From contig NZ_AP022847.1 of the NCBI RefSeq assembly GCF_015100395.1, positions 1,750,003-1,774,002 on the forward strand: a DNA stretch of 24,000 nucleotides. The letters are read 5' to 3'. Positions 1 through 24,000 of the stretch are shown here, in pieces (within the stretch, counting starts at the first letter, position 1; the number at the start of each line of letters is the position of its first letter). The notes below the pieces were generated by a model that did no database searches, was not told the DNA's origin, and was given only the letters and a program-made list of their open reading frames with translations. The DNA comes from Nitrosophilus alvini. GTDB lineage: Bacteria > Campylobacterota > Campylobacteria > Campylobacterales > Nitratiruptoraceae. A program made the position numbers and the translations under genes.

Positions 1-1239
1 ATAATTTCCGTAAACCTCGTCTGGATTCTTTGCAGCCTATGGGGAGCCATTCCCCTTTTACTCTATACCGATATCGGATTTTGGGACGCTTTTTTTGAAG
101 CTGTAAGCGGCTTTACTACAACCGGGGCTACAATATATACCGATATTGATTCGCTGCCCAAATGGGTTCTTCTTTTGAGGTCTTTAATGCACTGGCTTGG
201 AGGAATGGGTATCATCGTCCTCGGAGTAGGACTTTTTTCTTTGATAAATCCTACAGGCTCGCTAACTCTCTTCAAAGCCGAATCAACAGGTATAAAACTC
301 GAAAAACTGACCCCAAAAATAAAAGATACAGCAATCAGACTATGGGGAATATATCTTTTTTTGACTCTCATTGATACCCTTTTGCTCAAAATCGGCGGAA
401 TGAACCTGTTCGATGCTGTAAACCACGCATTTTCAACCATATCTACAGGCGGATTTTCTACAAAAACAGAATCTCTGGGGCATTGGCAGAGCCCTTTTAT
501 CTTGTGGGTGACAACAGTTTTTATGATAATTTCCGGGATAAATTTTCTTGCGCATCTGAAGCTTTTTTACAAAGATTTCAGAGCTTACAACAGCGAAGAG
601 GTAAAATGGTATCTGAAAATCTTTCTTCTTCTCTCAATCTTGCTGACAACTGTACATTTTTTCAGCAGTGGCGATACCTTTTTTGACTCTATAACCCACT
701 CATTTTTTACAATAGCTTCTATTTTGACAACAACAGGCTTTGCATCTTTAGATTATGAACAGTGGGGAGCTATGGCAACAGCGCTTGTATTTGCAGCCAT
801 GCTTATCGGAGGAAATGCAGGGTCTACCGCCGGAGGAGCAAAAGTAATAAGATATGTTGTACTTTTCAAAAACTTATCCGTACAGATAAAAAGGATTCTT
901 CATCCCAGTGCTGTTATAGGGATATTTGTTGACGGTCAAAGAATAAAAAATGATGTACTTGGATCGACTGCCGGTTTTCTGCTTCTTTTTGCCGCGACAA
1001 ATACACTCATAGCGCTTTATCTTTTTGCAAGAGGATATGATACTCTTACATCGGTAAGTACCGCAATAGCTATTGTGGGCAATATAGGTCCCGGATTTTC
1101 TCTGACCGGTCCGGCTCAAAACTATGCACTATTCAGCTGGGCGGACAAAGCCTTACTCTCTTTCGGCATGATTGCAGGCAGACTAGAGTTTTATACAGTT
1201 ATTATGCTGTTTAGCAGAGAGTTTTGGAAGAGATTCTGA
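1..1239 (+). CDS. trkH: TrkH/KtrB-family K+ uptake membrane subunit, 5'-truncated by the window edge
   Basis: Frame +1 is open from nt 1 (IISVNLVWILCSLWGAIPLLLYTDIGFWDAFFEAVSGFTTTGAT...) and runs into ORF 175..1239, so the true start is upstream of the window. Polytopic membrane protein with the repeated glycine pore-loop motifs typical of TrkH/KtrB (SGFTTTGAT, STISTGGFS, LTTTGFAS, VGNIGPGFS). Confidence 0.9.
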   Translation: MISVNLVWILCSLWGAIPLLLYTDIGFWDAFFEAVSGFTTTGATIYTDIDSLPKWVLLLRSLMHWLGGMGIIVLGVGLFSLINPTGSLTLFKAESTGIKLEKLTPKIKDTAIRLWGIYLFLTLIDTLLLKIGGMNLFDAVNHAFSTISTGGFSTKTESLGHWQSPFILWVTTVFMIISGINFLAHLKLFYKDFRAYNSEEVKWYLKIFLLLSILLTTVHFFSSGDTFFDSITHSFFTIASILTTTGFASLDYEQWGAMATALVFAAMLIGGNAGSTAGGAKVIRYVVLFKNLSVQIKRILHPSAVIGIFVDGQRIKNDVLGSTAGFLLLFAATNTLIALYLFARGYDTLTSVSTAIAIVGNIGPGFSLTGPAQNYALFSWADKALLSFGMIAGRLEFYTVIMLFSREFWKRF

Positions 1240-2381
1240 TGAATAAAAACATTGTATATCTTGGGATCGTAAGTTTTTTTACGGATATGGCGACCGCCAT
1301 GACAGTTCCTCTGATTCCCATATACATAGTATATGCTCTTCATGAAGGAGTAGACAAAGTAGGCATCATAGCTTCGCTCTCCGCTTTTGTCTCATACGGA
1401 CTGAGATTTTTTTCAGGATATATCAGCGACAGGTACGGGATTGTAAAACCTCTTGTGGTTACAGGATATCTCTTTTCCGCATTTTCAAAGCCGCTTCTTG
1501 CTTTCACTGCGGACTGGAGAGGGGTTGCCCTTCTTAGAAGTCTTGAGAGATTTGGAAAAGCTTTGCGCTCCGCGCCGAAAGATATGATGATATCGTACTA
1601 TTCATCAAAAAACAGGGAAGGAAAAAGTTTCGGTTTTCACAAAACACTTGATATTGCAGGAGAGATGAGCGGAAATATTATACTTTTTGCTCTGCTGTAC
1701 TATTTCGGAAGTTCAAAAGAGATAATACAAAATATTTTTATATCTACCGCCATACCCGGAGTTATAGCGGTGATCATTATGATTTTCTTTGTCCGTGATA
1801 TAAAAAAGGAAAAAAAGAAAATCAGATTTACCCTCAGGGATAAAGAGAAAAAAATTCTAAAAGTATTAGGATTTTATTTTGCTTTTATCTTTTTCATCTT
1901 TTCACAGCCTTTTTTTATTCTAAGAGCAAAAGAAGCCGGTTTTTCTACACATACCATACCGCTTTTGATGATACTTTTTACGCTTGTTCAGACACTTACA
2001 AGTTATAAACTGGGAATCCTTACAGACAAAATCGGTGCTAAAAAGATTCTTTTTATGAGTATGGGGGCCGGATTTTTGGCAGTTTTGTCTCTGATAGACA
2101 AGAGTACTGTCTGGTTCGCATTTCTCTTTTTCGGAATATTCATGGTAGGCTCTTTGAACGCTTTGAGGGCATACATATCAAAAGAGAGTGTAAACCAAGG
2201 AACCGTCTACGGTATTTTTTATACATTCAATGCCATTACGGCATCTTTGGGTGCTCTTGTTTCCGGATATTTGTGGGAACATCTAGGCTTTAATGCAGCA
2301 CTTCTTTTCTCGAGTACCGGTATGGCAGTGGTACTACTCTTTTATGCAGCAAAAACACTTCCGGATATCAAAAATGGCTGA
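1239..2381 (+). CDS. MFS-family transporter
   Basis: Hydrophobic multi-TM protein with an MFS motif-A-like loop (GYISDRYGIVKP) after TM2 and a Lys-rich central loop. I prefer ATG 1239 (MNKNIVYLG...), which shares 1 nt with the trkH TGA (1237-1239), over the TTG at 1224 in the ORF track. Confidence 0.8.
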   Translation: MNKNIVYLGIVSFFTDMATAMTVPLIPIYIVYALHEGVDKVGIIASLSAFVSYGLRFFSGYISDRYGIVKPLVVTGYLFSAFSKPLLAFTADWRGVALLRSLERFGKALRSAPKDMMISYYSSKNREGKSFGFHKTLDIAGEMSGNIILFALLYYFGSSKEIIQNIFISTAIPGVIAVIIMIFFVRDIKKEKKKIRFTLRDKEKKILKVLGFYFAFIFFIFSQPFFILRAKEAGFSTHTIPLLMILFTLVQTLTSYKLGILTDKIGAKKILFMSMGAGFLAVLSLIDKSTVWFAFLFFGIFMVGSLNALRAYISKESVNQGTVYGIFYTFNAITASLGALVSGYLWEHLGFNAALLFSSTGMAVVLLFYAAKTLPDIKNG

Positions 2382-3999
2382 TCTGGTTATAAAAGAGGTT
2401 AGCGTCAAATATAAAGATATAACGGCTTTGAAACCGGTATCCTTTGAAGCCGACAGCGGCGAAATTATAGGATTTATCGGTGCTGATGGGGCCGGGAAAA
2501 GCTCACTTATGCACGCTATTGCCGGAGTTAAAAGCTTTTCGGGAGAGATAAGATACAAAGATATTATATACCACTCTCCAAAAGAAGCCGAAAAAGCAAA
2601 GCCGTATCTTGGTCTTATGCCCCAGGGTATCGGACTTATGCTTTATGATCTGCTAAGTGTTGAAGAGCATCTTGAGTTTTTCTCGGAGATAAGAGGGGTA
2701 AAAAAGGATAGAAAATTTTTTGAATACAGGCGCAGACTCCTCAAAATGGCCGGCCTTGAAAAGTTTACAAAAAGGGAGGCCGGAAAGCTGAGCGGCGGTA
2801 TGAGACAGAAACTCTCTCTTATATGTACACTTATTCACAAACCCAAACTTCTGATACTCGACGAACCCACTACCGGAGTGGATCCTTTGAGCCGCCTTGA
2901 ACTATGGGAGATTCTTGACGACATTAGAAAAAAACAAAACTCTTTGATACTAGTAAGTACTGCCTATATGCAGGAAGCCGGAAAGTCGGACAGAGTACTG
3001 CTTTTTGAAGATGGAAAGGTGATAGCCCAGGGCAGTTCAAAAGAGCTTATAGAAAGCGCCAGGCCCTATGTATATGAAAAAACCGAGTGTGAAGAGTGCA
3101 TATCTGTGCACAATACTACATACTCTGTGAAAAAGCTTGATGCAAAACACAAAGAACCTACACTTGAAGCTCTTTTTTTTATAAACTATCTTAAAAAATA
3201 TAAAAAGCCCCCCGAAATCAAAACACCCAAAAAAGAGAAACAGCGAAAGATACCCCCTGTTATACTCGAAGCAAAAGGATTGACCAAAAGATTTGACAGC
3301 TTTGTCGCAAACGATCATATAGATATGAAGCTAAAATCTGGTGAAATACTCGGCCTTTTGGGTGCAAACGGAGCCGGAAAAACCACTTTCATCAAAATGC
3401 TCTTGGGGCTTTATCCTATCGATGAAGGCGAACTCTATCTGCTTGGAAGAAGAATAAAAACCGGCAAAGACAGAGAACATTTGAAAAATCTGATAGGATA
3501 TGTCAGCCAAAGATTTGCTCTTTACAGCGACATGACAATAAGGGAAAATCTCAACTATTTTGCATCAATGCATAAAATAGATATCTTAACTGCCGCAAAA
3601 CTGATAGAGAAATATGCACAAAATCTCGGCTTCAAAGAGTACCTTGACGATTTTCCCAAAAATCTGCCTCTTGGAATAAACCAGCGCTTCTCCGTCGCTG
3701 CAGCTCTTATGCATGAACCTGTAGTTCTTTTTCTTGACGAACCCACATCCGGTGTAGACGTTATTGCAAGAGCGCAGTTTTGGCAGCTTTTAAGAGCACT
3801 GAAAGAGGAGTGGGGCATTTCTATACTTATCACTACCCATTATATGAATGAAGCAGAGTTCTGCGACCGTGTAGTCGTTCTCAAACAAGGCAAAAAGATA
3901 GCGGACGACAGTGTGGAAAACCTATATAAAAATTTTCCCGAAGCAAAAAGTTTCGAAGATATCTTTTTACAGTTTTATAAAAGTGATACCGGTTATTAA
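2374..3999 (+). CDS. ABC transporter ATP-binding protein with two fused NBDs (YbhF-type, ABC-2 exporter ATPase)
   Basis: Two nucleotide-binding domains. Walker A: GADGAGKSS / GANGAGKTT. Signature: LSGGMRQKL / degenerate LPLGINQRF. Walker B: LLILDEPTTGVD / VLFLDEPTSGVD. They are joined by a Lys/Pro-rich linker (KKYKKPPEIKTPKKEKQRKIPP). Start moved to ATG 2374 (MADLVIKEV), overlapping the MFS stop by 8 nt; the 2293 start of the ORF track lies inside the MFS gene. Confidence 0.9.
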   Translation: MADLVIKEVSVKYKDITALKPVSFEADSGEIIGFIGADGAGKSSLMHAIAGVKSFSGEIRYKDIIYHSPKEAEKAKPYLGLMPQGIGLMLYDLLSVEEHLEFFSEIRGVKKDRKFFEYRRRLLKMAGLEKFTKREAGKLSGGMRQKLSLICTLIHKPKLLILDEPTTGVDPLSRLELWEILDDIRKKQNSLILVSTAYMQEAGKSDRVLLFEDGKVIAQGSSKELIESARPYVYEKTECEECISVHNTTYSVKKLDAKHKEPTLEALFFINYLKKYKKPPEIKTPKKEKQRKIPPVILEAKGLTKRFDSFVANDHIDMKLKSGEILGLLGANGAGKTTFIKMLLGLYPIDEGELYLLGRRIKTGKDREHLKNLIGYVSQRFALYSDMTIRENLNYFASMHKIDILTAAKLIEKYAQNLGFKEYLDDFPKNLPLGINQRFSVAAALMHEPVVLFLDEPTSGVDVIARAQFWQLLRALKEEWGISILITTHYMNEAEFCDRVVVLKQGKKIADDSVENLYKNFPEAKSFEDIFLQFYKSDTGY

Positions 4000-4020
4000 G
4001 ATTAGCGTATCCCGAAAGGA

Positions 4021-5148
4021 TTGGTTTTGAGACTAAATGTCATTAAAGCATATATTTTAAAAGAGTTTACAGAACTTTTTCGCTCAAAAATAATAGTTAT
4101 GGTCTATTTTATGCCTACAATGATTATCATTCTATTCGGATACGGTATCAGAATGGAGGTAACTGATATAAGAACGGTTATTCTTGACTACGACAACTCC
4201 AAACTATCTTTGGATCTTATCTCAAAATTTGAAAATTCCAGATATTTTGACGTTGATACACTGAATATATCCGAAAAAGATGCCCTGAGTCTTATAAAAA
4301 AGGCAAAAAAAGATATCATCATAATTATCCCCGCAGGATTTGAAAAAAATCTTTTAAAAGGCATAAAAAGCGAAATAGGTATATTTATCGATGCTTCCTT
4401 TCCGGTAAGGTCAACAACAATGGAAAATTATACAAAAGGGGTTATTTTGCATGAGGCCGCAAATCTTGCATCCGAAAAAGGAATCGAGCCGAAAAAACTG
4501 ATCGAAATAAACCAAAGATACCTGTTCAATCAGGGTCTCAGAGACGAAGATATGATAGTTCCCGGCCTCATTGGTCTTGTTTTACTTGTAGCTCCCGCAA
4601 TATTGTCGGCCTTGCTTATAGTAAAAGAGAAAGAAAAAGGGACGATTTTCAATTTCTACTCGTCCCCTGTAAAAAAAAGCGAATTTCTCATAGCAAAACT
4701 GACTCCGCCGTTTCTTCTGCATTCAGTCAATATTTTCATACTGTTTTTATGGGCCACATATCTTTTTGATGTCCCTTTCAGAGGCAGTTTCTGGCTATAC
4801 TGGCTCTCTTCGGAACTCTATATAATAATCAGTATAGGTATCGGCCTTCTGGTATCCATAATTACTTCTACGCAGATAGTAGCGGTAGTTCTTTCCATTA
4901 TAATTACCATTATTCCTGGTTTTTTATATTCCGGAATGTTGATGCCGATATCATCCATGGAAGGGGAGTCCTATATTGAAGCCCATATATATCCGGTTAT
5001 GTACTACAATCATATTGTTTACGATACATTTCTCGTAGGAAACGGTATCGAGTCTCCTAAAAACCTTTTATATCTTTTCATACTTGCAGCTTACGGGCTT
5101 TTTCTGATTTTTTTGGGATCTTCGATGATAAAAAAGGAGCTTAAATGA
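4021..5148 (+). CDS. ABC-2 type transporter permease (YbhS/YbhR-like)
   Basis: One N-terminal TM, a roughly 150-aa extracytoplasmic loop, then a C-terminal bundle of TMs. This is the ABC-2 permease layout, and the gene sits directly after the tandem-NBD ATPase. Start is TTG 4021 or the in-frame TTG 4027, which is better spaced from AAAGGA at 4015-4020. Confidence 0.85.
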   Translation: MVLRLNVIKAYILKEFTELFRSKIIVMVYFMPTMIIILFGYGIRMEVTDIRTVILDYDNSKLSLDLISKFENSRYFDVDTLNISEKDALSLIKKAKKDIIIIIPAGFEKNLLKGIKSEIGIFIDASFPVRSTTMENYTKGVILHEAANLASEKGIEPKKLIEINQRYLFNQGLRDEDMIVPGLIGLVLLVAPAILSALLIVKEKEKGTIFNFYSSPVKKSEFLIAKLTPPFLLHSVNIFILFLWATYLFDVPFRGSFWLYWLSSELYIIISIGIGLLVSIITSTQIVAVVLSIIITIIPGFLYSGMLMPISSMEGESYIEAHIYPVMYYNHIVYDTFLVGNGIESPKNLLYLFILAAYGLFLIFLGSSMIKKELK

Positions 5149-6242
5149 TCTCCTATATAAAACAGTTCTGGACCATCGTGGCAAAAGAGCTGTTCAGCTT
5201 TCTGAGGTCTTGGGGGCTCGTTGCGGTAGTCCTGTACTCTTTTACACTCGATATCTATATAGCCGGGAAAGGAATAAGTCTGGAGGCAAAAAATATAAGT
5301 GTGGGTGTCTTTGACAATACCAGCGGTGCTTTGAGTAACAAAATCGTCTCATCTTTACACAAACCGCAGTTTAAAAAGCCGGTTTTTTTCAAATCCGAAA
5401 AAGAGCTGCAAGACGCAATATTCAATAGAGACATAATGATGGGGCTTATATTTGATTCCGACTTTGAAAAAGAGTATTTTCAAAACAAAAATCCCAGAAT
5501 TGATGTTATACTTGACTCAACTGCGGCAACGCAGGCGTATATGGCACTTCAATATCTGGCAAACATTGCAATGGATGTCTCTAAAATTGAAAATCTGTTT
5601 CCTATCGAACTGAAAATACACAAACTCTTCAACGAAAATGCCGAAAACTCCTATTTTATGGCCATATCCGAGATGCTATCCATCATAACACTTATAGGAG
5701 TGATACTCAGTGCGGCAGTTTTCGTAAAAGAGAAGGAACAGGGAACCTGGGACATGATGCTTCTTATGCCGATTAACTCGAAAATTACCATACTTGCAAA
5801 AAGCTTTTCTCAGGTTATTATCATACTTGTGGGCACTTTTTTGTCAGTTGGACTTATACTGTTCGGCGCTTTCGATGTCCCTTTAAACGGCTCTTTAATG
5901 GCTTTTTTTGCATTGAGCTTCTTTTTTACATTCACTATTGCGGGTATAGGTCTTTTCATTGCCGCTGCTTCAAAATCGATGATGCAGGTAACACAGTTAT
6001 CTGTAATAATTATGATGCCGCTTATATTCCTGAGCGGCGCATGGACGCCCATATATGCAATGCATCCTGTTTTACAATATATGTCACTGTTTTCACCTTT
6101 GAGATTTTATATAGAGGGTACTGAGAGTATATTTTTCAGAGGAACGCCGATTGAGGATTTATGGATATACTTTGCCGGTGTTCTGATTTTGGGGATTCCT
6201 CTTTTTCTATACGGTTTCAGAAAAATAGGAAAACTGTTTTGA
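5145..6242 (+). CDS. ABC-2 type transporter permease (second subunit, YbhR/YbhS-like)
   Basis: Same topology as the preceding permease and a paralogue of it. ATGA start/stop overlap with the upstream gene (5145-5148). AAGGAG Shine-Dalgarno at about 5134-5139. Confidence 0.85.
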   Translation: MISYIKQFWTIVAKELFSFLRSWGLVAVVLYSFTLDIYIAGKGISLEAKNISVGVFDNTSGALSNKIVSSLHKPQFKKPVFFKSEKELQDAIFNRDIMMGLIFDSDFEKEYFQNKNPRIDVILDSTAATQAYMALQYLANIAMDVSKIENLFPIELKIHKLFNENAENSYFMAISEMLSIITLIGVILSAAVFVKEKEQGTWDMMLLMPINSKITILAKSFSQVIIILVGTFLSVGLILFGAFDVPLNGSLMAFFALSFFFTFTIAGIGLFIAAASKSMMQVTQLSVIIMMPLIFLSGAWTPIYAMHPVLQYMSLFSPLRFYIEGTESIFFRGTPIEDLWIYFAGVLILGIPLFLYGFRKIGKLF

Positions 6243-6297
6243 AATTTTTGCAAAACTTTTATATACTGAATTTAATGCTCTAGAAATGAGGTGTTGA

Positions 6298-7056
6298 ATG
6301 GAAAAAGAAAAATACAAAAAAGAACTGTACCATCTGCAGGTGGAGCTTGTTAAATTTCAGCGCCACGTTATCAATAACGACATAAAAGTATGTGTGCTTA
6401 TCGAAGGCAGAGACGCGGCAGGAAAAGACGGAACGATAAAAAGGTTTACCGAACATATGAGTCCGAGAGATACAAGAATAGTCGCACTGGGAAAACCGAC
6501 GGAAATCGATAAAAAATACTGGTATTTTCAAAGATATATTCATTATCTGCCAAGAGGCGGGGAGATAGTCTTTTTCAACCGCAGCTGGTACAACAGAGCG
6601 GGTGTGGAAAAAGTGATGGGTTTTTGCACAAAAAAGCAGTATGAAAAATTTATGGAGCAGGTTCCCAATTTCGAACATCTCCTTGTTCACGACGGAATGC
6701 TGTTTTTCAAATACTATCTTGATATAAGCAAAGAAGAGCAGAAAAGAAGACTCGAAGAGAGGAAAAAAAATCCCTTGAAGCAGTGGAAATTGAGTCCCAT
6801 AGATGATATGGCACAAAAACTGTGGAAAGAGTATTCTCTGGCACGAGATGAGATGTTTTCAATGACACATTTTGCATATGCTCCCTGGACGATAGTGAGA
6901 GCCGATGACAAAAAAAATGCGAGACTCAATATCATAAAAAATTTTCTAAGCAGAGTAGACTACCCCGAAAAAGATGAAAAAATCTGCATTTTTGACCCAA
7001 ATACGGTTTTTGACTTTGATATAAGCTGTTATGAGAAAGGAATGATTGCTCCTTAA
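6298..7056 (+). CDS. ppk2: Polyphosphate kinase 2 (single-domain PPK2), copy 1
   Basis: PPK2 P-loop GRDAAGKDGTIKRFTEHMSPR (from nt 6406) plus conserved blocks FFNRSWYNRAGVE and NPLKQWKLSPID. GAGGTG SD upstream of the ATG. About half the residues are identical to the second PPK2 at 15344..16255, by eye. Confidence 0.9.
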   Translation: MEKEKYKKELYHLQVELVKFQRHVINNDIKVCVLIEGRDAAGKDGTIKRFTEHMSPRDTRIVALGKPTEIDKKYWYFQRYIHYLPRGGEIVFFNRSWYNRAGVEKVMGFCTKKQYEKFMEQVPNFEHLLVHDGMLFFKYYLDISKEEQKRRLEERKKNPLKQWKLSPIDDMAQKLWKEYSLARDEMFSMTHFAYAPWTIVRADDKKNARLNIIKNFLSRVDYPEKDEKICIFDPNTVFDFDISCYEKGMIAP

Positions 7057-7093
7057 ATTTTGTATGTTTAAAATATTTTTTAAATATATAAGC

Positions 7094-7099
7094 TATAAT
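7094..7099 (+). promoter_or_regulatory. Candidate -10 box (TATAAT) for the GGDEF-EAL gene
   Basis: Perfect TATAAT in an AT-rich spacer, about 38 nt upstream of the GTG start at 7137. No clear -35, as is usual for Campylobacterota-type promoters. Confidence 0.4.
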
Positions 7100-7136
7100 T
7101 ATCTTATCCCTATCCAAAAATTACCAAGGCATAGCT

Positions 7137-10100
7137 GTGCATATTAAAAACAGGATACTTGTAGCCGTAGCTATTTTGATAGCCACAGCGACAGTAGCCA
7201 ATCTCTTTTTTGAAGCTCTTAAAGAGAAAGAAAATCTCAAAAGAAAAATTGCAGTATACGAAACTCTTTTACACTCTTTTTTTGAAAAGAGACAAAAAGA
7301 GTATACAACTTTTTTTTCACAAAGAGCTGCATTTTTTGAAAAAATTCCCGAAATAGTCCTCTCGATTGAAAACAAAGAGAGAGAAAAACTTATCGACACA
7401 ATGCAGGAAATTTACAAAAAATCCTCTTTTAAAAGCAGCAATGCAACAGATATTTTTTACTCTTCCGACCTTATGTTTTCAGTCAATACAAAAGAACCGG
7501 ACAAATATGTGGATCTACAAAAACATCTGCTTGTTAAAAAATCCTTAAAAGAGAAAAAAATATATAGCGGTTTTGAAAAAAGTGAAAAAGGTATCTTTTT
7601 TGAAACAGTTTCCCCGATTATATTTGAAAACAGATTTATAGGTGTTGTAGAAACAACTATACCTGCCTCTTCTTTTGCAAAAGATTTTGAAAGTATCTTC
7701 AAATCCAACAAATTGGCGGTAGTATCTCCAAACGGAAGCAGTAGAGAAAACAATAAGCAAGAGATACCCAATTTTACCTCTTTCATGCTAAAACTTTTTG
7801 GACTAGATTTTATCGAGTTTAATAATGAGAGATATTTTTACAGGCACTATATCCCGCTCACAGACATTTCAGGCAATACTCTCGCTTATGTAAAAGTGTA
7901 TCAGGATGTCTCTACAGGCGTGAAAGACTTTTACAGTGCGATTGTAAGAACTTTTGCAATAAGTATCAGTGTAATATTTTTGATAATTCTTTTTCTTAAA
8001 TTTTATTTGGAAAAGATTTTTGAAAAACTGAACAAATATCACGAAAGACTTGAAAAAGCACAAAAAATTGCCCACCTTGCAAGCTGGGAGTACGATCTGG
8101 AAACAAAAGAGTTTACAGTATCAAGCTCTCTGTTCGAAATTTTAGAGATAGAAAAGAGAAGAATGCTCAGCATAAAAGAGTGCAACCGTTTTATAGTCCC
8201 AGATAACAGAGAGTATGTAAAAAAGAGTATCATAAAAGCTTTCAGAGAAAAAAGCGAATGGGATATAGAGTATAAAATAACAACCGAAAAAGGAAATTTA
8301 AAATTCATTCACTCTAAAGGTTTCATAAAAACCGATAAAAACGGTAAACCTTTAAAACTCTTTGCAACGATACAGGATGTCACAGAGATAAGAGAGAAAG
8401 AGAGGGAACTTAAACTTTACAAAAAAGTTATAGACAACAGCATCGAAGGTGTTATCATAACTGACAGCCATAATAACATCATCTACGTAAACAGTGTATT
8501 TACTGAGCTTACAGGATATACTGAAGAAGAAGTTATCGGGAAAAAACCGAATATACTTAGTTCCGGCAGACACGGAAAAGATTTTTATAAAAAGATGTGG
8601 AAATCCCTTTATGAAAAAGGGTTTTGGCAAGGCGAAATATGGAATAGACGAAAAAACGGGGAAGTATATCCCGAATGGCTCAACATCTCCACAGTAAAAG
8701 ACGAAAACGGAAAAATACTCTATTTTGCTGCAACTTTTGCCGATATCACACACCATAAACTTTCAAAAGAGAGATATCTTCAGTTAGCACACTACGATAT
8801 TTTGACTGGCCTTCCCAATAGACTGCTTCTTTTGGACAGACTTCAGGCCAGCATTTCACATGCAAAAAGAAACAGTAAACCTTTTGCAGTTATGTTTATA
8901 GATATGGACAGATTCAAACATATAAACGATACATTAGGACACTCCGTTGGAGATATTCTTATAAAACAGATGGGAGAAAGACTGAAATCATGTTTTAGAG
9001 AAACTGATACCGTTTCAAGAGTCGGTGGAGACGAATTTATAGTTCTTATAGAAAATCTCAATAATAAAAACAACGTTCTAAATCTGGCAAAAAAAGTGAT
9101 AAAAGCCGTTAATAAACCTTTCCGAATAAAAGGGTATGAACTGTTTGTAACCGTAAGTATAGGTATAGCCATATATCCCAAAGACGGCACTACAACAGAT
9201 GAGCTTCTAAATCATGCCGATATGGCTATGTACAAAGCAAAAGAGCTGGGTAAAAACAGATTTATGTTTTTCGAAAGAGAGATGAACAGGTTTGCCGCTC
9301 AAAGACTTTCAATTGAGCATGATTTAAGACGTGCTGTATTAAATGGCGACCTTTTTTTGGAGTATCAACCAAAAATCGAACTTGAAACAGGTAAAATAGT
9401 CGGCGCAGAAGCGCTTGTAAGATGGGAACATCCCACTAAAGGACTTATACCCCCTTCAGATTTTATTCCTATAGCCGAAGAAAGCGGAATGATAGCAGAT
9501 ATAGGCAGCCTTGTTCTACAGCATGGAATCGAGCAGATGAACCGATGGAAAAGCGAGTGTAAACAGGATATGATTCTGGCTATCAATGTCTCAGGAGTCC
9601 AGCTTTTAAACCCAAAAGAGTTTATAGAATCCCTCGGTTTTTATATAGAAAAATATCCTTCACTCAAGAACAAAATAGAGTTGGAACTGACAGAGAGTAT
9701 TTTGATGAAAAATATAGATGAAATGATAGAGATGATGTATAGATGTAAAAATCTCGGCTATCACCTTGCGATAGATGATTTTGGGACCGGATACTCTTCA
9801 CTTAACTATCTTAAACGCTTCCCAATAGATACTTTAAAAATCGACCAGTCATTCATAAAAACACTTGAAATTGATGAAAAGAACAGAGCCATAGTAAAAA
9901 CTGTCATTTCCATAGCCAAAACCCTCGGTTTCAAAGTTATTGCAGAGGGAGTTGAAAAAAAAGATCATGCACAGTTTCTAAAAAAAGAAAAATGTGATAT
10001 AGCCCAGGGATACTTTTTTTCAAGACCTCTTTCACCAGAAAAATTTATAGAGCTTTTAAAAGCGCAGCCTTTTGTGAAAAAATTTTCCAAAGTTTTATGA
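7137..10100 (+). CDS. Membrane sensor protein: periplasmic domain - TM - PAS - PAS - GGDEF - EAL (c-di-GMP synthase/phosphodiesterase)
   Basis: N-terminal TM (ILVAVAILIATATVANLFF), a roughly 240-aa extracytoplasmic region and a second TM (FAISISVIFLIILFLKFYL). Two PAS-like blocks follow (..ASWEYDL.. and ..IEGVIITDSHNNIIYVNSVFTELTGYTEEEVIGK..). GGDEF motif at nt 9024-9038 with RETD (an RxxD I-site) 5 residues upstream. EAL motif at nt 9408-9416 plus ELTES, DDFGTGYSSLNYL, AEGVE and QGYFFSRP. Confidence 0.92.
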   Translation: MHIKNRILVAVAILIATATVANLFFEALKEKENLKRKIAVYETLLHSFFEKRQKEYTTFFSQRAAFFEKIPEIVLSIENKEREKLIDTMQEIYKKSSFKSSNATDIFYSSDLMFSVNTKEPDKYVDLQKHLLVKKSLKEKKIYSGFEKSEKGIFFETVSPIIFENRFIGVVETTIPASSFAKDFESIFKSNKLAVVSPNGSSRENNKQEIPNFTSFMLKLFGLDFIEFNNERYFYRHYIPLTDISGNTLAYVKVYQDVSTGVKDFYSAIVRTFAISISVIFLIILFLKFYLEKIFEKLNKYHERLEKAQKIAHLASWEYDLETKEFTVSSSLFEILEIEKRRMLSIKECNRFIVPDNREYVKKSIIKAFREKSEWDIEYKITTEKGNLKFIHSKGFIKTDKNGKPLKLFATIQDVTEIREKERELKLYKKVIDNSIEGVIITDSHNNIIYVNSVFTELTGYTEEEVIGKKPNILSSGRHGKDFYKKMWKSLYEKGFWQGEIWNRRKNGEVYPEWLNISTVKDENGKILYFAATFADITHHKLSKERYLQLAHYDILTGLPNRLLLLDRLQASISHAKRNSKPFAVMFIDMDRFKHINDTLGHSVGDILIKQMGERLKSCFRETDTVSRVGGDEFIVLIENLNNKNNVLNLAKKVIKAVNKPFRIKGYELFVTVSIGIAIYPKDGTTTDELLNHADMAMYKAKELGKNRFMFFEREMNRFAAQRLSIEHDLRRAVLNGDLFLEYQPKIELETGKIVGAEALVRWEHPTKGLIPPSDFIPIAEESGMIADIGSLVLQHGIEQMNRWKSECKQDMILAINVSGVQLLNPKEFIESLGFYIEKYPSLKNKIELELTESILMKNIDEMIEMMYRCKNLGYHLAIDDFGTGYSSLNYLKRFPIDTLKIDQSFIKTLEIDEKNRAIVKTVISIAKTLGFKVIAEGVEKKDHAQFLKKEKCDIAQGYFFSRPLSPEKFIELLKAQPFVKKFSKVL

Positions 10101-10170
10101 TACTATTTTAAAAATTTAAATCTATTTATCGGTACAACAATTATTTACGTGGTTTTTTTGGAGAAATATT

Positions 10171-11073
10171 TTGCATAATTTGGAAAATTTTTTATCTTTT
10201 GAAATAGGAAAAATAAAAAGCGATAACCTTCACGGAGCCTCGTACCTGACAAAAAAGTGTGCAGAACTTATAATATTTTTGGCAAAAAAAGATACAAAAC
10301 CGGATATTTTGCAAAAAGCCGCCGTTAAACTTGCAGGCGCAAGACCGATGATGGCATCCATTTTCTCTTTTGCAAATTCTCTTCTTTTTTTACTTGACAA
10401 ACACCCGAAAAAAGAGAAGATCATAAGCTTTTGCAATGAGTTTATCAAAAAATATAATCAAGCTGCTCAAACATCCTCCTCAAACGGAGCAGAACTGATA
10501 TCTTCCGGTGATACTTTATTGACTCACTCTTTCAGCTCCATCGTTTTTGATGCACTTAAGAGAGCCAAATATTCGGGAAAAGACTTCAAAGTAATATGTA
10601 CAGAATCAAGACCAGCTTGTGAGGGAGTCAAACTAGCGGAAGAACTTTGTAAAATAGGGATAAAAACAACTCTCATTACAGATGCCGCAGCTCCTTTTAT
10701 GACAAAAAAGATATCTTTTGTTCTTATCGGTGCAGACGGAACAGGAAATTTCGGTCTGGTACACAAAATAGGTACATATGGAATTGCTCTTTGTGCAAAA
10801 GACAACGGTAAAAAAGTTATATCTTTATCGACTTCTCAAAAGTTTTGGCCATACAGTCTCAAACCCCCCTTGGAGCCTCTTAAAAACAGAAATGAAATAG
10901 TAAATAACGATTGTTTAGATGTTATAAATATCTATTTTGATTTTACGCCTCTGCATCTCATAGACGCCATCTCAACCGAGAACGGGTTTCTTGGTGCAGA
11001 TGAGGTGCAAAAACTGTGTAAAAAAATAGAAATACATACTCTTTTAAAGGATAAATATGCTGATAGATTTTAA
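10171..11073 (+). CDS. eIF-2B alpha/beta/delta-family protein (ribose-1,5-bisphosphate / methylthioribose-1-phosphate isomerase-like)
   Basis: Family-typical blocks: LLTHSFSSIV, VICTESRPACEGVKLAEEL, ITDAA, VLIGADGTGNFGLVHKIGTYGIALCAK. TTG start with GGAG 6-7 nt upstream. Substrate specificity cannot be assigned by eye. Confidence 0.7.
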   Translation: MHNLENFLSFEIGKIKSDNLHGASYLTKKCAELIIFLAKKDTKPDILQKAAVKLAGARPMMASIFSFANSLLFLLDKHPKKEKIISFCNEFIKKYNQAAQTSSSNGAELISSGDTLLTHSFSSIVFDALKRAKYSGKDFKVICTESRPACEGVKLAEELCKIGIKTTLITDAAAPFMTKKISFVLIGADGTGNFGLVHKIGTYGIALCAKDNGKKVISLSTSQKFWPYSLKPPLEPLKNRNEIVNNDCLDVINIYFDFTPLHLIDAISTENGFLGADEVQKLCKKIEIHTLLKDKYADRF

Positions 11074-11647
11074 AAATATAGAACCCATCGAGAGATACAA
11101 AATAATGAGTCAAAGCATTTCTCCGCGTCCAATTGCCTGGATAGTAACTCAAGGCAAAAGTCTTAATATCGCCCCTTTCAGCTATTTTTCTCCACTCTCT
11201 TCAAATCCTCCCGCTCTTATAGTCTCTATCGGACACAAATCGGACGGCTCTCCAAAAGATACCCTCAAAAATATACTCAAAACAAAAAAATGCACCATCT
11301 GTCTGGCAGCTCCCGAAAATCTTGAAAAAATGCACTACAGTTCAAAAGAAGTTGCAGAAGAGATAAGCGAAGCTGAAATGTTTAAGATAAAAACAGAAAA
11401 AATCGTTGAAGGTTTTCCGCCGGTCATAACGGAAACACCTTGCGCATTTTTCTGCGAACTGCTGCAAAAAGTTGATCTAAAAGGGAGCAAAACAGTTCCG
11501 TTGATACTTGAAGTAAAAGAGTTTTACATAAACGACTCGTATGTTACAGACACACACAGACTCCTTTTTGAACTGGATCTGCTTGGCAGAAGCGGAAAAA
11601 ACTACATTACAAAATGCAAAAAGATAGAGCCTCCCAAAATACCTTAA
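11057..11647 (+). CDS. Flavin reductase-like (FMN-binding split-barrel) domain protein
   Basis: Characteristic N-terminal segment (ISPRPIAWIVTQGKSLNIAPFSYFSPLSSNPPALIVSI) and a length near 190 aa. The ATG is preceded by AAAGGA and overlaps the upstream gene by 17 nt. Confidence 0.75.
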   Translation: MLIDFKNIEPIERYKIMSQSISPRPIAWIVTQGKSLNIAPFSYFSPLSSNPPALIVSIGHKSDGSPKDTLKNILKTKKCTICLAAPENLEKMHYSSKEVAEEISEAEMFKIKTEKIVEGFPPVITETPCAFFCELLQKVDLKGSKTVPLILEVKEFYINDSYVTDTHRLLFELDLLGRSGKNYITKCKKIEPPKIP

Positions 11648-11661
11648 GCATCCCTGGTTTC

Positions 11662-11670
11662 TGATATAAT
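11662..11670 (+). promoter_or_regulatory. Extended -10 promoter TGATATAAT upstream of the radical SAM gene
   Basis: TGnTATAAT lies 33 nt upstream of ATG 11703, with a strong SD AAGGAGGGG at 11691-11699. The box sits in the loop of an 8-bp inverted repeat (TGGTTTCT 11655-11662 / AGAAACCA 11677-11684). The same 9-mer recurs at 13836-13844. Confidence 0.55.
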
Positions 11671-11702
11671 ATAAAAAGAAACCAAAAATTAAGGAGGGGA
11701 CA

Positions 11703-12728
11703 ATGGCAGCTTCCGCTTGGCTCTCCAAAAAACTAAAAAACGGCAAGATACTGTGCGAAGCATGCGCACAGGCCTGCAAACTTGAGGAAGGTGAATACGG
11801 TATATGCGGTGTCAGAAAAGTTGAAGAAGGGGAGTTGAAACTTCTCGTTTACGGACGTGCTGCAGCGGTAAACGTAGACCCTGTAGAAAAAAAGCCGATG
11901 TTTCATTTTCTTCCCAATACAACATCATTCTCATTCGGAACCGTTGGATGCAACTTCTCATGCAAATTCTGTCAAAATTACGAAATCTCCCAATATCCTA
12001 AAGAACATAATTACAGAATTTTCGGTGAAGAACTGCCTCCGGAGAAAATAGTTGATCTTGCGGTAGAGTACGGCTGTAAATCCATATCATATACATACAA
12101 CGAACCGGTTGTATTCTTTGAGTATACATACGACACAGCAAAAATTGCAAGAGAAAAAGGTTTAAAAAATATTTATGTAACCAGCGGTTATGAGACAAGA
12201 AAAGCCATTGATACTCTTGCACCATATCTTGACGGAATGAATATAGATATAAAATCGTTCAGGGACGAATTTTACAAAGAGATATGCGGCGCAAGACTCA
12301 AACCCGTTTTGGAGTGTGTAAAATATGCCCATTCAAAAGGTATATGGATAGAGATAACCACGCTTCTGATACCAGGGAAAAACGACTCGAATGAAGAGAT
12401 AAGAGACATTGCAAAATTCATAGCAGAACTTGACACTGCTATCCCCTGGCATGTTTCGGCATTTTATCCAATGTACAAAATGACAGATGTCCCTCCCACA
12501 CCTGCCGATACGCTTAGGCGTGCGTATGATATAGGCAAAGAAGAGGGTCTTAAGTACGTATATGTAGGAAATATAGACGATCGAAAACATGAGTCCACAT
12601 ACTGTCCGCAGTGTGGGAAAGTTGTTATAGACAGACGCGGCAGAATCGGCCAGTTTGTTACAAACTATCTTGATGAAAACGGTACATGCCCGAATTGCGG
12701 ATATAAAATAGAAGGAATATGGAAATAA
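11703..12728 (+). CDS. amrS: AmmeMemoRadiSam-system-type radical SAM enzyme (PflA-like activase family)
   Basis: Radical SAM cluster motif CNFSCKFCQN, preceded by the family-typical VDPVEKKPMFHFLP block. N-terminal Cys cluster (CEACAQACKLEEGEYGICGVR) and C-terminal CPQCG...CPNCG. Length 341 aa. Confidence 0.8.
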   Translation: MAASAWLSKKLKNGKILCEACAQACKLEEGEYGICGVRKVEEGELKLLVYGRAAAVNVDPVEKKPMFHFLPNTTSFSFGTVGCNFSCKFCQNYEISQYPKEHNYRIFGEELPPEKIVDLAVEYGCKSISYTYNEPVVFFEYTYDTAKIAREKGLKNIYVTSGYETRKAIDTLAPYLDGMNIDIKSFRDEFYKEICGARLKPVLECVKYAHSKGIWIEITTLLIPGKNDSNEEIRDIAKFIAELDTAIPWHVSAFYPMYKMTDVPPTPADTLRRAYDIGKEEGLKYVYVGNIDDRKHESTYCPQCGKVVIDRRGRIGQFVTNYLDENGTCPNCGYKIEGIWK

Positions 12729-12731
12729 AAA

Positions 12732-13286
12732 ATGAAATTTTTCATGTTCGATGAAGAGATGCTCAAAAAACTTGACGGATATGCAATGGTAACGGGCACC
12801 TCTTTTATTGCAATAGGATGTATAGGGATTTTGACCGCACTTTTTTTCAGACCTTCCATAGATATTGCTCTGGGCATTCTTTTTCTATCTTCAGGCATAG
12901 CTGCTTTGCTCTCCTTTTACAAAAACTGTTCAGCGGCGAATATGGTACTTCTTCAGCCAATAATTCTTGTTGTTGCCGGACTCGTATTTCTCTCATATCC
13001 TGTAAAAAACGATACAGTTATTCTAATGACACTGATTTTTTATTTCTTCCTTGACGGATTTGCAAAAACTGCAATCGCAGTCTCTTTAAAACCTTTAAAA
13101 AAGTGGCGGCTACTTTTCTACGGAGGGGTCGTCTCAATTATGCTTGCTATATTTATTCTGGTGGGATGGCCTCTTACAACATTGTGGATACTTATTATTC
13201 TGGCAAGTGCGAACCTACTTTTTGACGGTTCCGCGCTTCTTTTATTCGCACTCTCACTGAAAAAAGAGCTGGAAAACTCTATCTGA
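12732..13286 (+). CDS. DUF308/HdeD-like small membrane protein
   Basis: Six predicted TM helices built from repeated G/L/I-rich units in 184 aa. Starts 3 nt after the radical SAM stop. The family call is by overall pattern only. Confidence 0.55.
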   Translation: MKFFMFDEEMLKKLDGYAMVTGTSFIAIGCIGILTALFFRPSIDIALGILFLSSGIAALLSFYKNCSAANMVLLQPIILVVAGLVFLSYPVKNDTVILMTLIFYFFLDGFAKTAIAVSLKPLKKWRLLFYGGVVSIMLAIFILVGWPLTTLWILIILASANLLFDGSALLLFALSLKKELENSI

Positions 13287-13734
13287 CTTCATAGTGCATA
13301 TATCCGCTTCCTCCACTCGCCCATTTTCTTATGATCAACTTGTCATCATCACTGAGTTTTGCTTCAGGATGCGTCCATAAATACTGGGGTATCGGCATAG
13401 CAAACGCAACGCTTCTATATATCTGTTTTTTCAGCTCCTTTTTCTTTTCTTCGTCGTAATTTTCCCATTCACTGAAATTAAGTGCCCTCCTACCGTTTAC
13501 AACATCACGTCTTACTATCCATGACATCGGCGCTACATCACTGTACCATGGCCATCTTGTTTCATTTGAGTGGCAGTCGTAACAGGAGCGTTTGAAAATC
13601 TGCATAACATTTTTGGGAGCTTTTATTTCCAAAAAACTGTCAATTTCTGGATTTATTTTTTCATATGTGGGTATAAACTGAAAAACCGCAAAAATCCCAA
13701 GAAAAATAGCGCACATTCTTAAAAATATTCCCAT
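13279..13734 (-). CDS. Haem-binding-domain protein (membrane-anchored, CxxCH)
   Basis: Motif block CYDCHSNETRWPWYSDVAPMSWIVRRDVVNGRRALNFSEW matches the bacterial 'Haem_bd' domain pattern and includes a CxxCH haem-c site. N-terminal anchor MGIFLRMCAIFLGIFAVFQF. Start set to ATG 13734 (AAGGAGAGAGGG directly upstream) rather than 13767. Confidence 0.75.
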   Translation of the reverse strand: MGIFLRMCAIFLGIFAVFQFIPTYEKINPEIDSFLEIKAPKNVMQIFKRSCYDCHSNETRWPWYSDVAPMSWIVRRDVVNGRRALNFSEWENYDEEKKKELKKQIYRSVAFAMPIPQYLWTHPEAKLSDDDKLIIRKWASGGSGYMHYEVR

Positions 13735-13835
13735 CCCTCTCTCCTTTTTGAAACAGAGTATAACCAAAGTTCGTTACAACTTCGCTATAGCAATTTTATT
13801 GATAAGAGGTTTATTTTCTTTTAAAAAAAAATTTT

Positions 13836-13844
13836 TGATATAAT
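13836..13844 (+). promoter_or_regulatory. Extended -10 promoter TGATATAAT for the tandem secreted-protein genes
   Basis: TGnTATAAT preceded by an A/T tract, 37 nt upstream of ATG 13881 (SD AAGGA at 13870-13874). It lies in the divergent spacer shared with the haem-binding-domain gene. Confidence 0.55.
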
Positions 13845-13880
13845 GATATAAAGTTATAAAACTGAAAATAAGGAAAAAAT

Positions 13881-14261
13881 ATGAAAAAATTTGCTCTTCT
13901 CATGATAGCTTTTTCAACTTTTCTCCTGGCTGAGAAAGCCGATGTAATAGACGCAAAAATCAAAAAAAGCTACGGCGGAAGCTACATTGCATATGTAAAA
14001 ATAAAACATAATGATGTAGACGCAAGCCATTTCGCCGACGAGTGGGAAATTCTTGATGAGAACAGAAAACGTATAACAGTTAGGCTGATTTTCGGCCCCC
14101 AGCCTGGAAAAGAGATAATAGAATCGGAGCTTTACGGCTTCAAAATACCTGACGGAACAAAAAAAATTATAATTAGAGCCCACTGTTCAAAAGAGGGCTT
14201 CGGAGGAAAAGAGTTTGAGATAGAACTTCCTGAAAGGAATGACCAAAATGAAACTAAATAG
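13881..14261 (+). CDS. Small secreted protein, paralogue A (uncharacterised family; motif-degenerate copy)
   Basis: Signal peptide MKKFALLMIAFSTFLLA. Aligns without gaps to the next ORF (shared KH.D....H.AD.WEILDEN......R.......P...S..Y....P...K...IRAH....G.GG.E..I.LP). It has FGPQPGKEIIESE where paralogue B has HHPHIDEQPFTRS. Confidence 0.7.
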   Translation: MKKFALLMIAFSTFLLAEKADVIDAKIKKSYGGSYIAYVKIKHNDVDASHFADEWEILDENRKRITVRLIFGPQPGKEIIESELYGFKIPDGTKKIIIRAHCSKEGFGGKEFEIELPERNDQNETK

Positions 14262-14604
14262 AATTTTCATGCTTTTAATATTCGCTGTCTCCATATTCGC
14301 CGGTGAAGCGGACGTAAAAAATGTAAATGTAGAAAAAATTTCCAAAAACACCTATAATTTTCACGTTACCGTAAAACACAGTGATGAAGGGCAAAAACAT
14401 TATGCAGACAGATGGGAAATACTTGACGAAAATGGAGAAGTCCTTGCTATAAGAATACTACACCATCCGCATATAGATGAACAACCTTTTACTCGCTCTA
14501 TGTATGATGTAGAACTACCCAAAGATGTTAAAGAAGTAAAAATCAGAGCACATGATCTTATTCACGGATACGGGGGTGAGGAGAAGAGTATAAAACTCCC
14601 CTAA
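14248..14604 (+). CDS. Small secreted protein, paralogue B (His-rich HHPHxDEQPFTRS motif)
   Basis: Signal peptide MKLNRIFMLLIFAVSIFA. Conserved KHSDEGQKHYADRWEILDENG, HHPHIDEQPFTRS (nt 14461-14499) and RAHDLIHGYGG. ATG 14248 is better spaced from AGGA than ATG 14239 of the ORF track; either start overlaps the end of paralogue A. Confidence 0.7.
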   Translation: MKLNRIFMLLIFAVSIFAGEADVKNVNVEKISKNTYNFHVTVKHSDEGQKHYADRWEILDENGEVLAIRILHHPHIDEQPFTRSMYDVELPKDVKEVKIRAHDLIHGYGGEEKSIKLP

Positions 14605-15287
14605 TCCATCCTTCTTACATCATGAAACTCTCCGCTTTCATATTTTAACAGTTTCACAAAAGTCTCTATCAACATCTTTGCGCTCTCCTCGGGCGAAAGC
14701 TTTGGACTCTCTTTGAGTCTTTTGACAGAAGGATACTTCTCTTCATCTATATTTTCAAGTATGTGACCAAGCATAGGTGTGGCAACTAGCCCCGGGGCAA
14801 GCGCACTTAAATGTGTATTTGACATTTCACGGGCATAAAGTTTTATCAGCATATTTAGTGCAGCTTTGCTGATACTATATCCACTCCAGCCTCTGCTGCC
14901 GTTTACCGCAGCTCCACTGGATATCGCGACTACCTGCTTTATATTTATATTTTTAAAAAAATCAAGAATAACTTTATTTGACCATACATTCAAATCCATA
15001 ACGGTTTTCAGCTCATACAGACTCGTTTCGCTCATATCTTTTATGTCACCAAGCATCCCCGCATTAAGTATGGCTATATCAATACACTCAGGCAGTAGTT
15101 CCAAAAGTTCTTTTTCTATTTTTTCGTGAGCGAAAAGATCCAATCTTCTAAAATACAGGTTATCTTCATTTTCCAAAGTCTTTGGTTTGTAACGGCCAAG
15201 AGCGTATACCTCATCTCCGCGCTTGAGATACTCTTTTGCCAAAGCTTCCCCAATACCGGAACCTATCCCTGTTATAAAAACTCTCAT
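14601..15287 (-). CDS. Short-chain dehydrogenase/reductase (SDR) family oxidoreductase
   Basis: Rossmann motif ITGIGSGIGEALA, NAG motif (LNAGML), catalytic Ser (ISSGAA) and YSISK (YxxxK). Start set to ATG 15287 (MRVFITG..., with AAGGAAAG upstream) rather than 15308. Confidence 0.85.
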   Translation of the reverse strand: MRVFITGIGSGIGEALAKEYLKRGDEVYALGRYKPKTLENEDNLYFRRLDLFAHEKIEKELLELLPECIDIAILNAGMLGDIKDMSETSLYELKTVMDLNVWSNKVILDFFKNINIKQVVAISSGAAVNGSRGWSGYSISKAALNMLIKLYAREMSNTHLSALAPGLVATPMLGHILENIDEEKYPSVKRLKESPKLSPEESAKMLIETFVKLLKYESGEFHDVRRMD

Positions 15288-15343
15288 TCTTCTTTCCTTT
15301 AATATCATAGTTTGTTATTGATTAAACGATATCTTTCCCAAAC

Positions 15344-16255
15344 TCAGGCATCTATCTGAATGCTTCTTCTATGATATCTCTGAACTATATCAGGGTCAGG
15401 ATGCAAAGAAGTCCTTGATTTCTCTTTTCCATCATACGGAATCTGCGACAAGACATATCTTATGGATTCAAGTCTTGCCAGTTTTTTGTTATTGGAATTC
15501 ACTATAATCCAAGGACTATAGGTTGTATGTGTTTTTGAAAACATCTCTTCTTTGTAAAAAGTGATTTTATCCCATAGTTTCTGTGCCTTAATATCAACGG
15601 AACTCAATTTCCATTGCTTCAAAGGATTTTTCATCCTCTCTTCAAATCTTCTTTTCTGGGTCTCTTTTGAAATACTGAACCAGAACTTTATCATAATTAT
15701 TCCGTCATCAATGAGTGCATGCTCAATTTCTGGCACCTCTTTGATAAACTTTTCATACTGTTCTTGGGTGCAAAAGCCAAACGCAGGTTCAACTATAGCT
15801 CGGTTGTACCAGCTTCTGTCGAAAAAAACAATTTCACCCGGATTTGGGAGATGTTTAAAATATCTTTGAAAATAGAACTGGCCCGCTTCCACTTCAGAAG
15901 GTTTAGGAAGGGCTACGACTCTGTATTTTCTGGGATTCAAATGTTCGGTAAATCTTTTTATAGCTCCACCTTTTCCTGCGGCATCTCTTCCCTCAAAAAT
16001 AATCATAAGTCTTTTTTTATTTTCATATATCCAGTTTTGCATCTTTATAAGCTCAATCTGCAGCCTTTTTAACTCCTCTTCGTATTCAACTTCTCTTAAC
16101 GCTTTTGAAATCTTTTTCTTTTTAACTAAAAGCTTCAGACCCGTTTTTGTTCTAAGCTTATGAATCTTATCTTCCAAAGATTCAAGTTTTGCTTTGAGCT
16201 CTGGCTCACTGATTCTCTCTTTTAAAAAATATAAATCCTCATACAAAGTTTCCAT
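15344..16255 (-). CDS. ppk2: Polyphosphate kinase 2, copy 2, with a roughly 60-aa N-terminal coiled-coil-like extension
   Basis: P-loop GRDAAGKGGAIKRFTEHLNPR plus FFDRSWYNRAIVE and NPLKQWKLSSVD. ATG 16255 is preceded by AAGGAG inside the end of rgy, and the CDS overlaps the rgy stop by 17 nt. Confidence 0.9.
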   Translation of the reverse strand: METLYEDLYFLKERISEPELKAKLESLEDKIHKLRTKTGLKLLVKKKKISKALREVEYEEELKRLQIELIKMQNWIYENKKRLMIIFEGRDAAGKGGAIKRFTEHLNPRKYRVVALPKPSEVEAGQFYFQRYFKHLPNPGEIVFFDRSWYNRAIVEPAFGFCTQEQYEKFIKEVPEIEHALIDDGIIMIKFWFSISKETQKRRFEERMKNPLKQWKLSSVDIKAQKLWDKITFYKEEMFSKTHTTYSPWIIVNSNNKKLARLESIRYVLSQIPYDGKEKSRTSLHPDPDIVQRYHRRSIQIDA

Positions 16256-19200
16256 GTATCTCCTTCTTTATCTTTTCATATAGGTCTTTTAATATCTGTT
16301 GATAATCTGCCTCTTTATTTTCAATTTTATCCATTAATTCTTCTAACTCTTTTGTATATCTCTCATTCACAAACTCATAAATTTGAGGGACGCTTTTTAA
16401 AGTTCCATAAACTTTTTTACCCAAATTTGTGGCAAATATAAAACCGTTTTTTTGATAGACGTATCTTCTTTCAAAGAGTCTTTGAATGATTATGGCATAA
16501 GTTGAAGGCCTTCCTATACCTTTTTCTTTCATCTGCTGAATTAGCGTAGCAAAACTGAATCTAGGAGTTTTTGGTTTTGTAAATTTCTCTTTTTCTGCTA
16601 TTTTCATACACCCTATATCAATTTTATATGTCTCGATAGGCAAAATTTTGTTAAAACCATCTTTGACGATCTTTTTTATAAATGAAAAGTCCGTTCTTTT
16701 ATCTTCAAAAATAGCCTCAGCTTCAACTTTTTCTACTTCACACTCTCTCATTTGTGAAGCTATAAATTCTTTAAAAATAAGATCGTAAAGTTTTAAATGA
16801 TTTTGAGTTATAGTTTTTTGTCCATTTATTTGCAGATACTCTTTCAAATCATCAACATCCATAGGCTTTGTAGGTCTTATACACTCATGTGCGCCCTCTT
16901 TGGTTTTAAAACTTCTTGGAGAAAAAAACTCCTTTCCAAAATTTTGTTCAATGTACTCTTTTGCAACATTTATCCCCGCACTTGAAACTCTGATAGAGTC
17001 CGTTCTATGATATGTTATAAATCCTGCTTCAAAAAGGTCTTGTGCGAGCTGCATTGTAAATTTTGGAGAAAATTTCAGTTCATTTGAAGCATTAAAAAGC
17101 ATAGTATCTGTTGAAAAAGGTTTTTTAAAAAGTTTGGATTTTTCTATTTTTTTATATTTTATCTCTATCTCATCTATTTTTTCAAAAAACTCATTTTGCT
17201 TATGAAGATCTTCAAAAACAAAATCTATATCAAAACCTTCAACTTTAACTCTTACAATATAATCTTTTTCCTTTACCTCATCCTCTCTTTTTACTATCCA
17301 TTCTAATACCGCACTTTGGACTCTTCCGGCACTTAAAGTCTTTCTGTTAAACTTTTTTTGTAAAAATTGCGATATCTCAAACCCTATCCATCTATCTGCA
17401 ATTCTCCTTACTAGCTGAGCTTTTACTAGATCTTCATCTATCTGCCTTGGTCTCTCTTGAGCCTCTTCTATCGCTCTTTTAGTAATTTCATGAAACTCTG
17501 CTCTTTTAATATTTGAGTTGAAAATTTTTGAGTTTAGATATATATCAAACCCTATCTTTTCTCCTTCAATATCAGGATCAGTCGCTATTAAAATCTCTTT
17601 TACCTCTAAATCCAACTCCCTTAAAGCTTTGATTATATCCATCCTGCTCTCATCAATCACTTCATATTCGGCAACAAATACACTATTTTTTAAAACACCG
17701 TGGAATCCATCTTCTTTATTTAGATCAAAAACATGCCCCTTTGATGCAGCAATATTTAAAATTCTGTTTTTTGTGACAATCTCAAAAACTTCCATATTTT
17801 TAATTTTTCTTTTTATAGGTTTCCCATAAAAAGATGCAATAGTCCTTGCTTTATTTGGAGATTCGACTATCATAAAAGTTGTTTTAAAAAGATCTTTTTC
17901 CCCTTCCAACTCCCCTTTTAAAGCTTTTTTTACAAGCTCTCTGTCTTTATCAACCTTTTCAATGATTTTTTCTAAATCAACCTCTTTAATATCTTTAAAC
18001 TCTATCTCTTCGCTAAACCATCTTACTTTCTTTTTAAGGGAGTTAAATGCCTTTTCCTCATCTACCAGTATAAGAGACAAACCTTTTGTAAGTCCTCCCA
18101 CATAAAGCCTGCTAGTTCTTCCGCTGGCTTGAATATATCCAGTAACATCGGCAGTGACAACACTAAAACCGTTTTTGTTTCTCTTTAAAAAGATATCCGG
18201 TGAACTATCGATTTTTTTTATCAGATCTTCATTTAACAGGGAATTTACAAAATTTAAAATCTTTTCTATTCTCTTTTTTGCATTTTCGTTTAGTTTTTCA
18301 CTTTTTATATAAAAAACTTTTTTTAGATAGTTAATATACGAAGAGATTTTAATAACTTTTTCTTCATCAAGATATTTTTTAAAAAAAGGAAACAGCAGAA
18401 GAAAAAAATAGTATAAATTTGTATGTTTTGTTATATCAAGATTAAATTCCAACTTTGGAACGCCGGCAAATATAGCATATCTAATAGTATCGGGCAGATC
18501 AAAACCTCTTGCCAACGGGTTTTTATAACTTGCAATTCCAACAACTACTAAAATTTCACCTTTTTTAAATTTTTCTATATTTTCTTCATCCAACTCTTCA
18601 TAACCAATTGCCGTTATGGAGTTACTATTTAAAAAAGAGAGGGTCTCCTTTAATCTATCTTTTGTTTCATTTGAAGGAAGAAAAACAAGTCCTCCCTTTC
18701 CAAATTTTTTTATATACTCAATTAAATCCTTTAAAACATTGTCACTTTTTTTATAAACATCTTCAACATTTCTAATTGCAATACTAGGCTTACTTACCTC
18801 AAACCCCAATAGCTCTCTAAAGAGTAAAACTCTTCTGGATTTTGGGTTTGCAGTTGCACTTGATACTATTAAATTCGCTGCTTTTTTTGATGCAATTTTT
18901 TTGATTTCTTCATCTTTTTTATAAAACTCTTCCAACTCTTTTTGTGAAACTTTTCCTTTGGAAAAAAGAGCCCTTTTGTAAACTATAAAATCTAAAGTTT
19001 TTTGGATATCCTCCTCGGAAAATCCTAAAAGCATCAGAATTTTATCTATATTTTTCGCACTTTTTAAAATACTATCCACATCATCAACAAAAACAAAATC
19101 AAACTCTTTGGGCAAAAGCTCAAAATTTTTATACAAAAACATTGTTGTAGTGATAAGTATCTTAAAATCACTGTTTTTAATTTTCTCTTTTAAAAGCTCT

Positions 19201-19676
19201 CTCTCTTTTTGGGAAAGCTTTGAATCATAAAATAAAACATCATCTTTTTTAGTACCAAAAGTTAAAAGCTTTTCATATGCTTGATTCGCCAAAAGATGTG
19301 TTGGAAAGATAATATAGCTCTTTTTATCTTTATTCGCCAAATATGAAGAGAGAATTAAACCAAATGTTGTTTTTCCGACTCCAGTGGGGGCCAAAAGGGC
19401 ATAAGAGATATTTAAAAAAAACCTTTTGATCCAGCTCTCTTGGATCTCTCGTAAATCATAACCTAAAATTTTTTTAAAATACTCTTTGAAATTTTCAACC
19501 TCCTTTTTAAGAGAGCAAACTTTTAAAAATTCGCCCTCTTTTAAAACTGAACACAGCTGATCCTGCGGAACCTCTATTTCTAGACAATTTTTACAGGAAA
19601 GCCCTTTATACAACCTGTCACTATCTATATCTTTACCACAATTTGGACACATTCCTTTATAGATCAAAGGTATCAA
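16239..19676 (-). CDS. rgy: Reverse gyrase (SF2 helicase-like domain fused to type IA topoisomerase)
   Basis: N-terminal Zn finger CPNCG-x14-CKNC. Helicase motifs: APTGVGKTT (nt 19365-19391), VDDVD, SSAT, QASGRTSR. TOPRIM: IVESPNKA (Glu codon 17862-17864) and DPDIEGE. Topoisomerase IA active site ITYHRTDS (Tyr889 codon 17010-17012). 1145 aa. The TTG start at 19676 gives MIPLIYKGMCPNCG, an N-terminus like those I recall from archaeal reverse gyrases. Confidence 0.97.
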   Translation of the reverse strand: MIPLIYKGMCPNCGKDIDSDRLYKGLSCKNCLEIEVPQDQLCSVLKEGEFLKVCSLKKEVENFKEYFKKILGYDLREIQESWIKRFFLNISYALLAPTGVGKTTFGLILSSYLANKDKKSYIIFPTHLLANQAYEKLLTFGTKKDDVLFYDSKLSQKERELLKEKIKNSDFKILITTTMFLYKNFELLPKEFDFVFVDDVDSILKSAKNIDKILMLLGFSEEDIQKTLDFIVYKRALFSKGKVSQKELEEFYKKDEEIKKIASKKAANLIVSSATANPKSRRVLLFRELLGFEVSKPSIAIRNVEDVYKKSDNVLKDLIEYIKKFGKGGLVFLPSNETKDRLKETLSFLNSNSITAIGYEELDEENIEKFKKGEILVVVGIASYKNPLARGFDLPDTIRYAIFAGVPKLEFNLDITKHTNLYYFFLLLFPFFKKYLDEEKVIKISSYINYLKKVFYIKSEKLNENAKKRIEKILNFVNSLLNEDLIKKIDSSPDIFLKRNKNGFSVVTADVTGYIQASGRTSRLYVGGLTKGLSLILVDEEKAFNSLKKKVRWFSEEIEFKDIKEVDLEKIIEKVDKDRELVKKALKGELEGEKDLFKTTFMIVESPNKARTIASFYGKPIKRKIKNMEVFEIVTKNRILNIAASKGHVFDLNKEDGFHGVLKNSVFVAEYEVIDESRMDIIKALRELDLEVKEILIATDPDIEGEKIGFDIYLNSKIFNSNIKRAEFHEITKRAIEEAQERPRQIDEDLVKAQLVRRIADRWIGFEISQFLQKKFNRKTLSAGRVQSAVLEWIVKREDEVKEKDYIVRVKVEGFDIDFVFEDLHKQNEFFEKIDEIEIKYKKIEKSKLFKKPFSTDTMLFNASNELKFSPKFTMQLAQDLFEAGFITYHRTDSIRVSSAGINVAKEYIEQNFGKEFFSPRSFKTKEGAHECIRPTKPMDVDDLKEYLQINGQKTITQNHLKLYDLIFKEFIASQMRECEVEKVEAEAIFEDKRTDFSFIKKIVKDGFNKILPIETYKIDIGCMKIAEKEKFTKPKTPRFSFATLIQQMKEKGIGRPSTYAIIIQRLFERRYVYQKNGFIFATNLGKKVYGTLKSVPQIYEFVNERYTKELEELMDKIENKEADYQQILKDLYEKIKKEIHGNFV

Positions 19677-20342
19677 CTATACCCCTTTCATTTGCAGATA
19701 CTCTTTAATCTCATGCAAAAGAATCGCCGGATTTTTTATAGGATATGTTAATCCTTTTGCAACTTCACTTCCGTTTATTCCCTTAATATCCACCTCTTTT
19801 AACATCCTCTCAAGTTCACTTGAATCTACAATCGGATAAGAGATACCTTTGGTATTTTTAAGCACTATATATGCCCATGGGGCTTCACATTTTGCAGCTT
19901 TTATCGCTTCACCGGCAATCTCATGGCAAAAATCGAGCATCGTTTGAGAGTCTTGCCCCTCTTTTACAAGCTTATATGCAAGTTTTGCAACTCCACCTGC
20001 AGTATGAACTTTCATCTCTTTTTTCTCTTCTTCAGTCAGTTCATCAAAATGCTCTATCTTATATATTGCTGCATCAGGATCTGCTCTTAGGATATTTCTA
20101 ACCGTATTTCTGGTAAGTCCCACATAATCGGCTATATCATCCTCCGTTTTTAGATACTCCTCTCTTAAAACTATTGCAAAAGCAGCCCTGGCAAGAGATG
20201 GAAGCCAAGTAAGAGTTCTAAACTCTGTAAGTTTTTTTAACCCACCAAGAAGATCTATAGATTTGTAAAAAACTCTCTCTACCAATCTCTCTAATCCTTT
20301 TTCATCTATATCAAGCCCCGTTCCGGTCAGTATAATCGCCAT
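19677..20342 (-). CDS. Uncharacterised helix-turn-helix protein, translationally abutted to rgy
   Basis: Clear HTH at aa 66-86 (TEDDIADYVGLTRNTVRNILR, nt 20085-20147). Strong SD AAGGAGG 6 nt before the ATG. The stop TAG (19677-19679) is followed immediately by the rgy TTG start. I recognise no other motif; it is possibly the thermophile-associated HTH family (COG1318-like), from recollection only. Confidence 0.75.
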   Translation of the reverse strand: MAIILTGTGLDIDEKGLERLVERVFYKSIDLLGGLKKLTEFRTLTWLPSLARAAFAIVLREEYLKTEDDIADYVGLTRNTVRNILRADPDAAIYKIEHFDELTEEEKKEMKVHTAGGVAKLAYKLVKEGQDSQTMLDFCHEIAGEAIKAAKCEAPWAYIVLKNTKGISYPIVDSSELERMLKEVDIKGINGSEVAKGLTYPIKNPAILLHEIKEYLQMKGV

Positions 20343-20360
20343 CTTTTCCTCCTTTTTTAT

Positions 20361-20417
20361 TTAGTGTTGGTGCTGGTGTTAGTGTTGGTATAGCACCTAT
20401 TTTTAACACTAACACTA
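20361..20417. repeat. Interleaved direct/inverted repeat element in the kaiC-like/HTH spacer
   Basis: Direct repeat TTAGTGTTGGT at 20361-20371 and 20379-20389. Perfect 11-bp inverted repeat GTGTTAGTGTT (20376-20386) / AACACTAACAC (20405-20415). Second complementary pair GGTGCT (20369-20374) / AGCACC (20392-20397), interleaved with the first. The heptamer TAGTGTT occurs 4 times (two on the plus strand, two on the minus strand). Confidence 0.85.
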
Positions 20418-20433
20418 TCACTCTTCCAACTAA

Positions 20434-21309
20434 CTACTTCCCAATTGATTCCAAAATCTTAACAATTCCGGTTTCGCTTATCTCCATAAAATGTGTTCTT
20501 GTATCATGTCCGCTCATCCTACATCCATCTATCCTAAAAAGTCTTACCAAATCACCAATATTTGCATTATAAATCCTAGCGGCGTATGCACTTGTTATCA
20601 TCTCCTTCGCCAAAACCATTGTTCCATCAACAATATGGCCCACTGCATACCCCCCGGCAGCTTCTGCACTCAGTTCCTCGTGACCACTTCTTTTTTGAGA
20701 TACAAAAAGTGCCGTTTGATACCATTTTTTCATAAAATTAAAGACTCTTCTAACAATTGCTCTTGCCATCATCTCTCTGTTTTCAAAAAGCCCGGTAACA
20801 GAATCTATAACTGTGTAATTTATTTTATATGTTTTTATTGCATAAGCTAAAGTTGCTAAGAGATCCGGGACATTTTCTCTCAGAGGTGTGTGTGAGGCTG
20901 CATCTATCATAATAATATTATCTTCAAATTTACTAAAATCGTAGCCCATTGCCAATGCTCTATATTTAATTGATGCTATAACAAAATTTGCAGGAGTCTC
21001 AACTGTAATAAAAGCTACTTTTTGACCCTTCCTTGCCTGCTCTACTGCAAACTGTTCAACCATTAATGACTTTCCGGTATCATTAACCCCGGTTAAGTTA
21101 AAAACACTATATTTTGGTATCCCTCCAAGAGGCATCTGCTTTAATTTGCCATTTACCTCTTTTACTGTAAAAAAAAGTTCATCAAGTCCTTCAATTCCAG
21201 TTGGAACCCCTTCTAACTCCGGAGCCTTTTCTAAAGCTTTACTTCCAACCAAAACCCCTTCTTTAATAACTTCTGGCTCTTTATAACGAATTTCATCTTC
21301 TTGTGCCAT
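20434..21309 (-). CDS. Single-domain KaiC/RadA-like RecA-superfamily ATPase
   Basis: VPTGIEGLDELF...GGIPKYSVFNLTGVNDTGKS (Walker A at nt 21067-21090). Catalytic-type Glu after beta-2 (AFITVETP). Walker B INYTVIDSVTG. C-terminal KaiC-like block FRIDGCRMSGHDTRTHFMEISETGIVKI. ATG preceded by AAAGGA. Confidence 0.85.
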   Translation of the reverse strand: MAQEDEIRYKEPEVIKEGVLVGSKALEKAPELEGVPTGIEGLDELFFTVKEVNGKLKQMPLGGIPKYSVFNLTGVNDTGKSLMVEQFAVEQARKGQKVAFITVETPANFVIASIKYRALAMGYDFSKFEDNIIMIDAASHTPLRENVPDLLATLAYAIKTYKINYTVIDSVTGLFENREMMARAIVRRVFNFMKKWYQTALFVSQKRSGHEELSAEAAGGYAVGHIVDGTMVLAKEMITSAYAARIYNANIGDLVRLFRIDGCRMSGHDTRTHFMEISETGIVKILESIGK

Positions 21310-21335
21310 TTTGATTCCTTTTGTCCTTTTTAAAG

Positions 21336-21344
21336 ATTATAACA
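21336..21344 (-). promoter_or_regulatory. Extended -10 promoter (TGTTATAAT on minus strand) for the kaiC-like/HTH/rgy/ppk2 operon
   Basis: The minus strand reads TTTTTTTTTTGTTATAATCTTTAAAAAGGACAAAAGGAATCAAAATG. This is a TGnTATAAT box behind a T-tract, about 27 nt upstream of ATG 21309. It is the only good promoter-like box I see upstream of the four coupled genes. Confidence 0.5.
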
Positions 21345-21474
21345 AAAAAAAATATTTAAAATATGCCACTTTAGTCACATTTTGGAGAAAATAGATAAAA
21401 GACTAAATAGCTAAGTTGCTAAAGAGTGAGATGGGGGATTTAGGGAGATAAAATTATTATAAGAGTTTAAAGAT

Positions 21475-22545
21475 TCAATCTTCTATATCACTGGCCAATT
21501 TAAAAATATCTTCATATTTATGGGCAAACTCTTTACATCTTTGACAGAGAAGCTCTCCGCTTTTATAAGGAAAAGGTGTTCTGCACTCACGGCATATTTC
21601 AAGTTTGTGTCTTACAAGTTCTTTCCCCCTGTCAAATGCAAACTCAACAAGATCAAACCCCTCTTTGTCACTGACGGCTCCCGGCTTGCATATATCGTTG
21701 CATATACCGCAGGCGATACATTTTCCGCTCATAAACCAGATAGATGTCCCTTCGCTGGCATAAAAAAGGGCATCTGTCGGACAAAATTGTACACATTCGC
21801 CGCAATTGTCGCACAAATCGTAACTTATCTCTTTATCGCGGATAAAGGAGAAGTTTCTGTTGATTTGAGTGTTTTGAATACTCTCAATATTTTGCTTTAT
21901 AGAGTTTTTTAAAATTGTATGTTTGACAGGCACTCTGTTAACGGCGTTTTGCAAAGATTTAAGATCATTGTTTTCTCGTGAAAGCTCTTTTGCCGCCGTA
22001 AAAATTTTCTTGAAAAAGGCTCTTCTTTCTTTATGCTTTTCTCCACTTTCCGTTTTTATAACGGCATCAACACCAAGCGCTTCTATAAAACTTTTCGCTT
22101 CTTCTATCCTCTCGTTTATTGATTCAAAAGTTTTTCCCTCAATATTCAGATTACACTCTGCACAATGCGACAAGTCACATATAATTTCGCCACACCTCAA
22201 AGCACCTGATATAAAGTGGTGAACATCAAAAACACTGAGACACGGCGTCTCTTCCTTGCAGGATAGTTTAAGAGAGTCCTTTTGAGCAGCTTCGACTATA
22301 TAGCTATCAGGGTCAAAAAACTCTACACTCAGCGCTTCGGAAGGGCATACGCCTATACATACGGCACAGTTGGTACATTTGTCTTCAAGAAGCCTGAGTC
22401 TTCCTCTGACAAACCCTATAGCATCTTCGGGACAGATATCCAGGCACTCTTTGCAATCGTTATGAAAGTAGTCGGTTCTTAGACATTTTAGATAGTCAAA
22501 CTCAAAAAGATTTGTATTTTGTTTATAATCAAGACTCATGGCCAA
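21475..22545 (-). CDS. 4Fe-4S ferredoxin-domain protein (two dicluster modules, about four clusters)
   Basis: Cluster motifs: C-x9-CKECLDICP, CTNCAVCIGVCP, CDNCGECVQFCP, CIACGICNDICKP. Also a C-terminal CRECR-x14-CQRC. Start is TTG 22545 or ATG 22539; either overlaps the TorD-like gene end. Confidence 0.85.
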   Translation of the reverse strand: MAMSLDYKQNTNLFEFDYLKCLRTDYFHNDCKECLDICPEDAIGFVRGRLRLLEDKCTNCAVCIGVCPSEALSVEFFDPDSYIVEAAQKDSLKLSCKEETPCLSVFDVHHFISGALRCGEIICDLSHCAECNLNIEGKTFESINERIEEAKSFIEALGVDAVIKTESGEKHKERRAFFKKIFTAAKELSRENNDLKSLQNAVNRVPVKHTILKNSIKQNIESIQNTQINRNFSFIRDKEISYDLCDNCGECVQFCPTDALFYASEGTSIWFMSGKCIACGICNDICKPGAVSDKEGFDLVEFAFDRGKELVRHKLEICRECRTPFPYKSGELLCQRCKEFAHKYEDIFKLASDIED

Positions 22546-23101
22546 ACTCGGTTTTTAGCATTTCGTAATCACTCAACAGATAATCCACTGTAAAATCTGT
22601 CAAGTCCCTGTAAAGAGGTGTCTGCGTCAAATTTTTTATACCTATCATATATGGTGGCACCCATTCAAGAAGATGTTTATGTAAAAAATTATATGCAGCT
22701 CTGTTTTCATTTCTAAATGCAAGATTTTGCATAAACCCCATCTCTATGGAGAGATGATCGGGTGCAAGTATATGGGTCTGATTCATATTCACTTCATATC
22801 CGTGATCGAAATAAAACTGCATTACAGGATTTTGAAGTCCTACAAGAATTTCAGCCTTGCTGTCAAGAACCAGTGTTTCAACCGGCTGGCTGTTTATCAT
22901 AAAAACCGTGTTATAGTCTACATTGGCTTCCTCCACTATTTTATCAAGACTTTCCGATTCGAACCATCTCCTGGTATCTTCACCTATAAGCTCCAGAAGC
23001 TGAACACTCTTTTTTAAATCCTCTAATGCTTTGATATCCAGCTCTTTTTCGAAACATCTTGATAAAAATGCATATATGAAAGCTCTTGTTTTGTTATCCA
23101 A
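22529..23101 (-). CDS. TorD/DmsD-family redox-enzyme maturation chaperone-like protein
   Basis: About 190 aa, all-helical. Typical opening ..RAFIYAFLSRCFEKELD... and overall TorD-like pattern. TTG start with AAGGA 5 nt upstream, coupled to the Fe-S protein gene. Family call by pattern only. Confidence 0.6.
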   Translation of the reverse strand: MDNKTRAFIYAFLSRCFEKELDIKALEDLKKSVQLLELIGEDTRRWFESESLDKIVEEANVDYNTVFMINSQPVETLVLDSKAEILVGLQNPVMQFYFDHGYEVNMNQTHILAPDHLSIEMGFMQNLAFRNENRAAYNFLHKHLLEWVPPYMIGIKNLTQTPLYRDLTDFTVDYLLSDYEMLKTEFGHES

Positions 23102-23186
23102 AACTATCCTTATTGCTGATTTGTTGGTATATCAGTATATTTGTTTGACATTTAAATTAATATAAAATTGACAATCTGCAAATCTG

Positions 23187-23211
23187 CCAAAACCGCCTGA
23201 AGCGGTTTTGG
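23187..23211 (-). terminator. Perfect 10-bp stem/5-nt loop hairpin directly after the Cys-rich protein gene (candidate intrinsic terminator)
   Basis: CCAAAACCGC (23187-23196) / GCGGTTTTGG (23202-23211), starting 3 nt after the stop at 23214. On the minus strand the stem is followed only by CAGAUUUGC, so the U-tract is weak. Confidence 0.45.
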
Positions 23212-23213
23212 TT

Positions 23214-23636
23214 CTACAGGCACCCTTTGAAAAAAGATTTCTTCGGAGGAGGAGGCGCTTTAAATTCATGCGCTTTTATTACGCCGGCTTCTTCGTCTAT
23301 CTCTCCCATAATGGTAACTTCGTTTCTGTTTGCAGCTTTTTCAAGAAGTTCATATTTTGGAACATTTGCAAGATCAAGTCTGTAATACCTGCCCTCGTCA
23401 TGAACGAAAAGAACAAGATCATCCACCTCTGGATTTCCTGGCAGCCACTCTTTGAAGCAGCCCCCGTAACCGCACAGATAACTTTCAAGCCTGCAGTCGG
23501 CAAAATATCCATTCTCAACACACCATTTTGTAGCGAGAAAACCTTTTTTCTTTGCCTCTTCATGCTCGCTGCCCGATGAAGCAAAAGCGCTGATACAAAA
23601 CGCTGCAGCAAGCGCAACCGTCAATAGCTTTTTCAT
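23214..23636 (-). CDS. Secreted Cys-rich hypothetical protein
   Basis: Signal peptide MKKLLTVALAAAFCISAFA. The predicted mature protein has 5 Cys (WCVENGYFADCRLESYLCGYGGC, C-terminal KGCL). ATGA start/stop overlap with the upstream cytochrome gene (23633-23636). Preferred over the antisense ORF 23208..23579. Confidence 0.6.
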   Translation of the reverse strand: MKKLLTVALAAAFCISAFASSGSEHEEAKKKGFLATKWCVENGYFADCRLESYLCGYGGCFKEWLPGNPEVDDLVLFVHDEGRYYRLDLANVPKYELLEKAANRNEVTIMGEIDEEAGVIKAHEFKAPPPPKKSFFKGCL

Positions 23637-24000
23637 TTTTCCACCTCCGCTTTCAGAGTCTGCATAAATGCCACGATATCCTCTATGCTCTGTTTATCCA
23701 GGTAATCAAAAGGAGGCATAGTAGAAGTTCTGTTTCCCTTGTCATCGGTCATATACCACTGAAAATTCGGATGTGAATTTCTGTTGTATCCCGGAACCAC
23801 TACAGCATTCGGATCAACAATAGATTCTCTTATATATGCTGCAGTAGCCTGTCCTCCTATATTGGAGAGGTCTGGCGCCATATATTCCGGAGCAGACGAA
23901 CCTGGAAATTTATGGCACGAGGCACAGTTTTGCATAGAGAGTTCTTTCCCTTTTGCCACATCGCCCTTTGCTTTTTCGTTAACAACTTCTGCAAGTCTGT
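23633..24000 (-). CDS. c-type cytochrome (class I-like domain), N-terminus probably beyond the window
   Basis: CxxCH haem site (QNCASCHKF) and a distal Met region (STMPPFDYLDKQSIEDIVAFMQTLK). The reading frame stays open upstream of the GTG at 23959 through nt 24000 (..RLAEVVNEKAKGD..), so the gene may extend past the edge. Confidence 0.8.
   Translation of the reverse strand, partial: RLAEVVNEKAKGDVAKGKELSMQNCASCHKFPGSSAPEYMAPDLSNIGGQATAAYIRESIVDPNAVVVPGYNRNSHPNFQWYMTDDKGNRTSTMPPFDYLDKQSIEDIVAFMQTLKAEVEK

Follow-up and report, generated by a model that had tools for sequence, protein, structure and literature searches.

Reverse gyrase is the hallmark enzyme of high-temperature life, and the locus analyzed here raises the question of which proteins might control it or act together with it. 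Heat induces its gene, rgy, more than 100-fold in Nautilia profundicola, a vent member of the Campylobacterota (PMC2628731), and our literature search found no paper describing a regulator or protein partner of the enzyme. In a 24,000-nt stretch of the Nitrosophilus alvini genome (hereafter the window), an origin borne out by an HTH protein match of 100%, rgy lies directly behind genes for a KaiC-like ATPase and an HTH protein (Table 1). Comparison with other genomes shows rgy placed beside this gene pair independently in at least five bacterial and archaeal lineages, with differing junctions. The reading that we prefer, with a probability of roughly 45%, is that of an autoregulated thermoadaptation operon in which the first two genes would form the control module.

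Table 1. Features of the rgy locus, in window coordinates.
Feature	Position	Strand	Family or remark
Imperfect dyad box ATGTGACTAAAGTGGCATAT, candidate operator/activator site	21361..21380	-	conserved at same spacing
Extended -10 promoter box TGtTATAAT	21336..21344	-	27 nt upstream of KaiC ATG
Single-domain KaiC-like ATPase (thermo_KaiC_2), 291 aa	20434..21309	-	TIGR03878, PF06745
91-nt KaiC-HTH spacer with hairpin and AAGGAGG SD for the HTH gene	20343..20433	-	lineage-specific
HTH protein (near_KaiC_dom family), 221 aa	19677..20342	-	TIGR03879, 127.6 bits
Reverse gyrase (rgy), 1145 aa, TTG start	16239..19676	-	TIGR01054
Class I PPK2, 303 aa, 54-aa N-terminal extension	15344..16255	-	TIGR03707
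SDR-family oxidoreductase	14601..15287 (first in-frame ATG at 15308)	-	adh_short, 80 bits

The rgy product matches its family profile over residues 1-1137 with 1235.9 bits (cutoff 471.7). The zf_Rg, DEAD, Toprim, and Topoisom_bac domains were all found, giving the full-length fusion of zinc finger, SF2 helicase-like, Toprim, and type IA topoisomerase parts. The catalytic motifs (Walker A, DDVD, active-site Tyr) are present in the translation as APTGVGKT, DDVD, and ITYHRTDS and are invariant in the alignment. With this complete domain set the protein is a reverse gyrase, for which positive supercoiling activity is predicted. We considered whether the gene arose by xenologous replacement, which would fit its 30% GC content and GC3 of 0.24. 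However, low GC3 is common to the KaiC-like, HTH, and rgy genes (0.24-0.28, versus 0.35-0.42 in most neighbours), and the divergence of this rgy from its relatives is only slightly larger than usual.

The KaiC-like protein covers profile positions 1-258 of the 259 in TIGR03878 (447.7 bits, cutoff 232.2) and matches PF06745 with 188 bits. The RecA-like ATPase motifs expected of this family are intact, namely the Walker A sequence G..DTGKS (GVNDTGKS), the catalytic E in TVETP, and the Walker B sequence VIDS. Together with SQKRSGH and AAGGYAVGHIVDG, they are invariant or nearly so among 63 orthologues. A GG....H motif (AAGGYAVGH), which we take to resemble that of RadA/Rad51, is invariant in the 63 sequences. 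The best PDB sequence relatives are KaiC chains (E = 2e-14), and the RadA paralogue SSO2452 and RecA are also among the relatives.

The HTH protein exceeds the TIGR03879 cutoff of 65.1 bits over residues 30-129, with the KaiC-like gene 91 nt upstream, an adjacency that the near_KaiC_dom family calls for. Its N-terminal part is an HTH domain of sigma-70-region-4-like type. The C-terminal domain is helical, with DUF2795/MTH865-like scores in relatives, and the AlphaFold model of the protein is all-alpha with a pLDDT of 90. PDB sequence and fold searches returned no relative and only weak HTH-domain matches. Matches to HTH_23, Crp, and the ParB/sigma-4 fold are likewise weak, and Sigma70_r4_2 rises above its cutoff in one relative. 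The protein is predicted to bind DNA through the HTH. Longer members of the family carry near_KaiC_dom in tandem or are fused to a radical-SAM or nitroreductase domain. In our literature search the label COG1318, which the first-pass annotation had connected with an HTH family of hyperthermophiles, turned up in one paper, which applies it to something different.

The five minus-strand genes follow one another in the order KaiC-like, HTH, rgy, ppk2, and SDR behind one TGtTATAAT box, and the gene after SDR is convergent. Perfect TGnTATAAT boxes occur three times in the window, and all three have a start codon just downstream. Because 18 of 100 shuffles also reach three or more, the motif alone is not above chance. 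The box ahead of the KaiC-like gene, followed by an AAAGGAGG-type SD, is kept in all Nitratiruptoraceae-type orthologous loci. Further down, the rgy start (19676) abuts the HTH stop codon TAG (19679-19677); it is position 1 of both the zf_Rg and TIGR01054 profiles and agrees with the GTG or TTG starts of orthologues. At the other end of rgy, the ppk2 ATG lies 17 nt inside the gene, with AAGGAG 4 nt upstream of it. The first-pass annotation had already reported this single box heading the gene run, the HTH stop directly followed by the rgy TTG, and the rgy/ppk2 overlap with its internal SD. All of these were confirmed, the family assignments of the KaiC-like and HTH proteins were right, and every coordinate given for genes, junctions, and box was correct on recheck. 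Scans of the minus strand from 21336 to 14601 revealed neither a perfect extended -10 box nor an intrinsic terminator that would convince. One promoter, the lack of internal elements of these types, and the coupling at the HTH/rgy and rgy/ppk2 junctions therefore indicate that KaiC-HTH-rgy-ppk2-SDR is a single message.

The point at which this arrangement could break is the spacer between the KaiC-like and HTH genes. It contains a perfect 11-bp inverted repeat, GTGTTAGTGTT / AACACTAACAC (arms 20405-20415 and 20376-20386), with a folding energy of -21.2 kcal/mol (z = -2.0) and a minimum-energy fold that leaves the SD unpaired. The repeat-rich character ascribed earlier to the spacer was borne out, but it is not conserved among orthologues. 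Orthologous spacers measure -4, 1, 13, 63, or about 200 nt and are unrelated in sequence. The spacer is hypervariable, and conservation lies instead at the HTH-rgy junction. We rejected the hairpin as a conserved regulatory RNA or terminator, since the spacer is not conserved, no T-run comes after the hairpin, and an Rfam search gave no match. It is still conceivable that the cluster comprises more than one transcription unit, with the hairpin or unseen internal promoters separating KaiC from HTH-rgy. This would suit the variability of the cluster at exactly this point and the stability of the window hairpin at 55 C (-12 kcal/mol), as well as the terminator-like spacers of about 200 nt in loci L008, L009, and L011, where a GC-rich stem precedes a T-run, and the HTH genes that have no adjacent KaiC in Thermovibrio and L174. 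We nevertheless hold such a split to be decidedly unlikely: lacking a T-run, the window hairpin departs from the canonical terminator form and was passed over in terminator calling, there is no extended -10 box between the two genes, and in many relatives they overlap or sit 1 nt apart.

The two distal genes differ in their standing. The PPK2 protein scores 350.4 bits against the class I model (cutoff 301.8) with a single PPK2 domain, and it falls below the cutoffs of the two-domain PAP models. The 17-nt rgy/ppk2 overlap recurs in L009, L012, L014, and L037, but ppk2 is absent from L006, L011, and L020, and a search around 80 metagenomic rgy loci found none in any of them. By this distribution ppk2 is a lineage-specific insertion limited to a Nitrosophilus-like subclade. 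We accordingly rejected it as a conserved component, and the earlier proposal of a polyphosphate enzyme attached to the rgy system is not supported. The gap to SDR is 35 nt if its first in-frame ATG is used. With the ATG at 15287, which has an SD ahead of it, the gap is 56 nt, and this start is favoured since orthologues begin MKIFITG. The SDR start directly overlaps the rgy stop in L011 and L020, and SDR comes after ppk2 in L012 and L037; it probably closes the unit and joined the operon earlier than ppk2 did.

Upstream of the promoter, an imperfect dyad box (family consensus TGCnA-N6-TnGCA) ends 22 nt before the -10 hexamer, which puts its center near -42. The box occurs at equal spacing in L006, L008, L009, L011-L014, L016, and L017, is a perfect palindrome in Nitratiruptor SB155-2, and is the single site found by a PWM scan of the window. 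The genes beyond it differ among loci, yet promoter and dyad are kept, which counts in favour of an autoregulated operon. Against it counts that the dyad does not extend beyond Nitratiruptoraceae-type loci, inspection by eye of the regions upstream of KaiC in other phyla having shown no equivalent motif. We regard the dyad as a candidate operator whose binding protein we infer to be the HTH protein. In the proposed mechanism, the HTH protein would act as a dimeric transcription factor on the dyad of its own promoter, and on equivalent sites where rgy is divergent or unlinked. A hexameric KaiC-like ATPase would alter its activity through the ATPase or autophosphorylation state, with temperature or energy/DNA status as the input. 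Reverse gyrase, as co-expressed cargo, would then rise with the module on thermal stress, while ppk2 and SDR would be co-expressed passengers outside the conserved mechanism.

How far the association with rgy extends was addressed with a genome scan for pair loci made with an 11-sequence alignment. The family is small, with 104 clusters at 50% identity among 1.84 billion representatives. All named relatives are thermophiles or MAGs from hot environments, in line with the thermophile restriction of TIGR03878, as judged from organism names and MAG sources rather than from a formal phylogenetic profile. Of the 80 genome loci (L008-L087), about 60 have the KaiC-like and HTH genes side by side. In 16 of these 80 species-level loci rgy directly adjoins the module, a 20% linkage that is biased upward because the loci were chosen as those closest to the query. 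Six lineages with the linkage can be told apart. In the Nitratiruptoraceae the HTH stop and rgy start overlap by 4 nt in 11 loci (GTGA in 10, TTGA in L037). A subclade of Persephonella, which branches within a group of unlinked sisters, has an intrinsic terminator behind HTH, with the rgy ATG only about 25 nt further on. In the Hydrogenothermaceae (L070 and L083), rgy belongs to another lineage (40% identity) and runs divergently from the module, with an intergenic region of 76-80 nt between them. The remaining three are L172, with an ATGA overlap at the rgy junction, the archaeal operon L176, in which rgy adjoins the module, and L174, in which HTH and rgy occur without KaiC; in both L174 and L176 the HTH-rgy distance is 1-6 nt. 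Since the HTH tree follows taxonomy, these placements are separate juxtapositions, and no gene but rgy lies immediately beside the module in more than two distinct clades.

The linkage is far from universal: 64 of the 80 pair loci, or about 80%, lack a link to rgy, and among the 67 assessable rgy loci about 64 (about 95%) lack a link to the pair. Depending on lineage, the pair is found beside pyruvate kinase, SMC, PAS-GGDEF-EAL, Hjc, spermidine synthase, or PfpI. In the Nautiliaceae the HTH gene overlaps pyruvate kinase as tightly as it does rgy elsewhere, which means that rgy is not singled out by tight coupling. In favour of a thermoadaptation operon, the non-rgy neighbours are mostly heat- or DNA-related (EndoV/THEP1, Hjc, spermidine synthase, PfpI, SMC). 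The first-pass annotation had proposed a sensor-ATPase and DNA-binding module dedicated to reverse gyrase and had suggested looking for KaiC-like and HTH genes next to rgy in other genomes. They were found there, in the 16 loci and in further lineages including an archaeal one, and the pair and its recurrent adjacency to rgy therefore stand; its dedication to rgy, given the many unlinked loci and other neighbours, is not supported, nor is the role given to ppk2.

One might ask whether adjacency reflects function at all, as the pair and rgy could be mobile thermophily genes that share genomic islands, the pair having an unrelated job. The neighbours of the pair vary from clade to clade, low GC3 is common to KaiC, HTH, and rgy, and L174, with rgy, EndoV, and a THEP1 NTPase, looks like such an island. 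In a rough NJ tree, moreover, rgy from the linked Persephonella shows identities inside the range of Nitratiruptoraceae rgy, which suggests transfer of rgy between phyla. We consider this explanation improbable. The pair is resident rather than co-transferred because the HTH tree tracks taxonomy, and at least five lineages with differing junctions are far above chance, which by our own rough estimate (two neighbour slots in roughly 1800 genes) amounts to about 1e-3 per independent lineage. The precise 4-nt overlaps and the shared 76-80 nt divergent control region further point to selection on co-expression.

Co-expression could also serve a physical partnership, in which the module would not be a transcriptional regulator but would join Rgy in a DNA-maintenance complex that loads, targets, or modulates it at damaged or melted regions. 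Start/stop overlap is typical of subunits made in a fixed ratio, and here it occurs at the HTH/rgy junction in separate lineages, with the 1-6 nt spacing in two more. Sequence conservation of the pair is extreme: identity is 70-83% for the KaiC-like protein between Campylobacterota and Aquificota and 57-81% for the HTH protein across phyla, far above that of typical transcription factors and against only 40-57% for rgy itself, so a structural or enzymatic partner fits at least as well as a regulator. The KaiC-like protein also shares RecA superfamily membership, Walker A/B sequences, and the GG....H motif with RadA paralogues (RadB; SSO2452, PDB 2w0m), and neighbours of the pair include SMC, Hjc, RecO/PolA, a DnaQ-like exonuclease (annotated by eye), and, about 3 kb away, RecG. 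On the other hand, RadA and RadB models give only 17-26 bits against cutoffs of 172-278, KaiC models scoring best, and the Persephonella terminator and the divergent arrangement of L070 and L083 fit regulation better than stoichiometric co-synthesis. The genes are kept apart in most genomes, and searches for fusions of the HTH domain with KaiC, as evidence of interaction, or with Rgy found none. A partnership of this kind thus seems unlikely to us. A further reading is doubtful: the HTH protein, driven by the KaiC-like ATPase, would be the long-missing dedicated regulator or loading partner of reverse gyrase and, more widely, a master thermoadaptation switch shared by thermophilic Bacteria and Archaea. 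Temperature or the state of the DNA would be read through the ATPase cycle, and positive supercoiling would be adjusted in level or activity, together with functions such as polyamine synthesis and EndoV repair. The autoregulated operon, against which the predominance of unlinked pair and rgy loci also counts, remains our preferred reading.

Several known systems offer points of comparison. The cyanobacterial KaiABC clock has the RecA-like KaiC ATPase domain (PF06745) in common with the window protein, but its KaiC is a double-domain protein of about 519 aa, whereas ours has a single domain. Circadian KaiC models (TIGR02655 / NF006799) yield 33-53 bits against cutoffs of 408-546, the annotated genes of the window include neither KaiA nor KaiB, and the partner in the window is instead the HTH protein. 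Archaeal KaiC-like ATPases were reportedly proposed as signal-transduction hubs by Makarova and colleagues in 2017. Systems of the ArlH/FlaH and CirA type similarly set a single-domain KaiC-like ATPase gene beside an HTH-type output protein; however, the window protein reaches only 40-44 bits with the ArlH and FlaH models (cutoffs 194-215), and ArlH/FlaH are archaeal, while the window family occurs in Bacteria and Archaea and is restricted to thermophiles. Autoregulated bacterial heat-shock operons of the hrcA-grpE-dnaK type, which begin with the regulator gene, may function alike, with control genes at the 5' end, a conserved operator at the promoter, and stress effectors downstream, but the proteins are unrelated, the operator differs, and regulation in the window is proposed from sequence. 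In Pyrococcus furiosus, PF1931 (KaiC domain) and PF1932 (predicted regulator) are heat-shock-induced targets of Phr, and that study draws no connection to rgy (PMC10746257). They are putative counterparts of our pair by annotation, and their heat induction, like that of rgy in Nautilia profundicola, is in line with the preferred reading. Among the best 120 matches listed in our profile search for the pair family there was no Pyrococcus.

The last comparison is with the TIGR03878/TIGR03879 thermophile pair, both of whose cutoffs the window proteins exceed with their genes adjacent. That pair is catalogued as hypothetical or probably regulatory, whereas in the window it is translationally coupled to reverse gyrase, a link for which our literature search found no descriptive paper. 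To our knowledge, the pair belongs to a small number of further gene sets seen in thermophiles alone, and no function has been assigned to it. The linkage suggests a function for this orphan family and puts the pair forward as the first concrete candidate for regulating or partnering reverse gyrase. Its repeated, independent juxtaposition with rgy in both domains provides a concrete and cheaply testable hypothesis, in which the HTH protein would bind the 20-bp dyad and the pair would affect Rgy expression or activity. If true, it would lead on to the wider question of temperature sensing in thermophiles and of the way they adapt the topology of their DNA.

The window comes from Nitrosophilus alvini (Campylobacterota, Nitratiruptoraceae), and its 221-aa HTH protein shows 100% identity to a protein assigned to this species. 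The genes under study lie on the minus strand between an unrelated polyferredoxin/TorD-like pair upstream and a convergent gene next downstream. The cluster junctions agree with the first-pass annotation: a 91-nt spacer separates the KaiC-like ATPase and HTH genes, the TAG stop of the HTH gene abuts the TTG start of the reverse gyrase gene (rgy), rgy and ppk2 overlap by 17 nt with AAGGAG 5' of the ppk2 ATG, and a TGtTATAAT box is present at 21344-21336. Within the spacer lies an 11-bp inverted repeat with perfectly matching arms, and the predicted folding energy is -21.2 kcal/mol (z = -2.0; -12 kcal/mol at 55 C). The spacer is without a T-run and matched no family in an Rfam search. A consensus scan found no convincing terminator inside the cluster, and a pattern scan found the extended -10 pattern there at the KaiC promoter only. 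That the cluster is not one transcript, a reading compatible with the others considered below, seems to us distinctly improbable.

Features of the cluster, in window coordinates, and HTH gene regions on archaeal contigs, in locus coordinates
Feature	Position	Strand	Remarks
Dyad	21361-21380	-	Sole such site in the window
KaiC-like ATPase, single-domain	20434-21309	-	TIGR03878 (thermo_KaiC_2), 447.7 bits; PF06745
HTH protein, 221 aa	19677-20342	-	TIGR03879 (near_KaiC_dom), 127.6 bits; no Pfam family above cutoff
Reverse gyrase	16239-19676	-	TIGR01054, 1235.9 bits; all four domains
Class I PPK2	15344-16255	-	TIGR03707
SDR	14601-15287/15308	-	Last gene in order
HTH gene region, archaeal locus L090	8001-8994		
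HTH gene region, archaeal locus L177	5497-7264		
HTH gene region, archaeal locus L181	5001-6227		

Extended -10-dependent promoters are usual in Campylobacterota, and the window's three perfect TGnTATAAT boxes (11662-11670, 13836-13844, and 21336-21344), each about 26-32 nt 5' of a start codon, fit promoters of this kind. The number of such boxes is by itself not above chance, and the KaiC promoter box is supported instead by the box positions and by conservation in relatives. The TGnTATAAT box and the AAAGGAGG SD are kept in all Nitratiruptoraceae-type loci though the upstream genes differ, as is an imperfect dyad (TGCnA-N6-TnGCA) whose end lies 22 nt 5' of the -10 hexamer. With its center near -42, this dyad would be well placed for an activator that binds as a dimer and serves a promoter without a -35 element.

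A pair-centered scan with one genome per GTDB species gave 385 relatives; the closest 80 loci (loci are designated by L-numbers) were kept. Among these closest 80, rgy immediately adjoins the pair in 16. The HTH tree follows taxonomy, and the 16 linked loci fall in three separate places. In 11 Nitratiruptoraceae loci, the HTH stop and rgy start share 4 nt (GTGA in ten, TTGA in L037). In Persephonella, where the rgy-linked subclade is nested among unlinked sisters, a strong canonical intrinsic terminator (GCGGGC...GCCCGC and a T-run) stands between HTH and rgy in L018, L019, L021, and L024. The rgy ATG lies only ~25 nt past the T-run, too close for a separate sigma-70 promoter to fit in between, and rgy may therefore need terminator read-through or a promoter within the HTH gene. 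In the third place, two loci of Hydrogenothermaceae, KaiC and an rgy from another lineage (40% identity) are transcribed away from each other, with 76-80 nt between them.

An rgy-centered metagenome scan (80 rgy loci, ~67 assessable) found the HTH gene upstream of rgy in only three of the 80, two of the three being new lineages. One locus (L102/L172) is ordered KaiC-HTH-rgy and shows an ATGA overlap, its HTH protein being closest to archaeal-type members, and another (L097/L174) has HTH-rgy without KaiC. KaiC-HTH-rgy appears again, with an HTH-rgy gap of 1 nt, in a locus of clearly archaeal context (SecY, Cbf5, Kae1) that carries a relative of the L172 HTH. When all neighboring ORFs were clustered, rgy alone directly adjoined the module in at least three distinct clades. 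By our rough estimate, a given gene would by chance occupy one of the two flanking slots in about one per thousand genomes, so five or more independent rgy adjacencies are far beyond chance. The earlier proposal of a sensor-ATPase and DNA-binding module tied to reverse gyrase is partly supported: the adjacency recurs in several independent lineages, but the link is a minority arrangement and the module has other neighbors elsewhere.

These other neighbors are diverse. In Nautiliaceae (L034, L038, L043-L045, L050, L055, and L059) the HTH and pyruvate kinase genes have 1-4 nt in common, which is as tight as the HTH/rgy overlap in Nitratiruptoraceae, and pyruvate kinase also lies <5 kb from the pair in Thermodesulfobacteria. 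Seven species of the latter (L057, L058, L060, L063, L066, L069, and L071) have a co-directional gene for the chromosome-condensation protein SMC 30-150 nt directly downstream of KaiC-HTH. PAS-GGDEF-EAL proteins adjoin the pair in Hydrogenobaculum and Thermodesulfobacteria, and their genes flank the module in Nitratiruptor SB155-2 too. In Aquificaceae (L073-L086) a large protein, TamB-like by eye, follows the HTH gene, and on archaeal contigs the gene directly after it encodes an Hjc resolvase or a spermidine-synthase-family or DJ-1/PfpI protein; in L177 the HTH and KaiC-like genes are divergently oriented. After HTH-rgy in L174/L175 (9001-15292) come co-directional genes for an LPG-synthase-type membrane protein, endonuclease V, and a THEP1-type NTPase (PF03266); the region looks like a compact thermophily-linked gene set, with no KaiC gene adjacent. 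The full-length HTH gene also lacks an adjacent KaiC-like gene in Aquificaceae (L073-L086) and in Thermovibrio (L179), where a gene for a T2SSE-type ATPase follows it, so the gene for the HTH protein can occur away from that of its usual partner. That the pair and rgy are thermophily genes co-localized without direct interaction is, in our judgment, unlikely.

Within the rgy-linked unit, it is the HTH-rgy junction that stays constant. The hypervariable point is the KaiC-HTH junction (-4, 1, 13, 63, 91, or ~200 nt), which holds unrelated palindromic inserts, some terminator-like; the ~200-nt spacers of L008, L009, and L011 contain extended inverted repeats as well as a GC-rich stem with a T-run behind it, and are unrelated to the spacer of the window. 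Different palindromic elements seem to have entered this junction on repeated occasions. At the other end, ppk2 occurs only in the window, L009, L012, L014, and L037, with the same overlap each time. Because rgy stop and SDR start overlap in L011 and L020, where ppk2 is absent, KaiC-HTH-rgy-SDR is the older operon, with ppk2 inserted later. GC3 is low in KaiC (0.27), HTH (0.28), and rgy (0.24) compared with 0.35-0.42 in most other window genes, with which ppk2 (0.345) and the SDR gene (0.367) group. The first three genes would thus form one block of coherent composition, to which ppk2 was added later. In the metagenomic set of 80 rgy genes, none has a PPK2 or an SDR nearby. The suggestion that ppk2 belongs to the reverse gyrase system was therefore abandoned in favor of a lineage-limited, later insertion.

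The window also holds a second PPK2 of 252 aa (6298-7056, plus strand), 53% identical to that of the operon and without its 54-aa N-terminal extension, and the adjoining gene (7137-10100, plus strand) encodes a dCache-PAS-GGDEF-EAL protein. The SDR, found downstream of rgy in Nitratiruptoraceae, best matches PRK07023 and PRK06924 in NCBIfam, which we take to be sepiapterin-reductase-like. In Persephonella L018-L024 a 6-pyruvoyl-tetrahydropterin synthase (PTPS/QueD) gene lies just upstream of KaiC; the two could act in a single pterin pathway, or the pattern could be fortuitous. Running 4 nt into the SDR gene from the convergent direction is the second of two tandem overlapping plus-strand genes (13881-14261 and 14239-14604) for small paralogous proteins, with hydrophobic, signal-peptide-like N-termini and a common motif (...KH.D....H.AD.WEILDEN...).

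By their profile matches, the two proteins are full members of TIGR03878 and TIGR03879, both catalogued families. The HTH family has few members: a complete HMMER search of 1.84 billion representatives gave 104 clusters at 50% identity (E < 0.001). Its named members are thermophiles of both domains: Campylobacterota (Nitratiruptor, Nautilia, Caminibacter, and Lebetimonas), Aquificota (Persephonella, Hydrogenothermaceae, Aquifex, Hydrogenobaculum, Desulfurobacterium, and Thermovibrio), Thermodesulfobacteria, Dictyoglomaceae, Thermogemmatispora, and Ardenticatena among bacteria, and Korarchaeota among archaea. The HTH protein is confidently predicted to be all-alpha and two-domain (pLDDT 90), and neither sequence nor fold searches returned a solved relative. 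Its N-terminal domain resembles the HTH domains of sigma-70 region 4, ParB, and IS21, and the C-terminal domain scores as DUF2795/MTH865-like in relatives. Conservation of the pair is striking: between Campylobacterota and Aquificota, identity is 70-83% for KaiC and 57-81% for HTH vs. 40-57% for rgy, and the ATPase motifs are invariant or nearly so in 63 orthologues. This extreme conservation, the recurring translational coupling, a GG....H motif, and the DNA-repair neighbors would fit both proteins acting physically with reverse gyrase on DNA, a partnership that we nonetheless consider rather doubtful.

The best explanation may instead be an autoregulated thermoadaptation operon, to which we assign a probability of about 0.45. 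The HTH protein would be a transcription factor acting at the dyad, a hexameric KaiC-like ATPase would modulate it, and rgy, SDR, and ppk2 would be co-expressed cargo. This regulatory reading is favored because the divergent arrangement shares its short intergenic stretch as a control region, because a terminator-separated arrangement exists, and because the neighbors are varied and mostly heat- or DNA-related. It also agrees with the heat induction of rgy in Nautilia (PMC2628731) and of a Pyrococcus KaiC-domain/regulator pair (PMC10746257), which is likened to the window pair by annotation.

All support for the coupling is comparative and in silico. The coupling is of specialist interest because it opens reverse gyrase regulation to direct tests, and we found no paper on a recurrent coupling of the module, especially the HTH gene, to this enzyme. 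By profile scoring, the pair is not a circadian KaiC system, and its KaiC-like protein is neither an ArlH nor a member of RadA/RadB, while the reverse gyrase and PPK2 of the window are ordinary family members. We rate the recurrent coupling as what is new here, the signaling pair of KaiC-like ATPase and HTH protein being itself of a known kind.

Follow-up and report, generated by a model that had tools for sequence, protein, structure and literature searches.

Overlap of a long class I polyphosphate kinase 2 gene with the reverse gyrase gene in Nitrosophilus alvini, a gene arrangement restricted to the Nitratiruptoraceae

Introduction

Does the overlap of a polyphosphate kinase 2 (PPK2) gene with a reverse gyrase gene (rgy) mark a working partnership between polyphosphate (polyP) and an ATP-driven topoisomerase, or is it the by-product of gene packing? 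The question is raised by Nitrosophilus alvini EPR55-1, a hydrogen-oxidising chemolithoautotroph from hydrothermal vents that grows at 50-60 °C (PMC7728183). The window analysed here, a stretch of 24,000 nt of contig NZ_AP022847.1, contains the single rgy gene and both PPK2 genes of the genome; PPK1 and two Ppx/GppA-family genes lie elsewhere. One of the PPK2 genes, named ppk2L here for its length, begins within the 3' end of rgy. Below, the products of the locus are assigned, the junction is read in detail, and the linkage is followed through relatives (genomes and loci are cited by G and L numbers, respectively) and through other rgy-bearing lineages.

Results and Discussion

Genes of the locus

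The genes that bear on the question are the following.

6298-7056, plus strand: ppk2 copy 1, short class I PPK2 of 252 aa (PF03976, 312.4 bits; TIGR03707, 353 bits)
14601-15308, minus strand: short-chain dehydrogenase/reductase (SDR; PF00106), directly downstream of ppk2L
15344-16255, minus strand: ppk2L, predicted long class I polyphosphate kinase 2 of 303 aa (PF03976, TIGR03707)
16239-19676, minus strand: rgy, predicted reverse gyrase of 1145 aa with a TTG start (TIGR01054)
19677-20342, minus strand: regulatory-domain protein (near_KaiC_dom; TIGR03879, 127.6 bits), whose stop abuts the rgy start
20434-21309, minus strand: KaiC-like ATPase (thermo_KaiC_2; TIGR03878, 447.7 bits; PF06745), first gene of the cluster

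The product of 16239-19676 is firmly predicted to be a reverse gyrase: it scores 1233.7 bits against TIGR01054 (cut-off 471.7; positions 2-1170) and carries zf_Rg, DEAD, Toprim and Topoisom_bac domains, the combination of a zinc finger, an SF2 helicase-like part and a type IA topoisomerase. Copy 1 shares 50-54% identity with ppk2L and has an orthologue in every Nitratiruptoraceae member examined. PPK2 is near-universal in the Campylobacterales with or without reverse gyrase, being present in 39 of 41 sampled genomes, against 19 of 41 for rgy. The listed start of the SDR gene is the ATG at 15308; a second ATG at 15287 has a AAGGAAAG motif upstream and the Rossmann motif right after it, and to judge from these signals the second is probably the true start.

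ppk2L as a class I PPK2

The ppk2L product matches PF03976 with 314.6 bits (gathering score 22.3) over profile positions 4-228 of 229 and passes the class I equivalog TIGR03707 (350.4 bits, cut-off 301.8). It failed the models for the class alternatives, AMP-phosphotransferase and two-domain, scoring 244 against the 547.65 needed for the two-domain model TIGR03708 and staying below the cut-offs of NF050016 (176.5 vs 800) and TIGR03709 (168.2 vs 247.2). Its Walker A motif GRDAAGKGG (G89-G97), the Walker B region DRSWY (D146-R147) and its lid residues R203, R207, K213 and K216 show little or no variation in the orthologue alignment; their roles we take to be those seen in the structures of the Francisella tularensis and Sinorhizobium meliloti enzymes (FtPPK2 and SmPPK2). 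An AlphaFold2 model, built from a shallow alignment of 11 rows, has a mean pLDDT of 88.1, and the top 15 Foldseek matches to it are all FtPPK2 or SmPPK2, with class II/III enzymes ranking lower. The solved class I structures superpose on the ppk2L core only (TM 0.95 to FtPPK2, about 236 aligned columns). The earlier note on this DNA had left the class of the enzyme to be settled; the TIGR03707 score, the motifs and the closest solved fold agree on class I. By sequence and model, ppk2L is an intact class I PPK2 and a predicted polyP:NDP phosphotransferase.

Across the Nitratiruptoraceae ppk2L is 80-88% identical, compared with 46-59% for rgy, a level of conservation that indicates strong purifying selection and, in turn, that ppk2L matters to these organisms.

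The N-terminal extension

16100-16255, minus strand: ppk2L codons 1-52, the extension missing from copy 1 (orthologue alignment)

The earlier note had described this region as a charged, coiled-coil-like extension of roughly 60 aa that copy 1 lacks. Its charge and its absence from copy 1 stand; its length comes to about 52 aa, as residue 1 of copy 1 aligns with ppk2L residue 53. Charged residues make up 45% of the extension and 32% of the ppk2L core. It is helical as supposed, but AlphaFold2 predicts three short helices (residues 2-14, 18-34 and 37-44; pLDDT 77-89) ahead of a long first core helix, not a single long coiled coil.

A word-indexed search with residues 1-60 matched nine near-identical orthologues, and orthologues encoded in rgy-less genomes (L036, L041, L042) keep it conserved as well. 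In two-domain PPK2s, the region that it aligns with is the linker between the domains (TIGR03708 positions 230-489; several representatives). Among the 150 best representatives in a library of 1.8 billion proteins are 67 of single-domain size; in 49 of these at least 40 residues precede the core as located by local BLAST (median 64), lengths that metagenomic start calls may somewhat inflate. Since the extension is kept in rgy-less orthologues and common among class I homologues (49/67), it is not an rgy-specific docking element, and the suggestion of a docking role is unsupported. Nothing in these alignments links the extension to reverse gyrase; by its distribution it is a feature of a PPK2 subfamily, independent of rgy.

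The rgy-ppk2L junction

16239-16255, minus strand: shared rgy 3' end and ppk2L 5' end, 17 nt
16265-16260, minus strand: AAGGAG Shine-Dalgarno-like (SD) motif within the final rgy codons, followed by a 4-nt spacer (ATAC) and the ATG

Direct reading of the minus strand places the ppk2L ATG at 16255-16253, 17 nt ahead of the rgy TGA at 16241-16239, and AAGGAG 4 nt upstream of that ATG inside rgy; both had been reported in the earlier note and both are borne out. The same 17-nt overlap occurs in nine relatives (G011, G012, G013, G014, G015, G016, G018, G019 and G021), the overlap is 14 nt in G010, and an AGGAG- or GGGAG-type SD motif occupies the equivalent position in all relatives with the overlap. 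The recurrence of overlap and upstream AGGAG-type motif in ten other species-level genomes makes the ppk2L start call reliable. An internal TTG start at ppk2L codon 27 was considered and rejected, because residues 1-26 are conserved at the protein level across orthologues.

The layout is one expected of translational coupling, with the upstream stop overlapping the downstream start and the SD motif lying within the upstream ORF, and it is kept in relatives. Between 14400 and 21600, promoter-like matches number 25, against 22.6 in shuffled sequences, with nothing convincing between rgy and ppk2L; terminator-like matches number 4, against 3.9 in shuffles, with nothing of the kind at the junction. 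The junction RNA has a minimum free energy of -9 kcal/mol (z -0.49 against shuffled sequence). The fold is no stabler than those of the shuffles, which makes a structure-based coupling element unlikely.

Two other pairs of co-directional ORFs in the window also overlap by 17 nt, an eIF-2B-family protein and a flavin reductase at 11057-11073, and a TorD-like chaperone and a 4Fe-4S protein at 22529-22545, the latter with a putative TTG start. Overlaps of the 3n+2 class are frequent in the N. alvini genome. Given these two further cases within the window, the geometry of the rgy-ppk2L overlap is unremarkable for a compact genome.

Linkage within the Nitratiruptoraceae

Forty relatives were searched for rgy and the long PPK2, and the loci found were then read. 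The earlier note had allowed that the linkage might be unique to this genome; it is not, as ppk2L directly follows rgy in 12 of the 17 other rgy-bearing genomes of the family, overlapping it in ten. In the two remaining cases the genes are adjacent across spacers of 147 nt (G003) and 208 nt (G002), and in a further genome (G006) a GGDEF/EAL gene on the opposite strand separates them by 3375 nt. The ppk2L spacers of these three genomes carry a TATAAT-like box and an SD motif, and lie as follows on the strand reading ppk2L forward.

L032, 10815-11024: spacer ahead of non-overlapped ppk2L
L031, 10239-10387: spacer ahead of non-overlapped ppk2L
L033, about 10230-10259: spacer ahead of non-overlapped ppk2L

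Ahead of the non-overlapped genes the spacer is short and A-rich, with the TATAAT-like box some 19 nt from the ATG and AAAGGAG as the SD motif. These signals suggest that a non-overlapped ppk2L has its own promoter with a very short leader.

Each gene also occurs without the other, so that their gain and loss have not been joint. The KaiC-like, regulator and rgy genes are present without ppk2L in G004, G008, G017 and G020 (the last 71% complete), and rgy lacks ppk2L in G034 as well; in G017 rgy directly abuts the SDR gene, ppk2L being missing. Conversely, ppk2L is found without rgy in G005, G024, G025 and G037. A hydantoinase B gene precedes the ppk2L-SDR pair in G005, and the other three genomes, which belong to three further families of the order, have ppk2L orthologues of 66-71% identity, with unrelated neighbours in G024 and G037. 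The SDR gene follows ppk2L in G000, G003, G005, G006, G010, G011 and several contigs of metagenome-assembled genomes (MAGs), and it is still at the locus where ppk2L is not (G001, G004, G008 and G017).

In a tree of rgy (FastTree, to be read with caution) the family is a single clade (support 100) with N. alvini on a basal branch, and the genomes without ppk2L fall in two separate places, G004 with G008 and G017 apart. Adjacency in the basal branch and most subclades, with gaps in two places, indicates one origin and at least two losses. Relaxed tblastn searches of G004, G008, G017, G034 and G001 returned no ppk2L remnants, so loss cannot be proved from scars.

G001 (L044) and G005 (L036), members of a sister genus, lack both rgy and the KaiC-like module, though close to rgy-bearing species. 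Reverse gyrase is thus dispensable among these moderate thermophiles and variable at the genus level.

Linkage outside the family

Species-representative genomes were scanned with an rgy alignment, and the best 80 of at least 381 loci were taken with flanks of up to 6 kb. Ten are of the Nitratiruptoraceae type and 70 lie outside the family, in Hydrogenothermaceae, Aquificaceae, Nautiliaceae, Caldisericota, WOR-3, Fervidibacter, Thermotogaceae, Thermodesulfobacteriota and several archaeal groups. The 80 are those most similar to the N. alvini rgy, and Sulfolobales-, crenarchaeal and Thermococcales-type genes are thinly covered among them.

None of the 70 outside loci from these best 80 of at least 381 has a PPK2 in its flanks (E up to 0.01), the downstream flank reaching at least 1 kb in 58 of them and at least 3 kb in 45. 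Five rgy-bearing genomes from five other lineages were searched throughout for PPK2, and none has one. Of 121 Aquificota sampled, 3 have a PPK2: one carries it some 410 kb from rgy on a shared contig, the other two on a contig other than that of rgy. In the archaeal phylum to which a Brockarchaeota MAG belongs, the figure is 2 of 151 genomes. With PPK2 scarce or absent in other rgy-bearing lineages, reverse gyrase works without it in almost all of them. The survey of rgy neighbourhoods, which the earlier note had named as the way to examine its proposal, went against it: the adjacency is seen in one family only and did not recur independently in another lineage (0/70; the PPK2 genes of Aquificota are distant from rgy).

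Joint arrival of rgy and ppk2L from Aquificota was also considered. It was rejected because Hydrogenothermaceae rgy loci have no PPK2 and because ppk2L orthologues (66-71% identical) occur in other, rgy-less families of the Campylobacterales.

The KaiC-like/regulator/rgy trio

Reverse gyrase and TIGR03878 KaiC-like proteins are markers of thermophiles. The trio of KaiC-like (TIGR03878), regulator (TIGR03879) and rgy genes does not vary among the rgy-bearing Nitratiruptoraceae loci that were read, the TIGR03879 protein always lying between the KaiC-like protein and reverse gyrase. The full trio, rgy last, is also present in Persephonella-type Aquificota and in three archaeal MAGs (Ca. Mnemosynella, Hydrothermarchaeota and one uncultured archaeon); in a Caldisericota MAG only the regulator gene lies beside rgy.

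Window, 16239-21309, minus strand: trio of N. alvini
L049, L056, L068, L091, L097 and L098: other loci read for the trio

This cross-phylum linkage is much stronger than that of PPK2 and is the more notable side observation. A literature search for KaiC together with reverse gyrase returned one incidental mention, and the linkage of the trio seems hardly covered. Heat shock induces PF1931/PF1932 of Pyrococcus furiosus, a KaiC-domain gene with a regulator beside it (PMC10746257); the two may belong to the same family as the KaiC-like/regulator pair.

The G+C content of rgy is 0.26-0.33, against 0.36-0.39 in both flanks. Among family members, identities are 46-59% for rgy, 77-87% for the KaiC-like protein, 63-84% for the regulator and 80-88% for ppk2L, and rgy is 54-57% identical to that of Hydrogenothermaceae, about as similar as within the family. 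These figures point to fast evolution of rgy, or to its exchange within a conserved frame.

Why rgy and ppk2L are adjacent

A pairing limited to one family and dropped by some of its members looks like ordinary operon packing. Our preferred explanation, which we hold to be probably correct, is that ppk2L encodes an ordinary class I PPK2 that shares an inherited operon packing with rgy and has no dedicated biochemical or physical partnership with it. Its product would make ATP or GTP from polyP and ADP or GDP as part of the normal polyP toolkit of the Campylobacterales. Most probably, a mobile KaiC-like/regulator/rgy thermophile module was placed immediately upstream of a resident ppk2L-SDR pair in an ancestor of the rgy-bearing lineage of the Nitratiruptoraceae; the spacer would then have been squeezed to the 17-nt overlap, with the ppk2L SD motif inside the last rgy codons. 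In N. alvini ppk2L would be co-transcribed with rgy, and its translation may start in a coupled manner, helped by ribosomes that terminate on rgy 17 nt downstream. We infer horizontal mobility of the trio from its recurrence in Aquificota and archaea and from an rgy composition distinct from the flanks, and parsimony together with the ppk2L orthologues of other families favours the arrival of the rgy module beside ppk2L over the reverse. As a counterpoint, about ten species have kept an overlap of exactly 17 nt together with the SD motif despite the divergence of rgy, which could reflect selection for coupled expression.

That counterpoint is where an alternative begins, namely a heat or stress operon, selected in the family, in which PPK2L regenerates ATP or GTP from polyP while the cell makes reverse gyrase and the KaiC-like ATPase. 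Besides the overlap and motif conserved in about ten species, it can draw on the co-directional, tightly spaced order of all four genes, on the family descriptions of rgy and TIGR03878 as thermophile markers, and on the PPK1 gene that predicts polyP synthesis. The heat-shock induction of the P. furiosus KaiC-domain gene and its regulator (PMC10746257) fits as well. We nevertheless consider it unlikely. None of the 70 outside-family rgy loci (best 80 of at least 381) is linked to PPK2, and the main rgy-bearing phyla almost never have one; within the family, four members keep rgy and the KaiC-like gene without ppk2L, three species have ppk2L behind its own promoter-like spacer, and another class I PPK2 lies 9 kb from it in each case; and no paper was found that pairs reverse gyrase with PPK2 or polyphosphate kinase. 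The narrower version, in which a Nitratiruptoraceae-only operon recruited PPK2L as an energy source for reverse gyrase and the KaiC-like ATPase once respiratory ATP falls under heat stress, strikes us as decidedly unlikely; were such an operon real, the strict 17-nt overlap would mean selection for stoichiometric co-production. Of the proposal in the earlier note, that co-expression supplies NTPs for these proteins, the premise of co-expression survives (12 of 17 linked) while the functional claims are unsupported; supply to reverse gyrase in particular has against it the 0/70 outside loci, the presence of PPK2 in 0/5 genomes and 3/121 Aquificota, and the persistence of each gene alone.

The true functional unit might instead be ppk2L with the SDR gene, rgy being a mere upstream neighbour, and the SDR gene does come right after ppk2L in G000, G003, rgy-less G005, G006, G010, G011 and several MAG contigs. 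Against this, SDR stays without ppk2L in G001, G004, G008 and G017, is missing next to the orthologues in G024 and G037, which belong to other families, and in G002 lies 3.4 kb from ppk2L; we also know of no pathway that joins a PPK2 to an SDR. All of this makes such a unit highly improbable. A physical complex, with the charged extension docking on reverse gyrase or on DNA and giving a local ATP supply, is the least credible of these readings, and we give it almost no weight. The extension is 45% charged, predicted to be helical and conserved within the family, but it is equally conserved in rgy-less genomes (L036, L041, L042), at least 40 pre-core residues are found in 49 of 67 single-domain homologues, and the region aligns with the linker of two-domain PPK2s; moreover, rgy diverges fast (46-59%) while ppk2L is almost fixed, unlike co-evolving partners.

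Novelty and meaning

Our literature search found no paper that names reverse gyrase alongside either PPK2 or polyphosphate kinase, so the rgy-ppk2L gene order has probably not been described before. The parts are known and the arrangement is unreported; the comparative evidence is against a general link. If coupling were true, reverse gyrase would have its first described accessory partner for energy supply, and the second PPK2 of vent Campylobacterota would gain a physiological role. As a family-restricted operon arrangement, its value is mainly one of annotation, through a reliable start codon and a class assignment for a highly conserved long PPK2. It would also illustrate how a transferred thermophile module can become fused to a resident gene, and the natural ppk2L-plus and ppk2L-minus strains of Nitratiruptor and Nitrosophilus would be a cheap test of any residual functional link.

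Comparison with known systems

Translationally coupled, overlapping cistrons are known in bacterial operons, for example at junctions of the trp operon. The rgy-ppk2L junction resembles these in that the upstream stop lies in or just after the next start and the SD motif is embedded in the upstream coding sequence. In classic coupled cistrons the overlap is 1-4 nt and the products are usually subunits of the same complex, whereas the 17-nt overlap described here joins two enzymes that are unlinked everywhere else.

The best solved relative of ppk2L is the class I enzyme FtPPK2 of F. tularensis (PDB 4YEG, 5LL0, 5LLB), with a phmmer E of 1e-85 over residues 57-291, Foldseek E values of 1e-28 to 3.5e-29, an rmsd of 1.2-1.3 angstroms, 55% identity over the structural alignment and a TM of 0.95 to 5LL0 (normalised by target). 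Both have a single PPK2 domain with Walker A, Walker B and lid; FtPPK2 has about 27 pre-core residues, in contrast to the 52-aa, predicted three-helix extension of ppk2L, which also differs in its host, a chemolithoautotroph living at up to 60 °C, and in its overlap with rgy. SMc02148 of S. meliloti (SmPPK2; PDB 3CZQ, 6DZG), a class I polyP:ADP phosphotransferase, is about 300 aa long like ppk2L, and its core begins near residue 53-55, so that it has an N-terminal extension of its own of about 50 aa. The two proteins are 50% identical (TM 0.75-0.80), but their extensions do not align, the alignment starting at ppk2L residue 51, and the host of SMc02148 is a mesophile without rgy, unlike N. alvini.

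In Campylobacter jejuni and other Campylobacterales, polyP metabolism based on PPK1 and PPK2 is tied to stress survival. N. alvini belongs to the same order and likewise has PPK2 genes together with PPK1 and Ppx genes; unlike in other Campylobacterales, a second, long PPK2 copy stands behind rgy, an arrangement seen only in the Nitratiruptoraceae.
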